A DNA stretch of 64,000 nucleotides. Origin: an uncultured Candidatus Saccharibacteria bacterium. GTDB taxonomy: Bacteria; Bacteroidota; Bacteroidia; B-17B0; Aurantibacillaceae. The position numbers were made by a program, and so were the translations under genes. The notes under the pieces were generated by a model, which saw nothing but the letters and a program-made list of their open reading frames with translations, searched no databases and had not been told where the DNA came from. The stretch covers positions 5,317 to 69,316 of the forward strand of contig CAVXOV010000014.1 in assembly GCA_963763345.1 (NCBI GenBank). Direction: 5' to 3'. Below are positions 1-64,000 of the stretch, in pieces (within the stretch, counting starts at the first letter, position 1; each line of letters opens with the position of its first letter).

Positions 1-512
1 TAATTAACCAAAGCATCAATTAACCCACTTCCTAAAAAAACGGCTATGGGTAGTATAAACTTTATTTTATCTTTTGTTGTCGGAACAGAAGTCTCTATCG
101 TTTGACTAACGGGTGCCGAAGAAACTAAAAATACCGATAGCAAAGCCATGATAATTCCCCCTATTTTTAAAAGATGTGGAGAGTCTTTATAAATGATAAA
201 CGCTAAAACAACCGGAATAACCACACTCATTTTGTTAGCTACCGTGGCTACCGAAACACCATTCTTTTCTATGGTTAGAGAAATAAGATTAAAAACACAA
301 ACAAATAAAACACCCAATAGTAAAGAAGATAACCATAAGTGAGAAACCTCGAAAAAAACAGTCTTTGGGCTCGTAAAAAGAACCGAGATAATTGTTGCCG
401 AAAAATAGTTGACTACAATAGCGGGAAAAGAGGCTACCTTATACTTTTGAAAAGCCTTTAAAATAAGCAGTAACAGAATATTGCAGGAGATGCCAATTAC
501 TAAATAAAACAT
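1..512 (-). CDS. EamA/DMT family transporter (runs off window start)
   Basis: Manual translation from ATG at 512: MFYLVIGISCNILLLLILKAFQKYKVASFPAIVVNYF..., multiple TM segments typical of Bacteroidota EamA proteins; not in ORF track because it lacks a stop in the window. Confidence 0.75.
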   Translation of the reverse strand, partial: MFYLVIGISCNILLLLILKAFQKYKVASFPAIVVNYFSATIISVLFTSPKTVFFEVSHLWLSSLLLGVLFVCVFNLISLTIEKNGVSVATVANKMSVVIPVVLAFIIYKDSPHLLKIGGIIMALLSVFLVSSAPVSQTIETSVPTTKDKIKFILPIAVFLGSGLIDALVN

Positions 513-644
513 GGCGGCGAAATTACCATTTTTCAACTATCAGGTTATTATTTTACATGAATGTGTTGCAGGTTAAAATTTTACTTCTACTTACAAGCCC
601 TTAAAGTATAATTCTTAATTTTACATCTTCTAATAAACAATACT

Positions 645-2006
645 ATGAGTACACAAACTTTATCTAAAACAAGCAAGGAAGAGATATTAAAGAATAACCT
701 TGAGCATACCATTTTCTCGTGGAGCAAGCAAAGCGGGTTGAATCCTATTAATGCTTCACATGCCAAAGGTGTTTATGTGTATGACAGAAGCGGTAAACGC
801 TACCTTGATTTTACTTCTCAGTTAATGAATGTAAACATAGGTCATGGCGACCAGCGTGTTACCGATGCTGTGGTAAAACAAATGCAGGAAGTAAGTTACG
901 TTAACCCCGGCATGGCAACAGAAGCCCGTGGTTTATTAGGAAAGAAATTGGCAGAGATTACTCCCGGCACACTTAACCGCACCTTCTTTACCAATGGCGG
1001 TACCGAGGCTATAGAACATGCTATTAAAACGGCGCGTTTAGTTACAGGTCGTCATAAAATAATTACCCTGTATCAAAGTTATCATGGTGCAACCTATGGC
1101 GCACTATGTGCAGGTGGTGATCCGCGTGGTATTCCGCATGATAGTCAGGGAGTACCCAATATCATACATGTAGAGAACCCTTATTTTTATCGTTGCCCTT
1201 GGCACAGCAAAACAGAAGAAGAGTGCTGTGATAATGCTGTTGCCCACATGGAACGCATTATTAAATACGAAGGCGTTAACAGTGTTGCCGCTATTTTAAT
1301 GGAAGGTGAAAGCGGTTCATCAGGCTGCATTAAATACCCTAAAGGTTATTGGAATAAAGTAAAAGCCATTGCCGATAAATATGGTATCCTTACTATTTGT
1401 GATGAAGTAATGAGTGGCTTTGGACGCACAGGCAAATGGTTTGGTATAGACCATCACGGTGTAGAGCCCGATATGCTTTGCATGGCAAAGGGCATTACCT
1501 CGGGTTATATTCCTTTGGGCGGTATAATTATGAGCGAGAAAATTGCTACTCATTTTAACGATAAACCTTTGCCTATCGGCTTAACCTATTCTGCACATGC
1601 GGTTGCTTGCGCTGCTGCCAACGAAGTAATTAAAATTTACGAAGAAGATAACTTGATTGAGAATGCTGCCAACATGGGGCATTATGTAGATAAGCAGGTT
1701 GAGAAACTAAAAGATAAACACCCAAGCATTGGCGATTTCCGCAATACAGGTTTGTTGGGTTGCATAGAACTGGTAAAAAACAGAAAGACCAAAGAGCCTA
1801 TGGCGCCATGGAATGCCGCCCCTAACGAAATGGAAGTAATGAACAAAGTAGCTGCCAAAATAAGCGAACTGGGCATGTACACCTTTGTGCGTTGGAACTG
1901 GATATTTATCGCTCCTCCTCTCATCATTACCAAAGACCAAATAGACGAAGGCTTGGATATCATCTCAAAAGCTATCTCTATTGCTGATGAGTATGTAATT
2001 AAGTAA
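645..2006 (+). CDS. Class-III PLP aminotransferase (omega-amino acid/beta-alanine:pyruvate-like)
   Basis: GKRYLDF, SYHGAT, DEVMSGFGRTG and AKGITSGY motifs. Confidence 0.9.
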   Translation: MSTQTLSKTSKEEILKNNLEHTIFSWSKQSGLNPINASHAKGVYVYDRSGKRYLDFTSQLMNVNIGHGDQRVTDAVVKQMQEVSYVNPGMATEARGLLGKKLAEITPGTLNRTFFTNGGTEAIEHAIKTARLVTGRHKIITLYQSYHGATYGALCAGGDPRGIPHDSQGVPNIIHVENPYFYRCPWHSKTEEECCDNAVAHMERIIKYEGVNSVAAILMEGESGSSGCIKYPKGYWNKVKAIADKYGILTICDEVMSGFGRTGKWFGIDHHGVEPDMLCMAKGITSGYIPLGGIIMSEKIATHFNDKPLPIGLTYSAHAVACAAANEVIKIYEEDNLIENAANMGHYVDKQVEKLKDKHPSIGDFRNTGLLGCIELVKNRKTKEPMAPWNAAPNEMEVMNKVAAKISELGMYTFVRWNWIFIAPPLIITKDQIDEGLDIISKAISIADEYVIK

Positions 2007-2072
2007 TGTAATCCTGACTTTTTGCAGCATCTTATGTTGCTATAACAGATTCTGAAACGAGTTCGGAATGAC
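2007..2072. repeat. Degenerate REP-like extragenic palindrome pair
   Basis: tgtaatcctgac...cagcatct followed by agattctgaaacgagttcggaatgac; the AGAT...AATGAC end resembles the REP modules at 55746 and 58660. Confidence 0.5.
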
Positions 2073-2145
2073 TTACTAATATTTTGTGATGTTTTGGCAG
2101 ATTACTTCCATTGGGCTTTACATTTTAATCTTTTGTTACAATCTC

Positions 2146-2250
2146 TAAGCTGACGGATGGAATATGTAAGCTTACACACGGAATTTGTAAGCTGACGCTT
2201 GGTTTTTTATGGCAAACGGATGTTTTGGTATCTTAGATTATGTTTTATGG
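2146..2250. repeat. Degenerate 21-bp-period tandem repeat (~4-5 units)
   Basis: taagctgacggatggaatatg / taagcttacacacggaatttg / taagctgacgcttggtttttt / atggcaaacggatgttttggt at exact 21-nt spacing. Confidence 0.6.
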
Positions 2251-2265
2251 AAAGATGCTAAATCG

Positions 2266-2727
2266 TTACTTATATCTATTGCACATTTCATCATTATATA
2301 GCTTGAAGCTCATCTTTCTATGCGTTTGCATAGGTTTAACAAACAGTAGTGATATTCCGTAAAAAACAACGGGTACAACAAAGCTAACCGGTGATGATAA
2401 TTCTTTTGAAACATGATGATTATTATACAATCCACCTGCTGTAATTAATGAAGCTAGAGTCAAATTGGATAATACAAACCATATATTTCTATTCTTTTTA
2501 TATTGCTTAAATTCTATAGCAGAAGGCTCAAAAGAATTCAATTTTAAAACGACATATTTACTACTAACAACTTTATCATTTATGGTATAAATGGTATGAT
2601 AAGTTCAATGGTGATAATTTTTTATCATAGCTATTGTTGAATCACATGGTTTAACTTTAGCTGTGTCTTGCGCTTTTAGGTCAACTATTCCTAAAATAAT
2701 AGTGATAAAAATAAATAGTTTATTCAT
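2266..2727 (-). CDS. Hypothetical exported/membrane protein, frameshifted
   Basis: ATG at 2727 gives signal peptide MNKLFIFITIILGIVDLKAQ...; frame breaks, C-terminal part is ORF 2266..2541 with two TM segments. Confidence 0.55.
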
Positions 2728-2822
2728 AAGTAATTTTCAATCAGCTAAATTATATAATTCCAATAATTTAATTAGTCGAAAAAAGTCAAATTTAAACCTC
2801 TGAATAAGTTTTTAAACCATAA

Positions 2823-2950
2823 GCGTTAGGGATTAGCTCAGCGTATTTATTGTTTTTATTTGTATCGCTGAATTCTGAGAAGGCATTTGTAGTGGAAGGC
2901 CATTGCGACCTCAGTTCCAGCCCCTCTACTGAGGGGAGAGGGGGAAAGAT
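2823..2950. repeat. Composite of REP-like remnants
   Basis: gcgttagggatt start shared with elements at 55864(-) and 58588(+); cccctctactgaggggagagggg GC hairpin. Confidence 0.45.
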
Positions 2951-3016
2951 AGCTGTTGTAACCAACGGAACGTGAAGGAAAATTGGTTTATATTTGTAAA
3001 AGCAAAGCCCTTAGCG

Positions 3017-3436
3017 ATGAAATACCTTCTTGTTTTGATGTTGCTGCCCTTTGTGTTGGGGGCACAAAGCCTTAGCGAAAGCAAAGCTAAGGAAGCAGCG
3101 GATAGCACTGAGAAGAGTGAAGCAACAGGCGGAGATGCTAAAGCAAGTGCGCGCGAGCGATTGGAAGCCATCAGGCAACGGGTGCTGAACGGAGAGAGTA
3201 TGAGTGTGCTGGCGACGCTATATAGCGAAGATGCGGGATCGGTGAAGACAGGTGGTTTGTATATGAACGTGGCACGCGGGCAATTTGTGCCTGAATTTGA
3301 AGCAGCCGCCTTTAACCTGACACCGGGCGGGCTTTCGGAGGTGTTTGAAACGCAATATGGCTTTCACTTTGTGCAACTGGTTGCCCGCAGAGGCGATGTA
3401 ATTGATGTGAGGCATATTTTAATTAAAACCAAATAG
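3017..3436 (+). CDS. Parvulin-type peptidyl-prolyl isomerase (exported)
   Basis: YSED..GG...GQFVPEFEAAAF..SEVFETQYGFHFVQL rotamase motif; signal peptide from ATG 3017. Confidence 0.9.
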   Translation: MKYLLVLMLLPFVLGAQSLSESKAKEAADSTEKSEATGGDAKASARERLEAIRQRVLNGESMSVLATLYSEDAGSVKTGGLYMNVARGQFVPEFEAAAFNLTPGGLSEVFETQYGFHFVQLVARRGDVIDVRHILIKTK

Positions 3437-3514
3437 GAGATTGCTTTTTGATTATAGGTGTTAATATTATCTGACACCTGAAAAATAGTTAGTTTTGCAG
3501 CCTAATTATTGTCT

Positions 3515-4714
3515 ATGCCAAAAATATCCGATAAAGCGCAGCAAATGCCTGCATCGCCCATACGCAAACTGGTGCCTTTTGCCGATGCAGCTAAAAAGCG
3601 GGGAGTAAAAATATATCACTTAAACATCGGGCAGCCCGATATTGAAACCCCTGCCGTGATGCTGAACGCCATTAAGAACGCCGATATTAAAGTATTGGAA
3701 TATAGTAACAGCGCAGGTATTGAAAGCTACCGCAAGAAGCTGGCAAGCTATTACCAATCGTACAAAATTAATGTAGAAGCTGCCGATATACTGATTACCA
3801 CAGGCGGATCGGAGGCATTGTTGTTTGCCTTTAATACCTGTTTTAATGCAGGCGATGAAGTCATCATTCCCGAGCCTTTTTATGCCAACTACAATGGTTT
3901 TGCGGTTAGCTCGAACGTGGTGGTGAAGCCCGTTATGTCGAGTATTGAGAGCGGTTTTGCTTTGCCCCCCATCAGCGATTTTGAAAAGCTGATAACACCT
4001 AAAACCAAAGGCATATTGATTTGCAATCCGGGCAACCCTACCGGTTATTTATACTCGCGTGCCGAGCTGGAAGCTTTGAAAGAACTGGTTATTAAACACG
4101 ATTTGTTTTTACTGGCAGACGAAGTTTACCGTGAGTTTTGTTACGATGGAAAAGAATACACATCGGTAATGCACCTGAGCGGATTAGATAACAATGTGAT
4201 ACTGTTGGATTCTATTTCTAAACGTTATAGCGCCTGCGGGGCAAGGATAGGAGCCTTTATTACGAAGAACAAGGAAGTGATTGGAGCCGCGTTAAAGTTT
4301 GCACAGGCACGATTGAGTCCGCCAACCTTTGAACAGATAGGGGCAGAGGCTGCGCTGGATACTCCTGCATCGTATTTTACCGAAGTAAAAAAAGAGTATA
4401 CCGGAAGAAGAGACTTTTTGGTAAATGAGCTTAATAAGATAGAAGGCGTTTATTGCCCCATGCCGGGCGGGGCTTTTTATTGCATTGCCAAGCTACCGGT
4501 AGAAGATGCCGATGTGTTTTGCGAATGGCTGCTTAAAGAATTTAGCTTTGAAGGAGGTACCGTGATGATGGCGCCTGCATCGGGCTTTTATGCAACAGCC
4601 GGCAAAGGCAAGAATGAAGTGCGTTTGGCTTATGTATTAAAGAAAGAAGAGTTGGCAAAAGCCGTAGTATGTTTGCGCGAGGCGTTGAAAGTATATCCGC
4701 ATACTAAATACTAA
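3515..4714 (+). CDS. Class I/II PLP-dependent aminotransferase (aspartate aminotransferase-like)
   Basis: NIGQPD, CNPGNPTG, DEVY, SISKRYSACGARIG. Confidence 0.92.
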   Translation: MPKISDKAQQMPASPIRKLVPFADAAKKRGVKIYHLNIGQPDIETPAVMLNAIKNADIKVLEYSNSAGIESYRKKLASYYQSYKINVEAADILITTGGSEALLFAFNTCFNAGDEVIIPEPFYANYNGFAVSSNVVVKPVMSSIESGFALPPISDFEKLITPKTKGILICNPGNPTGYLYSRAELEALKELVIKHDLFLLADEVYREFCYDGKEYTSVMHLSGLDNNVILLDSISKRYSACGARIGAFITKNKEVIGAALKFAQARLSPPTFEQIGAEAALDTPASYFTEVKKEYTGRRDFLVNELNKIEGVYCPMPGGAFYCIAKLPVEDADVFCEWLLKEFSFEGGTVMMAPASGFYATAGKGKNEVRLAYVLKKEELAKAVVCLREALKVYPHTKY

Positions 4715-4721
4715 CAGAGAT

Positions 4722-5939
4722 ATGTTTAGCCTACAGGAAGTTTTTCCTGAAACCGATAAACCATTGCGAAAGGCTATGGTGGCTTTGTTGGTGTTGGTAG
4801 CTTTTTCATTACCCTTTAAATTTCTGGTAAACCTTTTTATTGTACTGGCGTTTGTGGTGTGGTTGTTTAGCAACCCTTTTAAGAGGCTGTTTACAAAGAC
4901 TAAGAACATAGGTATATTTCTGGCTATTTTTATTTTCTATTTACTTCATTTAATAGGACTATTATACACCAACAATATACATGAAGGTTTATTTAGTCTG
5001 GAAATGAAAGTAAGTATGCTCATCTTTCCGTTGTTGTTTTATACGGAAGTGTTTTCTGCCAAGCAATACCGGTTTTTCTTGAAGAGTTTTGTGGTTGGAA
5101 CGCTGTTATGCTGTTTGCTTTGTTTAAGCAGGGCTATACTCCTTTACTTCTCTGCTCATGAAAATAACTTTTACTACGAAGGGTTATCCTGGTTTCAGCA
5201 CCCCTCTTACTTAGCGATGTATATTAGCTTTTGCTGTGCGGTTCTTTTACTAACTAATGTATTTAGTAAAACAATCACTTATGTAAGTATTGTATTCTTT
5301 ACTTTGTTTGTATTCTTGCTTTCATCTAAAACGGGTATCATCATTCATTTTATAACCCTTGTGTTTTCTTTTGTTTCCATCTTCCTTAAAGGGAAGAACT
5401 ATTTTAAGGTTATAGGAGCATCTTTACTTGGGTTATTGGTTTGTGTAGGTATTCTGTTTCTTATTCCGCAGGTAAAACAACGCTTTCAGAACGCTTATAG
5501 TGTGTTTCAGGCAAAGCGCATAGATAAGACATCGGCCGAAAGCACAACCGTGCGTATGCTGATTTGGAATGAAGCGATGCAGATTAGTAAAGAACACCCT
5601 TTGTTAGGGATTAGTCCAGGAGATACTAATGATGCTTTGTATGAAGGTTACCAAAGAGATAGGTTAACGGGAGCATACAGTAAGAAGTTGAATGCGCATA
5701 GTCAGTATTTTCAAACAACCATTGGGCTTGGCTTGGTTGGTTTAGTGAGCCTCTTGTCTTTATTTGCATTGCCTTTATTTACCAACAGAAATAAGATGGT
5801 GGTATTCTTTATAGGGATAACAGCCTTAAATTTTTTAACCGAAAGTATGTTTCAAACTATGGCTGGATGTATTTTTTTCGGCTATTTTTACAGCTTAATT
5901 TGTTTTCAACATGATTCCCTTCTCACCACCTCGGATTGA
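4722..5939 (+). CDS. O-antigen ligase family protein
   Basis: Multi-TM; LSSKTG, R..IW, HPLLG, NAHSQY Wzy_C-like motifs. Confidence 0.85.
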   Translation: MFSLQEVFPETDKPLRKAMVALLVLVAFSLPFKFLVNLFIVLAFVVWLFSNPFKRLFTKTKNIGIFLAIFIFYLLHLIGLLYTNNIHEGLFSLEMKVSMLIFPLLFYTEVFSAKQYRFFLKSFVVGTLLCCLLCLSRAILLYFSAHENNFYYEGLSWFQHPSYLAMYISFCCAVLLLTNVFSKTITYVSIVFFTLFVFLLSSKTGIIIHFITLVFSFVSIFLKGKNYFKVIGASLLGLLVCVGILFLIPQVKQRFQNAYSVFQAKRIDKTSAESTTVRMLIWNEAMQISKEHPLLGISPGDTNDALYEGYQRDRLTGAYSKKLNAHSQYFQTTIGLGLVGLVSLLSLFALPLFTNRNKMVVFFIGITALNFLTESMFQTMAGCIFFGYFYSLICFQHDSLLTTSD

Positions 5940-7137
5940 TAAGAAAATAATAGACGAAGTAACCGCTGCTTTGCAAAGCGGATGGATTACAACCGGTCCT
6001 CGTACTAAGTTATTTGAAAAGAAACTGACTGAGTATTGCGGTAACAAAGCAACTTTGTGTTTAAACTCGGCTACGGCTGGGTTGGAAATTATGCTACGTT
6101 GGTTTGGAGTAGGGGAGGGCGATGAAGTTATTTTACCTGCCTATACGTATAGTGCAACTGCTAATGTAATTATTCACTGTGGTGCTACGCCTGTGTTTGT
6201 AGATACGAATGCAAACGATTTTAATATTTCCATCAAAGAAATTGAGAAGCATATTACGGCAAAAACCAAAGTAGTAATGCCTGTTGACTTTGCCGGACTC
6301 CCTTGTGATTATGATGAACTGAATGCCCTTGTGGTTAGTAAAAAGAGTTTGTTTGTTGCAGCATCTGATAACCAAAAGAAGCTGGGAAGGATATTAGTTC
6401 TTTCTGATTCTGCTCATTCTATCGGCGCTATTTATAAAGGAAGAAAGACAGGTTCGTTGACGGATGTATCGGTATTCTCGTATCATGCGGTAAAGAATCT
6501 ATCTACAGCTGAAGGTGGTTCTGTGGCACTTAATCTCCCTGCTCCTTTTGATAATGAAGAAGAATATAAAAAACTTTGCGTAAGTACCCTACACGGACAA
6601 AACAAGGATGCACTTGCCAAAACACAAAAAGGTAATTGGAAGTATGACATTGTAGAAGCCGGTTATAAATGTAACATGACTGATATTATGGCTGCCATGG
6701 GACTTGTAGAACTTGAACGTTATGATAACGAAACTTTTGTGAAACGTAAAGAGATTTGTGATTATTATACAAGCGTATTATCAAAACATGATGTGTTTGA
6801 ATTACCTCTTCAGAAGACTAATGATAAGGAATCTTGTTATCATTTATATCCTTTGCGTATAAAGAATATTACTGAAGAACAGCGAGATGAAATTATAAAA
6901 CACATTTTTAATTGTGATGTATCCGTTAACGTACATTTTATACCTGTGCCGTGTATGAGCTTTTATAAAGGCTTGGGTTATGATATTAAAAATTACCCGA
7001 CTGCATATGATAATTATAGCCGGGAGATTACGCTGCCTGTATATTATAACTTGACTACCGAACAACTTCAAACGATTACCAATGCGGTGCTTCAATCAGT
7101 TGGGAAGGTAGTTAGTCAAAAAAACACCCTTGCTTAG
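5911..7137 (+). CDS. DegT/DnrJ/EryC1/StrS sugar aminotransferase
   Basis: SGWITTGP, DSAHSIG, SYHAVKNLSTAEGG, GYKCNMTD. Confidence 0.93.
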   Translation: MIPFSPPRIDKKIIDEVTAALQSGWITTGPRTKLFEKKLTEYCGNKATLCLNSATAGLEIMLRWFGVGEGDEVILPAYTYSATANVIIHCGATPVFVDTNANDFNISIKEIEKHITAKTKVVMPVDFAGLPCDYDELNALVVSKKSLFVAASDNQKKLGRILVLSDSAHSIGAIYKGRKTGSLTDVSVFSYHAVKNLSTAEGGSVALNLPAPFDNEEEYKKLCVSTLHGQNKDALAKTQKGNWKYDIVEAGYKCNMTDIMAAMGLVELERYDNETFVKRKEICDYYTSVLSKHDVFELPLQKTNDKESCYHLYPLRIKNITEEQRDEIIKHIFNCDVSVNVHFIPVPCMSFYKGLGYDIKNYPTAYDNYSREITLPVYYNLTTEQLQTITNAVLQSVGKVVSQKNTLA

Positions 7138-7154
7138 CCGAGCAAGGCGAATGC

Positions 7155-7775
7155 ATGAGTACAAACAATATAATAATTAAAAACACGAATAAAAGAGCGT
7201 TTGATATTATTTGTTCCTTCATCGGAATTATCATTCTGTCCCCCTTTTTTATTCTTATTTCTATTCTTATTATTATAGATAGTAGGGGAGGGGTGTTCTA
7301 TAAACAAGTTCGTGTAGGGAAGAACAATAAAGACTTCTTTCTAATAAAGTTTCGCACCATGCATACAGGTGCCGATAAAAAAGGCTTGCTTACAGTTGGC
7401 AGCAGGGATAGTCGCGTTACACGCATTGGTTATTACCTGCGTAAATATAAGTTAGATGAATTGCCGCAACTCTTTAATGTTTTGTTTGGCAGTATGAGTC
7501 TGGTTGGTCCACGCCCGGAGGTACGGAAGTATGTAGATTTATACACCGCTCAACAAAAGCAGGTGCTAACTGTAAAACCAGGTATTACCGATTTTGCTTC
7601 TATTGAGTATGTGAATGAGAATGAGATTCTTGCTAAAGCTATTAACCCTGAGCAAACCTATATTCATGAAATAATGCCTCATAAACTTGCTCTGAATCTA
7701 AAGTATATAGAACAACAAGGCTTTATTACTGACTTGAGTATTATATTCAAGACTCTGGCAAAAATCTTCTCTTAG
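7155..7775 (+). CDS. Phosphoglycosyl (priming sugar) transferase, Bac_transf family
   Basis: [36 protein letters not shown]. Confidence 0.93.
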
Positions 7776-7786
7776 AAAACATATTA

Positions 7787-9250
7787 ATGAAGCGTTTACT
7801 TCAATTCAATAAAGGTTATATTCTACTTTATTCAATGCTTTTGGTGTTGGTTATTACTCCTTTATTTCAACAAGGTGTGTTTGGAGATGGCATCTTATAT
7901 TTAACGGTAGCCTTTAACCGCTATAGAGGCTATGGTTCTTTTTGGCATCAGCATTTTAGTGATACTTCTATGTCGTTTTTTTGCGAGCAACCACCTCTTT
8001 ACTTTGAAACATTGGCTTGGTTCTATAAACTATTTGGCGGAGCAGAGGTAGCTGAAAAAATATTCACCATTGTTTTACTATTACTTACCATTTTACTCAT
8101 AAACTTAATTTGGAAAAGGTTGAATGGAAAGGGTAGTAGGTATACTAGTTTATCATGGCTGCCAAGTTTATTTGCATTTTCCGTCTCAGTATTTGCCTGG
8201 ACGTATTGCAATCAGGTAATAGAAACGATGGTTATTCCTTTGGCATTACTGGTGTTTTATACTCACCTTGTTTTTATAGAAGAACAGACTCTTTATAAAA
8301 AAACTCTTTTGTTCATCTTCATTATTGGGTTACTATTTGCTCTTCTATTAACAAAGGGAATACAATCTACTTTTGTACTTGCTATTCTTTTTTTCGCAGC
8401 TTTAAGCTGGAAAAAGAAAAACGTAAAAAGTTTACTGATTCAGAATGTATTGCTGGCATTAGGATTTGGCCTGCTTAGCTTTTTATTTTTCTTTTATAAT
8501 CCTGCAGCTAATTTTTGGCTAAGGAGTTATTTTGATAAACGCATTATTGCTACTTTTAATCATATAGGTGCTACGACTGATAATCACTTTGAAATTATAT
8601 TCAGGTACCTGACCGAACAAATACCTTTATTAGTTGTTTTACTTTTGGTAATGATTTACTTTAAAGTAAAATCAAACTATCCTGTTTCTATTTTTCTTAA
8701 AAATGGCATCCGTAGTAGTAAAGTATGGTGGCTTGTATTAATAAGCCTCTCGGGAGTTATCCCACTTGCATTAACCTTAGAACAAAGAGGTTTTTATTTA
8801 ACGCCAACTATTCCGTTTATTGCTATAGCTTTTGCTTTTGCTTATAAAAGATACTTCTTTGTGTTTTTTTCCCGGTTAAATCGTAACAGGGTAGTAATAA
8901 CTGTTGTTACTTATACCATACTGACAGGCTCTTTGTTGTTTTTTGTTCTTTTAAAAAACAAGTATAAGTATGATGAAGGAATGCTTAAGGATATATCGTT
9001 GCTAAAGACAATGGTTCCTTCCGGAGAAACTATAGGCTTTGACAAGAGTATGTGGGATATGTATAGCCTGCGTTCTTATGTAAAGAAAACCAATAACAAC
9101 GATTTTCTGAATTCAGATACTACCCGGGTTTATGTTCTAAATAAAGATAACAAGGCAATGCCCCCCGAAGGTTATAAAAAAATTAATTGTACAACATACT
9201 GGTTTGATATCTATTACAAAAAGCCTAAAGAGTTAACACTGCCACCCTAA
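7787..9250 (+). CDS. GT-C fold (ArnT/PMT-like) glycosyltransferase
   Basis: DG..Y N-terminal motif, EQPPLYF, LLTKG, ~12 TM. Confidence 0.75.
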   Translation: MKRLLQFNKGYILLYSMLLVLVITPLFQQGVFGDGILYLTVAFNRYRGYGSFWHQHFSDTSMSFFCEQPPLYFETLAWFYKLFGGAEVAEKIFTIVLLLLTILLINLIWKRLNGKGSRYTSLSWLPSLFAFSVSVFAWTYCNQVIETMVIPLALLVFYTHLVFIEEQTLYKKTLLFIFIIGLLFALLLTKGIQSTFVLAILFFAALSWKKKNVKSLLIQNVLLALGFGLLSFLFFFYNPAANFWLRSYFDKRIIATFNHIGATTDNHFEIIFRYLTEQIPLLVVLLLVMIYFKVKSNYPVSIFLKNGIRSSKVWWLVLISLSGVIPLALTLEQRGFYLTPTIPFIAIAFAFAYKRYFFVFFSRLNRNRVVITVVTYTILTGSLLFFVLLKNKYKYDEGMLKDISLLKTMVPSGETIGFDKSMWDMYSLRSYVKKTNNNDFLNSDTTRVYVLNKDNKAMPPEGYKKINCTTYWFDIYYKKPKELTLPP

Positions 9251-9281
9251 TTATTATTGGTAGATTTACCCGCATCCGTTT

Positions 9282-9905
9282 ATGGAAAACCCCAAAGAAG
9301 ATTCTCATTTTTCTGCCAATGCGCTTAAAGATTTTGAATTAGTAGAGCGTGCTTTGAAGCATAACGACCAAAAGGCCTATACAGAGCTGATGAAGCGTTA
9401 TAAGCATTTGGTTTACTACATGCTGCTGGGGTTGATGAATAACAATAAGGATGATGCCGACGACCTTACCATGGAAACTTTTGAAAAGGCATTTAAATAT
9501 TTAAATCAGTTCTCTACATCATCGGCATTTAGTACCTGGTTATTTAAAATAGCAGCTAATAATGCTATAGATTTTATACGGCATAATAAAACGCATGAGG
9601 CTACTTTATCTTTGGATAAACCCTTTGAGAATACAGGCCAAGAAGACCTTTCGTTTTTTGTAAAAGCTGCCGAGTTGAACCCCGAAGAAAGCGTTATCAG
9701 AAAACAAAATATTTACAACATACGCAGTATAATGGAAGAATTAAAGCCAAATTACAGAGAGATTGTGGAGTTGTTTTTTATAGAAGAACTATCCAGCGAA
9801 GAAATTGCGACACACTTGGGTTTACCTTTAAGTACCGTAAAAACAAGGCTTAGCCGAGCCCGGGATTTTATTATTGCGGTTGTTAGGCATAACGACAAAC
9901 TTTAG
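9282..9905 (+). CDS. ECF sigma-70 factor (SigW/RpoE-like)
   Basis: DADDLTMETFEKAF, FSTWLFKIAAN, EIA..LGLPLSTVKTRLSRAR. Confidence 0.93.
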   Translation: MENPKEDSHFSANALKDFELVERALKHNDQKAYTELMKRYKHLVYYMLLGLMNNNKDDADDLTMETFEKAFKYLNQFSTSSAFSTWLFKIAANNAIDFIRHNKTHEATLSLDKPFENTGQEDLSFFVKAAELNPEESVIRKQNIYNIRSIMEELKPNYREIVELFFIEELSSEEIATHLGLPLSTVKTRLSRARDFIIAVVRHNDKL

Positions 9906-10045
9906 AATTTATCCCTTTCCTTCATTCACTAAAACCCGCAAAGAGAAATAGCTGTAGTCCCAATAATATAAGCTTTTCCCTGTAATAGCAAAGGAAAAGA
10001 TACCAACGGCTGTTAATAAATGATAGGCTGTTTTTTCATCTTTTT

Positions 10046-10071
10046 TGAAACTTTTTTAAAGTTTCTCCGTT
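10046..10071 (+). promoter_or_regulatory. Putative ECF (SigW/SigM-type) promoter TGAAAC-N16-CGTT
   Basis: tgaaac-ttttttaaagtttctc-cgtt, with a T-tract after -35; lies between the ECF gene and ORF 10332. Confidence 0.55.
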
Positions 10072-10331
10072 AAAGCTTTTAATTGATACTTATTAAAAGA
10101 AAGGAATTAACGCATGATAAAACGTCTCACGTACGGGGATACAAAAATACAGTCTTAGGTGTAAAATAAACAACCATAGAGCATATCCAAGCAGCGTACA
10201 AAACCCAAAAACCTGATACTAAGATTCCTTTTACGGGTAAAAGCATTCTTACAAGTAGTTTCTTATTGGTTCTTCTCACTATACCGGAATGAATCTCAAC
10301 ACGGAGTATTAACCAGAAAATCCTAAATAAC

Positions 10332-11018
10332 ATGAGCACAACAACTCTAACCGAGAAGGCGGTTATAAAAATGCCTTCTAAATGGGGCGACAGGGTGCTG
10401 CGTGTGCAGAACATTCAGACGAAGCTGACAACTAATACGTACTTCGCTACCGGATGGACAGCTGGCACGCTAACCCAAGCTCAATTTAATGCTGATGTTA
10501 CCACGTTTTTAACCGAAGCAGCAAATGCCGAAGCCCGCATCGCAGGGGCAGTTAGCTTACGCAATGCAGCGTTTAAAACCGTAAAACAGGATTTGAGTTA
10601 TGTAGAGTCGATGGTGCAAACCAAAGCCGATGCTAACCCAACTATTGCGGTAACCATTATAGAGAGTGCAGGATTATTTGTATACGTTAGGCACGGAAAT
10701 GGAAAAAGAATAAACGCCGCCTATAATACACAAATACCCGGCAAGGTTATAATGACAGCAGATGGTGGTGGGCAAACTGAATGGGAAATGAGTAAGGATA
10801 TGATTGCAATCATAAACTTACCGGCTACAAGCACTTCTAAAACAAGCGTTAGCGGTTTAACAGCCAACGACGTTTGGTACTTTAGAAGCAAAAAAGTAGA
10901 TACCCTTAAGAAAACCTACAACTGGAGTCCGTGGTTTATGCTTAAAATTGGGCCCGGCGGGCGCAATTTAGGCGGAGGCGGAACACATAGCACAGCAGGT
11001 ACTTTACCTACTGCATAA
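10332..11018 (+). CDS. Hypothetical protein, helical N-terminus + C-terminal FN3-like domain, no signal peptide
   Basis: C-terminal EWEMS...TSVSGLTANDVWYFR...NWSPW matches an FN3 pattern; N-terminal amphipathic helices (...RNAAF..VKQDL..VQTKAD..IIESAG). Confidence 0.75.
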   Translation: MSTTTLTEKAVIKMPSKWGDRVLRVQNIQTKLTTNTYFATGWTAGTLTQAQFNADVTTFLTEAANAEARIAGAVSLRNAAFKTVKQDLSYVESMVQTKADANPTIAVTIIESAGLFVYVRHGNGKRINAAYNTQIPGKVIMTADGGGQTEWEMSKDMIAIINLPATSTSKTSVSGLTANDVWYFRSKKVDTLKKTYNWSPWFMLKIGPGGRNLGGGGTHSTAGTLPTA

Positions 11019-11044
11019 GAGTCGTCAACTCTTTATCTACAACT

Positions 11045-11071
11045 AAGGGCATCCCTGACAAGGATGCCCTT
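11045..11071 (+). terminator. Hairpin/terminator after FN3-like gene
   Basis: aagggcatcc-ctgacaa-ggatgccctt, perfect 10-bp stem; weak U-tract. Confidence 0.6.
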
Positions 11072-11090
11072 GTTGCGTTTACCCGGTTCG

Positions 11091-11505
11091 GTTTTTTAGA
11101 CATAAATAGCGGCTATTTCTAAAGGAACCGCGGTTTGTTTCGAAGGAACCGCGGTTTGTTTCAAAGTAACCGCGGTTTGTTTCAAAGTAACCACGGTTTG
11201 TTTCAAAGTAACCGCGGTTTGTCTCGAAGTAACCACGGTTTGTCTCGAAGTAACCGCGGTTTGTTTCGAAGTAACAACGGTTTGTTTCAAAATAACCGCG
11301 GTTTGTTTCAAAGTAACCGCGGTTTGTTTCAAAGTAACCGCGGTTTGTTTCAAAGTAACCGCGGTTTGTTTCAAAATAACCGCGGTTTGTTTCAAAGGAA
11401 CCGCGGTTTGTTTCAAAGTAACCGCGGTTTGTTTCAAATTAACCACGGTTTGTTTCGAAGTAGCCGCGGTTTGTTGCAAAATAGCCGCTATGTATGCAAA
11501 AAAAC
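11091..11505. repeat. 21-bp tandem array (17 full units, 11121-11477) bracketed by ~28-bp inverted repeats
   Basis: Consensus AAAGTAACCGCGGTTTGTTTC; IRs at 11091-11118 and 11479-11505. Confidence 0.95.
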
Positions 11506-11603
11506 AGCTTGATTGCTTTTAGAAAGGAGAAGGTTTGGGGTGGGGGAGGTAGAGTTTATGAAGGAAAATTCATAATTTCTATTTAATGTTATATTTGTTA
11601 ATT

Positions 11604-14161
11604 ATGAAAACTAAGATTTTATTCCTTCTCATCGTCATTGCGGGCATAGCGAAGCAATCTTTTAGTCAAAATGGCAATTATTTTATTGATAATTATACCC
11701 CAGCCATGTATGGGGCGGGTGAGCAAAACTGGAATATTCTACAAGATAGTTTAGGGAGGTTATTTGTAGCAAATAATGATGCCCTTATGATGTATGATGG
11801 TAAGTATTGGAAAATAATTGGGGTGGAAAGGGTGGTATAGTCTCAGCGGTTTCAAAAACTCAAAAGGGACTTATACTTGTTGGCAGTGATGGAGGTTTTG
11901 GTTACCTAAATTTTATGTTTGATGGAAAAATCAAATATGTTTCTTTATCCTCAAAATTGCCAAAAAAAGAAGCTGAGTTTGGGAGAGTATGGGCAATACA
12001 AGTTATAAATGATAATTATTTCTTTTGTGCAAATGATAAAATATTATGGTATAAAGACACGAATTTTGTTGAAAGCTTTAAACCAGTCGGTGTAAAATTT
12101 CATACTTTCCTTACGGTAGGAAACACATTATTAGTAAGGGAGACAAGGGGTTGGTTTTGTTTATTTTAAAAATGGCAAACTAAATAAAATTACAAATTCA
12201 GATGAATTTGCAACGTAAAAGTATATTCAGTTTTGCCTTTTAAAGAAAATTTATACTGGGTTTGTTCAAGAAAGGGAACATATATTTTAAACTTTAACGA
12301 TAAGTCCCCTGAGTTAAGCTCATTACAAAAATGAATACACCAGCTACAGATAAATGGATGACTGAAAATAATATTTATTGTGGTGCCAAAATTAATGATA
12401 AACAATATGCATTAGGCTCTATAAAAGGGGGGCTATTAATGGTGGATAGTACTTTTAGCCCAGTGAGTTATATTAATGTAAGTGAAAATGATTTAAAAGT
12501 AGATGGAACTTCAGTATTATACATCTATGTTGATTATGCGGGGGGTATGTGGTTAACATTAAATAAAGGTCTTAGCCATGTACAAATAAATATCCATTTT
12601 CAATTGGGACTTTACAAATGGTATTAGAGGCACTATTGAATCCGTTGCAAAGGCAAACGGAACTTTATATATAGCAACTGATAAGGGGGTTGATAAGCTG
12701 GATAAAAAAACAAATAGTTTTATTCCAACAAATATTAAGGAAATGAGTTGGGATTTAATTCCATATAATAATGTGTTACTTGCGGCAACCAAAACATCTG
12801 TTTATGAATTAAATGAAAAAACAGAGCAGAAAATATTTGACTCGCCTGATGGAGCCTTTAAAATATTTATAAATCCAACTAACAAAGAGAACTTGTTTAT
12901 TGCAGGCGAATATTCTTTGCAGTTAGTCAAATATAAAGACCATAAGATGACTACTGTTAAGGAATATGATTATGCAAAAGGTATAAGAAGTATGGTGTCT
13001 GATTCAAAAGGTATAGTTTTTTTTGGTGGAGATGAATATGTTTATATGTTCAATTCAAAACAACCAGATACTTTAACCACATTTACTAAAAAAGATGGAA
13101 TAGATACTACATCTGCAAACTTTGTTTTTATTTATAATAATGAAATTCTTGTTGGCGGTATGGGAGGTATCTATAGTTTCCGTGAAAAAGATAAACCATC
13201 TTTTATCAAACAACCTAAGTATAATATAATTAAAGAAAACATTTTTATTCAAAGGGCTGAACAAGTTAAAAATGATATTTGGTCGTCAGGCTATATCATA
13301 TCTAATAATTCGCCTAATGAAAATGAAGATGAAGATGGAATTTGTATTTTAAAACAAACACCATCTGGTTTTATAAAAGAAAATAAGCAATTCCGGCAAA
13401 TTGAAGGATTAAAGGCACATTGCATAATAGATGATTCTAATAAAGTTTATATTGGGACTAATGACGGACTTATAGCTTATGACCTAAATTATAAAACCAA
13501 AGATTATCCATTTTATACTTTCATATCGAAAATTGTTCAAAAGGCTGACACAAATATTGTAATTGAAAATTACTTTAATGGATTAAACTGTCCTCCCCCT
13601 GAATTATTATATAAAAATCATGAACTAAATATATACGTATCAGCTTCTGATTATACTAATAAGAATGAATTAGAGTTTTCATACTACTTAGAAGGAGTTG
13701 AAACTGATTATTGTAAATACACAAAGGATAGTAAAATAAGCTATAGTAATTTAATTAATCTTTATGAGGGGAATTATACCCTTCATGTAAAGAGTAGAAA
13801 TATGTTGGGAATAGAAGGAAAGCCGGTTAGTTTTCCTTTTACAATTTTGCCACCTTGGTATCGTACAAAGTTAGCTTATGCCTCCTATTTTCTATGCTTA
13901 GTTTTCCTAATTATAGTTATAGTAAGATTGAACACTAAAAGATTAAAAGAGCAGAATATTAAACTCGAAAAGATTATAGCAGAACGTACCGCTGAAGTCG
14001 TTTTACAAAAAAATGAAGCTGAAAAACAAAAAGGATTAGTAGAAGAAAAACATAAAGAAGTAATGGATAGTATTAAATATGCAAAGAGAATACAGACTGC
14101 TTTAATTACTAACGAAAAGTATATAAACAATGCTTTGAATAGATTAATGAAGAAGGATTAG
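11604..14161 (+). CDS. Periplasmic beta-propeller + Y_Y_Y sensor protein with TM and coiled coil; multiple frameshifts
   Basis: Fragments 11586-11840, 11807-12169, 12331-12627 and 12743-14161 join into one protein; Y_Y_Y domain (FSYYLEG..YSNL..GNYTLHV), ILPPWY, TM, DSIKYAKRIQ. Confidence 0.75.
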
Positions 14162-14172
14162 CTATTTTGTTT

Positions 14173-14216
14173 TGCGTTAGAGATTGAAGCAAACTGCACT
14201 GCAGCGCGTAAAGCCT
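14173..14216 (+). repeat. Degenerate copy of GCGTTAGGGATTG REP-like element
   Basis: tgcgttagagattgaagc...gcgtaaagcct. Confidence 0.4.
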
Positions 14217-14309
14217 ATTTTAATTAAAGCAATAAATTGGCAAATAAGCCGTTATTGTTTTATCTTTACTATTATTTGCACGTAAAGATATGTAGTGTAA
14301 AAAACAACC

Positions 14310-15572
14310 ATGCAAAAACGCAAAAAGAAACCCAGTCAGGTTCATCAGCAAAAGGTAAACACTGCCCATGCGCGCAATGAGTTTATGGCGCACCTGAAAC
14401 ATTTTTGCGATGAGGTTTCAAGTCCTGATATTACTAAGCTTATACCCGCCCCCGATTTTGATTTGATGTACACAGCCAGGTTTCATGCGCTTAGGGTGGC
14501 AGCCGCACCCGACCATCATGTTGCGCCGCTTAAAAAAATTAAAGAATGGGTAACCTACAAATACCGCACCGAGATGATACCTCTGGGGGTTGGCAAGGTT
14601 ACCGAAATGCCCTATCACGATTATTTTACGTTTGGTATAACCTTAATACAATATGCTCATTTTCTAAAAGAAGATGCGTACCCCCATGCTGATGTAGTAA
14701 AAAAAGCACTGGCGCCTTTAGCTGCTTTTGCCGAAGGAGAGCTGCATGATAGAGGTTGGAATATCCTTAACAAACATTTAATAGGAATAGTGCTCATGTT
14801 TAGTGAGTTAATGGACAAGCTCTATACCTTTAGATTAGAAAGGAAGTTGAATGTAAATGATGTACATGGTTTGTTTACCTATATGGAAATATATGCGCTG
14901 CAAACCGAAACCGTTGATGTAACCATTGAGGGTAATACACGCCCTGCATATCGCATTGCCTTTGCCATAGGAGAACCAACCGTACACCTGGAGTTTATAA
15001 CCATAAAATCGGAAGAGGTAGGATTGCGTGCCGGTTTTTCTTTAGATGTTTACATACAAGCACATGCCCTAAGCAGGTTGCATGAGCGCATGGATGGGAT
15101 ACCCGATAGCGTATTGCATTTTAATGCTTTTGAGTCGTTTAAATATTTAAAGGTTTGTAAAAACAAAAAAGGCGATTTGCTTTTTGAATACAGATTATAC
15201 AACAACAAAACCGGATACTTTAAAGGAGATATTATTGACGGGCGGGTAATATTGCGCACCTTTTTATTTTTAACCAACAATGGAACTCCCGAAGGAGAAA
15301 AACTGAACGCCAGCACCGGCATTATGAAAGAAGATAAAATATATCTTAACATTGATAAGTTTAGCACCTTTGTTAATTCGGATATTGTTACCAACGACAG
15401 GCTGAAAGACATCTTTATAAATGCGGGCTGCCGCAGCCTATTAGAGATTCATAAAAACATGCTATTTCCGGATGATATTATGAAAGAAAAACAAATAGCT
15501 GCCGGTATTGCCAAACATTTAAGCTTGGATACAGAAAACTCTTTAGACATAAACACGAACCCTGAAACTTAA
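14310..15572 (+). CDS. Hypothetical protein (C-terminal HAxxRxxER motif)
   Basis: 420-aa ORF; VYIQAHALSRLHER...VILRTFLF. Confidence 0.75.
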   Translation: MQKRKKKPSQVHQQKVNTAHARNEFMAHLKHFCDEVSSPDITKLIPAPDFDLMYTARFHALRVAAAPDHHVAPLKKIKEWVTYKYRTEMIPLGVGKVTEMPYHDYFTFGITLIQYAHFLKEDAYPHADVVKKALAPLAAFAEGELHDRGWNILNKHLIGIVLMFSELMDKLYTFRLERKLNVNDVHGLFTYMEIYALQTETVDVTIEGNTRPAYRIAFAIGEPTVHLEFITIKSEEVGLRAGFSLDVYIQAHALSRLHERMDGIPDSVLHFNAFESFKYLKVCKNKKGDLLFEYRLYNNKTGYFKGDIIDGRVILRTFLFLTNNGTPEGEKLNASTGIMKEDKIYLNIDKFSTFVNSDIVTNDRLKDIFINAGCRSLLEIHKNMLFPDDIMKEKQIAAGIAKHLSLDTENSLDINTNPET

Positions 15573-15637
15573 AATAGTATGACCCGAGCCTTTTTAGGCG
15601 AACAGCATATTACAATAACTAAAAACAAAAACGCAAT

Positions 15638-16336
15638 ATGAAAGCATTTCCCAATAAACCCATTTATTTGGTATCCGAAACAAGCGTGCTGCATGCCGAG
15701 TTTGCAGATACCATTGCACAGCTTAAAAACACCCCCAATTTACATACCCTTTTGATGACTTTTACCACCAAACAGGTAAACAATCTGGAGTGCGGCCACA
15801 TGAACGAGCTGATTGCTGTGTTGCAGCATCATCCCAAATTAATTGAGGAACTGGTATATGCCACTTCGTTTAAGTTTTTGGAAGTGCCCGATAGCGAACT
15901 TTATATTAACGAGGAAGATTGGCAAAGTGACCCGGCCTATTGGCGTTGGTTTAACAGCTTGTATAAACAAAGTCCGGTGGCTCCCTTTTTTCTGCACGGC
16001 TACAAAGAACGTTCTTACTGTTTTATAGGCGATTTGTTGGCCGACGGCAAAGGCGAAGTAAAAGAGATGGATAACGATAAAGGAGAATTGATTGGTTTTG
16101 AAGGTGAAGACTTACAGCTGATAGCCAATCGTTTGTTTGATTCGTGCGTGTGGTACCATGTTTATTGTCATGGCAGTAAATTTGACCCCCGCGATACTGT
16201 AGAATGGCTTATTGCCGATTTAGGTATACCCATTTCGTACAAGTTAGTGCGTAAGGAATATCAAAAAAAGGTAACTCACCCGCTTTATCTGCGCTTAACA
16301 AGAACAGAGGAAGACGGAACGAAAACTGTTTTGTAA
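15638..16336 (+). CDS. Hypothetical protein, CRR6/DUF1817-like
   Basis: VNNLE..., PAYWRWFNSLYKQSPVAPFFL resembles the CRR6 core P....WF..L....P..PFFL. Confidence 0.55.
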   Translation: MKAFPNKPIYLVSETSVLHAEFADTIAQLKNTPNLHTLLMTFTTKQVNNLECGHMNELIAVLQHHPKLIEELVYATSFKFLEVPDSELYINEEDWQSDPAYWRWFNSLYKQSPVAPFFLHGYKERSYCFIGDLLADGKGEVKEMDNDKGELIGFEGEDLQLIANRLFDSCVWYHVYCHGSKFDPRDTVEWLIADLGIPISYKLVRKEYQKKVTHPLYLRLTRTEEDGTKTVL

Positions 16337-16480
16337 ACTACACAAGGGTATTAAACCTAAACCTCGTAATACAGAAGTTTTAGTTCCGGTTTTTCCCTAA
16401 AAACGTATTAATTTGCAATAGGTTACGAAAAAAGTGTATCTTCGCCCCCTGTTTTTAAAAACGGAGATTAATTTTTAGTA

Positions 16481-16771
16481 ATGACTAAGGCCGACATAGT
16501 AAACGAAATAGCTGAAAAGACAGGGGTGGAACGCACCATTGTGCTTAACACAGTCGAATCTTTTATGAAAGTGGTAATAACTAACATGACTAAGGGCGAA
16601 AACGTGTATCTGCGCGGTTTTGGTACTTTTTTATGTAAGAAACGTGCAGCTAAAATAGGGCGCAACATTACCAAAAAAACTTCTGTTGCTATACCTGCTC
16701 ATTATATTCCTGCTTTTAAACCAGCTAAAACCTTTGCAAATAAGGTTAAGAAAAATGTGCCTGTAAAATGA
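16481..16771 (+). CDS. HU/IHF family DNA-binding protein
   Basis: MTKADIV...LRGFGTF...GRNI...PAFKP. Confidence 0.95.
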   Translation: MTKADIVNEIAEKTGVERTIVLNTVESFMKVVITNMTKGENVYLRGFGTFLCKKRAAKIGRNITKKTSVAIPAHYIPAFKPAKTFANKVKKNVPVK

Positions 16772-17597
16772 TAAAAAATACACGTACACTACAAGTAGTT
16801 GTAGTTGCCTGTTCAGTTATATTATTCGTTCTTTTATTTATTGCCAACAAAAAACCGGTTAAAAAAGCCGAAGATAGTACTGCTAAAGCTGAGGCAGCTC
16901 AGCAACCAGTAGATGTTAAAGTAATTGTAGATGCCATTATTTCTTCTTTACCCGCAAAGGATAAGAAGGAATATGAAGCGCTTGAAAAGAAAGCTACTGA
17001 TACTACAGGATTAAATAGCCTGATAGACTTCTTCAATGCCAAAAAAATGCCTGTTGCCTCTTGCTATTATTATCAAAAGAAAGCCGAGAAAATTAATACA
17101 GCCAAGATTTGGTATGATGCAGGTAGTCGTTATTTTTACTCCGTAGGTTTTGTAAAAGATAAAAATCAGTTACAAAGCCTTTACCAAAGCGCCATGGCTT
17201 GCTATACCAAAGCTTTGGATAAAAAGCCCGATTACACAGAAGCAAAAATTCAGTTAGGTTCATGTTATGTAAAGGTAGCAGCGACCCCATGAAAGGAATA
17301 GGGATGTTGAAAGAGGTAGAGCGGACTGATAGCGCAAACATACAGGTGCAAATGGTGTTAGGGGCTTTTGCGGTAAAATCGGGTCAGTTTGATAAAGCCG
17401 AAGCCCGTTATAAAAAAGTAATTCGCATAAAGCCCGAATACTTAGAAGCCTATTTGTTTTTGGCCGATGTGTATGAGAAAGAAGGAGAGAAAACAAAAAC
17501 AATTGAAACACTGGAGCGGTACGTAGAGTTAACTCCTGATAAAGAAATTAAAGAACAAATAAAGAAATATATAAGTCAACTTAAAAGTAATGTTTAA
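16768..17597 (+). CDS. Membrane-anchored TPR protein (frameshift near 17270)
   Basis: ORFs 16768-17292 and 17262-17597 join at LGSCYV/GSSDPMKGI; TPR helices. Confidence 0.8.
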
Positions 17598-17637
17598 CCA
17601 GCCGAGGTAATTAAACCAAAGCACAAAGAAAAATTCT

Positions 17638-17727
17638 ATGCCAAGCGGAAAGAAAAGAAAGCGTCATAAAATGGCCACCCATAAGCGCAAAAAGCGTCTT
17701 AGAAAGAATCGCCATAAAAAGAAATAA
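17638..17727 (+). CDS. 30S ribosomal protein bS22 (AURKAIP1/COX24 domain), 29 aa
   Basis: Manual translation MPSGKKRKRHKMATHKRKKRLRKNRHKKK; located just upstream of rng. Confidence 0.88.
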   Translation: MPSGKKRKRHKMATHKRKKRLRKNRHKKK

Positions 17728-17753
17728 TTAATTTCTTTTATAATTCACTGTTT

Positions 17754-17780
17754 GCTGAAAAGTATCACCTTTTCAGCTTT
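17754..17780 (+). terminator. Hairpin between bS22 and rng
   Basis: gctgaaaag-tatcac-cttttcagc-ttt. Confidence 0.5.
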
Positions 17781-17809
17781 CCGTGCATATACCATAAAAT
17801 TATACTATC

Positions 17810-19366
17810 GTGAACTACGAACTGATTATAAACAAAACCTCAGACGAGATTGTTATAGCTTTGCTTAACGACAAGCGTTTGATTGAACTACACCGCGAGA
17901 GAGGTAATCTTAAATGGGCTGTTGGAGATATTTACCTGGGCAGGGTAGGTAAAGTAATGACCGGATTGAACGCTGCTTTTATTGATGTGGGTTATGAAAA
18001 GGATGCTTTTCTGCATTACCTGGATTTAGGTCCGCAAGCTGCTACACTAAGTAAGTATCTAGAACAGGTAAAATCGGGTAAGCAAAGTGCATCTAACCTG
18101 ATGTATTTTAAACCTGAAAAAGATATTCCTAAAGACGGGAAAATTAATAGCATTGTTAAAAGCGGGCAAGACATATTAATACAGGTTGCCAAAGAACCTA
18201 TTTCTGCCAAAGGCCCCCGCGTTACCTGCGAAATATCTTTGGCAGGGCGTTTCTTGGTATTAATTCCTTTTTCTGATAAGGTTTCTATATCTTCTAAAAT
18301 AAAGAGCAACGAAGAAAAGATTCGTTTAAAAGAACTTGTACAAAATATAAAACCAAAAAACTTTGGTGTTATTATCCGCACGGTTGCCGAAGGAAAAACG
18401 GTTGCCGAAGTAGAAGGCGATTTAAACGACCTTATTGCCAAGTGGGACGAATGTTTTAAAACACTTAAAACAGCTCAACCACCTGCCCGTGTATTAGGAG
18501 AGGTTGACAGGACTAATGCTTTATTGCGTGATATACTGAATACAAAATTTACGGCAGTTCATACCAACGACAAACACATACAGGCTGAGTTAACTACGTA
18601 CCTCAAAAACATTGCACCCGATCAGCTTGATATTATTAAGCCTTATGATAGTAAGCTTCCTATTTTCGATCATTTTGGGATAGAGAAACAAATAAAATCA
18701 CTTTTCGGTAAAACCGTACACTTAAAAAGCGGTGCTTACCTTATTGTTGAGCATACCGAGGCTCTGCACGTTATTGATGTAAACAGCGGTAACCGTGCAA
18801 AGTCTTCTAATACCCAGGATGAAAATGCTTTGGAAGTTAACTTAGAGGCTGCTGCCGAAATCGCACGTCAATTAAGATTGCGTGATATGGGCGGTATTAT
18901 TGTGGTTGATTTTATTGATATGCGCAACCCCGAGTATCGTCGTGAGCTTTTTGAGAAATTCAAAGAGTTTATGAAAACCGATAGGGCAAAGCACAATATA
19001 CTACCTCCAAGTAAATTTGGTTTAATACAACTTACCCGCCAGCGTGTGCGCCCCGAAATGAATGTAGATGTTCAGGAGGTTTGCCCAAGCTGTAATGGAA
19101 CGGGTAAAGTACAGCCAAGCGTACTTTTTGTAGAGCAAATAGAAAGCGCTATGCGTTTTATTATAAAAGAACAAAACTTAAAGAAACTAACTATTTGTGT
19201 ACACCCTTATATAGAAGCATTTATAACCAAAGGTTTCTTTTGGAACAGCATGCTTGCTAAATGGAAAAAGACCACAGGTTGCAAAATAACTATACGTAGT
19301 ATGGCATCGTTTAATTTTATGCAGTTCAAGTTTTATAACGAAGCTGACGACGAGATTATTATTTAA
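17810..19366 (+). CDS. rng: Rne/Rng family ribonuclease
   Basis: S1 domain, IDVNSG, EIARQLRLRDMGGIIVVDFIDM, CPSC.GTG. Confidence 0.93.
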   Translation: MNYELIINKTSDEIVIALLNDKRLIELHRERGNLKWAVGDIYLGRVGKVMTGLNAAFIDVGYEKDAFLHYLDLGPQAATLSKYLEQVKSGKQSASNLMYFKPEKDIPKDGKINSIVKSGQDILIQVAKEPISAKGPRVTCEISLAGRFLVLIPFSDKVSISSKIKSNEEKIRLKELVQNIKPKNFGVIIRTVAEGKTVAEVEGDLNDLIAKWDECFKTLKTAQPPARVLGEVDRTNALLRDILNTKFTAVHTNDKHIQAELTTYLKNIAPDQLDIIKPYDSKLPIFDHFGIEKQIKSLFGKTVHLKSGAYLIVEHTEALHVIDVNSGNRAKSSNTQDENALEVNLEAAAEIARQLRLRDMGGIIVVDFIDMRNPEYRRELFEKFKEFMKTDRAKHNILPPSKFGLIQLTRQRVRPEMNVDVQEVCPSCNGTGKVQPSVLFVEQIESAMRFIIKEQNLKKLTICVHPYIEAFITKGFFWNSMLAKWKKTTGCKITIRSMASFNFMQFKFYNEADDEIII

Positions 19367-19391
19367 GGAGCGTTTTTTGTTTATTAGAAGT

Positions 19392-20717
19392 TTAAAACAC
19401 TTCAGATAAGTTAAAGAAAAAACCGTGCGAACCTCCTACACCCCAGGCGTAGTCTAAGGCGAAGTTTACTTTAGATACTTTATTAATCTTTAAACGTATT
19501 CCTAATCCGGCAGCAGGCAATATGGTTGTGTATTGTGCTGTAAAAAAATTATTAGGTATAGTAGAAGCGTAGTTAGATACACTTTCGGCATTAGCAAACA
19601 CCACCCCGCCAAACAAACCATTTTTCGTGATGGTAAACCTGTATTCAGATTCTAAATAAATAAAGTTATCTCCTCTAAGTCTGCCTTGTATATAGCCTCT
19701 GCCTGTATTAGAATAAGTATCCCAGCCTGTGCTTGGTAAATCAAAATAAGGAGCTTTCCCTCCAAAAGTAAACCAATTGTAACTCCAAAGAGCCAACACA
19801 TGTCTATCGTTTCTATGAAGTTTGATAAACTTTCTTAAATCAATTTGCAGCGATTGCCAGTTTCTGTTGCTTCCAAATGTTTTGAGATTGCTATGAAAAA
19901 CAACATTGGCATAATTGCCTTTGTGCGGGTTATTTGTATTATCTCTGCTATCATACGTCAAGTTTAAAACCGGACCGGATGATACGGTTCTTTTCTTATT
20001 GCGGTTATATGTTTGAAAATCAGTTCCAAGCCCCGTTGTTTGGGCAACACTAATGTCAAAATGCCAATCAAGCCCATAACCAAGCCCTACATAAAAATTA
20101 GGGAAAAGCCTTTTAGACACTTGTTCATATGCTCTTACAAATGAATACCTAACCAGATTATTATTTGCTAAACTGGTTTGCCCGCCTAAACCATAGGTAT
20201 TAGTTGGATATAAATAATAACGCCAATCGCCCAACAAATTTATTCTGTTTTTGTTAAGCCATATATTAGATTGAACAGGTATCATAACCTGATGCTCTAA
20301 CGAAAATGCAGGGTTTATGGTAAAAGAAGAAAGCCGGATTTCTTTTCTGTTCTTCTTACTGGTAAAAAAAGAAATATTAATGGCAACTATACCGGTTACA
20401 CCTGTTTGCAGGGCATAACCAACCGCCGGCAGAAAAGCAAAGTACACCATACCTGAATCTTTTTTGATGCTGTCGGAAACTATGGGGTGTCTTAATTTAT
20501 GCGGGGTAAAAAAACGAATAACATTCTGGGTAACATCAATCAAATCTTTTTCAATTAATTTATCTACTACTACAGCATCATGCCGAATAACGCTATCTTG
20601 AAGTATATCGGTAGTATTTTGAGCATTACAGAAACAAGAAACAAATAGCAGGAAACAAGTAACAATAACGTTGATAATATTTGGCACTTTGTCGTGTAGA
20701 CAATTAGTTAATTTCAT
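19392..20717 (-). CDS. Omp85/BamA-TamA-like outer membrane beta-barrel (no evident POTRA)
   Basis: YDSRDN, GRGYIQGR, SEYRF, C-terminal ...FNLSEVF. Confidence 0.8.
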   Translation of the reverse strand: MKLTNCLHDKVPNIINVIVTCFLLFVSCFCNAQNTTDILQDSVIRHDAVVVDKLIEKDLIDVTQNVIRFFTPHKLRHPIVSDSIKKDSGMVYFAFLPAVGYALQTGVTGIVAINISFFTSKKNRKEIRLSSFTINPAFSLEHQVMIPVQSNIWLNKNRINLLGDWRYYLYPTNTYGLGGQTSLANNNLVRYSFVRAYEQVSKRLFPNFYVGLGYGLDWHFDISVAQTTGLGTDFQTYNRNKKRTVSSGPVLNLTYDSRDNTNNPHKGNYANVVFHSNLKTFGSNRNWQSLQIDLRKFIKLHRNDRHVLALWSYNWFTFGGKAPYFDLPSTGWDTYSNTGRGYIQGRLRGDNFIYLESEYRFTITKNGLFGGVVFANAESVSNYASTIPNNFFTAQYTTILPAAGLGIRLKINKVSKVNFALDYAWGVGGSHGFFFNLSEVF

Positions 20718-20921
20718 TGTGTGGCAGTCAACTCTTAAAATTGACTAATTGTATGGCTCAAATATCTTAATTTATGTTTAACACTTTTTACTAAATAATC
20801 TTAAAGGTTTTAACATCTGTTTGTTAGATGAAGGTTTATTCAAAAGGTTTAATTTAGCTCTATTTGGGCTTCTCTGCCCTTATTCGTACATTTGCCTTGT
20901 AATACCTTAAACCCAATACCT

Positions 20922-22154
20922 ATGCAAGTTATGGAAGCCCCAAAAACAAAAACAGAACAGCTGATAGCGCTTGAAGACAATTACGGAGCGCATAATTACC
21001 ATCCCTTACCTGTAGTTTTAGATAGGGGAGAGGGGGTATTTGTTTGGGATGTAGAGGGGAAAAAGTATTATGATTTCCTTTCTGCATACTCTGCCGTAAA
21101 TCAAGGGCATTGCCATCCTAAAATAACTTCGGTATTTATAGAACAGGCTCAAAAACTGGCATTAACATCGCGTGCATTTTATAACAGTTCGTTAGGTGAG
21201 TATGAGAAGTATATTACCAACTACTTTGGCTATGATAAAGTATTGCCCATGAACAGCGGTGCAGAGGCTGTGGAAACTGCCATCAAATTAGCACGCAAGT
21301 GGGGTTATGAAAGGAAAGGTGTTGCCGAAAATCAGGCAAAGATAGTGGTGTGCGAAAGTAACTTTCACGGGCGTACCGTAAACATTATTTCTTTTAGTAC
21401 CGATGACGACTCTAAACAAAACTTTGGTCCGTTTAATACGGGGTATATCACTATTCCATACAACAATACGGCTGCATTGGAAGAAGCCTTAAAAGACGAA
21501 AGCATTGTGGGCTTTTTGGTAGAACCCATACAAGGCGAAGCAGGTGTGAAGGTTCCGGCTGATGGTTATTTAAAAACCTGCTACAATTTATGCCAACAAC
21601 ATAATGTATTGTTTATTGCCGACGAAATTCAAACCGGACTATCGCGCACAGGTCGTTTACTGGCTTGCGATTGGGAGCATGTGCATGCTGATGTATTAAT
21701 ATTAGGTAAAGCACTTTCGGGTGGTATGTATCCGGTATCAGCTGTATTGGCTAATGATGAGATAATGATGCTTATTAAACCCGGACAGCATGGTTCTACT
21801 TATGGTGGAAACCCAATTGCAGCAAGGGTTGCTATGGCTGCTTTAGAAGTGCTGCGTGATGAAAAGCTATCCGAGCGTGCCGAGTATTTAGGTACTATTT
21901 TACGCGAAGAATTACGCAAAATAAAATCTCCGTTGCTAAAAGAAGTGCGTGGCAAAGGCTTACTAAATGCTATTGAGATTAACGAAACTCCCGATAAAAC
22001 TGCTTGGGATATTTGCCTGCGCTTAGCCGATAAAGGGTTGCTGGCAAAACCAACCCACGGCAACATTATACGTTTTGCACCGCCTTTGGTTATTACTGAA
22101 GAGCAGATTAAAGATTGTGCCCGTATTATTACTGAGGTGATAGAAGCTTTTTAG
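20922..22154 (+). CDS. rocD: Ornithine--oxo-acid aminotransferase
   Basis: [43 protein letters not shown]. Confidence 0.95.
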
Positions 22155-22164
22155 TAAGTCTTCC

Positions 22165-22389
22165 TTAATTTAAAGTACAGCTCATACTTACATCTCCTAA
22201 ATTAGAAGTATAATTTCTGCCTGTACATTCTTTTTTAGCAGCATTTTTAGTATTTTTTACAACTAAAGTATCTGTTTGTGTTACATAACCAATGGCTGTT
22301 GTAACGCAGGTGCAGTTGTAATTGTTTTTTGCGCAAGAACTTAAAACAGCTATAACAAATAGGGGTAGTAGTAGTTTTTTTATTTTCAT
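22165..22389 (-). CDS. Small Cys-rich lipoprotein
   Basis: MKIKKLL..VLSSC lipobox; CTC...C...C; TATCTTTG box 6 nt upstream of ATG. Confidence 0.75.
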   Translation of the reverse strand: MKIKKLLLPLFVIAVLSSCAKNNYNCTCVTTAIGYVTQTDTLVVKNTKNAAKKECTGRNYTSNLGDVSMSCTLN

Positions 22390-22660
22390 ACTGCGCAAAG
22401 ATAATAAACCTGCTTATATATAAATGTTAAAGTTTTTCAATTAAAGCATCCTATTACTTAACATAATTTAAAAAGTATAAACACTGTTTATTAATAGGTT
22501 TGTAACCTAAACCTATTCGATTTGGAAAGATATATACACAAAGAAAACGATTGGAGAAAAAGTAAGTATTTCGGACTGTTTATTTACGGCTTATTGTCGG
22601 GCATATTAATAGGAATTATTATTACTATTTTTTACCTGAAATAAATATACACACTTGGCT

Positions 22661-23038
22661 TTACTTCTTAGGTAAAACTTCAGGTGGTTGTGTATTCCTT
22701 TCCATTAGATAGACAATAGAAGGAGGCTTTCTGGTAAGTGTATCGGATACCGCATATCTTGAATCTTTATATCCTTCCTTTTTAAACTCAAGCACATCGC
22801 CAGGTTTTGCCATCAATAAAAAAAATCCCTTATCATCGGTAAGTACCGAAAAGAAGTAACTATAATCTATACTATCTGTTTTTATTATTTTAATAGATAC
22901 TGAAGGAATTGCATTTAGGCTATCTCCAGCAACTACCACACCTGATAACTGAATAGGCTTTTTTATAGGTTTTGTAGTTTGCGAGAAAGATGAAAACTCA
23001 AACAACACAAGTATTAATGCAATTAATAACCCTTTCAT
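22661..23038 (-). CDS. Carboxypeptidase-regulatory-like domain exported protein
   Basis: Signal peptide; QLSGVVV.GDSL...TDDKGFF..AKPGD..F...GYK; paralogous to 40806..41483. Confidence 0.75.
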   Translation of the reverse strand: MKGLLIALILVLFEFSSFSQTTKPIKKPIQLSGVVVAGDSLNAIPSVSIKIIKTDSIDYSYFFSVLTDDKGFFLLMAKPGDVLEFKKEGYKDSRYAVSDTLTRKPPSIVYLMERNTQPPEVLPKK

Positions 23039-23381
23039 AAAAACAAATGTAGTTATTTGTTTTGTTTATTCATAACCACCTATCTTAAATGAAGTATTTA
23101 AAAGACTAGAGATAGAAACCTGCTTTTAGTTAAAGTTTCATCTTATTAATAGTAATTATTAGAATAAGAGATATTACTCCAAGTATAAAGGTAGTCCAAT
23201 TCCAAATTTTAGCGTTTCTCTTTGCTTCCTTTGTATGTAGTGCCATGGCGCATAATTAGCGCATTGTTTCTTTCTGTACAAAATATTTAGCCATATACAA
23301 AAACTACACCGACGAATTAGTTATCGTACAAGACAAAAAATATAGGTAATAGTGCGTTGTAACTCCCTTCAACGAAGCATT

Positions 23382-26309
23382 TTAATAACCGAATACTTCT
23401 TTAAGTGTAAGGTATTTAACTTGTCCGTACTTCTCAAGGATTTTAGAATCAAGTAAATCTTTTCTACCTACTACAAGTAGGGATAAAGGTAAAGGCTTTA
23501 TATAAGTCTGCTGAAACTTCTTTACATCATCAAAACTCATAGTCTGTACTTTATCAAAAATATTCTTTCTTACATCATAGTTTAAACCTAATTTGCGTGC
23601 ACTTTCGTAGTTAAGTAACAATTGCATTTTAGTTAAACGTTCATTACGAATACTAGAAATAATAGCATCTTTAGCAGAGTTAAAGGTAACATCAGATGTG
23701 GGCAGGTCTTGTATTAAATCACTCATTCCCTGCAAAGCATCACTTAATTTATCAGCCTGACTACCGATATAAGTGCTTAAATAAAATGATTTATTCTTAT
23801 TGCTTGGTTGCCTGTAACTACCACTAACAGAATAAGCCAACGCTTTAGACTCACGTAATTCCTGAAATAAAACAGACGACATGTTTCCTCCAAAATACTC
23901 ATTATACATTCTTATTTGCGGAATGTTTGCATCACTAAAAGGTTCTCCTTTTCCAACCATTAATATTTCAGCTTGTTTCATATCATAATCAACCACATAA
24001 ACCTGATTACCTGTTTTCTGTTCTGTCAAGCTAATCATGGCATCCGGCTTTTGTAAACTTCCTGCGAAATGATTTTTTTGCAAAGCAGCTTTAGCATCGA
24101 TTAATGCAAGCGGACCATAGTATAGAATGCGGTGTTCATATTTAGTTAAAGATGTTATCAGTTTAATTAAATCCACTGCTTTTATTTGTTTTAACTCATC
24201 ATCACTATAAACATTCGTAAAAGGATTAACGGCTCCGTAGGTTGCGTAGTTAGCCAACCCTCTTCTAAGTATAATGCCTTTATTTAATTTTGCATCATTA
24301 CGTTGTTTAATCATATCCTGAATTAAATTATCCAACGCGGTTTGGTTTACCTGTACGTTGGCAAGTGTGTGTTCAAACAAATCAAGTGCTTTGGTAAAGT
24401 TGTCGCTTAAACCACTTAAGGTTAAAAGGGTTTGTTCGTCGGGATTAAACAATCTGAATGTTTGTTCATCATGCGGAGTTACATCAAAGGAACAAGCCAG
24501 CTTGTAAAACTCTTCCTGTAATTGAGCCGGAGTATATTTGTTAGTACCAAGGTATTGTAAATACTGTAAAGCAATAGGTAACAAACGGTTGTTATTGCTG
24601 CCCATATCAAAGGTATAATACAAATCGAAGGTGGCATTTTCTTTATTGGCATTATACAACACAGGTATGTTGTTAGATAAACTGGTTTGAGCAATATCTT
24701 TATCATAATTAATAAACACGGGTTGTATAGGTTCGGGTTTATTAGCCATTAAAGCTTTTAAGAAAGTAGACTGGTCGGCTCTATTCACTGCCACAGGTGT
24801 AATAGCAGGTTTATCTACCTTTTGCACATTTTTATCTTCACCAATGTGTTTGTTAACCAATACGTAATTATCATTCAGATTCTTTTTAGCAAAATCTACA
24901 ATATGTTGTTTGGTTATTTTAGAAAGACGGTCTATTAACCCAATACGATGCTCCCATGTTTCATTAGAAGTAAAAGCAGTCATAATTTCTGCGCAACGTG
25001 CCTGATTGTTTTCAAGGGTTTTGGTAAGGTTTAGTTTTAGGTTAGCTAAGTTAGCCTGTATCAACCACTCATCAAACTTACCGTCTTTTATGTTTTGTAT
25101 TTGTTCTTTAATAAGTTTTACAACCTCTTCTAAGCTTTGCCCTTGTTTAGGTTTGCCTGTAAGACCAAGGATAGAATAATCTGCCAACTCAAAATCAAAA
25201 GCTCCCGCTTCTAACACCTTTTGTTGTTGGTTTAGGTTAATATCCATAATACCTGCTTTGCCATTAGTTAAGATAAGAGCCAGTAATTTTATCATATCGG
25301 CATCGGCGCTATTTACTCCCGGAAAGCGATAAGCAAATAATACATTCTCGGCATCAGGGCCATATACATCTTTTACAATAGGTTTAGTTATAGGGGCTTC
25401 CGGTTGAAAGGTAAACTTAGGCACAGGTTTGGTTTGCATGTAAGAGAATTTCTGTTCAATATCTTTAATGGTTTTCTCGGGGTCAACATCTCCGGCAATA
25501 ATAATAGCCATGTTATTGGGCACGTAGTAGGTATTATAGTATTCCATAATCTTCTTCATCGAAGGGTTTTTTAAATGTTCTATAGTACCAATGGTAGTTT
25601 GTGTTCCGTAGGTATGATTCTTAAATAAACCTGCAAATAAGGATTCAAATACTTTTTCTCCATCGTTATCCAAGCCACGGTTTTTTTCTTCATATACTGC
25701 CTCTAACTCGGTATGAAACAAACGAAGTACAGGTTTACGGTATTTCTCGCTTTCTAAGGATAGATAATTACTTATTTCGTTGCTGGGCACATCATTTACA
25801 TAAACAGTTTGCTCGAAAGATGTAAACGCATTCGTACCCTTAAAGCCCATACCGCTGCATAGCTTATCAAACTCGTTAGCTATGGCAAAGGTTGCCGCAA
25901 CACCACTCAAACTATCTATTTGATGGTATATCTTTTTGCGTTGTGCCTCGTCTTTTGTTTTGCGATACACTTCATACTTATCAGATATGGCAGCAATAAG
26001 GGGCTCTTCTTTACTATAATCTTTAGTACCCAGCTTATCAGTACCTTTAAACAGCATGTGCTCTAAGTAATGTGCTAAGCCCGTTGCATCATGCGGGTCA
26101 TTTTTACTGCCTGCCTTAGTGGCAATCATGGTATAAGCACGTGGAGCATCTTTATACACACTAAAGTAAACAGTTAAGCCATTCTCTAACTTATATTCTT
26201 TCAGTTTAAAAGGGTCGTTGGGGTAGGTGGTGACTTTATTTGTTTGAGCGATGGCAAAGCAAGTACTTATACAAAGTAGAGTCGAAATAATTAGTTTTTT
26301 ATAAATCAT
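23382..26309 (-). CDS. M16 (insulinase) family zinc metallopeptidase
   Basis: HYLEH inverted zinc motif, NAFT, FQELRESKALAY; signal peptide. Confidence 0.93.
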   Translation of the reverse strand: MIYKKLIISTLLCISTCFAIAQTNKVTTYPNDPFKLKEYKLENGLTVYFSVYKDAPRAYTMIATKAGSKNDPHDATGLAHYLEHMLFKGTDKLGTKDYSKEEPLIAAISDKYEVYRKTKDEAQRKKIYHQIDSLSGVAATFAIANEFDKLCSGMGFKGTNAFTSFEQTVYVNDVPSNEISNYLSLESEKYRKPVLRLFHTELEAVYEEKNRGLDNDGEKVFESLFAGLFKNHTYGTQTTIGTIEHLKNPSMKKIMEYYNTYYVPNNMAIIIAGDVDPEKTIKDIEQKFSYMQTKPVPKFTFQPEAPITKPIVKDVYGPDAENVLFAYRFPGVNSADADMIKLLALILTNGKAGIMDINLNQQQKVLEAGAFDFELADYSILGLTGKPKQGQSLEEVVKLIKEQIQNIKDGKFDEWLIQANLANLKLNLTKTLENNQARCAEIMTAFTSNETWEHRIGLIDRLSKITKQHIVDFAKKNLNDNYVLVNKHIGEDKNVQKVDKPAITPVAVNRADQSTFLKALMANKPEPIQPVFINYDKDIAQTSLSNNIPVLYNANKENATFDLYYTFDMGSNNNRLLPIALQYLQYLGTNKYTPAQLQEEFYKLACSFDVTPHDEQTFRLFNPDEQTLLTLSGLSDNFTKALDLFEHTLANVQVNQTALDNLIQDMIKQRNDAKLNKGIILRRGLANYATYGAVNPFTNVYSDDELKQIKAVDLIKLITSLTKYEHRILYYGPLALIDAKAALQKNHFAGSLQKPDAMISLTEQKTGNQVYVVDYDMKQAEILMVGKGEPFSDANIPQIRMYNEYFGGNMSSVLFQELRESKALAYSVSGSYRQPSNKNKSFYLSTYIGSQADKLSDALQGMSDLIQDLPTSDVTFNSAKDAIISSIRNERLTKMQLLLNYESARKLGLNYDVRKNIFDKVQTMSFDDVKKFQQTYIKPLPLSLLVVGRKDLLDSKILEKYGQVKYLTLKEVFGY

Positions 26310-26438
26310 GATTTTTAAATTGGTTCGTAAAAGTATAATAAATATCCAAACCATAATACAAATGGGATAGGCGGTAATATGATGTTATAAATGATGTATG
26401 GCAGGTTTTTTTGTACGTTTGTAAAGTAAAAATGTATT

Positions 26439-28256
26439 ATGAAAAAAATAAAAACTCTTAGCATAATCACATTAATATCTATATGTAGTATTCTTTCTGT
26501 TTATAGAATTAATGTGGTTCATAAAGATGAAATTGCCTGGGATGTTTTAGGCTATTATTTATACCTGCCTGCCACTTTTATTCACCACGATCCTATGTTA
26601 AAAGACATTACTTGGTTAAAGCAAGTTAACGACGAAAAACATTTAGCCGGAACACTTTATATGGTATCTCAAAATAAGGCAGGAGAGCCCATGTACTTTT
26701 TCTTAATGGGTATGGCACTTTTCTATCTTCCTTTCTTTTTTTTAGGAAGTATTTATGCTGCTATGTGTGGTTTGGCTGTGGATGGTTTTAGTCTTCCGTA
26801 TCAATATTTTCTGGTAATAGGCGGAATTGTATATACCATCATAGGACTGATATTCTTACGAAAAATACTGTTGCAGTTTTTCTCAGAAAAACTATCATCC
26901 CTGCTGATGATAATTATAGTTTTTGGCACAAACTACATTAACCAACTTACCATAGATAATTTAGCAACGGTTAATGTAATCTTTATGCTCACCACTATCA
27001 TAGTATGGAATACCATAAAATGGCACGAAAACTATAGCGGTAAACATTTAATTGCCATTGGTATGAGTACTACGCTGGTTACATTAGTAAAGCCAAGCGA
27101 GGTATTTGTTTTGCTAATACCTCTATTATGGAATGTAGTATCGGTTGAAAGTATCAAAAAAAAGTGGTTCAAACTCATGGCTAATAAAAAAGCCTTATTA
27201 ACTACAATAGGAATATGCCTCATGATAGTTTTACCACAAATGCTTTATTGGCATCATAAAACCGGAATGTTCATATACGACAGTTATAAAAGTCCAGGTG
27301 TGGGGTTAGATATTTTCTCTCCTCATATTATGAATAGTTTGTTTAGTTACAGAAAAGGTTGGCTTCTGTATACCCCTATTGTGATATTCTCTTTGATGGG
27401 TTTTTATGCTCTTTATAAAAAAAATAGACAAATATTTTACGCATCTGCTGTATATTTTTTAGTGTCGTTTTATATTATTGCCAGTTGGAGTGAGTGGTGG
27501 TATGGCGCATCTTATTCAATCCGCCCATTAATTGCAACCTACCCTATTTTAGCTATTTGTATGGGCTATTTTTTACAATATGTAAACAGAAGTAACCTTA
27601 TTTTTAAGATTGTAATTAGCAGTAGTATTTTGTTCTTTATTTTTTTAAACCAGTTTCAATGGTGGCAATACAAAAACTATATCCTCAATCCATATAGAAC
27701 TACTAAAGAATATTATTGGGCAACTTTTCTTAAAACAAACGTTACCGAAGCCGATGAAGAATTACTGATGGTTTACAGAGATTTTTCGGGAAAGATGGAA
27801 TTTAAACACAAGTACAGGTATCAAAAAACACTTTTAATAAGTGAAGATTTTGAGGAAGAAGAAACCAAAGGAAATCAATCCGAAAACAATAATTATTTCC
27901 ATCGCATGAACAAAGGAGATGAATACTTTACCATTTTAGAAACTCCATACCGAGAAATAACACAAAAAGACCATGTATGGCTAAAGGTAAGCATGGATAT
28001 TCGTTTCCCAGAAAACTTTCAAGGGCAAGCGCCCTGTTTAGTTAATTCAATGGAGCGTAAAATATGGTCATATGGCTACTCTGCTACTGAGTTAAAACCA
28101 GATTCAGTTCCCAACCATTGGCACAGAGTAGAAGTCACATACCTTACCCCCGAAATCAGATCCGATAAAGACATCTTTAAATGTTATTTATGGAAACGAG
28201 GAAAAAGTACTTTTGATATAGACAACCTTAAAATAGAGGTATATAAAAGAAAATAA
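26439..28256 (+). CDS. GT-C-like multi-TM protein with C-terminal beta-sandwich domain
   Basis: WDVLGYYLYLP, SYRKGWLLYTP, WWYG motifs typical of Bacteroidota membrane glycosyltransferase-like proteins. Confidence 0.65.
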   Translation: MKKIKTLSIITLISICSILSVYRINVVHKDEIAWDVLGYYLYLPATFIHHDPMLKDITWLKQVNDEKHLAGTLYMVSQNKAGEPMYFFLMGMALFYLPFFFLGSIYAAMCGLAVDGFSLPYQYFLVIGGIVYTIIGLIFLRKILLQFFSEKLSSLLMIIIVFGTNYINQLTIDNLATVNVIFMLTTIIVWNTIKWHENYSGKHLIAIGMSTTLVTLVKPSEVFVLLIPLLWNVVSVESIKKKWFKLMANKKALLTTIGICLMIVLPQMLYWHHKTGMFIYDSYKSPGVGLDIFSPHIMNSLFSYRKGWLLYTPIVIFSLMGFYALYKKNRQIFYASAVYFLVSFYIIASWSEWWYGASYSIRPLIATYPILAICMGYFLQYVNRSNLIFKIVISSSILFFIFLNQFQWWQYKNYILNPYRTTKEYYWATFLKTNVTEADEELLMVYRDFSGKMEFKHKYRYQKTLLISEDFEEEETKGNQSENNNYFHRMNKGDEYFTILETPYREITQKDHVWLKVSMDIRFPENFQGQAPCLVNSMERKIWSYGYSATELKPDSVPNHWHRVEVTYLTPEIRSDKDIFKCYLWKRGKSTFDIDNLKIEVYKRK

Positions 28257-28471
28257 CCTTAATTAGTCCCCCCTTTTTAAGCACTTATCAAGAATGGTGT
28301 CTCTCTTTTAGCATTAGAGCTTGCAGTGGAAATTATAGCATTATAATGAATGGAACGCATCTGTCTATTTTTACCTACTACCCTTCTCCATTCACCTACC
28401 AACAAGCTAGGCTTACCTAATTAACGTTTGTATTTAAGTCCTAAAAATTACCTTTGCCAAAAATTATTTAT

Positions 28472-29758
28472 ATGGCTGATACTTCGCAAACAAAAACCAA
28501 AGCAACCTTTACCACATATGAGGCTTTAATTATTGCCATACTTGCCATTACGCAGTTTACCGTAATACTTGATTTTATGGTACTCTCTCCATTGGGTGCA
28601 CAATTAATGAAGGAACTAAGTATAAGCACCTCGCAGTTTGGTGCGGTGGTTTCGGCTTATGCGTTTAGTGCAGGTATTGCAGGGTTGCTAACCGCAGGCT
28701 TTGCCGATAAGTTTGATAGAAAAAAACTGCTGCTGTTCTTTTACAGCGGTTTTGTTATAGGTACTTTTTTATGTGGTATTGCCCCCGATTATAATTTCTT
28801 ACTAATGGCACGTATTGTTACGGGTTTATTTGGTGGGGTAATATCCTCTATATCTTTTGCCATCATTACCGACCTGTTTAAAATGGAAGTACGTGGCAGG
28901 GTAATGGGTTTTGTGCAAATGGCTTTTGCGGTAAGTCAGGTAATGGGTATCCCCGTAGGGCTATTATTAGCCAACAACTTTGGCTGGCATTCTCCTTTTA
29001 TGATGATAGTTATACTTGCCGCATTAACAGGTGTTTTAATTTTTGTAAAGATGAAACCTGTTGCCGAACATCTTAAAATTAAATCAGACAGAAATGCCTT
29101 TCAGCATTTATTTAAAACACTTTCAACACCTAATTACTTGCGTGGTTTTATGGCAACTGTTTTATTAGCCACCGGTGGGTTTATGTTAATGCCCTTTGGG
29201 AGTGCATTTAGCATTAGTAACTTAGGCTTAACACAAGATCAGCTTCCTATATTATATTTTATAACCGGTATCTTCTCTATGATATTCGGTCCTCTTTCCG
29301 GCAGACTTAGTGATAAAATAGGTAAGTACAATATGTTTGTAGTAGGTTCTATACTTACTATATTAATGGTTTCTATCTACACACATTTAACCGTTACTCC
29401 TTTGTGGCAAGTAATTGTATTAAACGTAATTCTGTTTGTGGGTATTTCATCACGCATGATTTCTGCTTCTGCATTAATGACCGCCGTACCTGAACCTCAA
29501 GACAGAGGTGCCTTTATGGGTATTAATGCATCTATACAACAATTATCGGGTGGTGTTGCCGCCTTTGCCGCCGGTAAAATTGTAGTTCAAAAAGAAAATG
29601 CTCCTTTACAACATTATGATATACTGGGCTATGTGGTGGTTACCAGCATGCTGATTACCATAGGTATGATGTATATTATTAATAAGCAGGTAATGGGTAA
29701 GAAACCCTCTTTCCCTATAGAAAAAGTAACTGAACCCAAAGCAGTAGAAACCGAGTAA
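28472..29758 (+). CDS. MFS transporter
   Basis: 12 TM; ADKFDRK and GRLSDKIG MFS motif A. Confidence 0.92.
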   Translation: MADTSQTKTKATFTTYEALIIAILAITQFTVILDFMVLSPLGAQLMKELSISTSQFGAVVSAYAFSAGIAGLLTAGFADKFDRKKLLLFFYSGFVIGTFLCGIAPDYNFLLMARIVTGLFGGVISSISFAIITDLFKMEVRGRVMGFVQMAFAVSQVMGIPVGLLLANNFGWHSPFMMIVILAALTGVLIFVKMKPVAEHLKIKSDRNAFQHLFKTLSTPNYLRGFMATVLLATGGFMLMPFGSAFSISNLGLTQDQLPILYFITGIFSMIFGPLSGRLSDKIGKYNMFVVGSILTILMVSIYTHLTVTPLWQVIVLNVILFVGISSRMISASALMTAVPEPQDRGAFMGINASIQQLSGGVAAFAAGKIVVQKENAPLQHYDILGYVVVTSMLITIGMMYIINKQVMGKKPSFPIEKVTEPKAVETE

Positions 29759-29826
29759 TTAAGTTTTTACGCTTTCAATAATTCTTCGTACTTTAGTGTG
29801 GCACAATTTTTGCTGTACAATAAGGT

Positions 29827-30666
29827 ATGAAGCTTTTCTTTAAGATTACGAAGATTGTTGTCTGTTGTGTAGTACTTATTTTTTTCTACTTCTTTAAAGA
29901 AGATGCAGCCATTTCACATATTCCGCAAAAAAGCGAAATACTTAGTCTGCCAACAAAAACAAACAATGCCTTTAAAGCAGGAGAAATACTTAGTTATCGC
30001 CTGCATTATGGTATTATAGATGCAGGCATTGCTGTTTTAGAAGTAAAACCCGAATTGCAGGAATTTGGTGGGCATCAGGTATATTACGTTGAAGGAGAAG
30101 GGCATTCAAACGGAGCATTTGATTGGTTCTTTAAAGTAAGAGATGTATTTAAAACATATATAGATAAAGATGCGCTAGTGCCGTGGTATTTTATGCGCCG
30201 TTGTAACGAAGGGGGATTTCTTATTAATCAGGATTATGTATTTAACCATTACATCAAAAAAGTAGATGTAGTTGGAGATAAAACTCAATACGATGCTCCT
30301 GAAGGCGTTCAGGATATGCTATCTTCTTTTTATTATGCACGTAATTTAGATTTTACCGATGCTAAAGAGAATGGCATTTACGAAATCCCAAGTTTTGTAG
30401 ATAAACAAAATTGGACACTTAAAATTAGGTACGTGGGTAAAGAAACTATCAAAACAGATGTAGGTAAATTCAAATGTTTAAAGTTCAGGCCTATTGTACA
30501 AACAGGAAATATTTTCAAAAAAGAAGAAGACTTATCTGTTTGGATTACCGATGATAAAAATCATATTCCATTGCGTGCGCAAGCCAAGATATTAGTGGGC
30601 TCTGTTAAGATGGATATAACTTCATATAAGAATCTGGCTAATCCTACTTCTAAAGTAGAGGAGTAA
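29827..30666 (+). CDS. DUF3108 domain protein
   Basis: AFKAGE.L.Y.LHYG, FKVRD, WITDDKNHIP. Confidence 0.85.
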   Translation: MKLFFKITKIVVCCVVLIFFYFFKEDAAISHIPQKSEILSLPTKTNNAFKAGEILSYRLHYGIIDAGIAVLEVKPELQEFGGHQVYYVEGEGHSNGAFDWFFKVRDVFKTYIDKDALVPWYFMRRCNEGGFLINQDYVFNHYIKKVDVVGDKTQYDAPEGVQDMLSSFYYARNLDFTDAKENGIYEIPSFVDKQNWTLKIRYVGKETIKTDVGKFKCLKFRPIVQTGNIFKKEEDLSVWITDDKNHIPLRAQAKILVGSVKMDITSYKNLANPTSKVEE

Positions 30667-30736
30667 AACTTATTGTCGGAAGTACGAAGTATAGAAATCT
30701 TCCTTTTACTTATAACTTTACATCTTTAATTTATAT

Positions 30737-31690
30737 ATGCGTATTGTATTTATGGGTACACCTGCATTTGCAGTTGCCTCTTTAAAGATATTAGTAGAAA
30801 ACAACTATAACGTGGTAGGTGTCATCACCTCTTCGGATAAACCTGCAGGCAGGGGGCAACAGGTTCAACAAAGTGCAGTAAAAGAATTTGCGTTACAGCA
30901 TAATCTAAAAGTACTACAACCAACTAATTTAAAAGACGATTTTTTTTTACAAGAACTAAAATCATTACAAGCCGATTTGCAAATTGTAGTTGCCTTTAGG
31001 ATGTTACCCGAAAGTGTTTGGAATATGCCCCCTTTAGGTACTTATAATTTACACGCATCTTTATTACCTCAATACCGTGGGGCAGCACCTATTAATTGGG
31101 CTATTATAAATGGAGAGAAAGAAACCGGTATTACTACCTTTAAATTGCAACATGAAATAGATACCGGTAATGTTTTGATGCAACAAAAAATTACCATCAC
31201 AAATGATATGAATGCAGGGCAACTGCACGATATATTAATGATGCAAGGCGGAGAACTTATACTGCAAACAGTAAAGAGAATAGAACAAGGAGATGTTACA
31301 TTAACCGAACAAAATAAATTGCTGGTTAATCAAGAAGCAAAGCATGCACCAAAAATATTTAAAGATACTTGTAAGATAAACTGGAATAATACTTTAGAGA
31401 ATATCTATAATTTAATTCGTGGTCTATCTCCTTATCCTTGTGCATGGACAGAATTACATACTTCAGATAATAAACAAATTACTTTTAAAATATATCAGGC
31501 TAAACAGGAAGAAGTACAGCATACCTTATCTATAGGGCAAATAAAAACAGACAATAAAACCTATTTAAAAATTGCTGTAAGTATTGGTTTTATTGATGTT
31601 ACAGAGCTTCAAATGGCAGGGAAGAAAAAACTTTTAACTACAGAGTTTTTAAAAGGATTTTTATTTGATGAGAATTCATTTTTTAAATAA
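30737..31690 (+). CDS. fmt: Methionyl-tRNA formyltransferase
   Basis: MRIVFMGTP, NLHASLLPQYRGAAPI. Confidence 0.97.
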   Translation: MRIVFMGTPAFAVASLKILVENNYNVVGVITSSDKPAGRGQQVQQSAVKEFALQHNLKVLQPTNLKDDFFLQELKSLQADLQIVVAFRMLPESVWNMPPLGTYNLHASLLPQYRGAAPINWAIINGEKETGITTFKLQHEIDTGNVLMQQKITITNDMNAGQLHDILMMQGGELILQTVKRIEQGDVTLTEQNKLLVNQEAKHAPKIFKDTCKINWNNTLENIYNLIRGLSPYPCAWTELHTSDNKQITFKIYQAKQEEVQHTLSIGQIKTDNKTYLKIAVSIGFIDVTELQMAGKKKLLTTEFLKGFLFDENSFFK

Positions 31691-31945
31691 AAATACACTC
31701 CTTTATACATAATGCCCTTAGCCATTACTTATAATAAAGTAGCCGCTATCAGCTAAATGTGGCCTATTACTATGATGAAAAGCTATATTTAACAGTCGTT
31801 TCAGGGTATTTTATTAACAAACAGGTTGTTTATCAACAATATTAGCCCTTTTTTAAAAGAAAACCCTTGACAAGTAAGCTTTGTGTGTATATATTTGCTC
31901 TGTTCAATTTAAATTAAAGTTTAACCCTTAAAAAAAAAACAAAAC

Positions 31946-32221
31946 ATGAACAAAGGTGAATTAATCGATGCAATTGCAGCACATGCAAAATTAACAAAAG
32001 CTGACGCTGGTCGCGCTTTAGAAGCAACTATCGAAACTTTTGAAAAACAATTAAAAAAAGGTGACCGTATCGCTTTAGTAGGTTTCGGTTCTTTTTCAAT
32101 TTCTAAACGTGCTGCACGTATGGGCCGTAACCCTCAAACAGGGAAAGAAATTAAAATTGCTGCTAAAAAAGTAGTTAAATTTAAAGCAGGTTCTGACCTA
32201 GCTAAAAAAGTTAACAAGTAG
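31946..32221 (+). CDS. hup: DNA-binding protein HU
   Basis: MNKGELI...LVGFGSF...GRNPQTG. Confidence 0.96.
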
Positions 32222-32240
32222 TCTTTAATTCTTTAAAGAG

Positions 32241-32271
32241 AAAAAGCCTCACAGAAATGTGGGGCTTTTTT
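32241..32271 (+). terminator. Intrinsic terminator of hup
   Basis: aaaaagcctcac-agaaat-gtggggcttttttt. Confidence 0.8.
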
Positions 32272-32295
32272 ATTGCCCCTTCCCCTTCTCAAATA

Positions 32296-32325
32296 AAAAG
32301 CCCTCTCAATTATATGAGAGGGCCT
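32296..32325 (-). terminator. Intrinsic terminator of the OmpA-domain gene
   Basis: aaaaagccctctc-aattatat-gagagggc, with T-run on the minus strand. Confidence 0.75.
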
Positions 32326-32340
32326 ATATGCTTATCCTAA

Positions 32341-34806
32341 CTACTTATATAATATCTTCATCTCTACACGGCGGTTTTTTGCACGCCCTGCTTCTGTACT
32401 GTTACTTTCAACAGGCTGTGTTTGACCAAACCACTCGGTAAGTATTTTATCATCTTTAACTCCTTTGCCCACCAAATATTTTTTAACGGCTTTAACACGT
32501 TTTTCAGATAATAGCATATTAGCTTCAGGCTTACCTTGATTATCAGTGTGACCTGATAGTTTAAGTGTCCAATCGCCGCTATGTACTTTTAATAAAGTGG
32601 CTAACTGGTTTAACGATGGGAAGGATACCGGTTTAATAACATCAAGTCCGGAAGCAAACAATAAGTGCGAGAAGGCCTGCTCTAATATTTTCTTCTCGGC
32701 TGCTTTTATTTCAACAGGAAAATGAAATAAACCATCCGCACGTCTTATAGCTTCTTTGTTGACACCTTTACAATTAATCATTATGGTGTTTAGTGCGGCA
32801 TCTTCAGGATCTAATTTAAATAAAGCAGATTCATCAGCAGGCAATGTTTCAAAAGTAAACCAACCATCTTTAGTTTTTATGGAAACTGCAATAGTTTTTC
32901 CATCTTTATCTAATAACTGTACTTTAGTTTGTGGACAACCTTTATTTTCAACAGGCCCTGCCACATCAGGGCAAGCATCATCTTTATCCAAAACTCCATC
33001 GCCATCTTTATCAGGGCAACCTTTTAATTCTTTTGGCCCAGGGATATCAGGACAAGCATCATATTTATCAGGTGTTCCATCCAAATCTTTATCAGGGCAC
33101 CCCATAAACTCAGCCGCACCTGCTTCATCAGGGCACTCATCATCTTTGTCAATTATTTTATCGCCATCTCTGTCAGGGCAACCTTCAAACGCAGCTAAAC
33201 CTTTGTCATCGGGGCATTTATCATCTTCATCGGCAATACCATCCCCATCTCTATCGGGACAACCTTTAAGTGCCTTTAAACCTTTAACATCAGGACAGGC
33301 ATCTTCTCTATCAGGTATGCTGTCACCATCTTTATCTGGGCAACCGCCAAACATAGCCGGTCCTGCAACATCTGGGCAAATATCTTTCTTATCAGGTGTA
33401 CCATCTTTGTCTTTATCTTTAGGAATCTTGCCAATGGTAATATTAATACCAAAACGAAGGTTAATATTCTTGCTATAAGCAGGAACCATAATGGAACTAT
33501 TAGTACCGGTTTGATATTTATCAAATATAAGGAAGCTTAAAACATTATCGCTTACTACATAAAACTGTACAGGTCCGGTAAACGCAAGTCCAAGACCCAC
33601 ATTATCATAACTTCTGTTTATCATAGAATAACTTACTGAGGCACTAAACCAACGTCCTACTTTATTATTAAAGGATAAAGCCAAAGCAGGATGTAATTGT
33701 TTATCGGCATATCGTCCATTTACAACTACACCAAAATTATTCTTTTCATTCAACCAATAATTACCACCTAAATAAAATTGGGTAGTAAGCATGGTGGTAT
33801 ATGATTGATGAACTGTTTTAACCCCAAAAGCATTTGCCAATGAATCTCCATAGTTTTGGGCCGATTTACCAAAATTTGCAGAATCATTAATGGCCTGATT
33901 GATATTTACCCCATTATAATGCACGGTTGCATTAGGGTTGTTGCTAATGTAATTGGTTGTGTATTGTTTCCATGATATAAAACCTAAATCGATAAGGCTT
34001 GCAGAGAATGTAAATTTATCATTCAGCTTGTAAGTAGCACCTAAATCAATAGCTGCACCACGGTTTTTCCTACCAGGAGTGAATCCTAAAATAGAAGACT
34101 CGTTTTTATTAGAAGCACTATCAACACCGGCAGTATTTACATTTACATTAGCACTTCCGGTTAAAGCATAATACTGACTGTTAGTATTTAATGTAGCATT
34201 TGATTTTTCGCTGTTTACATTCTCTATACCACTTAGATATTTAATACGACCACCTATGGTTAGTTTATCTTTAATAACCTCGCGGGTATAATTAAAACCC
34301 CATTCTCTGTAGTGTGTAGCATCTAAGCCCGGGGCTAAGTGCATATCGCGGTTCTGGTTAGCAGCGGCCCCATTTCCGTTAATAGCAAAATCAAATAAAT
34401 CTTTGGTATAATTAAAACGAACATCTGCTCGTTCGGTTACATTAAAACTAAAATAATTACGCTTCTTTACTTTAAATCCAAAGCTTAGTATATCTATATG
34501 TGCGTTTACATTCAGGTTATTATTTGTCTTTAATTTTCCAAGAAAACTACTTGCATTAACCGAAAGACCGCCATTGGTAGGATCTTTCTGAATTAAATCG
34601 TGCATGGTAAAACCACTATTGCCATAGTTTATATAATTTGATGAGATACCTGGCAAGCCTATATTAACATTAGTTAAAGGCATAGCACCCGGGTTTACAT
34701 ACATAGCCTGTGGTATGGCTTGCATGTTATATAAGGTAAAACTTTGTTGTGCTTTACTATTGTTTAAACAAGCTACAAGTAATAGAACGAATATTATTTT
34801 TTTCAT
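32341..34806 (-). CDS. DUF5723-like beta-barrel + thrombospondin type-3 repeats + OmpA C-terminal domain
   Basis: Signal peptide; six DxDxDGxxDxxDxCP repeats; GHTD..LSEKR..NRRVE. Confidence 0.88.
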   Translation of the reverse strand: MKKIIFVLLLVACLNNSKAQQSFTLYNMQAIPQAMYVNPGAMPLTNVNIGLPGISSNYINYGNSGFTMHDLIQKDPTNGGLSVNASSFLGKLKTNNNLNVNAHIDILSFGFKVKKRNYFSFNVTERADVRFNYTKDLFDFAINGNGAAANQNRDMHLAPGLDATHYREWGFNYTREVIKDKLTIGGRIKYLSGIENVNSEKSNATLNTNSQYYALTGSANVNVNTAGVDSASNKNESSILGFTPGRKNRGAAIDLGATYKLNDKFTFSASLIDLGFISWKQYTTNYISNNPNATVHYNGVNINQAINDSANFGKSAQNYGDSLANAFGVKTVHQSYTTMLTTQFYLGGNYWLNEKNNFGVVVNGRYADKQLHPALALSFNNKVGRWFSASVSYSMINRSYDNVGLGLAFTGPVQFYVVSDNVLSFLIFDKYQTGTNSSIMVPAYSKNINLRFGINITIGKIPKDKDKDGTPDKKDICPDVAGPAMFGGCPDKDGDSIPDREDACPDVKGLKALKGCPDRDGDGIADEDDKCPDDKGLAAFEGCPDRDGDKIIDKDDECPDEAGAAEFMGCPDKDLDGTPDKYDACPDIPGPKELKGCPDKDGDGVLDKDDACPDVAGPVENKGCPQTKVQLLDKDGKTIAVSIKTKDGWFTFETLPADESALFKLDPEDAALNTIMINCKGVNKEAIRRADGLFHFPVEIKAAEKKILEQAFSHLLFASGLDVIKPVSFPSLNQLATLLKVHSGDWTLKLSGHTDNQGKPEANMLLSEKRVKAVKKYLVGKGVKDDKILTEWFGQTQPVESNSTEAGRAKNRRVEMKILYK
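32932..33420 (-). repeat. Six 81-bp coding repeats (TSP3 Ca-binding)
   Basis: 27-aa units ending in GCP. Confidence 0.85.
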
Positions 34807-34830
34807 AGAAGATAGCAATTTAGTATGCTT

Positions 34831-36489
34831 TTAGAATTTTATATATAATTGAACATTAACCCCAAGACTAACATCTAAGTGGTAATAATTATAAATTTTT
34901 ACAGGAGTACTGCTACTGTTAGCCGAGTTAACCTTAGCCCCAATAAGAATATGTTTTACCTTATTTAATTGTGGTATTACACTACTTGGTATGGTAAAGT
35001 CAGCAGAGTGTTGTGTGGGTGAGGTAACCATGTGCGTAGTGGTATTAATACTTGCGGATGGTATAACTACGGTATAAAGTGGGTTTACTAACTCGTCAAT
35101 AACATTGTATGCCGAATCTACAAAAGTCAGTTTCATACCTACATCTAAAGGGAATCCATTATTTATAAAAGCTCTTACGGTAATAGCTTCCACATTGTTG
35201 GTATTAAGATTAAAACTATACTTAACCGTATCCTGAAACATAAAATTAGTAACCGTACCATATAAAGGTAAATCAACTTCCATATCTACTCTAAACTGAC
35301 TGGTATCTGTTATAAAGTTATTGTAAACAGGCCCGAGAGGATTGGATAGCGAACTTATATTATAAATAACATTCTTAGGGAAATTATTCAACAAAGAAAC
35401 CAAATTGCTGTTAGTACCATTTAATGCAAAACTATCCTTAGCACTTTGCCCTATAGTTGCAGGCACCGGAATTACTATAGGGTTTAAAGGATTAGGAGGC
35501 GCACCTGTATAATTAATAGCTACAGGCGCATGTCCGGGTGTATAGCCCTCAAATATATTAAAATTAGCCTGAATAGGTAACCCATACGAATTGGTTAAAA
35601 ACACTTTTATTTGCGGGTTTACTAATTGTATATTTCCTGTCAATAAATTATTATTAAAAATAGTAATAGGTATCGTATCCGTATTTGGAGATAAAGCCTG
35701 TTGTCCCAAATAACCCACAATATTATTATAAGCTACATTAGTAAAAGTTTCCGTAAAAGAAACCGCATCGCCCACATTAGTAGGGTTAGCATCTTTAGTA
35801 ATAGTAATGGTATAATATACATTTAAGGTGTTATGTGTTGTACCATGATTAGTCATATCAATGGTATAATTACTTAAATCATAATTTTGATTTACAATAA
35901 CGGGGCTACTACCACTATAGGTTATAGGAATGGTTTGAGAAAACGGAACACCACCCAATGTTGCCGCAGGAATACTGATTACTATACTGGCGTTGTGTTT
36001 AATACCATAACTGATATTAATAGCCAACGTAGCTGTTTTGCAACTAAGGCTATTTATTTGAGTAGCACCGCCTGCCTGAAAATTAACTAAAGAAGAATCT
36101 TTAATGGTAAATGTATTTCCTGGAGGAACAAGTGGTAGTATATTTATCGCAGTTACATCGGCATTTGATAAAGCGTAATTTCCGCTTACAGGGCTTTGTG
36201 CAGGAATGGTGGCTAACTGTGCTGCGGGTAGTGAAAATAAATTGCCTTTATATACCAGTGTAAGAAAACCGGTAGAATCGGCAACTATCTGCCCATTATT
36301 ATTGGTTTTTTTCATGATATCAGCCAAAGTAAGAGATGAGTAAACCAAAGCTCCGGCATACTGCGGATTGATAGAACTGTTACCCGATTTGGTTACATCT
36401 ATCTTCTCTTTTACGCAGGATTGGAAACTTAGAATAACTGTAAGTATGCAAGTACAAAAAAATGCTGTTTTAAAATAGTATTGTTTCAT
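34831..36489 (-). CDS. Beta-rich hypothetical lipoprotein, co-oriented with the DUF5723 gene
   Basis: Lipobox FQSC; 552 aa, T/N/S-rich. Confidence 0.75.
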   Translation of the reverse strand: MKQYYFKTAFFCTCILTVILSFQSCVKEKIDVTKSGNSSINPQYAGALVYSSLTLADIMKKTNNNGQIVADSTGFLTLVYKGNLFSLPAAQLATIPAQSPVSGNYALSNADVTAINILPLVPPGNTFTIKDSSLVNFQAGGATQINSLSCKTATLAINISYGIKHNASIVISIPAATLGGVPFSQTIPITYSGSSPVIVNQNYDLSNYTIDMTNHGTTHNTLNVYYTITITKDANPTNVGDAVSFTETFTNVAYNNIVGYLGQQALSPNTDTIPITIFNNNLLTGNIQLVNPQIKVFLTNSYGLPIQANFNIFEGYTPGHAPVAINYTGAPPNPLNPIVIPVPATIGQSAKDSFALNGTNSNLVSLLNNFPKNVIYNISSLSNPLGPVYNNFITDTSQFRVDMEVDLPLYGTVTNFMFQDTVKYSFNLNTNNVEAITVRAFINNGFPLDVGMKLTFVDSAYNVIDELVNPLYTVVIPSASINTTTHMVTSPTQHSADFTIPSSVIPQLNKVKHILIGAKVNSANSSSTPVKIYNYYHLDVSLGVNVQLYIKF

Positions 36490-36701
36490 GCGGTATAATT
36501 TTAGTGTAAAAGTAATATAAGTCGTGATACGTTAAAATATTTAACAAATATTCTATTCTATATCAAAGAATAGCTAAAGTTTTCTTAAACATTATAATGT
36601 TTTCCTCAAGATAACTATGTTTGCCCTGAACATAGATATGTTTTTTCTAGGATAGATATATTTATGAAAAATCCGTTGTATTTTCCCAATTTCAGGTTTT
36701 T

Positions 36702-39700
36702 TTACCTGATTAAGGTAATATTTCCTTTTTTAAAGGATTCTTTGCCATCATTGCACTTAAACTTTACATAATAGCCAAATACATCGGGGTTACAAGGTTT
36801 TCCGTTAAAAATGCCATCCCAGCCCTTGTTTATATCATTGGTAGCAAAAACCTGCTCGCCCCAACGGTCGTAAACCGTAAAATAAATATCGGTTACAAAA
36901 GCACTACGCGCATATAGTATGTCGTTTCTCCCATCATTATTGGGCGTAAACGTATTAGGTATGAATACCGTATTTTCATTGCAAGAGGCGTCAAGAACAT
37001 ATATGGTTACACTATTCAACCTAAACATACAGCCATTAGGGTCTATATAAACAGCATTATAGGTAGTAGTATGGTGCGGGCTTGCCGTAGGGGTTAAACT
37101 ACTATCGTTACCTAGGTTATAATCGGGAGTCCAAACAATATAGCCGCTGCTTAAAGAGGTACTTAACTGAGAACTGTTTCCATCAATAATAGTATCAGGG
37201 CTTGCATAAACTGCAAGCACAGAAGATGAATAAACTGGCACGGTAATATTGGTATGGAGGATAGAAGGTCCACAAGTATCTCCTAAACTATTAACCTGAG
37301 TAATATATAAAGTATAGTGAGTAGTTGCTGTAGGTGTAGCAATAGGATCGTGCACATAAGCACTATCCAAATTATAGGCAGGAGTCCATGTATAAGAAAT
37401 GCCTCCAGTAGCATTTAGTTGAACTTTTTTGCCATTACAAACCGTTACACTTTTTGAAATACTTATAGGATTAAAATGAATAAGTGTAAGAACTTTTTTA
37501 ATGCTGTCTGGACAATTATATTGGTTATTTACTACCAATGTTACTGTATAATTACCCGGTTTAGTATATGAATGCACGGGGTTTTTAATAGTATCTGTTA
37601 GTGTATCTCCAAAATTCCAATGCCATGAGGTTATGTTTGAGTAGGAAGAATCTTTAAAGGTAACCGTATTACCACAGGAGTTTACACTATAACTAAAGGC
37701 AGCCGTTGTTTGTGGATATAATTTTATACTATCCGTAAAAGTATAGTTGCAGGTTCTTCCACCCCCATCTATTTCTGATATAGTTACCGTATAAATGGTG
37801 TTTGCTGTTGGCGTTGCCAAAGGATTAGCACTATTTGCATTACTTAAAGTAGCACTTGGTTGCCAAGTATAGGTTACACCCCCACTGGCATGTAATTGAA
37901 TACTTTTCCCAAAACAAATAGCCGTATCGGGATATGTTTGGGCTGTATCTATGGTGAAATGCAGCGGCTGCTTAATACTATCCGTACAACCATTACTGCC
38001 AATAGCCATAAGTGATGCCATATAAGTACCGGGAGTGTAATTAATAGTTCCCGGGTTTATAACAGTGCTGGTGTGTCCGTTACCATAATTCCAACTATAT
38101 GTTAATGTACCGCTTGTAAACGTAGATGTGTTTTGAAGAACGGCACTATTCACACATGAATCATAAACAACCGTAAAAGATGCTTGCGGACTTGGAAGAA
38201 CCGTTATGGTAATAAAACTGGTATCGCTTAAATTGCAGGTAGTTGGGTTATAAACCATCAATTGTGCAGTATAAGTTCCGGCTGCACTATACGTTCTTAT
38301 TGGGTTAAGTACACTGCTTGTAGTATCAGTCCCTCCAAAATTCCAAAGATAGGCAGTTGCTCCTATGCTGGCATTATGAAAATTTACAGTTAAAGGTGCA
38401 CATCCGTAATTATTTGCCGTAAAGTTTGCTACTATAATAGCCGGACTAAAATTAATTTTAAAGGTAGCATTATTGCAATTAGCACCATTAGTAAGCCCTC
38501 CTGTAGAAGTAGGCCAGGGCACCTGGTGTAACAGGAAAATCTTGATGGCCTCCACAACCTGTACAAAGAGATTGATATACTATACCTCGTTTATCATACC
38601 TACTGGTACCTCCATGGCAGTGTTCAAAGCTTTGCGCACCTCCATAATAAGTTGAAAATAAAAGGGAATTGCAATCTCTAGATAACTGCATCATGTAAAA
38701 ATTAAATCCATCTACGTTACTGCTTTGTATAGTTGGCGACGTTAATGGCATATTAAACGTTGTTAAACCAGTTTTAAAATTACCTCCCCAACCGGAAACA
38801 TATACATTCTCGCAATAATCAATTAAAAAAGCAGTTGGTGATATGTTTATACTATCGTTACCATTTCCGAGTATAGTGGAATAGATAATACTCGAAAGGT
38901 TATTATTGAGTTTAGCGACAAATTGTGCACTATTCGGGTTACTATAAGCACAACTGATAACAGGCATAATACCTAAAGCTTGCCCATATACATATACATT
39001 TTGATTTTTATCTAATTGGATAAAAAACGATTGGTCATAATCATTAGTACCTATATAAGTAGCTGCTAATAGACTATCTCCATTCTGGCTTATCTTGGTT
39101 ATATATCCATCACATTTGCCACCTAAATAAGCAGGTTGATACGCTGTTGGTTTAGTGGGAAAATCATTACTTCTTGTACCACCCGTAGTATAAACCTTAT
39201 TGTCTTTCCCTATCACAATGCCATAACCTCCATCATTATTACTTCCCCCTATAAATGTGCTCCATAGTAATTGAGACAAGCCCGGGTTGAATTTAAAAAG
39301 AACTGCATCCTGCCATCCGCCTAAGGTAGAATCAAACCCATGTTTAATAGGAAAATTAGCCGAACGAGAAGAACTACTGATAACTGGATTACCCATATTA
39401 TCCAATAATATCTCTCCACGATATTGGTCACCATAATTATATTCTAAAGAATCAGGTCCAACTTCTCCTCCCGAAGTCGAAGGCACATTATTTATATTCA
39501 ATCCGTCATTATCGCTTCCGCCAATAAATGTACTGGCTAATAATTGGTTACCACCCGTACTTAATTCAGCCACGTATATATCAGAGCCTGAATTAAAATA
39601 AGTACCACTACCTGTAAAGGTTTCACCAATACCTCCACCAAAGGTATTATCATAAGCACCCGAGGTAATAGGAAAATCATTTGAACCGGTGGCGCCAAAA

Positions 39701-40722
39701 AAATAGAGGTGATTTTGAGCATCAACAATCAAACTGGTAATTGTTTCACTACTATTTAAACCACCTAAATACGTAGAGTAATGTAAAAATGTTCCCGAAG
39801 AATCATATTTTGTAATAGCCACATCTACCAAGCCTGTTGTTACAACTCCATTAAATGTACCATCATAAGCATTTACCACCGGATAACCGGGACCAAAAGC
39901 TATACTACCACTATATAAATTTCCTTGCGAATCATAGGTAGCACAAAACCCAAAATTATCGGCAGTAGAACCGGAAGAAGTAGCAAATACAAGCACGGGA
40001 TCTATTACCAATTCATAATTCTTATTATATCCTTTTGGGAAAGAAAAAGAAACTATGCTTTTTTTTAGTTTAAAATTACAAGGTACTTCAATTGTTTTTC
40101 CATCAATATTTTGGTAAGCATATGGCTCATGTTCTACTAATTCATTTAAAGCTGTTTTAATAATAAGTTGTTTCTCTTGTAAAGAAATGCTTTCTATTTT
40201 ATCGTAGTATAACTGTATATCAGCAGCATCCCCACCTGGCTTTATATAAAAATTATACTTAATACTATTATCTTGCCCAAGCATTTCAAGGTTTATATCC
40301 TTCCATAAATCTTTATACAGCAGTTTTTGATAATTCTTTACACTACCCGCCCACTTACTTTTATCGTTTCCTATAAAGTAATTATTATAATCTTTTGAAG
40401 GATTATATGATTCTATAAGTGGATTTGCATTACTGTTTAAAAAGGATACTTTAAATCCGGTTGTTTTAATTTCATTAACCGGATTAATTTTTGGATGATC
40501 ATGGGTACTGCGAAAAGTTTCCTTATCATAAAAACCATAGGTAAGTGTATTTGATTCTACATATAAAGCACCTCCATCAAGCTGAGCTTTATAATGAATA
40601 AACTCTTCCCATTGATTTTTATTTTCGGTAAAGCGTATTAAAGAATGGGGAGATTGAGAAAAAAAAGGAAAGTAAAGGGCAACTAAAAGAGTAAGTAAAA
40701 TATATCTATTATGCGAAAACAT
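36702..40722 (-). CDS. T9SS type-B cargo: SBBP-like propeller + PKD domains + CHU_C C-terminal domain (frameshift near 38500)
   Basis: FTENKNQW, LVIDP, STYLGG repeats; WNFG PKD repeats; FIPNTFTPNNDGRND...YDRWG...GNITLIR. Confidence 0.88.
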
Positions 40723-40805
40723 GCTTTGTTTAATTACATAAAGATAGAATATTTATTTACTTTTTAATAAGTTCATTTTTGTGGTCATGTATTCGCTTCA
40801 CTAGG

Positions 40806-41483
40806 CTATTGTATATTTAATTTACCCGCTTTTAGGGCTTTAATAAATTGTGCCCATGCCAAAGGGTTTAGCAAATTATTGGGTGGGTATTGACCGGAAT
40901 AATACATTTTATTATATTGTTGTTGCATGGCATAACGGTAGTTTCCATAAGCATCCATACTTACCCCTTTTACCAACTCACGCATTTGCTCGGCTGCCAT
41001 GTTTTGTCTGGCACGGTCTAAATCGGTATTAGCTACATTTCGTTTTAAGAAAGCATCTTTAAAATCTTCTTTATTAGGCCATGGATACACAGCAATTTCC
41101 TTTAAGGTAAAAGTATCTCTGCGTATAATTTGAACAATAGAATAGTGTGTTGCTTTAAGCGTATCGGGTACTGTATACTGGGCATCTTTATAGCCTAAAT
41201 TTACAAATTCTATTAAATCTCCGGGTTTGGCAATTAAAGTAAAAAAGCCATCGAAATCAGTCACTGCCCCATGATTTGTTTTTCCTACCACAATAGAGGT
41301 AAAAGGTACTCCTTTCAAACTATCACCTTCAACCACCACGCCAGATAATTGCACAAGTTTTTCTTCTGTCTTTGTAGTTGGTGTTTGTCCATAAGACCGA
41401 AAACACAATAACATTGCGACTAAAAAAAACGGCACAAACATAATGCTTGTGCCGTTCTTACTATAAATAGTTATTTTACTCAA
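40806..41483 (-). CDS. Carboxypeptidase-like regulatory domain protein (start uncertain)
   Basis: VQLSGVVV..DSL, TDFDGFF, LKEIAVYPWP, NLLNPLAWAQF. Confidence 0.8.
   Translation of the reverse strand: MSKITIYSKNGTSIMFVPFFLVAMLLCFRSYGQTPTTKTEEKLVQLSGVVVEGDSLKGVPFTSIVVGKTNHGAVTDFDGFFTLIAKPGDLIEFVNLGYKDAQYTVPDTLKATHYSIVQIIRRDTFTLKEIAVYPWPNKEDFKDAFLKRNVANTDLDRARQNMAAEQMRELVKGVSMDAYGNYRYAMQQQYNKMYYSGQYPPNNLLNPLAWAQFIKALKAGKLNIQ
41422..41459 (-). terminator. Intrinsic terminator after T9SS cargo gene, overlapping the 5' end of the next ORF
   Basis: Minus strand aacggcacaag-cattatg-tttgtgccgtt-tttttt. Confidence 0.65.
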
Positions 41484-42368
41484 TCTGAATTTTTGATTTT
41501 GCTACTTCTGCACCTGATTTTACTTCTACCAAGTACATACCTTTTTCTAAACCTAAAGAACTAACATTTACCTGATTATTTACAGCTCCTTCGGCAGAAA
41601 CTGTTTTTACTTTTTGACCTAAGTAATTATATACACTCACTTCTACCGGATTATTTGCCTGTAGTTTTTCATCCACACAATAAAATTACCATTGCTTGGA
41701 TTAGGGTATATCATCAAAGCAGGAGAGTTTGAAGCATTAGACTCAATGCCTGCTGGAAGATTATCAGCAGCAATAAAATTATCAATATCTAAATACCAAT
41801 CACTAGTAGCACTAGTAGCACGGGAAATATCCATTCTTATTTTAATATTAGGTTGCCCTAAGGCTACAAGAGTACCACAATTAGTACAATTATAAGTAAA
41901 AGTAGAATACGTGTTTAGAGGAGTTGGGTTAGTTGTAGTATTTATTGTTGCAGTAGCAAGATTCCACATACCCAAGGCATACACATCAATAGTAACTTGA
42001 TCTCCTGTTACTAACTGATAACCTGTGTTTGGGTAACCTGCTTTATTTACAAAACGATAAGAAATACTTAATTTAGTATTTGCAGTAATAGCACCGATAA
42101 GAGGGGTAATAAGTGTATCAGCAGTATGCGAGCTATTCATTTCAACAGAGCAGGCATTGTTAGGAGAATCGCCATGTGGTTGTAAGTTCTCAATTCCGTA
42201 TACCTTAAAAGCCGTACCTGCACCGGTCGCCCAACCTGTTGGTAATACAGAATTAGTAGCGGGGCTACCACTTGTAGTTATTGCGTCAAAGTTCTCATTA
42301 AGAGGGTAGGTTTGCGCATTAAGCAAACCACTCACTAAAAGTGATGATATAAATAATATTTTTTTCAT
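41476..42368 (-). CDS. T9SS type-A sorting domain protein (frameshift near 41660)
   Basis: Signal peptide; IYPNPSNG then VYNYLGQKV...KGMYLV CTD in the adjacent frame. Confidence 0.85.
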
Positions 42369-42386
42369 TTGGTTTTGTTTTGTTGG

Positions 42387-44384
42387 TTAATATGAGTGCA
42401 ATTTACGTAATTTTTCTTTAAATCTTTCCTTCGGTAAAAAATTATATTCCAAATCAGCATTCATAGGCACAGGGGTATCCAAGCTGCCCTCTCGCATCAC
42501 GGGGGCATCTAAATATTCAAAGCAATTTTCGGTAATTAACGAGGCTATTTCCCCTCCTATTCCGCCGGTTAAAGTATCTTCATGCAACACAATAACTCTA
42601 CCTGTTTTTTTAACGGATGCGTAAATCGTTTCCGTATCCAGCGGAGCTAAGGTTCTTAAATCAATCAGGTCAGCTGATATTTCAGTATGCTCTGCCAAGG
42701 CTTCTAATGCCCAATGTACGCCTAAGCCATAACTAACAATGGTTACATCTGTTCCGTCTTTTACTAAACGGGCCTGCCCGAGAGGAATGGTATAATATTC
42801 ATCAGCTATATCTTCAGTAATACTGCGGTATAATCCTTTATGCTCAAAAAACATTACAGGATTAGGGTCTTCAAAGGCAGTAAGTAATAATCCTTTTGCA
42901 TCACCCGGAAAAGCAGGATAGGCTATTTTTAATCCGGGGGTTTTAAAGAACCAGGCTTCATTACTTTGCGAGTGAAATGGTCCTGCAGCTACTCCTGCAC
43001 CTGTTGGCATACGTACTACTACATCGGCACATTGTCCCCAACGGTAATGTGATTTTGCCAGGTGATTTACAATCTGTGTCATGCCTTCACTCACAAAATC
43101 GGCAAACTGCATTTCTACCATGGCTTTCATGCCATTAATAGAAAGCCCGAAACCACTACCCAAAATGGCCGATTCACACAAAGGAGTATTGCGAACTCTG
43201 TCTTTACCAAACTCTTCTACAAAACCATCCGTTATTTTAAACACACCGCCATACTCGGCAATGTCTTGTCCCATTAAAACAAGGTTCTTGTGTTTGCGCA
43301 TTGCTAAACGCAATCCATCAGAAACCGCATCAATCAATCGTTTGGAGGATGTATGTCCTTCAGGTTTTGTTTCATTCAATACAAAAGGCGCATACATTTC
43401 TTTTAACTCCTTAGCCGTATTCACTTCTGGCATAGGTTCTGCAAAAGTTTGCTCCAAACCGGTATCAATCTCATGCTTTATTCCGTTACGGATTTCTTCA
43501 ATCAACTCCTCGGTAAGAACGCCTTCATCTAATAAAAAGTGTTCAAAATTATTTACCGGATCTTTTTTGCCCCATACTTCAAACAATTCCTTTGGAACAT
43601 ATTTAGTTCCCGATGCTTCTTCATGCCCGCGCATACGAAAGGTAATGCATTCTAGTAAAACCGGACGAGGATTCTCTCTAATATCTTCTGCAATCTTCTT
43701 TACCGTTTCATAAACTTTCAGCACATTATTTCCATCTACCTGCACACCTTCTATTCCGTAGCCAATGGCTTTATCAATAAACTGCTTGCATTTAAACTGC
43801 TCATTACTTGGGGTAGATAAGCCATAACCGTTATTCTCCACAATAAATATTACGGGCAAATTCCAAACAGCGGCCACATTAATACTCTCATGAAAATCTC
43901 CTTCCGATGAGCCGCCATCTCCACTAAACACTGCTACTGCTTTCTTATCTTTCCGTAGTTTATTTGCCAGTGCAATACCATCTGCCACACCCATTTGCGG
44001 ACCAAGATGTGATATCATGCCCACAATTTTATACTCTTGTGTACCAAAATGAAAACTCCTGTCGCGCCCGCTGGTAAAACCACTCAACTTACCAGTGAAT
44101 TGAGAAAACAAACGATGCAAAGGAATACCGCGTGTAGTGAACACTCCCAAGTTTCGGTGCATGGGTAAAATATATTCATCCTGTTCAAAAGCAGTTGCTA
44201 CTCCAACTGATATAGCTTCTTGTCCAATACCGCTAAACCATTTGGCAATACGCCCCTGACGGAGAAGTATCAACATCTTCTCTTCTATCAATCGGGGTTT
44301 TAAAATATTCTTATAAAGTGTAAGAAGCGTATCATCTTTATGTTTTTTGCGTTCGTAACGAACAGCCATTTCAGCAGTGATCAT
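42387..44384 (-). CDS. 2-oxoacid (branched-chain) dehydrogenase E1, fused alpha/beta
   Basis: GDGGSSEGDFHE..NN TPP motif, RMRGHEE, NTPLCE, GPFHSQ. Confidence 0.93.
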   Translation of the reverse strand: MITAEMAVRYERKKHKDDTLLTLYKNILKPRLIEEKMLILLRQGRIAKWFSGIGQEAISVGVATAFEQDEYILPMHRNLGVFTTRGIPLHRLFSQFTGKLSGFTSGRDRSFHFGTQEYKIVGMISHLGPQMGVADGIALANKLRKDKKAVAVFSGDGGSSEGDFHESINVAAVWNLPVIFIVENNGYGLSTPSNEQFKCKQFIDKAIGYGIEGVQVDGNNVLKVYETVKKIAEDIRENPRPVLLECITFRMRGHEEASGTKYVPKELFEVWGKKDPVNNFEHFLLDEGVLTEELIEEIRNGIKHEIDTGLEQTFAEPMPEVNTAKELKEMYAPFVLNETKPEGHTSSKRLIDAVSDGLRLAMRKHKNLVLMGQDIAEYGGVFKITDGFVEEFGKDRVRNTPLCESAILGSGFGLSINGMKAMVEMQFADFVSEGMTQIVNHLAKSHYRWGQCADVVVRMPTGAGVAAGPFHSQSNEAWFFKTPGLKIAYPAFPGDAKGLLLTAFEDPNPVMFFEHKGLYRSITEDIADEYYTIPLGQARLVKDGTDVTIVSYGLGVHWALEALAEHTEISADLIDLRTLAPLDTETIYASVKKTGRVIVLHEDTLTGGIGGEIASLITENCFEYLDAPVMREGSLDTPVPMNADLEYNFLPKERFKEKLRKLHSY

Positions 44385-44434
44385 GTGTTTTAAATTATCT
44401 TTGCGAAATTAGACAAATCTTCAATACCATTTAT

Positions 44435-45883
44435 TTGAAAGAGTTTTTAAAAAATATTCCGAATTATAAATACATACACATTATTATTATAGGATTAGCC
44501 CTTTTTATAAGCCTTATTCTTCATTTCCCAATTTTTAATTACGACTTTATAGGTTATCATGTATGGAGGCAAACTCAGACTCAAACGGTTATTGAGAATT
44601 TTTGTACTCAGGATTTTAATATTCTAAATCCCAGACTAAATAACCTAGTATATCCTGGTGGTATCATACGTATGGAGTTTCCTTTATACCAATGGATTAT
44701 TGCCTGTTTCTGTAAATTGTTTGGTCACCATATATTGGTAACACGTATCGTTACTTTTATAATTGGCGCTTTTTCTGTAGTTGGATTTTATCTATTAGTT
44801 AATTCTATTTTTAAGAATAAGTTTTTAGCAGCCTTAGGTGCTTGGATTATTGGTTTCTCCCCTATCTTTTATTATTATACTATCAATCCTTTGCCAGATA
44901 ACTTAGCTCTGTGTTTTGGAATTTATGCGCTTTATTTTTTTAGCACTTATTATTCGGAATTACAGACAAAGCAGCTAATTTTCTTTTCAGTTTTTATTTC
45001 CTTAGCCACATTATGTAAACTTCCTTTTATACTTTTTGCCATACCATTTGCAGTGTATTGGATTAAAAGTAAAGCCAAGGTAAAAGAACTGGCCATTCTT
45101 ATTATCTTTTTATTAACCCCAATTATTTGGTATATCTCTGTAATTGGCTCATGGGAGGGTAATGGTATTGTAAAAGGTGTTTTTGCCAATACGATTACTG
45201 TAATAAAGTATTTAGACTACCTGCAGGGAAATCTTATATCTACTATACCCGAGCTTTATATAAACTATGCAGCATTGTTTCTGTTTATAACAGGAGTCTT
45301 CATTCTTTTTAAAAATAAAACAATCAAAAGAAGTCGTATTGCCAATTGTTTTTTATTTGGATTGGCTAGTGTAGCAGCATACTTCTTATATGAACTAAAT
45401 ATGATAACAACTATACACGATTATTACCTATTTCCATTCCTGCCTTTTCTTTTTTTAATCAGCCTTTATGGCTTTAAAATTTTGACAGAACAGAAAAGAC
45501 AGTATTTAAAAATACTTGCCTTTGTTAGTATATTACTAATGCCTTTAACAGCTTATGTAAGATGCCAAACACGCTGGAATTTAATTGACCCCGGTTTTAA
45601 TCCTGCGTTACTTAATTATAAAAAACAAATACAGGCTTTGATTCCAGAAGGCGCTATTTGCCTTACAGGTAATGACGATTCTCAAATGGTATATCTTTAT
45701 TACTTAAACCGACAAGGCTATACTTTTTACGAAGATCAAATAAATAAAGAAATACTAAATCAATATAAAGAAAAAGGTGTTACTTATTTAATTAGCGATG
45801 CTAAATTAAACGAAGAAACAACAAACTTCTTACCTGCTCCTTTAGCTGTTTATAACGACTTGAAAATATACAAGCTTAAGTAA
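44435..45883 (+). CDS. GT-C (ArnT/PMT-like) glycosyltransferase
   Basis: HVWRQTQT, MEFPLYQW, HDYY; multi-TM. Confidence 0.78.
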   Translation: MKEFLKNIPNYKYIHIIIIGLALFISLILHFPIFNYDFIGYHVWRQTQTQTVIENFCTQDFNILNPRLNNLVYPGGIIRMEFPLYQWIIACFCKLFGHHILVTRIVTFIIGAFSVVGFYLLVNSIFKNKFLAALGAWIIGFSPIFYYYTINPLPDNLALCFGIYALYFFSTYYSELQTKQLIFFSVFISLATLCKLPFILFAIPFAVYWIKSKAKVKELAILIIFLLTPIIWYISVIGSWEGNGIVKGVFANTITVIKYLDYLQGNLISTIPELYINYAALFLFITGVFILFKNKTIKRSRIANCFLFGLASVAAYFLYELNMITTIHDYYLFPFLPFLFLISLYGFKILTEQKRQYLKILAFVSILLMPLTAYVRCQTRWNLIDPGFNPALLNYKKQIQALIPEGAICLTGNDDSQMVYLYYLNRQGYTFYEDQINKEILNQYKEKGVTYLISDAKLNEETTNFLPAPLAVYNDLKIYKLK

Positions 45884-45884
45884 T

Positions 45885-46820
45885 TTATTTCATCTTTTCT
45901 AAAACCCAATTACTTAGTATAGTGGCCCCCTTATTATTTAGATGAGCTTCATCCTGCCAGTTTTTGTAATTGGTTAAAAGACTATCGGGTGGGATTAAGG
46001 ATTGAAAATAGAGTTTATAAAAGGCAGAGTCCAAAGAGTTCTTTACATCATTTCCGTAGGCAGGCAGGTAAATAAAATAAATATTGCAATTATTCTTTAA
46101 AGCCAGTTCTTTTATCTGATTGAAATAATAACTGGAAAAAGAAAGTTCCATTTTTCTTGCTAAGGTATTAGCCTTATAGTTTCTTAAATCTTTTAGCTTT
46201 TCTTCCTTTTGATTTTGCAGATACGTAGAGTCTGCCCTACCATTGCTGGAAATATAACCACATGCTCTATTATTAGAATAAGGCATTAAAGGGGTAATAT
46301 TCCAAAAAAACTCCCTGCGCAAATAAGCCAGATGAAGCAAAAAAGCATCGTATCTGTTTTTAATAAAATCCTGATTATAAATAAATGAAGGGAAATAAAT
46401 ACCTGAAGGTTCTGCAAGAAAGGGATAATCAGGGTGGCTGTATGAGGACTCTGTTTCTGTTATTTCAAAAAAGGCAGTTTTAATTTTCTTGTGCTCCAAT
46501 AGTTTTTTAAAGAGTATATATTGTAAATCTCTTCCAAAGCGACAATAACCGAAATTGGCAGTATGTAATTTTTTATCTGAGGCATTTAAAACAGAATCAT
46601 TAATAGCTCGAAGGGTATGTGATGAACCAAAGAAAGCTATGTCTACCCTTTGTGTATCTACACATATTTTTTTATACAACCATAAAGATTGGTTTGAGCA
46701 ATCATTTTTAACATAAGAGAATAGAAATTCATCTGAAGGAGAAATAGCACAAATGGAAACTATCAAAACAAGTATGGGTGTACTTAATACTAAAAGATAT
46801 TTTAAAACCTTTTTACTCAT
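45885..46820 (-). CDS. SGNH-like periplasmic partner of MBOAT (DltD/AlgJ-like)
   Basis: N-terminal TM, FFGSSH, DEAHLN; directly downstream of the MBOAT gene. Confidence 0.7.
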   Translation of the reverse strand: MSKKVLKYLLVLSTPILVLIVSICAISPSDEFLFSYVKNDCSNQSLWLYKKICVDTQRVDIAFFGSSHTLRAINDSVLNASDKKLHTANFGYCRFGRDLQYILFKKLLEHKKIKTAFFEITETESSYSHPDYPFLAEPSGIYFPSFIYNQDFIKNRYDAFLLHLAYLRREFFWNITPLMPYSNNRACGYISSNGRADSTYLQNQKEEKLKDLRNYKANTLARKMELSFSSYYFNQIKELALKNNCNIYFIYLPAYGNDVKNSLDSAFYKLYFQSLIPPDSLLTNYKNWQDEAHLNNKGATILSNWVLEKMK

Positions 46821-48250
46821 TTAGAATTGAAAATAAATAAAATTAGGCGCATTATTAAAGACCCCGAACAGAAGGATGCCTACAACCAATAAATAGGATA
46901 TTACTAATCGTTGTGACTTAGTTTTAAAAGGAAATACACTTGTATTAGTATTAATAGCAGACCTAATTTCTATAGTGATAAATATAAGTAAAGGCAACAA
47001 AAACCATATACCATAACCTGTATTAGCATAAGTCAATTTGAAATTTTCATAGAACGCATACTGTGTTGTTTTAGCAAATATTTGTTTAATAAAAAACACA
47101 GCGTCATGAAGGGATGCCGCTCTAAAGAATATCCAGGGCAAAACATACCAAAGCAAAAACAAGAAGGTACTTAAGTAATCTTGGCAAGGTTATCTTTAGA
47201 TTTCTCTCTAATATCTTTTCAATGCTTATATACGCCCCATGAAGTGCTCCCCATATTAAGAACGTAAAGTTTGCTCCATGCCATAAGCCTGATAAAATAA
47301 ACGTCAGATTAAGGTTAATGATTTCTCTTATTTTGCCTTTCCTGTTCCCGCCCAAAGGAATGTACACATAATCTCTAAACCAGGATGAGAGCGATATGTG
47401 CCAGCGTTTCCAAAAATCAGTAAAGCTGCTTGCAAAGTAAGGAAGGTTAAAATTCTGCATTAACTCAAACCCAAGTAAACGTGCTGCTCCTCTTGCTATA
47501 TCAGTATACCCGGAGAAATCGCAATAAATCTGAATCGTAAAGAATAATGCTGCTATTATGCAACTTATGCCGGAATAATTAACGGTATGATTAAACACTT
47601 CATCTACATAAATGGCTAGATTATCAGCAATGACAGTCTTTTTAAATAAGCCCCAAAGTATTAACTGCAAACCTATTTTGATTCCCTCTCCTGTTATTTT
47701 CTTTAAGGTGTCAAACTGCGGGAACATGTGTTGTGCTCTTTCTATTGGACCTGCAACCAGTTGCGGAAAGAAACTTATAAATGCAAGATATTTGGCAACA
47801 TCCCTGCAAGGCTCTACTTTTTTGCGATACACATCTATAGTATAACTCATTGCCTGAAAGGTATAGAAGCTTATACCCACAGGTAGCACTAATTGAAGTG
47901 TACTTAGTGATGCTTTGAAGCCAAGATGCTCTACAAGTAACCCAAATGAGCTTATAAAGAAATTGAAGTATTTAAAGAAACCTAATACTGCAAGGTTTGT
48001 ACAAATAGAAACCAGTAAAAACGCTTTCCCTTTATCTCTATGCTTGGCTATTAATAAAGCAATAAAAAAATCGGTTAAGGAAGTAAACATCCATAAGCCC
48101 ACAAAACGCCAATCCCACCAGGGCATAAAAGAAGAGGCTGGCACTAATAATAAAGATATTCCTTACAAGAAGATTCTTATTAAAGAACTTCCAATAGAGA
48201 AACAGTACAATGAAAAAGAAAAGAAAAAATACGGCTGAATTAAATACCAT
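46821..48250 (-). CDS. MBOAT O-acyltransferase (AlgI/DltB-like), two frameshifts
   Basis: MVFNS..F, LPVGISFYTFQ, FPQLVAGPIER, DFSGYTD, FWKRWHISL, GLWHGA, FIYFQF. Confidence 0.9.
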
Positions 48251-48283
48251 TTGGCTAAACTATGGTTTTAATTACATCATGGC

Positions 48284-50326
48284 TTACTTTACAATACTCC
48301 CGTTATTCACATCTGCTTTTACAGGAGATACCAAACTCAATTCTCCTTTAGCATTTTCTGCCATCAGTATCATACCCTGACTTTCAATTCCCTTTATTTT
48401 GCGGGGAGCAAGGTTTACTAAGATGCTTACCTGTTTGTTCAGCATTTCTTCAGGAGTATAATATAAGGCAATACCACTTACAACAGTTCGCACATCAATG
48501 CCAGTATCTATCTTTAGTTTTAAAAGTTTATCGGCACCTTTAACTTTTTCGGCTTCCAACACAGTACCTATGCGTATATCCATTTTACCGAAATCATCAA
48601 AGGTAATTTCAGGTTTTTGTGCTTCTACCATCTTTACACTACTTTGTTTATTCGCTTCTTTAGAATCGTGAAGCTTTTTAACCTGCGCTTCAATCTCGGC
48701 ATCTTCTACTTTTGAGAATAGCAGTTCTTCTTTATTTATTTTATGCCCGGGGTGCATGTTGCTGGTTTGTTTTGCACCATTCCATTTTATTGGATTAATA
48801 TTTAGAATAGCAAACAGTTTATTGGATGTAAACGGTAAAAAGGGTTCGCACACTATAGCAAGGTTACAAGTAATTTGCAGCGAGATGTTCATAATCGTTT
48901 TCACACGCTTCTCATCTGTTTTAACCAATTTCCAGGGTTCGGTGTCGGCAAGGTATTTGTTGCCTATACGTGCCAGGTTCATTAGCTCTCCCAAAGCTTC
49001 ACGAAAGCGGAATTGCTCTATCGATGCCGCAATCTTATCGGGGGCTTTAGTTATTTCTTCCAGTATCAGCAGGTCTTCCTTACTATATTCAACCGCATCG
49101 GGTACATGCCCGTCATAATACTTATGCGTAAGAACCAAGGTACGGTTCACGAAATTGCCCAGTATGGCAACCAACTCATTATTATTCTTTGCCTGAAAGT
49201 CTTTCCAGGTAAAATCATTGTCTTTGGTTTCGGGGGCATTGGCACAAAGGGTATAGCGCAACACATCCTGCTTGTCCTTAAATTCCAGCAAATACTCATG
49301 CAACCACACCGCCCAGTTACGTGAGGTTGAAATCTTATCTCCTTCTAAATTCAGAAACTCGTTAGCAGGCACATTATCGGGCAATATAAACTCGCCATGC
49401 TCCATTAACACAGCTGGGAAGATGATGCAATGAAACACAATATTATCTTTCCCTATAAAATGTATTAAACGACTCTCTTTATCTTTCCAATATTTCTCCC
49501 ACTCGTTAGGGATTAAATCTTTGGTAGCCGATATATACCCAATAGGCGCATCAAACCAAACGTACAGCACTTTACCTTCGGCATCTTTTACCGGAACGGG
49601 CACGCCCCAATCCAAATCGCGGGTCATGGCGCGGGGTTGCAAACCATCTCCGCTATCTAACCAGCTTTTGCATTGTCCATATACATTGGGTTTCCAATCT
49701 TTATGCTGCTCTATGTAAGCTTTTATTTTAGGAGAAAGTTTATCCAAGGGCAAAAACCAATTCTTGGTTTGCTTCAACACAGGCTTTGAACCCGATAACA
49801 TAGAATGCGGGTTAATCAACTCGGTTGGAGATAACGATGTGCCACATTTCTCGCACTGGTCGCCATAGGCATTTTCGTTTCCGCATTTCGGACAAGTGCC
49901 TACAATATACCTGTCGGCAAGAAATTGCTTAGCCTCTTCATCATAATATTGGTCGGTTACCTGCTCGGTAAAAACACCTTTATCATATAGTTTTTTAAAA
50001 ATATCAGAAGCAGTTTGGTGGTGCGTTTTGCTTGACGTACGCGAGTATATATCAAAAGAAATACCGAACTCCTTAAACGCATCGCCCATTATTTTGTGGT
50101 ACTTATCTACCACCTGTTGGGGGGTAATGCCCTCGTTCTTAGCCTTAATGGTAATGGGTACGCCATGCTCATCGCTGCCGCAAATAAACTTCACATCCTT
50201 GCCGCTGCTGCGCAGGTAGCGCACGTATATATCGGCCGGAAGGTAACAGCCCGCCAAATGCCCAATATGCACAGGCCCGTTGGCATAAGGCAGTGCGGCG
50301 GTAACTAAAGTTCTTTTAAAGCTCAT
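48284..50326 (-). CDS. metG: Methionine--tRNA ligase
   Basis: [19 protein letters not shown]-terminal tRNA-binding domain. Confidence 0.97.
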
Positions 50327-50599
50327 AAAGCGGCAAAGTTATTAGTTATTAGTTAATAATGTGCAGCTAATCGCACCTTTGAAGGGTAACTATATACCAT
50401 TTTACCTGTAGAAACTAAATAATAACCTATTGGACTACGAGGAATGAACGGTTATTTATGACTCTCAGAAGTCCACAATCTAAGAGACTAAGTGTCGTGT
50501 TATTGAAACGCCAAACATCTACTACTTTTAGAGTAAGGTAGTTATAATCTACATAAAATATACTACAGTAAGTCTTATAAGACTCCAAACAAAACATGT

Positions 50600-50652
50600 A
50601 TATTATAACTAATATATTTAGTTATAATATGCTAAATATTTTAGTAATTTAG
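50600..50652 (+). promoter_or_regulatory. Two CTAA-N5-TTAG palindromic operators (putative Bacteroidota SOS boxes)
   Basis: ctaa-tatat-ttag (50609-50621) and ctaa-atatt-ttag (50632-50644), upstream of a repair radical SAM gene. Confidence 0.65.
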
Positions 50653-50663
50653 CAAAAAAACTA

Positions 50664-51743
50664 ATGACAGATGTGGATGATAAATACCTGAAAGGCAGAG
50701 GGGCACAAATAAACACGCATAACCGTTTCGAGAAGCAGGTGCTGGGAGCTTTTCATATAGAAGGCTTGGATGAAGAAGCAGGTTTTGAAAGCAAAACGCA
50801 ATACATACCTACTTTCCCAAAAACGTTTATTAATAAAGTTATTAGTCCTGATGTTGGCAGTACTTATTCTATGAACCCCTATCAGGGTTGTGAACATGGT
50901 TGTTTATATTGTTATGCTCGCCCAACACATGAATACTGGGGGTATAGTGCCGGACTGGATTTTGAACAGAAAATATTGGTAAAACAAAACATTAACCAAG
51001 CTCTGGAAAAGCAATTCAATAAAAAGGGTTGGGAGGTTTTGCCTATTATGCTTTCGGGTAATACCGACTGTTACCAGCCAGCAGAAAAGAAACTAAAGCT
51101 TACACGCGGTATATTAGAAACGGTGCTTAAATACAAGCATCCGGTAAGTATGATTACTAAAAACAGTTTGATTATTCGCGACATTAATTTACTACAGGAG
51201 CTTGCCAAACACAACTTAGTACATGTAATGATTACCATAACCAGTACGGATGAAAAGGTGCGTTTGCAATTAGAACCCCGTACTACCACCTATAAACAAA
51301 GGTTTAAGGCGGTAGAGACTTTAAGTAAGGCAGGCATACCGGTTGGGGTAATGGTGGCACCCATTATACCGGCTATTACCTCGTTTGATGTGCCCAATGT
51401 AATTAAAACAGCTGCCGAGTATGGGGCAAAAACAGCTGGATATACCATTGTACGTCTCAATGGGGCTATTGGGGATGTGTTTAAAGACTGGCTGGAAAAG
51501 AATTACCCTGACAGAGCACAAAAGGTTTGGAACCAAATAAAAGATTGTCATGGTGGGCAGGTAAATGACTCTCGCTACGGAACCCGTATGCGTGGCGAAG
51601 GAAACATTGCCGAGAGCATACGCACCTTGTTTTACATATCAGTTAAGAAATTTATGGGAGAGCGAGAACACTTTGTCTTTAACACAAAAGCTTTTACAAA
51701 CAGGCATAATGCCCAAACAAGTTTGTTTGATGATATGTTTTAA
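50664..51743 (+). CDS. PA0069/Rv2578c family radical SAM protein (SplB-like DNA repair)
   Basis: GRGA, NPYQGCEHGCLYCYARP, NTDCYQP. Confidence 0.92.
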   Translation: MTDVDDKYLKGRGAQINTHNRFEKQVLGAFHIEGLDEEAGFESKTQYIPTFPKTFINKVISPDVGSTYSMNPYQGCEHGCLYCYARPTHEYWGYSAGLDFEQKILVKQNINQALEKQFNKKGWEVLPIMLSGNTDCYQPAEKKLKLTRGILETVLKYKHPVSMITKNSLIIRDINLLQELAKHNLVHVMITITSTDEKVRLQLEPRTTTYKQRFKAVETLSKAGIPVGVMVAPIIPAITSFDVPNVIKTAAEYGAKTAGYTIVRLNGAIGDVFKDWLEKNYPDRAQKVWNQIKDCHGGQVNDSRYGTRMRGEGNIAESIRTLFYISVKKFMGEREHFVFNTKAFTNRHNAQTSLFDDMF

Positions 51744-51794
51744 AAATTCTTAGTTGATAGATACTACTACACTTAGTATTTAAAAACAAATTTA

Positions 51795-51802
51795 TATCTT
51801 TG
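51795..51802 (+). promoter_or_regulatory. Bacteroidota sigma-70 -7 box (TATCTTTG) for the riboswitch-metH transcript
   Basis: TAnnTTTG consensus 19 nt before the riboswitch. Confidence 0.65.
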
Positions 51803-51820
51803 CATCAGTTCTTTTTCAAA

Positions 51821-51935
51821 CTTATCAAGAAAGGCTGAGGGATACGCCCGATGAAGCCTTGGCAACCAACTAAAAGGGATAACATCCTTGGAAAACCGGT
51901 GCCAACTCGTTTTGCTGTAAAGCAGAAAAGATAAG
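51821..51935 (+). ncRNA. SAM-I (S-box) riboswitch
   Basis: cttatcaaga..gctgaggga..gcccgatgaagcc..gcaacc...ggtgccaa...gataag; P1 cttatc/gataag; upstream of metH. Confidence 0.93.
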
Positions 51936-51962
51936 TCGGATTGATTATGACGCGAAATTCAT

Positions 51963-52003
51963 AAAATCTCTTCCGACATTGTTTGGAAGAGATTTTTTAT
52001 TTT
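51963..52003 (+). terminator. Riboswitch expression-platform terminator
   Basis: aaaatctcttcc-gacattgttt-ggaagagatttt-ttatttt; gtcgga after P1 can pair with tccgac (antiterminator). Confidence 0.8.
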
Positions 52004-55000
52004 ATGGATATGACAACAGATATAAGAAAAGAGTTAGAAAAAAGAGTTTTGGTAATTGATGGTGCTATGGGTACCATGATTCAGCAATATAAGCTGGAAG
52101 AGAAGGACTACAGAGGTAAACGCTTTGCCGATTTTCATAAAGATTTAAAAGGCAACAACGATTTGCTTTCAATTACTCAGCCGCAAATTATAAAAGCCAT
52201 ACATAAAGAATACCTAAAGGCAGGTGCCGATATTATTGAGACCAACACCTTTAGCGGCACTACCATTGCTATGGCTGATTATGATATGCAGGATTTGGTA
52301 TATGAACTGAACTACGAATCTGCTAAGATTGCCAAAGAAGCGATTGCTGAATTTCTTGCTTCACCCGAAGGGAAGGGAAGAGAAACTGCTTTTGTTGCAG
52401 GTGCTATGGGACCCACTAACCGTACACTTTCTTTATCTCCCAATGTAAATGACCCAGGCTACAGAGCCGTTACTTTTGATGAAATGGTAACTGCTTATAC
52501 CGAGCAGGTTAGAGGGTTGGTAGATGGAGGAGCAGATATATTTTTGATTGAAACCATTTTTGATACGCTGAATGCCAAGGCTGCTTTATTTGCTATTCAG
52601 AATTATTGCAAGCAAATAGACAGGAAAATGCCTGTCATGGTTTCGGGTACTATTACCGATGCCAGCGGAAGAACGCTTTCAGGACAAACTACGGAAGCGT
52701 TTTTAAATTCCGTCTCCCATGTTGATTTATTAAGTATTGGCCTTAACTGCGCTTTAGGTGCTAAAGACATGAGACCTTATTTGGAAGAACTTTCAACCAA
52801 GGCGCCTTTTTATGTAAGCGCTTATCCCAATGCGGGTTTGCCTAACCAGTTTGGCGAGTATGATGAAGATGCGCATACCATGGGGCATCAGATAGAAGAT
52901 TTTTTACAAGCTGGGTTCTTAAATATTGTGGGTGGCTGTTGTGGTACAACACCTGACCATATCAGGCGCATTGCCGAGTTAGCCAAAACAGCAAAGCCAC
53001 GGAAAAAACCCGAGGCTGATACCTTGATGCATCTAAGCGGATTGGAGCCTGTAACGCTTCGCCCTGAAAGTAATTTCATGAACGTGGGAGAACGTACCAA
53101 CGTTACCGGTTCTAAAAAATTCCTGCGATTAATAAAGGAGAATAATTATGAAGAGGCCCTCTCTATTGCCCGCGAGCAGGTAGAAGGAGGTGCACAGGTA
53201 ATTGATGTAAACATGGATGAAGGTATGTTGGATAGCGAAGCTGCCATGACCAAGTTCCTGAACCTGATTGCATCTGAACCTGATATTTCGCGTGTGCCTA
53301 TTATGATAGATTCCTCTAAATGGTCTGTTATAGAGGCCGGGTTAAAGTGTGTGCAGGGTAAAGCTATAGTAAATTCAATCTCTTTGAAAGAAGGAGAGGC
53401 TAAGTTTATAGAGCAGGCAAATAAAATAAAACAATACGGTGCTGCCGTTATTGTGATGGCGTTTGATGAAGTTGGTCAGGCTGATACCTTGCAACGTCGT
53501 ATAGATATTTGCAAGCGTGCGTATGATGTGTTGGTTGATAAAGTTCATTTCCCGCCACAGGATATTATTTTCGATCCTAATATATTTCCTGTTGCAACAG
53601 GCATGGAAGAACACCGTTTAAATGCACTGGATTTTTTTAATGCTACCAAGTGGATAAAAGAAAACCTGCCTCATGCTAAAGTTAGTGGTGGTGTAAGTAA
53701 CGTATCCTTTTCTTTCAGAGGGAATGATCATGTGCGTGAAGCTATACATGGTGCCTTCTTATACCATGCCGTAAAAGCAGGTATGGATATGGGTATTGTA
53801 AACCCTGCACAATTGCAGGTGTATGATGATATTGATAAAACCTTGTTGGAACTGGTAGAGGATGTTTTGTTGAACCGAAGAGATGATGCTACCGAGCGAT
53901 TGGTTGAACATGCCGAAACCCTAAAAGGAATATCTGCACAAAAAACAGAGAAGGACGAAGAGTGGCGCAAAGGCACGGTAGAAGAACGTTTGAGTCATGC
54001 ACTGGTAAAAGGTTTGGTAGAATACATTGATGTGGATACCGAAGAAGCCAGAGTAAAATTGGGCAGACCATTGAATGTAATTGAAGGTCCGCTAATGGCA
54101 GGCATGAATGTGGTAGGTGATTTATTTGGTAGTGGTAAAATGTTTTTACCTCAGGTGGTAAAGAGTGCACGTGTAATGAAAAAAGCGGTTGCATACTTAG
54201 AGCCATTTCTTCAGGCAGAAAAAGATGCGAATAAACTGGCGGGTATTGTGGGAGATGGAAGACAGAACGCAGGAAAGATATTAATGGCAACTGTAAAAGG
54301 CGATGTGCATGATATTGGTAAGAATATTGTAGGCGTTGTACTGGCTTGTAATAATTACGAGATTGTAGATTTAGGTGTGATGGTTTCCTGCGATAAGATA
54401 TTGGAAGAAGCAAAGAAACACAAAGTAGATATTATCGGTTTGAGCGGCTTGATTACTCCATCTTTAGACGAGATGGTGCATGTGGCAAAGGAAATGGAGC
54501 GCCTTAAGTTTGATATTCCTTTAATGATTGGAGGCGCTACTACTTCTAAAGTGCACACAGCTGTTAAGATTTCTCAAAATTATTCGCATCCCGTAGTGCA
54601 TGTTAATGATGCGAGTAAATCGGTTCCTGTGGCAAGCAGTCTTATTTCAAATGAGTTGCGCGCTACGTTTATGGAAGAGGTAAACAAAGATTATAGCCGT
54701 GTGCGCGAGCAACATAAAAATGCACAAGGACAAAACAAGTTTATCTCTTTAGAAGAAGCTCGCCAAAATAAATTCCCTATCGACTGGAGTAAAGAAGAAA
54801 TAACCAAGCCAGCTTTTTTAGGTAACAAAGTATTTGATAATTATTCTTTAACCGAAATTGCCGAGTACATAGACTGGACTCCCTTCTTTATATCCTGGGA
54901 GATGAAAGGCTCTTACCCTAAGATATTAAAAGACCCTGAGAGAGGCAAAGAAGCCACCAAGTTATTTAATGATGCACAGGCCATGCTGAAGAAAATCATT

Positions 55001-55744
55001 AGTGAGAAATGGTTAACAGCAAGAGCCGTTATTGGCATCTATCCTGCCAATGCTATAGGTGATGATATAAGCCTATCCCCAACCCTTTCCGAAGGAAAGG
55101 GGGCTGCAGAGCCTATTGTTTTTCATACAATCAGGCAACAAACAAAAAAACCAAGCGGACAGTATAATATAGCTTTAGCAGATTTCATCAAACCTAAAGC
55201 ATCCTCCCCTTTGGGGAGGACTGAGGAGGGGCTTGATTATATCGGCGCTTTCGCCCTAACCACAGGTATTGGTATTGATGAGCACGTAAAACGTTTTGAG
55301 GCAGACCATGATGATTATAGTGCTATTATGCTAAAGGCATTAGCAGACAGGCTTGCTGAGGCATTTGCCGAGTTAATGCATAAAAAGGTGCGTACCGAAA
55401 TATGGGGCTATGCTAAAGACGAAACCCTGAACAACGAAGAATTAATTAAAGAAGAATACATCGGCATTCGTCCTGCGCCCGGTTACCCTGCACAACCCGA
55501 CCATACCGAAAAACTTACCATTTGGAAACTGTTGGATGTAGAAAAAAACACCGGCATTATACTTACCGAAAGCTTGGCAATGGTTCCTACGGCTGCCGTT
55601 AGCGGCTTGTATTTTGCCCACAGAGATGCACATTACTTTGGCGTGGGTAAAATAAATAAAGAGCAGGTAACAGATTATGCCAAACGCAAAAACATGCCCT
55701 TTGCCGAAACAGAAAAGTGGCTTGGAACAGTTTTGGCTTATTAA
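52004..55744 (+). CDS. metH: Cobalamin-dependent methionine synthase
   Basis: [39 protein letters not shown]; true start is ATG 52004 or 52010, after the terminator. Confidence 0.97.
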
Positions 55745-55745
55745 C

Positions 55746-55864
55746 TGTCATTTCGAGCGAAGTCGAGAAATCTTTGGGCGTTCCGGCGGTTACGCCGGCG
55801 GGCTTTGCACTACAATCTTTTGCTCGTGCCTCACAAAAGGATTTTCGTTGCAATCCCTAACGCA
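55746..55864 (-). repeat. REP/MITE-like palindromic element, copy A
   Basis: Reverse complement begins tgcgttagggattgcaacgaaaatcctttt; adjacent module tgtcatttcgagcgaagtcgagaaatct. Confidence 0.8.
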
Positions 55865-55889
55865 AATTAAAATACCTCTTAATACTAAA

Positions 55890-56750
55890 TTATTGACTAA
55901 CCCATTTTGCTGGTCTATTTATAAAATGCCCGCAAACAACACAATCCCATGCTTCCTCTTCTGTGGCACTTGAGTGTATAGCGGTCATTGAATGAAGTGT
56001 ACAGTTAGGGCATTGTTTTGTTTTACCCTTATATTTAGAATGAATTTCAGCAACCCATTTAATATCTTCTTCATGCCCACAAAAGGTACACTTAATAGTA
56101 TTCTTGTCTTGAATTATAGAAACATCTTGTAAACAACTTTGACATTCAGAGAAATAGAAAGTTTTAGGTTTATCAGATATTTTGTATTTTTCTTTTAAAG
56201 TAACAACCCGAGTACTTACATAATTTTTTACATCCTTAAGGATATTATCAATCTCCTTTGTTCTATCCTTATCCTCAAAAAACTCAGTGAAAATGTAGCT
56301 TCGGTAAAATTCAATATAAATATCAAGACCAATTGAAATTAATGAAATAAGTTCGTCACTTTTAGTTTCGAAATGGAAATGAGCAATTTTATTCCTTATT
56401 TTTCTAATTGTTTCGATGTTTTTCTTTGTTTTATCTGGAAACTTAATGGACGAAATACTTTCAATTCTTTCTAAACAACAATCAAAATTTACACTTTTTA
56501 ATTCTCCATTAAGTAACGTGGTTTTGTTTGCTTTTTTTTGGTTCTGAAATAGTTGAGTCCAGTCAATAGAAGCAATTTTACATTTTAAGAGCAGTTCTAC
56601 ACTTGTTGCTATTGCAATTAGGTCTGCTTTTAAAGTTTTGTCATCTACACGAGAGTATAATGTTCCGTCAAAATTCTTTAACCTATCAATAGCTGGAAAT
56701 AATAAGTCAAAAGAATTATTAAGAATATCTGAGGAAACCCTTTTGTTCAT
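55890..56750 (-). CDS. HEPN-like protein with C-terminal Zn ribbons
   Basis: VELLLK helix, RNKIAH (RX4H), four CxxC pairs. Confidence 0.7.
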   Translation of the reverse strand: MNKRVSSDILNNSFDLLFPAIDRLKNFDGTLYSRVDDKTLKADLIAIATSVELLLKCKIASIDWTQLFQNQKKANKTTLLNGELKSVNFDCCLERIESISSIKFPDKTKKNIETIRKIRNKIAHFHFETKSDELISLISIGLDIYIEFYRSYIFTEFFEDKDRTKEIDNILKDVKNYVSTRVVTLKEKYKISDKPKTFYFSECQSCLQDVSIIQDKNTIKCTFCGHEEDIKWVAEIHSKYKGKTKQCPNCTLHSMTAIHSSATEEEAWDCVVCGHFINRPAKWVSQ

Positions 56751-56770
56751 TACCTATTATTTTCATTAAA

Positions 56771-57376
56771 TTAATCAACACTTTTTATTACCTTAATAAA
56801 GATTTGGATATTATAAGGAATTTCTTCTCCTGTAAAATTTTTAGTTGTCCCATGATAATAATCAATAAATTCTTTTAGAATATCAATTTTAATTTCTTGA
56901 ATTACATACTGTTTGTTTCTATAATACATTGGTCCGCCCACCTTAAAATGACAAAGTATTGTTTCATCTGGAAACTCCTTATTTATTTCCTTTATATCTG
57001 AAGCGTCAAATATGTAATCTTTTTCATCTTCATCTCTTATTGAAAGGCGAGGATAGCTTAGTATTTTTGAAGTATTAACTTTCTTAACTAGTTTAAAATT
57101 ACCGTCATTATCAGAGGAGAAAGGATTTGCTGGCTCATTCTTATTTATTATACCATAAATAATAACAGAGCATATGGTTAGGAATATTATTGAATATAAA
57201 TGTGGATGTGCTGAATCACCATAAGTGTAAAGAATAAGATAACTGATTAGATATAGTGTACTATAAGTAAAAACTTTGCCTTTATTATCTTTGAAAAATG
57301 CATTACCCAACCATATAAATGGAATACTTAATAATACATAAAAAGCAAATTCATATATAGCTTGGTGTGAATTCAT
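56771..57376 (-). CDS. Hypothetical membrane protein (3 N-terminal TM)
   Basis: 201-aa AT-rich ORF. Confidence 0.65.
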   Translation of the reverse strand: MNSHQAIYEFAFYVLLSIPFIWLGNAFFKDNKGKVFTYSTLYLISYLILYTYGDSAHPHLYSIIFLTICSVIIYGIINKNEPANPFSSDNDGNFKLVKKVNTSKILSYPRLSIRDEDEKDYIFDASDIKEINKEFPDETILCHFKVGGPMYYRNKQYVIQEIKIDILKEFIDYYHGTTKNFTGEEIPYNIQIFIKVIKSVD

Positions 57377-57426
57377 ATCCTTGTTTATTCCAGTAATTTA
57401 AAAATGATATTATGAAACAAATCTAA

Positions 57427-57460
57427 TAAAAAAAATCCCGCTACTTGCGTAGCAGGATTC
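57427..57460 (-). terminator. Intrinsic terminator after 57482..58213
   Basis: Minus strand aatcctgctac-gcaa-gtagcgggatt-tttttt. Confidence 0.8.
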
Positions 57461-57481
57461 CATTTATACTCCATCAACCTA

Positions 57482-58213
57482 CTAAGTAATAATCACAATT
57501 ATGATGCTACTCTTTGGGCCATCTAAGGCTTCGTTGGTTTTGTGTTTCCAATAAAAACTCATGGCTACGCGTTTGCCAATTGTGTTTAATGCTAAATGCA
57601 AGGTGTGGTTTGCTTTGGTAGAAGTGGTTGCCGTAGTTAATAAATCAGGTGTAGCAGGTATAGCATCTGTTTGGTTTAGTATTAAATAATCTATCCCTAA
57701 ATGGTATCCGGCTAATAAATGAGCACGCTTGCTGCTTTTATCGGCGCGGGCTTCGTAGTGTAAACTTGCACCGCCAACACCTTTGGCAATAATCCACACT
57801 TGGTTAATAGTAGCTACATGTCTTTCAGTTAGTACGCCGCTACCAACTACAGGGCTGTTGTGTTTAATATTAAACATAATAAAATAGTTAATATTAGTAA
57901 CGGTTGGCGAGCCTGCCGCAATGCGGTCTAACACGTGGTTTGTTTTATCATACGCACGAGCAGCTTTAATAATGGCATGTATTGCCTTTGTGTTTACAGG
58001 GTTGCCACGCGGGTTGGCACTATATATAGTATATAGTGGTGTTATTTGCGCGAGGAAGGCTTGCCATGCAGCAAGTTCTGCCGGTAGCCAGTTAAGACGC
58101 TGCCAGTTTAGGTTAGTAAACGGAGCAGGACTGTTTAAAATTAGATACGCACAAGTTGATTGCATAAAAGCAAAAAACTTTACAATTGGTTGAGGAACAC
58201 GTTCTGTTGCCAT
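57482..58213 (-). CDS. Hypothetical protein, helical N-terminus + C-terminal Ig/FN3-like domain, no signal peptide
   Basis: ...P..PDLL....STKA.H.L.....GKRV.M...W....GPKS.I C-terminal beta-sandwich pattern; A-rich leader; own terminator. Confidence 0.7.
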   Translation of the reverse strand: MATERVPQPIVKFFAFMQSTCAYLILNSPAPFTNLNWQRLNWLPAELAAWQAFLAQITPLYTIYSANPRGNPVNTKAIHAIIKAARAYDKTNHVLDRIAAGSPTVTNINYFIMFNIKHNSPVVGSGVLTERHVATINQVWIIAKGVGGASLHYEARADKSSKRAHLLAGYHLGIDYLILNQTDAIPATPDLLTTATTSTKANHTLHLALNTIGKRVAMSFYWKHKTNEALDGPKSSIIIVIIT

Positions 58214-58338
58214 AGCTTTTGTTTTTTTTGTTTAGGTTTTTATTATTTGATTAATTGTTTGCAACGTTAGATGAATGTACGCAAATCATAAAATTTATTA
58301 ATAATTATTATGGTTTTAGCTTGATTGGTTTTTCAAGA

Positions 58339-58569
58339 CCTGAAAGTTTGCAGATGTACATCCAATAGTTGTGGATGTGCATTGAATACTTTGCGATGAA
58401 GCTTGAAGACTTCTGGATGAACATCGAAGACTTTTAAATGCGAGCTTGAAAACTTGGGATAAACATTGAAAACTTCTGAATGTAGCTTGAACACTTGCAG
58501 ATGTACATGGAATACTTTTGGATGTAGCTTGAAGTGTTTTAGAGCAAGCTTGAAAAGCTTTAGATGATG
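58339..58569. repeat. Degenerate 21-bp tandem array (11 units)
   Basis: Consensus (C/A)TTGAANACTTNNNGATG(T/A)A(C/G); units 21 nt except one 22 and one 20. Confidence 0.85.
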
Positions 58570-58587
58570 CTTTTAAACAGTATGGGC

Positions 58588-58710
58588 TGCGTTAGGGATT
58601 GCAACGAAAATCCTTTTAGTAATCTAAAAGATTGAAGTGCAAAGCCCGACGGCGCGCTTAGATTTCTCACATTCGTTCGAAATGACACAGCGCGCGCCGG
58701 AACGCCCAAA
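58588..58710 (+). repeat. REP/MITE-like palindromic element, copy B (inverted relative to copy A)
   Basis: First 30 nt identical to reverse complement of 55835-55864; agatttctc..cgaaatgaca module nested inside. Confidence 0.8.
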
Positions 58711-58776
58711 ATTAAAGCAGTTAATACCTTGCATTAAAACAACCAAACTTTAGCTAAGTTTGCAGGGTTGATATAG

Positions 58777-60675
58777 ATGAAGCCTTACCTTACGCGTATT
58801 AAATTTCTGTTGGCAAGCTACCTGCTGGCTTTGCTTCTGTTAAGCCTTGCACGCATTATTTTCTTTGCTATTAATAAAACCAATTTCACAGGCATAAGCA
58901 CTACTGATTTTGCAGCTGTACTTTTTTATGGTTTGCGTTTTGATGTAATAACGGCAACCATTGTAAATGCGCTTTTTATCTTCTTAGTCATATTTCCTGT
59001 ATCGTTTTTTCAGCATAAGAAGTTCAGAACCCTGCTTACAGTTGTTTTTGTTAGCACCAACCTATTGGCATTAGCGCTTAATATGGTTGATATGGCTTAT
59101 TTTCCTTACACCTTAAGGCGCAGCACAGCAGAAACTTTTAGTTTCTTCTTCCAAAAGAATGATGCAGGCACCCTGCTTCCGCTTTTTATAAAAGATTTTT
59201 GGTATCTGTTTGTACTCTTCTTTGTCTTGCTGTTTGTATGTATAAGGTTGTATAAACGTATAGAAAAGAAGTTTTTGCAAGCATACACCCAAGAGGATAA
59301 CAGCATCAAAAGTCTTTCCAAAAAGAGTATTAGTTTTCTTTTGTTGGCAGGATTAAGTATTTTATCTGTACGTGGTGGCTTTCAATTAATACCCATTGGT
59401 ATTATTGATGCCGGTAATTTTGTTAAACCACCTTATATCCCTTTGGTTTTAAACACACCGTTTTGCATTATAAAATCGGGCGAGTTATATACGCTGGATG
59501 AAAAGAAATACATGAGCGAGGAAGAAGCTAATGAACTTATTAATCCTATAAAAAAGTATGCATACCCTGATGCTGATTTTAAGAATCTGAATGTGGTAGT
59601 GGTTATTGTAGAAAGTTTATCTAAAGAATATACCAAACTTGGAAAAAGAAAAAGCTATACGCCTTTTTTAGATTCGTTGATGGATAATAGTTTTGTATAT
59701 ACCAATGCTTTCTCAAACGGGAAGCGTTCTATAGAGGGTATTCCGGCCATTGTAGCTTCAATACCTTCTTTTCAGTCTGATTACATCAGTACCGTATACA
59801 GCAATGATAAAATAATGAGTCTGGCAAGTGTGCTTAAAACAAAAGGATATACATCTTCTTTTTTTCATGGAGGGACGAATGGCACGATGAATTTTAATGG
59901 CTTTTGTGCTACTGCAGGGTATGACAAGTATTTTGGGAGAAGCGAATATGATAACGAGAAAGATTATGATGGCAATTGGGGTATTTGGGACGAACCTTTT
60001 TTGCAACGCATGGCAAAAGAACTGAATGAACAAGCGCAACCCTTTTTATCTACGGTGTTTACATTAAGCTCGCATCACCCGTTTATAGTGCCTGAACAAT
60101 ACAAAAATAAATTCCCCGAAGGGAAACTGCCCATTAATAAGTGTATTAGTTATGCGGACTATTCATTAAAACAATTTTTTAGTACCGCTAAAAAAAGCAA
60201 GTGGTTTGCCAATACCTTGTTTATTATTACAGCCGATCATACAGGTAATTCAGAAGATGCTGTGTTCGGAAATTCATACGGTAATTATCAAATCCCTCTT
60301 TTCTTTTATTTGCCCGATAATTCTTTAAAAGGATGTGATACTATAGTGACACAACAGTTGGATATTATGCCTACCGTATTAGCGATGCTTAAATACAATC
60401 AACCCTTCTTTGCTTTTGGAAATAATCTGAAGGATAGTGTACAAAATAACAATCGTTTTGCCATCAACTATTATAATAATCTTTATCAGTATTTCTCTAA
60501 CGAAGAGATGTTTCAGTTTAACGGAGAAAAATTATTGGGCTTATATAACTATAGAATAGATAGCTCACTTGCCGTTAATATAGTTAAGGATAAACAAATG
60601 TCGGATAAAAAAGTAAAAGCGTTTATCCAGCAATACAATAACCGGGTTATTCATAACCAGCTTAGTGCACAATAA
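58777..60675 (+). CDS. LTA synthase family / sulfatase-like membrane protein
   Basis: 5 TM, VVIVESL, RSIEG, TLSSHHP, TADH. Confidence 0.88.
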   Translation: MKPYLTRIKFLLASYLLALLLLSLARIIFFAINKTNFTGISTTDFAAVLFYGLRFDVITATIVNALFIFLVIFPVSFFQHKKFRTLLTVVFVSTNLLALALNMVDMAYFPYTLRRSTAETFSFFFQKNDAGTLLPLFIKDFWYLFVLFFVLLFVCIRLYKRIEKKFLQAYTQEDNSIKSLSKKSISFLLLAGLSILSVRGGFQLIPIGIIDAGNFVKPPYIPLVLNTPFCIIKSGELYTLDEKKYMSEEEANELINPIKKYAYPDADFKNLNVVVVIVESLSKEYTKLGKRKSYTPFLDSLMDNSFVYTNAFSNGKRSIEGIPAIVASIPSFQSDYISTVYSNDKIMSLASVLKTKGYTSSFFHGGTNGTMNFNGFCATAGYDKYFGRSEYDNEKDYDGNWGIWDEPFLQRMAKELNEQAQPFLSTVFTLSSHHPFIVPEQYKNKFPEGKLPINKCISYADYSLKQFFSTAKKSKWFANTLFIITADHTGNSEDAVFGNSYGNYQIPLFFYLPDNSLKGCDTIVTQQLDIMPTVLAMLKYNQPFFAFGNNLKDSVQNNNRFAINYYNNLYQYFSNEEMFQFNGEKLLGLYNYRIDSSLAVNIVKDKQMSDKKVKAFIQQYNNRVIHNQLSAQ

Positions 60676-60683
60676 ACAAGAAC

Positions 60684-61921
60684 TTAAAGGTTTATAGAGG
60701 CTAATACCTTTGCGGTAACATTAGCATTACTTTCAAAATAGGTGCTTAGCTTTTCTTTCACTTCACCAATAGGATAATTATCGGCTAAGAAGGTATTAAA
60801 CACGTCCAAAAGCTCTTCGCTGTTGGCAACATTTACGGCTATACCCAGTTTAATTAAATCAACAGCTTCGTTGTACTTTTCATAATCATTACCATAAAAA
60901 GCAACAGGGATTCCATATACAGCAGGCTCTAACGTATTATGCAAACCACTATCAAAACAACCGCCTATATAAGCACAATCTGCATAATAATACATTTTAG
61001 ATAATAAACCCATAGTGTTTACTATCAATAACTGAGCTTCATTATTAATTGATTCTGTGTAAAGAGAATAACTTAGCTGATGCTCTTTTAATTGATTTAT
61101 GGTTTCTGCTATACTGCTTTCATCTATATTATGGGGAACAAGAATGAGTTTAATATTTGCATTCTTTAGTTTAGTGAAAGCACCTAAAATTAAGGTCACA
61201 TCTTTTTGATAAGTACTGCCTGCTATAATTAATTTAGCATTTCCTTTAAAGGATTCTATTTGAGGAATTGGTTTGAAATTTGCTCTTATTTGCAAAACAC
61301 GGTCAAAGCGGGTATCTCCAAAAACCTCGTAATTAGTAATGCCAATAGTTTTTAAAAGCTCTCCTGATTTTTCATCTTGCAGTAATAGTTTATTAAAAGT
61401 CTTTAATGATTTTCTGAAAATATGTCCGTACCATTTAAAGAAAGGATGGTGAGGTTTAAAGATGGCAGAAACTAAAAAGGTTGGAATATTCTTTTCTTTT
61501 AATTGAAACAGGAAATTGAGCCAAAACTCATACTTAATAAAAATAGCCAGTTTAGGTTTTACAATCGCTATAAAGTCTATAGCATTTCGTTTAGTATCTA
61601 AAGGTAAATAGCAAATAATATCTGCTCCATCCCAATCTTTAAAAGCCTCATAACCACTTGGAGAAAAGAAGCTTACTAATATTTTATAATCAGGGTGTTT
61701 CCTTTTTATGACTTCTATCAATGGTCTGCCTTGCTCAAACTCCCCGTAAGAAGCGCAATGTATCCATACCAGTTGCTGTGTATTTAATTCAGTAACCTTT
61801 TCTGAAAGATTCCACGCCAATTCTTTCTTCCATTTACCCAGTATTTGGCTTTTTGTTTCTTTAATGAAGCAAGCCTAATTACAAATCCGTAAAGTAAAAT
61901 AACAAGGTTATAAACCCACAT
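60684..61921 (-). CDS. waaA: Kdo transferase (N-terminal frameshift near 61815)
   Basis: ATG 61921 MWVYNLVILLY...GRKNWR, then WIHCASYGEFEQ, DTRFDRV, HNTLEPA. Confidence 0.9.
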
Positions 61922-61925
61922 AGTA

Positions 61926-62699
61926 CTAGTTGTAGTAATACTCCTTAGGAGCTTTTTGGTATAGGGGCAGTAGCCAACCTATTTTAAAACCTAACAGAAT
62001 ATCTAAACGTTGTTTACTATCAGAACTCATCGTGTCATATTGATAGCCGCGTAACCCGGTAGTAATACCCTCCTGAATTTGAATACCTGCAAACCAGTTA
62101 ACCATTCGGTTTCTTGCTAAAAACATATAACCGATAAATTGCTCAGAAGCAGGACCGGCAGTTAACCTGTCATATCCTTTCTTTAAATTACCATTAATTT
62201 GAGGTAAGCTTTTATCAATGTCATAAATATTTATTTTATGTTGCATATAGCCAAAACCTATATGCAGAAACAAGCCGCTGTTTTTATTTTTGGCAAACTT
62301 ATTTATAACAGTTCCTATAACGGCATAAGCAGTAAAACCACGTTCATTAAGTCTTACGGCACCCGGATTTCCGGCACTACCAGTAATTGTATTCGAACTA
62401 TTGTACATATAATCTAATGGATCTTCTTTTACATTGTTGCCAAAAATGTAATTTCCCTCCAGTCCAAAAAGCAGGTTTTTACCCGTTTTATACAGAAGAG
62501 GCACACCTGCTGTGATATTATCACCAAAGCGGCTTTTCATATCTCCAAAAGGTAAATCTCCTGCCATGCCAACACCTATAATCATAATATGATGGCAACT
62601 ATCTGAGTATTCTATGCGACGAGAGCCCATTTTCTGTCTTTGAGAAAAGGCAGAAAGGCTTACAATAAGTATTAAAGATAGAAGAAGATACTTTTTCAT
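61926..62699 (-). CDS. Hypothetical outer-membrane beta-barrel protein
   Basis: Signal peptide, alternating beta strands, GYDRLT motif. Confidence 0.7.
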   Translation of the reverse strand: MKKYLLLSLILIVSLSAFSQRQKMGSRRIEYSDSCHHIMIIGVGMAGDLPFGDMKSRFGDNITAGVPLLYKTGKNLLFGLEGNYIFGNNVKEDPLDYMYNSSNTITGSAGNPGAVRLNERGFTAYAVIGTVINKFAKNKNSGLFLHIGFGYMQHKINIYDIDKSLPQINGNLKKGYDRLTAGPASEQFIGYMFLARNRMVNWFAGIQIQEGITTGLRGYQYDTMSSDSKQRLDILLGFKIGWLLPLYQKAPKEYYYN

Positions 62700-62771
62700 G
62701 AAATGGTGGGCGAAGATACAGTAAAAAAATAATTTTATGCAGTAACAATTAACTGTTTAATTTTATGCGGT

Positions 62772-63823
62772 ATGTATAGGCTTTTAGATTTCTTTTGGAA
62801 AAACAATTTACCTCGTTGGTCTATATTAATTATTGATACTATTATTTGTGCCTTTGCACTTACACTGGCATTTTTACTGCGTTTTAATTTTGCTTCTATT
62901 CCTCATAAAGATTTAAAAAACATGCCTATTGATTATGCAATGGTTTTGGGCATACGTTTCTTTAGCTTCCTGTTTTCTAAAACGTATAAGGAGTAGTGCG
63001 TTATACGGGTTCTAAAGATTCCGTTCGGATACTATTAGTTGTTCTTTTAGGAAGTGGCATACTACTACTTATAAACTTTATTACACGGTTAATATCAGGT
63101 GTATATTATATACCGCATTCAGTTATTATTATTGATTCTCTCTGCACCATGTTTATTATGATATGCTCGCGATTGGCAGTTAAAGCAGTATATTTTGAGC
63201 GTAAGAATCCGGATAGAATCCGAACTAATGTTTTGATATATGGGGCAGGGGAGTCTGGTATTTTAACTAAAAGAACGCTTGAACGTGATGCCGATGTTAA
63301 ATATAAAGTAATTGGTTTTATAGATGATGATACTAAGAAGAAAGGCAGAAGTCTGGAAGGTATTTTTATTTATCCGCCTGATAAATTGGAAGAGCTGATA
63401 AAGGATAACCAGATAGATACCGTTATTATTTCCATCTTAAATATTTCTACCACCAGAAAGAGTGAGATTGTAGAGATTTGTTTGCAACAAAACATTAAGG
63501 TACTAAGTGTACCCCCGGTAAGCAAATGGATAAATGGGGAGTTGAGTTTAAATCAATTAAAGACTATACAAATTGAATCCTTATTAGAGCGAGACCCTAT
63601 TAAACTTGATGTGTCACTGATAGAACAACAACTTCAGAGCAAGGTGATTTTGGTAACGGGTGCTGCGGGTTCTATTGGTAGCGAGTTGGTAAGGCAGATA
63701 CTTCGTTTTCATCCTAAAAAGGTTATTCTGTTGGATAATGCTGAGAGTCCTTTGCATGAGATGGATATAGAGCTTGCTGAAAAGTATAGCCGTGAGCAAT
63801 TTGAGGTGGTGATGGGCGATGTG
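62772..63823 (+). CDS. Nucleoside-diphosphate sugar dehydratase (CapD/PglF-like); frameshift near 62990, truncated
   Basis: TM region, [28 protein letters not shown]. Confidence 0.85.
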
Positions 63824-64000
63824 GTAAACGGTGGCCGTATCGAAGTCGTACTGGTGCTTGGTCGGCTCGTGCGGCTTGGGCTCAATCAGGATGGTCCCGG
63901 CAAAGCCGATCTTGTGTTTGTGCTCGACAACCATCGCACAGGAACCGGCCGAGATTGTCGAGCTCGCGCCGCAAGTCGGTGTTGAGCAGGGCGTCATAGC
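63824..64000 (-). other. xylA: GC-rich xylose isomerase fragment, probably foreign/chimeric
   Basis: [20 protein letters not shown] / [37 protein letters not shown]; abrupt GC increase. Confidence 0.88.

Follow-up and report, generated by a model that had tools for sequence, protein, structure and literature searches.

Two families of small proteins, here F1 and F2, are encoded beside tandem DNA arrays of 21-bp period far more often than chance allows, and this pairing is conserved across paralogues, species, and several families of Bacteroidia. Both families were encountered in a single stretch of 64,000 nucleotides (the window) from a 2.8 Mb MAG. Adjacency, conservation, phyletic co-occurrence, a locked period, and arrays that are non-coding and placed on the promoter side of genes are the observed traits of the association. 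They point to a protein-plus-repeat system that has not been described before; the mechanism offered for it below is inferential. Full-text searches found no published account of a 21-bp repeat/FN3 pairing in Bacteroidota.

Two loci and their proteins

The window carries one locus of each family, with the following features.

9282-9905: ECF sigma-factor gene (Sigma70_r2/r4)
10332-11018, plus strand: F1-family gene P0001, 228 aa (open reading frame and translation)
11028-11115, plus strand: leader between the F1 stop codon and array 1, with a terminator hairpin and the left inverted end
11044-11072, plus strand: intrinsic-terminator hairpin in the leader (dG -21.5 kcal/mol, z -4.55)
about 11091-11118: left inverted end of array 1, ~24-28 bp, within the leader
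11116-11488, no strand assigned: array 1 (TRF: 17.7 x 21 bp, 91% matches)
11479-11505, no strand assigned: tail, the right inverted end of array 1 and reverse complement of the left end
14166-14215, minus strand: Flavo-1-like element (nhmmer match at C14:19482-19531, E 1e-10), directly after the gene or genes following array 1
55792-55872, minus strand: Flavo-1 element (RF01705; cmscan 46.8 bits, gathering score 42)
57482-58213, minus strand: F2-family gene P0002, 243 aa, with predicted helical N-terminal and FN3-like C-terminal domains and its own terminator
58347-58572, no strand assigned: array 2, degenerate, period 21/42 bp (TRF, 63-73% matches)
58571-58655, plus strand: Flavo-1 element (RF01705; cmscan 49.3 bits, gathering score 42), abutting array 2

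At the first locus, the 228-aa gene, hairpin, and 21-bp array of the original prediction are present in that order (TRF, 17.7 copies). The interval it outlined, 9282-11520, also takes in the ECF sigma-factor gene, a separate gene that is not a conserved neighbor of the module at the relatives' loci inspected. At the second locus, both the gene and a degenerate array are real, but the array lies upstream, 134 bp from the start codon of P0002, and not downstream. The claim that these are the only two such arrays and proteins holds within the window and fails for the genome, which has 104 intergenic arrays and about 34 F genes. The arrays were rightly set apart from CRISPR, because their contiguous 21-bp units have no spacers; no Cas families occur near either locus or at the relatives' loci.

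P0001 consists of a helical N-domain, an FN3-like C-domain, and a conserved disordered Gly-rich tail, and inspection of the translation revealed no hydrophobic N-terminal signal. Its AlphaFold2 model (pLDDT 82) places helices at residues 18-112 and seven strands at 129-205, followed by the disordered Gly tail; that of P0002 (pLDDT 80) has helices at 10-92 and strands at 140-241. Residues 126-209 of P0001 superpose on the FN3 domain 3f7q_A (VIA Z 10.2, rmsd 2.5 A, 81 residues), Foldseek matches P0002 to integrin beta4 FN3 (E 3.8e-4), and FN3 matches overall lie at E about 4e-4. In these predicted models the C-terminal domain of both proteins has the FN3 fold, a beta-sandwich of seven strands that can be superposed on FN3 domains of known structure. 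The shared helical-plus-FN3 architecture first guessed from the translations thus recurs in the models of both proteins, whose folds are not unrelated.

Neither protein matches Pfam fn3 itself or any other family in Pfam, NCBIfam, PHROGs, or PADLOC; PDB sequence searches were empty, and family and structure searches found no nuclease, transposase, or recombinase fold or motif. Neither has a recognized DNA-binding domain, and to our knowledge FN3 folds are not known as DNA binders in bacteria. LytTR domains, with direct-repeat operators spaced at 21 bp, gave no Pfam match, and the listed structure matches are all FN3, with other folds possible at lower ranks. Sequence homology between F1 and F2 was not detectable by BLASTP or hhalign (A1 against A2, iterated local profiles, and A1 against the 96-sequence A3; E at least 0.25 throughout). 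One N-terminal motif aligned weakly in two of the F1-F2 profile comparisons, which is a hint only. Both families are basic, with a median pI of 9.87 for F1 and 9.47 for F2 against 8.2 genome-wide.

None of the 99 homologues of P0001 bears a name, and no fused or longer form of P0001 was found, although this is weak evidence. P0002 has 27 close homologues, and F2 comprises 297 clusters at 50% identity in a representative library. F paralogues are 30-55% identical to one another, and their orthologues persist in different species together with their own arrays; F pseudogenes and fragments also occur.

The consensus unit of array 1, TTTCAAAGTAACCGCGGTTTG, includes the 10-bp perfect palindrome AACCGCGGTT. 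Its unit family recurs at G000:C61:94038-94305 and C61:105642-106056 (genome pattern search and shared-11-mer clustering). Contig C61 has three more arrays of this family that keep the leader, and the tails align across three arrays, so that leader, tail, and inverted ends are common to 3-4 loci, all of this one family. One solo array of the family retains a relic of an F1 3' end. At orthologous loci the leader is conserved to about 11100, the proteins are 76-79% identical, and the array units have an identity of 0.52-0.62 to the array 1 unit, which is near random. The module sits in differing gene contexts in close relatives, with nucleotide homology beginning only 23 bp before the ATG. Metatranscriptome contigs (Logan, two studies) cover the P0001 gene over 10205-11041, as evidence of presence only, and stop short of array 1; since repeats assemble poorly, this gap is uninformative on transcription of the array.

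At the second locus, the Flavo-1 element at 55792-55872 lies 18 bp past the stop codon of a DUF3644/HEPN-like gene and ends a minus-strand unit that runs from array 2 through the F2 gene and a TM gene to the HEPN-like gene. Flavo-1-like elements are enriched close to arrays (nhmmer).

Pairing of genes and arrays within and across genomes

In the host genome, an array adjoins 28 of the 33 F genes in the gene set, mostly downstream for F1 and mostly upstream for F2. After iteration, a 21n-period array lies within 450 bp of 12/16 F1 ORFs and 16/18 F2 ORFs, against 231/3416 background ORFs. The enrichment holds on each side: F genes make up 14 of the 56 genes with an array just downstream versus 19 of 2324 elsewhere (Fisher p 2e-15), and 14 of the 117 with an array upstream versus 19 of 2263 elsewhere (p 8e-11). 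The judgment that the pairing is no accident of two loci is supported. Among F2-superfamily paralogues the array is upstream in 12 of 18 and downstream in 4 more, and in nine closest-set paralogues of the 12 the upstream array ends ~40-80 bp before the ATG. Most F1 genes end in their own terminator before the array; in the F2 cluster-29 branch, the array begins 1-2 bp past the stop codon and no terminator intervenes.

About 70% of the arrays have no F gene nearby. Ordinary housekeeping genes flank them, with T9SS cargo over-represented among the neighbors. The simple rule of one F gene per array family was discarded, since an F-adjacent member is found in 10 of the 20 multi-locus families, no more than chance. 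Hidden further families (F3/F4) beside the remaining arrays did not emerge either: of ten array-adjacent ORFs of ~200-250 aa, eight encode ordinary enzymes or membrane proteins, and the other two matched nothing significantly. A conserved partner gene was likewise rejected, an XRE HTH gene directly preceding only 2 of the ~34 F genes.

Array adjacency is also enriched among the homologues of both families in other genomes, a result in line with the original prediction. Among close F1 relatives it is seen in 18 of 23 (15 downstream, 3 upstream), with only two further 21-bp arrays in 285 kb of their flanks. Of the distant F1 relatives, found in other families, about 20/28 adjoin an array, and F2 relatives elsewhere have one upstream in 23/27. 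Across 401 genomes of the class, F1 is present in 21, F2 in 17, and both in 12, against 0.9 expected. All five F-positive genomes sampled contain arrays, at 40, 60, 40, 17, and 7-14 per Mb, whereas no 21/42-bp arrays were found in three F-negative genomes (400, 218, and 191 kb), two of which belong to genera that also have F-positive members. The distribution of F genes is patchy, all-or-none, and multi-copy, with 4 of 25 members positive within one genus, and array copy number can change between otherwise identical strains, by exactly 63 bp. Many F genes are found at contig ends.

Array properties and candidate mechanisms

The best lag is 21, 42, or 63 in 103 of the 104 arrays. A 7-nt sub-period of the STRR/TAACTGA or omega-heptad type is absent from them, and lags 10-11 show a slight dip. 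By shared 11-mers the arrays form 70 unit families, 50 of them singletons and some present at several loci. In three orthologous pairs the unit consensus is conserved (identity 0.90-0.95) above the level of four-fold sites (0.61-0.79). Dyads are enriched, with stems of at least 5 in 35/104 units versus 12.6 expected. Spacers holding arrays are divergent in 42 cases, co-directional in 50, and convergent in only 6, against 356, 1565, and 365 genome-wide. Strand asymmetry relative to flanking genes is absent (AT skew 0.03, GC skew 0.07), and intrinsic curvature, estimated approximately, does not exceed that of column-permuted arrays (10.5-bp roll harmonic, mean z 0.06).

Our leading, if tentative, explanation is that the arrays serve as phased docking sites for F1 and F2 proteins, which from there influence neighboring promoters. 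The proteins would be small, basic, and cytoplasmic, with DNA arrays of a strict 21-bp period, or two helical turns, as their targets; each would assemble in phase as a multimer on the array next to its gene, and also in trans on other arrays with the same unit. Nearly all arrays occupy spacers that bear promoters, so the resulting complex of protein and DNA would modulate whichever promoter or promoters lie beside it. For F2 the target would be its own promoter. The terminator between gene and array means that autoregulation cannot explain the F1 layout, and here the target would be the gene downstream of the array; solo arrays would serve other genes, T9SS cargo prominent among them. DNA binding, specificity, multimerization, and any regulatory outcome are what we infer from these patterns.

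A role at the DNA level fits arrays that are non-coding, strand-symmetric, and depleted from convergent spacers. The adjacency in this genome and elsewhere, the phyletic link, the locked period with free sequence, the constraint on units, the enriched dyads, and the basic character of the proteins also count in its favor. Against docking stand the want of a recognized DNA-binding domain in either protein, the ~70% of arrays that are solo and sit by housekeeping genes, the chance-level occurrence of F-adjacent array families, and the near-random identity of the array 1 unit to that of orthologues with 76-79% identical protein. Each protein may work with its own array, as first proposed; that idea must accommodate the solo arrays, the multi-locus array families, and the turnover of the array 1 unit relative to orthologues. 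A bolder form of the docking model is possible but doubtful: dozens of helical-plus-FN3 paralogues per genome would each recognize and polymerize on a private, strict 21-bp array, a new DNA-binding architecture in which ~100 phased nucleoprotein platforms govern the expression of accessory and surface (T9SS-cargo) genes or promote their spread, with concerted evolution of protein-array pairs and a patchy occurrence in Bacteroidia.

The patchy, all-or-none, multi-copy distribution and the pseudogenized copies also fit a selfish element. On this account, which we consider unlikely on balance while giving it serious weight, the arrays would be REP/RAYT- or BrickBuilt-like dispersed, recombinogenic minisatellites with leader and tail ends, which F proteins create, spread, or maintain, or on which they ride as addicted passengers; effects on neighboring genes would be a by-product. 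F genes are nearly always array-flanked, most arrays are F-less, and sampled F-negative genomes have none. The patchiness within a genus, the pseudogenes and fragments, the shifting module contexts with homology starting just before the ATG, the conserved leader, tail, and inverted ends of the array-1 family with its relic-bearing solo copy, and the 63-bp strain difference all point the same way, and BrickBuilt is a precedent in Bacteroidota for a minisatellite-bearing MITE near T9SS-cargo genes (PMC4596501). The F proteins, however, lack a nuclease, transposase, or recombinase fold or motif; their paralogues are old (30-55% identity) and their orthologues keep their own arrays, unlike recent transposition bursts; and 70 unit families are not one dispersed sequence. 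A functionless by-product is improbable: a peculiarity of replication or repair, or a co-inherited factor other than F, would make 21-bp slippage arrays in long spacers, where F genes would lie as accessory genes. The wide differences among unit sequences, the array-flanked housekeeping genes, and the approximate curvature estimate would suit it, yet it leaves unexplained the 85-90% adjacency and the family-specific side across distant families, the exclusive 21-bp period, the unit conservation above four-fold sites, and the depletion from convergent spacers.

Less probable still is action at the RNA level, with arrays transcribed as repetitive structured RNA (5'/3' UTR or sRNA) that is bound by the neighboring protein or acts alone. 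Array 1 folds stably, with a z of about -5 on either strand alike, the cluster-29 branch of F2 places its array directly past the stop codon with no terminator, some arrays are abutted by Flavo-1 motifs, and BrickBuilt elements have promoter activity (PMC4596501). Even so, the structured-RNA option of the original prediction gained no support: strand asymmetry is absent, most F1 genes terminate ahead of the array, and palindromic units fold equally on both strands, as dyad-symmetric DNA sites would. The suggestion that 21 nt encodes seven-codon (heptad) peptide repeats is close to refuted and fails as a general rule. Array 1 is open in one frame per strand (125 and 127 codons), and gene callers annotate such ORFs, but 28 of the 104 arrays are closed in every frame, open frames average 1.68 per array as compared with 1.40 after column permutation, and coding gives no reason for repeats of 21 nt only and never 18, 24, or 27.

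Known repeat systems and wider implications

The nearest analogue is BrickBuilt, a minisatellite-containing MITE of Porphyromonas gingivalis with a 23-nt unit, a single sequence family, 19 copies, and no associated protein family (Klein et al. 2015, PMC4596501); a mobile-promoter role has been suggested for it, and promoter activity is present (PMC4596501). The likenesses to BrickBuilt (PMC4596501) are a home in Bacteroidota, spacerless tandem units in intergenic positions (here 104/114 long arrays), leader and tail flanks with small inverted ends (here in the array-1 family only), strain-variable copy number, and adjacent T9SS (PorSS CTD) cargo genes. The arrays described here differ in their strict 21-bp period, in ~70 unrelated unit families per genome, and in two dedicated protein families.

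RAYT genes, too, are nearly always repeat-flanked, with most REPs lying away from the gene in RAYT-carrying genomes. RAYTs are HUH/Y1 transposases, REPs are single palindromes or doublets, and paralogues go with differing repeats. The F system resembles REP/RAYT (REPINs) in that its genes are array-flanked, most arrays lie elsewhere, paralogues are accompanied by differing repeats, and arrays occur only in carrier genomes among those sampled; it departs from them in proteins without a catalytic fold and in repeats that form long head-to-tail arrays. Mycobacterial MIRUs, which are intercistronic minisatellites of 40-100 bp, carry short ORFs overlapping flanking stop and start codons and behave as VNTRs. 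Intergenic tandem units between co-directional genes and variable copy number are shared with them, unlike the terminators between F1 stop and array, the 28 arrays of 104 that have no open frame, and the linked protein family.

Plasmid ParR-parC (R1/pSK41), SopB-sopC (F), and the omega heptads (pSM19035) place phased tandem repeats, often dyads, beside the gene for the binding protein. parC lies upstream and sopC downstream of the gene for the polymerizing protein, and upstream arrays double as autoregulatory operators. Such centromere and iteron systems are present in a single copy and work with a partner NTPase or Rep protein, and their DNA-binding proteins are of the RHH or HTH type. The helical phasing, the dyads, and the position up- or downstream of the adjoining gene are shared with the F arrays; ~30 chromosomal modules with no partner gene and FN3-fold proteins of putative binding are not. 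No ParA/ParM/TubZ or Rep partner was found among the neighbors of F genes in the window and at six relatives' loci. A centromere role, one of the options first raised, is unlikely because there are ~30 modules per chromosome and no ParA/ParM-like gene among the neighbors inspected.

In lineages that carry it, the system takes up about 1% of the genome. If F proteins bind the arrays, they would constitute a new FN3-based class of bacterial DNA-binding protein, and the arrays a new organization of promoter regions, in which phased repeats of private sequence share a universal two-turn period. Should protein and array prove instead to form a selfish pair, they would represent a new counterpart of REP/RAYT with no recognizable transposase. 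The system might also explain why T9SS-cargo genes tend to lie near minisatellites in the phylum, as they do with BrickBuilt. A large set of "hypothetical" Bacteroidota genes would be explained, and assembly breaks would be accounted for, because many F genes are at contig ends. The same would be true of the spurious ORFs that gene callers annotate across such arrays.

Protein–array pairs at the two loci

Each of the two loci in the window proved to carry a protein gene and a 21-bp-period tandem array where the original prediction had placed them.

Features of locus 1 and locus 2 (window positions)
9282-9905, + strand: ECF sigma-factor gene (Sigma70_r2/r4_2 domains), followed by a 425-bp spacer to the P0001 gene
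10332-11018, + strand: P0001 gene, 228 codons, F1 superfamily
11044-11072, + strand: strong hairpin 3' of the P0001 gene (dG -21.5 kcal/mol, z -4.55)
11116-11488: array 1, 17.7 copies of a 21-bp unit (91% matches)
57482-58213, minus strand: P0002 gene, 243 aa, F2 superfamily
58347-58572: array 2, degenerate, 21/42-bp period, 134 bp upstream of the P0002 start codon

The interval 9282-11520, proposed as one candidate system, does contain gene, hairpin and array, with the sigma-factor gene a separate neighbour. Both genes abut an array as claimed, but the side differs (downstream at locus 1, upstream at locus 2). Every array-1 unit contains the perfect palindrome AACCGCGGTT, and the array is bracketed by inverted sequence of about 24-28 bp.

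Neither P0001 nor P0002 has a family match in Pfam, PHROG, NCBIfam or PADLOC, and sequence search against solved chains gave no match. Confident AlphaFold2 models built with family alignments place four helices at residues 18-112 and seven strands at 129-205 of P0001 (pLDDT 82), followed by a Gly-rich tail that is conserved though disordered, and helices at 10-92 and strands at 140-241 of P0002 (pLDDT 80). Both C-terminal halves are predicted FN3 sandwiches (Foldseek to FN3, E about 4e-4 for each; structure match of the P0001 half, Z 10.2, rmsd 2.5 Å over 81 residues). The helical+FN3 architecture is thus common to the two superfamilies, and both are basic (median pI 9.87 for F1 and 9.47 for F2, vs 8.2 genome-wide); profile-profile comparisons gave no significant homology between them, even with a 96-sequence F2 profile. 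Small XRE-type HTH genes (C44:26670-26936 and C61:11540-11776 of the host genome) end 15-17 bp before two F1 paralogues, and of the roughly 34 F genes there only these 2 have such a neighbour; in L081/L082, an unannotated 252-aa protein follows an HTH_3 gene.

Pairing and co-occurrence across genomes

The host genome, a 2.8-Mb MAG (75% complete) in which the window is C14:5317-69316, holds 171 loci of 21n period by TRF. A length of 120 bp or more is reached by 114, and 104 of those are intergenic, with a median of 246 bp and a total of about 1.2% of the genome; all but one of the 104 match themselves best at a lag of 21, 42 or 63. Iterated profile searches of its ORFs recovered 16 F1 and 18 F2 genes. 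Arrays lie within 450 bp of 12 of the 16 F1 genes (10 downstream, 2 upstream), a thirteenth running into one, and equally close to 16 of the 18 F2 genes (upstream of 12, directly downstream of 4). By comparison, 231/3416 ORFs are near an array (enrichment p 1e-10 to 1e-15), so the pairing is more than a coincidence of the window.

Seven other MAGs supplied 23 F1 relatives. A 21/42-bp array follows 15 of them at no more than 300 bp and precedes another 3 at about 315-375 bp, while the 285 kb of flanking sequence contains just two 21-bp arrays besides these. About 20 of 28 distant F1 homologues from a 401-genome class sample adjoin a 21/42/63-bp array, and 23 of 27 F2 relatives have one upstream. 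With arrays beside most relatives (18/23, about 20/28 and 23/27), the homologue comparison named beforehand leaves the pairing unrefuted. The closest F1 orthologue (protein 92% identical; JGI metagenome contig L048:6687-6870) lacks the array: its stop codon is followed by 25 bp of shared sequence and then the same-orientation 3' end of a T9SS C-terminal sorting domain. Either the locus was joined by deletion to the last part of a cargo gene lying downstream, or the assembly was wrongly joined at the repeat.

Of the 401 class genomes, 21 carry F1, 17 carry F2 and 12 carry both (0.9 expected by chance), though these 12 stand for only about five lineages. In the eight genomes compared for array density, arrays go with F genes, and the F-negative genomes G406 and G021 are congeners of the F-positive G212 and G145.

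Density of 21n arrays of at least 120 bp, by genome
G000 (host), F-positive: 40 per Mb
G212, F-positive: 60 per Mb
G145, F-positive: 40 per Mb
G262, F-positive: 17 per Mb
G007, F1 only: 7-14 per Mb
G366, F-negative: none in 400 kb
G406, F-negative: none in 218 kb
G021, F-negative: zero 21/42-bp arrays in 191 kb

One genus is divided: 4 of its 25 genomes have 6-16 F1 copies each, the other 21 none. Searches of the 12 genomes in the family to which the MAG is assigned, among them the single same-genus genome (99% complete), gave no F1 or F2, and the closest homologues belong to a different family (f8/g12). Horizontal acquisition of the system is one explanation; the other is that the taxonomic placement of this 75% complete MAG, or the purity of its bin, is in doubt.

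Array evolution, placement and possible roles

The arrays are not coding: 28 of 104 have no open frame, and open frames are barely more frequent than in column-permuted controls. No 7-nt sub-structure and no meaningful strand asymmetry was found in them. Their units are rich in dyad symmetry, with stems of at least 5 in 35 vs 12.6 expected. They sort into about 70 unrelated unit families. Their spacers are divergent in 42 cases, co-directional in 50 and convergent in only 6 (genome-wide 356, 1565 and 365), so nearly all precede one gene or more; the median distance to the start codon is 141 bp. T9SS cargo is three-fold enriched among the downstream genes (16/117 vs 105/2263, p 2e-4). For about 70% of arrays there is no F gene in the vicinity, and the neighbours are ordinary genes (e.g., those for a DEAD helicase, DHQ synthase and enoyl-CoA hydratase).

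Unit consensus sequences are better conserved in three orthologous pairs (0.90-0.95) than four-fold sites of the adjacent gene (0.61-0.79); the array-1 unit, by contrast, has turned over relative to orthologues whose proteins are 76-79% identical. Concerted evolution is suggested by the edge units of array 1, which are similar to the unit found in the array of an orthologue. Between L083 and L084, contigs from two samples (4808-5149), otherwise identical sequence differs in array length by exactly 63 bp, that is, three units or one higher-order repeat; gene callers annotate this array as ORFs of 92 and 113 aa. Close P0001 orthologues sit in wholly different gene neighbourhoods, with nucleotide homology beginning only 23 bp before the ATG. 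Three further loci on C61 share the array-1 unit family and its hairpin-containing leader and tail; one retains a relic of an F1 3' end, so solo arrays can arise from F–array modules.

The most economical reading, which we hold tentatively, is that F proteins act on the arrays as DNA, assembling as phased multimers on a two-turn lattice, with arrays beside promoters serving as putative docking platforms. Such binding would account for the side on which each family has its array, for a period of 21 bp only despite free sequence, and for the dyad enrichment, unit conservation among orthologues, promoter-side placement and the phyletic link of arrays and F genes. Taken alone, it leaves unexplained the abundance of solo arrays and the patchy, multi-copy, pseudogene-bearing distribution, both of which fit a selfish repeat–protein system that works as REP/RAYT does, or a mobile minisatellite of the BrickBuilt kind; we judge this alternative rather unlikely, and it hinges, as docking does, on putative F-protein binding to arrays. 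Less likely than either is that the arrays are a by-product; an RNA role ranks lower still, and heptad peptides lowest. The original prediction is confirmed as an observation; its interpretation is partly supported, in the pairing and shared architecture, and its heptad-coding option is not borne out.

Among published elements the one that comes nearest is P. gingivalis BrickBuilt, whose 23-nt bricks are intergenic, flanked by leader and tail, neighboured by T9SS cargo and active as promoters (PMC4596501); it differs in being one sequence family without an associated protein. Iteron and centromere systems share the layout of an array adjoining the gene of its binder but differ in their partner NTPase and the binder's fold. 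CRISPR and MIRU were rejected, their defining features being absent. We found no paper describing an FN3 protein/21-bp array pairing, and the system appears undescribed.

Neighbouring genes and Flavo-1 elements

Array 1 is followed by a gene for a signal-peptide-bearing sensor with a propeller/Y_Y_Y domain (11586-14161, + strand), which is split into at least four successive ORFs (11586-11840, 11807-12169, 12331-12627 and 12743-14161) and is thus either frameshifted or a pseudogene. Its homologue at C61:35172-36632 is likewise preceded by an array, which shared 11-mers place in a cluster with array 1. The unit containing P0002 continues downstream with a 3-TM protein and a DUF3644/HEPN-like protein that has Zn-ribbon motifs (55890-57376, minus strand), and genes following other F1 arrays include those for a DUF6932 protein and a 1036-aa protein; some arrays therefore adjoin accessory or possibly defence-related genes. 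Elsewhere in the window, a SAM riboswitch (RF00162, 51819-51937, + strand, 71 bits) lies upstream of a 1253-aa metH-like gene.

Locus 2 is surrounded by "inverted 120-bp elements" that are in fact Flavo-1 motifs (RF01705), to which the literature assigns no function (PMC2864571, PMC9723704).

Flavo-1 elements in the window
58571-58655, + strand: Flavo-1 (RF01705)
55792-55872, minus strand: Flavo-1 (RF01705)
14166-14215: Flavo-1-like element

Searching the genome with a local profile gave 41 Flavo-1-like elements. For 20 of them an array lies no more than 1.5 kb away (5.2 expected), and for 7 no more than 100 bp away (0.9 expected). The elements often lie 15-25 bp past the stop codon of the post-array gene, giving the order array, gene or genes, Flavo-1.

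Follow-up and report, generated by a model that had tools for sequence, protein, structure and literature searches.

The iterons of theta plasmids, like the incA-type control arrays, have a unit of about 17-22 bp and a spacing of about two helical turns, 21 bp being two turns of B-DNA. Plasmid centromeres (sopC of F, 12 x 43 bp, with SopB; parC of R1 and parC of pSK41, with ParR) have about 10 units, which are cooperatively coated by a small protein encoded beside them. Iterons are tandem direct repeats found beside the gene of their binding protein, and the sequence of the repeat is specific to the replicon (PMC7315799). BrickBuilt, a minisatellite-containing MITE of Porphyromonas gingivalis (Klein et al. 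2015, PMC4596501), has a unit of 23 nt in 1-23 copies, with one consensus at all 19 sites (PMC4596501). The STRRs are short intergenic heptamer arrays, such as the TAACTGA repeats of Beggiatoaceae (PMC4679880). In the literature on 21-bp arrays in Bacteroidetes, nothing was found beyond BrickBuilt. The locus described here, a gene with a 21-bp array beside it, resembles each of these systems in part, and the pairing of gene and array that it represents is undescribed.

The window, that is, the whole stretch of 64,000 nucleotides that was analysed, is part of contig C14 of a MAG of 2.8 Mb with a completeness of 75%. The gene, P0001, is an open reading frame of 243 codons at 57482..58213 on the minus strand. 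Its product is basic, with a pI of ~9.5, and is without a signal-like N-terminus. An intrinsic-terminator-like hairpin with a 13-bp stem and a T tail is located on the minus strand at 57461-57432, 21 nt past the stop codon, so that the signal-less gene with its own terminator described in the earlier note was found as claimed. The start codon is separated from the array by an A/T-rich spacer (58214..58340, minus strand), which presumably holds the P0001 promoter and 5′ UTR. The spacer contains a tail motif, CAATCAAGCTAAAACC, which L007, L009 and L010, as orthologous loci, also have, and it lacks a sigma-54 consensus.

The non-coding tandem array at 58341..58572 (no strand assigned) has approximately 11 units of 21 bp, as defined by TRF and a 21-bp register. 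TRF gave periods of 21 and 42 at 58347-58572, and 11-12 units were counted in the 21-bp register, one of 20 bp and one of 22 bp among them. On the plus strand the unit reads AGCTTGAA-ACTT---GATG-A, with conserved blocks TTGAA, ACTT and GATG, and the unit junctions alternate between AGCT and ACAT/GTAC, which yields a 42-bp super-period. The blocks and the AGCT and GTAC junctions had been noticed before, and were seen again in the 21-bp register. The earlier count of eleven units upstream of the gene also held, but the distance of 125 nt had to be corrected, as 128-134 nt separate the P0001 start codon from the nearer end of the array. The units are diverged (63-73% matches), and their mismatches cluster in particular columns (dispersion z=4.1, p=0.003). 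Self-match was 0.59 at lag 21, compared with no more than 0.41 in 2000 shuffled sequences at any lag of 5-59. A heptanucleotide STRR was rejected, since self-match at lag 7 (0.27) and lag 14 (0.31) was at background; a CRISPR array was also rejected, as the units run head to tail and have no spacers. In the assembled part of the genome the P0001 unit was found at no other array or site, and a search of the assembly for a dispersed regulon of single P0001-unit sites gave none beyond chance. The motif is confined to its own array, and any target of P0001 would therefore be local.

To model the protein we used AlphaFold2 with a 17-sequence alignment. Helices were predicted at residues 10-25, 44-66 and 72-92, followed by a β-sandwich at 140-241. 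The linker between them (94-136) was modelled with low confidence, yet contains many invariant residues (D96, R97, P103, F114, H118, P121). The sandwich superposed on FN3 domains with Z 10.5 and an rmsd of 2.5-3.0 Å over ~90 residues in VIA-align, one of these being 4yfe_B (Z 10.5, rmsd 2.5 Å, 90 residues), and comparison with FN3 by Foldseek gave a probability of 1.0 and an E-value of ~1e-3. As modelled, the C-terminal domain is a seven-stranded β-sandwich that superposes on solved FN3 domains, the criterion by which it is assigned to FN3; the helical plus FN3-like architecture read from the sequence at the outset is thus reproduced in the model. Its structural matches were limited to cell-surface FN3 domains. 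The three helices of the N-terminal domain form a generic unit, and none of the known DNA-binding folds could be recognised in P0001. Neither P0001 nor the protein of locus 1 (see below) matched a Pfam or NCBIfam family at E ≤0.1, PF00041 and related models included, and a profile search of PDB sequences with P0001 gave no match. Feature and shape searches of the ESM Atlas returned solely 'hypothetical protein' clusters from Bacteroidota and Spirochaetota. Complex prediction for a P0001 homodimer scored 0.00, which gives no verdict either way. P0001 is a small basic cytoplasmic helix+FN3 protein.

Locus 1 of the window contains a gene for another helical+FN3 protein, of 228 amino acids, at 10332..11018 on the plus strand. 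Helices were placed at 18-33, 49-67 and 73-112 and an FN3 domain at 126-208 (Z 10.4), matching the same FN3 structures as P0001; sequence similarity between the two proteins was undetectable, both by BLASTP and by hhalign of their families (FamB for locus 1, FamC for P0001). The array of locus 1, at 11116..11488 (no strand assigned), has 17.7 units of 21 bp with 91% identity and is enclosed by short inverted repeats. It is homogeneous and downstream of its gene, whereas the P0001 array is diverged and upstream, as the earlier note had it. The locus-1 unit was found in four arrays genome-wide, three of them orphans without an FN3 gene, and all four end in the same hairpin and short terminal inverted repeats.

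When the whole assembly was analysed with TRF, 122 non-coding arrays with a 21n period were found (at least 100 bp long; period 21, 42, 63 or 84), or one per 23 kb, all of them on chromosomal contigs. A two-locus scale, as first proposed, is therefore too small, and only about one third of the arrays adjoin an FN3-type gene (~40 gene-array pairs). The remaining two thirds adjoin secreted/T9SS-cargo genes or ordinary housekeeping genes. Arrays are typically 170-300 bp long with 8-23 units. Nearly all long tandem repeats in the genome have a period of 21, 42, 63 or 84, and a few arrays have a period of 20, 40 or 80 bp. All-against-all blastn of the 122 arrays revealed 25 small families of 2-7 copies each, some with common flanks; among the arrays as a whole there are dozens of unrelated units, with the 21-bp period alone in common. 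An array is not strictly private to its gene, as the three orphan arrays with the locus-1 unit and the 25 array families show. Variation was concentrated in columns in 55 of 95 arrays, including that of P0001. Dyad symmetry was enriched in the units, with arms of at least 5 bp in 38 of 111 compared with 13 expected, as were the words GAAAC/CTTTC. Intrinsically bent units would be expected to have A-tracts in phase at 10.5 bp; no second-harmonic signal of this kind was found. Orphan and gene-linked arrays did not differ in length, identity or column dispersion. As a separate observation, the units have in common an unexplained 4.2-bp alternation of A/T-rich and G/C-rich sequence (z=9 relative to other intergenic 21-mers).

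Genes adjacent to arrays were clustered into families, and a gene was taken as linked when a 21n array was present within 700 bp. Such an array was found for 10 of the 11 FamC paralogues, always upstream; for 13 of the 14 FamB paralogues, mostly downstream; for all four FamD paralogues, beginning 2-46 bp past the stop codon; and for all four paralogues of FamE, whose C-terminal sandwich is CarboxypepD_reg-like, upstream. Summed over the four families, 31 of 33 paralogues were array-linked, while arrays with 700-bp margins make up only ~7% of the genome. At least four families of small basic helix+β-sandwich proteins nearly always adjoin a 21n array. A pI of 9 or more was calculated for 35 of 37 family proteins, compared with 35% of the proteome. 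In profile comparisons FamC was related to FamF, and weakly to FamG and FamD, with FamB and FamE standing apart.

Sigma-54-like sites (TTTGGCACGGTTTTTG; criterion TGGCAC-N5-TTG upstream of the gene) precede five FamC and two FamB genes in this genome, and are absent at P0001 and its close orthologues. All seven FamC loci examined with such a site, from this and other genomes, were compared: the array was between promoter and gene in five, and upstream of the promoter in two. In the group of five, a sigma-54-like promoter directed towards the gene precedes the array by 60-100 bp, which would make the array part of a transcribed leader.

P0001 and its array are contained in a 3.0-kb accessory insertion (55746..58745, no strand assigned) between the metH stop codon and an LtaS-like gene. 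The order is a Flavo-1-like element on the minus strand (55747..55876; RF01705 match 55792-55872, 46.8 bits), a HEPN/DUF3644-like gene (55890-56750), a membrane-protein gene (56771-57376), P0001, the array, and a Flavo-1-like element on the plus strand (58571..58715; RF01705 match 58571-58655, 49.3 bits), so that inverted elements, both above the RF01705 gathering score of 42, form the two ends. In genome G414 the site is empty, with 53 bp from the metH stop to the LtaS-like start, and the flanking proteins are 90-91% identical. The right-hand element abuts the array with its 5′ end and is followed by a GC hairpin with a nested TGTCATTTCG...GAGAAATC repeat. The Flavo-1 RNA motif (RF01705; Weinberg et al. 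2010, PMC2864571) adjoins the array and is not the array itself. Genome-wide there were 23 Infernal hits to Flavo-1 (15 above the gathering score) and 47 nhmmer hits. Ten Flavo-1-like copies abut an array, 0-49 bp away, and these ten arrays, including that of P0001, have Flavo-1 at one end only. The copies, the inverted insertion ends and the attachment to arrays are not as expected of a single sRNA gene; in this genome Flavo-1 behaves as a dispersed DNA repeat. Orphan arrays with shared units, their common ends and the insertion indicate that arrays behave like DNA that is duplicated or mobile, whether or not a gene accompanies them.

The distribution of gene and array was then followed outside this genome. 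A word-indexed search found 27 FamC relatives, all 'hypothetical', from Bacteroidia MAGs, and an exhaustive profile search gave 300 representative clusters, 122 of them at E ≤1e-10 and nearly all of 225-260 amino acids. Palsa and peat metagenomes are the source of relatives. Of 27 non-own loci in five other genomes, ~22 had an array, and every homologue locus with enough upstream DNA had a 21n array with a unit of its own. The earlier note had held that its proposal would fall if homologues of the gene generally lacked neighbouring arrays; the arrays found at the homologue loci show that this is not the case. The arrays were upstream of the FamC genes at L001-L010 (including L003/4 and L005/6). 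Gene-array coupling persists to ~20% protein identity: at the remote members L081 and L083, 37-81 bp separate the start codon from an array of 42-bp units, each composed of a pair of 21-mers. Orthologues at 81-86% identity (L007-L010) have quite different gene neighbourhoods. All four retain the array and tail motif, and L007 and L008 also retain the Flavo-1 element ahead of the array. Period and proximity, with units that differ between homologue loci, are thus conserved as had been claimed, but the side of the gene, which had been counted among the variable properties, is conserved within a family.

Array units drift faster than the proteins. Orthologous arrays had no more than a weak core in common; the best match between units was 15 of 21 positions, for a paralogue 64% identical in protein sequence, and below ~55% protein identity the similarity fell to chance level. 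Copy number is also quick to change: contigs with an identical protein differ by whole blocks, of 63 bp between L007 and L008 and of 42 bp between L081 and L082. The proposed co-evolution of array and protein is not upheld by these comparisons, which co-inheritance and concerted evolution explain equally well. A fixed period together with a private sequence can come from common descent and concerted evolution alone, without selection.

Of 15 congeners, 3 had FamC, as did three genomes from beyond the genus (one of the same family and two of other families of the class). The other 400 Bacteroidota genomes, an even sample of the phylum, yielded no FamC. The genomes with FamB are largely those with FamC. 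Arrays were counted in 51-200 kb of DNA per genome away from FN3-family genes. The samples are small and the genomes related; in them, three congeners without the FN3 families had no 21n arrays (G403, 0 in 200 kb; G405, 0 in 51 kb; G407, 0 in 100 kb), and genomes with the families had eight (G414, 200 kb), six (G439, 100 kb) and one (G443, 100 kb). In the sampled DNA, arrays are present only in genomes with these gene families. The coupling of gene and array and their co-distribution across genomes are solid, and P0001 with its array is one copy of a lineage-restricted, multi-copy module in which a basic helix+FN3 protein is coupled to a minisatellite in cis.

The described systems match this module only in part. 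The P0001 array shares with iterons the 21-bp direct repeats of about two helical turns beside a small-protein gene. Rep, however, is a winged-helix protein (Rep_3), whereas P0001 has three helices and an FN3 domain and belongs to no Pfam or NCBIfam family. An origin has 3-9 iterons together with an A+T-rich region for unwinding, and a replicon has one or two such sets; the ~120 arrays here are chromosomal, have 8-23 units and in many cases lack a gene, which does not agree with one origin per replicon. About 10 tandem units beside a small-protein gene also recall plasmid centromeres, but among the gene neighbours that were viewed no NTPase of the ParA/ParM type was noticed, the fold differs, and the number of arrays per chromosome is incompatible with partition. 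STRRs are likewise genome-wide, lineage-specific intergenic tandem repeats with a period that is a multiple of 7, but the unit here is a true 21-mer, and heptamer arrays have no coupled protein families.

As to the mode of action of the pairing, we tentatively favour a mobile protein-plus-minisatellite module in which the array would serve as a cis platform of two-helical-turn units for putative binding by the adjacent protein. The array would be phased, and copies of the adjacent protein would line up on it along one face of the DNA, much as Rep does on iterons or the centromere-binding proteins do on sopC and parC. The effect may be local control of the module, through its own expression or maintenance, and of a neighbouring promoter. 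Orphan arrays would spread or persist as MITE-like non-autonomous copies with hairpin, inverted-repeat or Flavo-1 ends. Coupling in at least four families, kept while the units turn over, the basic proteins, the dyads, the column-wise variation, the co-distribution, the non-coding nature of the arrays and the near-exclusive 21n period argue for such a platform. Against it are the failure to detect a DNA-binding fold and the likeness of the FN3 domain to cell-surface FN3 domains only, as well as the ~2/3 of arrays that lack an FN3 neighbour and yet resemble the linked ones, with identical units at orphan loci. The position of the array relative to the FamC promoter (five downstream, two upstream) is not fixed, which also argues against it. 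A more far-reaching version, which we regard as doubtful, is that the small basic helix+FN3 proteins are a new class of sequence-specific nucleic-acid binders, each polymerising on its own 21-bp-phased array and forming with it a self-propagating chromosomal element with no catalytic transposase, a bacterial pairing of satellite DNA and cognate binding protein; the protein would maintain, expand or mobilise the arrays, and the orphans would be non-autonomous.

Many of the same observations could come from a selfish minisatellite/MITE family of the BrickBuilt kind, arising and spreading by slippage, unequal exchange and transposition of elements with hairpin or Flavo-1 ends, with the FN3 genes as non-binding accessory cargo or as preferred neighbours within that mobile DNA, although on balance we find this somewhat unlikely. 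Most of the 122 arrays have no FN3 gene, orphan and linked arrays are alike, and the 25 families of 2-7 copies, some sharing flanks, are what such spreading would leave, as are the hairpin and terminal inverted repeats common to the four copies with the locus-1 unit, the array at the Flavo-1 5′ end in 10 of 10 adjacent cases, the varying copy number among contigs with identical proteins, and the P0001 copy inside a 3-kb insertion with inverted Flavo-1 ends. BrickBuilt, too, is from Bacteroidota and strictly intergenic, with spacer-less arrays of ~20-nt units that have conserved and variable positions, and many genomic sites, often beside T9SS (PorSS CTD) genes; its arrays are flanked by a leader and tail with small inverted repeats (PMC4596501). 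It has one consensus, whereas there are dozens of unrelated units here and the P0001 array matches no other; the flanks here are heterogeneous (Flavo-1, hairpin plus inverted repeats, or none); and no protein family is coupled to BrickBuilt, compared with at least four here. Selfish spread also leaves unexplained the 31 of 33 linked paralogues in four sequence-unrelated families with family-specific array side and distance, the presence of arrays only in genomes with those families, and a coupling that survives to ~20% protein identity. Moreover, among paralogues in the 75%-complete MAG we saw no multi-copy transposase, RT or recombinase that might build arrays, nor any other enzyme family in multiple copies. 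If the array instead acted as RNA, as a 5′ leader (FamC) or as a 3′ UTR (FamD/FamB) ending in Flavo-1 hairpins, its repeated short hairpins would be sites for the basic protein encoded beside it, resulting in autoregulation or an RNP in the manner of a coat-protein/operator pair or a sponge RNA. The five FamC loci with a promoter ahead of the array fit this, as do the FamD arrays just past the stop codon with a co-oriented Flavo-1 after them in three of four paralogues, the short inverted repeats enriched in the units and the basic family proteins. We nevertheless judge it unlikely, because other loci have the promoter between array and gene, arrays also occur in divergent intergenic regions and beside unrelated genes, and folding energy showed no strand preference relative to Flavo-1 (sense lower in four arrays, antisense in five). 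In F. psychrophilum, transcription at Flavo-1 hits is sense, antisense or absent (PMC9723704).

The arrays might also be contingency (VNTR) promoter spacers, whose changes in copy number tune or switch flanking genes, mostly secreted/T9SS cargo, with no dedicated binder; with units of 21 bp, a change in their number would leave the helical phase as it was. Arrays are over-represented between divergent genes (49 of 116, compared with a 15% background), T9SS-CTD genes account for 23 of 238 array neighbours compared with 99 of 2717 genes, and strains differ by whole 42- or 63-bp blocks. Many arrays, however, are downstream of genes or in co-directional gaps beside housekeeping genes, and neither the FN3-family coupling nor the co-distribution across genomes is explained, which makes this reading improbable. 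That 21 bp stands for seven codons of a heptad-repeat peptide or protein is barely credible: several arrays are open in at least one frame and array-only ORFs make up most of the ORFs across these intergenic arrays, but unit variability showed no period-3 pattern (0.308 observed, compared with 0.331 for the null; 2 of 95 arrays above their own 95% null), in 18 of 95 arrays each of the six frames is interrupted by stops, a few arrays have periods of 20, 40 or 80, and the P0001 array contains a 20-bp and a 22-bp unit. A coding reading of the arrays was rejected for the missing period-3 signal and the fully stopped arrays.

If the coupling of gene and array is functional, bacteria or their mobile DNA would be using minisatellites in a way that is new to science, with dozens of paralogues each tied to a private, fast-evolving array of fixed two-turn period. 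It would then give a first function to several large 'hypothetical' families of Bacteroidota, the FamC profile alone comprising 300 clusters, and would add an FN3-based nucleic-acid-binding architecture together with a natural set of orthogonal protein/array pairs. Even if the arrays are selfish, ~120 sequence-diverse 21-bp minisatellites in 2.8 Mb, present in some congeners and absent from others, would represent unusual satellite-DNA dynamics for a prokaryote.

A 3.0-kb insertion separates the metH-like ORF (window 51983-55744, 1253 aa), which is directly preceded by a SAM riboswitch (51819-51937; RF00162, 71 bits), from an LtaS-family gene. The insertion (55746-58745) ends in inverted copies of Flavo-1-like elements (Flavo-1 is the RF01705 repeat element), and in the relative G414 the corresponding site is empty, with a spacer of only 53 bp. 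With its inverted ends and the empty site in G414, Flavo-1 thus acts at this locus as a terminal repeat would in a cassette lacking a transposase. Besides P0001, the 243-aa helix+FN3 protein, the insertion encodes a HEPN/DUF3644-like protein (55890-56750) whose C-terminus bears zinc-ribbon-like CxxC pairs, and a 201-aa membrane protein (56771-57376), which may together form a defence-type module.

The position of Flavo-1 relative to the 21-bp arrays was constant across the G000 genome. In all ten array-touching Flavo-1-like copies, including that at window 58571-58655, it was the 5′ end that faced the array, across a gap of 0-49 bp. At three of the four loci of FamD, a family of small basic array-linked proteins, gene, array and Flavo-1 followed one another in that order and in the same orientation.

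The unit of the locus-1 array, TTTCAAAGTAACCGCGGTTTG, was present in four arrays, at window 11116-11488 and at C61:34725-35043, C61:94038-94305 and C61:105642-106056 in G000. All four share a GGGCATCC...GGATGCCC hairpin and carry terminal short inverted repeats (ATAGCGGCTAT). The FN3 gene is absent at three of them, and at C61:94038 a FamB-like gene is reduced to its last few codons. Downstream of the locus-1 array in the window, a signal-peptide-initiated gene is broken into several short ORFs (11586-12700; 84, 120 and 98 aa), and this may be a frameshifted pseudogene.

Throughout the G000 arrays, those at window 58341-58572 and 11116-11488 included, units unrelated in sequence share an alternation between A/T-rich and G/C-rich positions with a period of 4.2 bp, or five cycles in each 21-bp unit (z=9 relative to other intergenic 21-mers).

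Sigma-54-like promoters (TTTGGCACG-N4-TTG) were found upstream of five FamC and two FamB genes in G000 (C1:22531, C3:8860, C84:132211, C88:6547, C88:47153, C82:23025 and C68:833), and these seven make up about half of such intergenic sites genome-wide. A separate conserved motif of ~40 bp, AACCGTTTAATTGTTAAAATCGACCGTTA(A/G)AAAAGTTCT, precedes several genes for secreted or T9SS-cargo proteins by ~80 bp (C78:8852-8902, C82:4529-4579, C55:40850-40952, C58:1085-1192 and C64:40904-40962, among others), and resembles a promoter of the ECF-sigma type (AAC-N17-CGA).

Two pairs of contigs, each pair drawn from different samples but identical in its FamC protein, carry arrays of unequal length; the difference is 63 bp between loci L007 and L008, and 42 bp between L081 and L082. 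These differences beside an unchanged protein indicate that array copy number shifts over a very short time scale.
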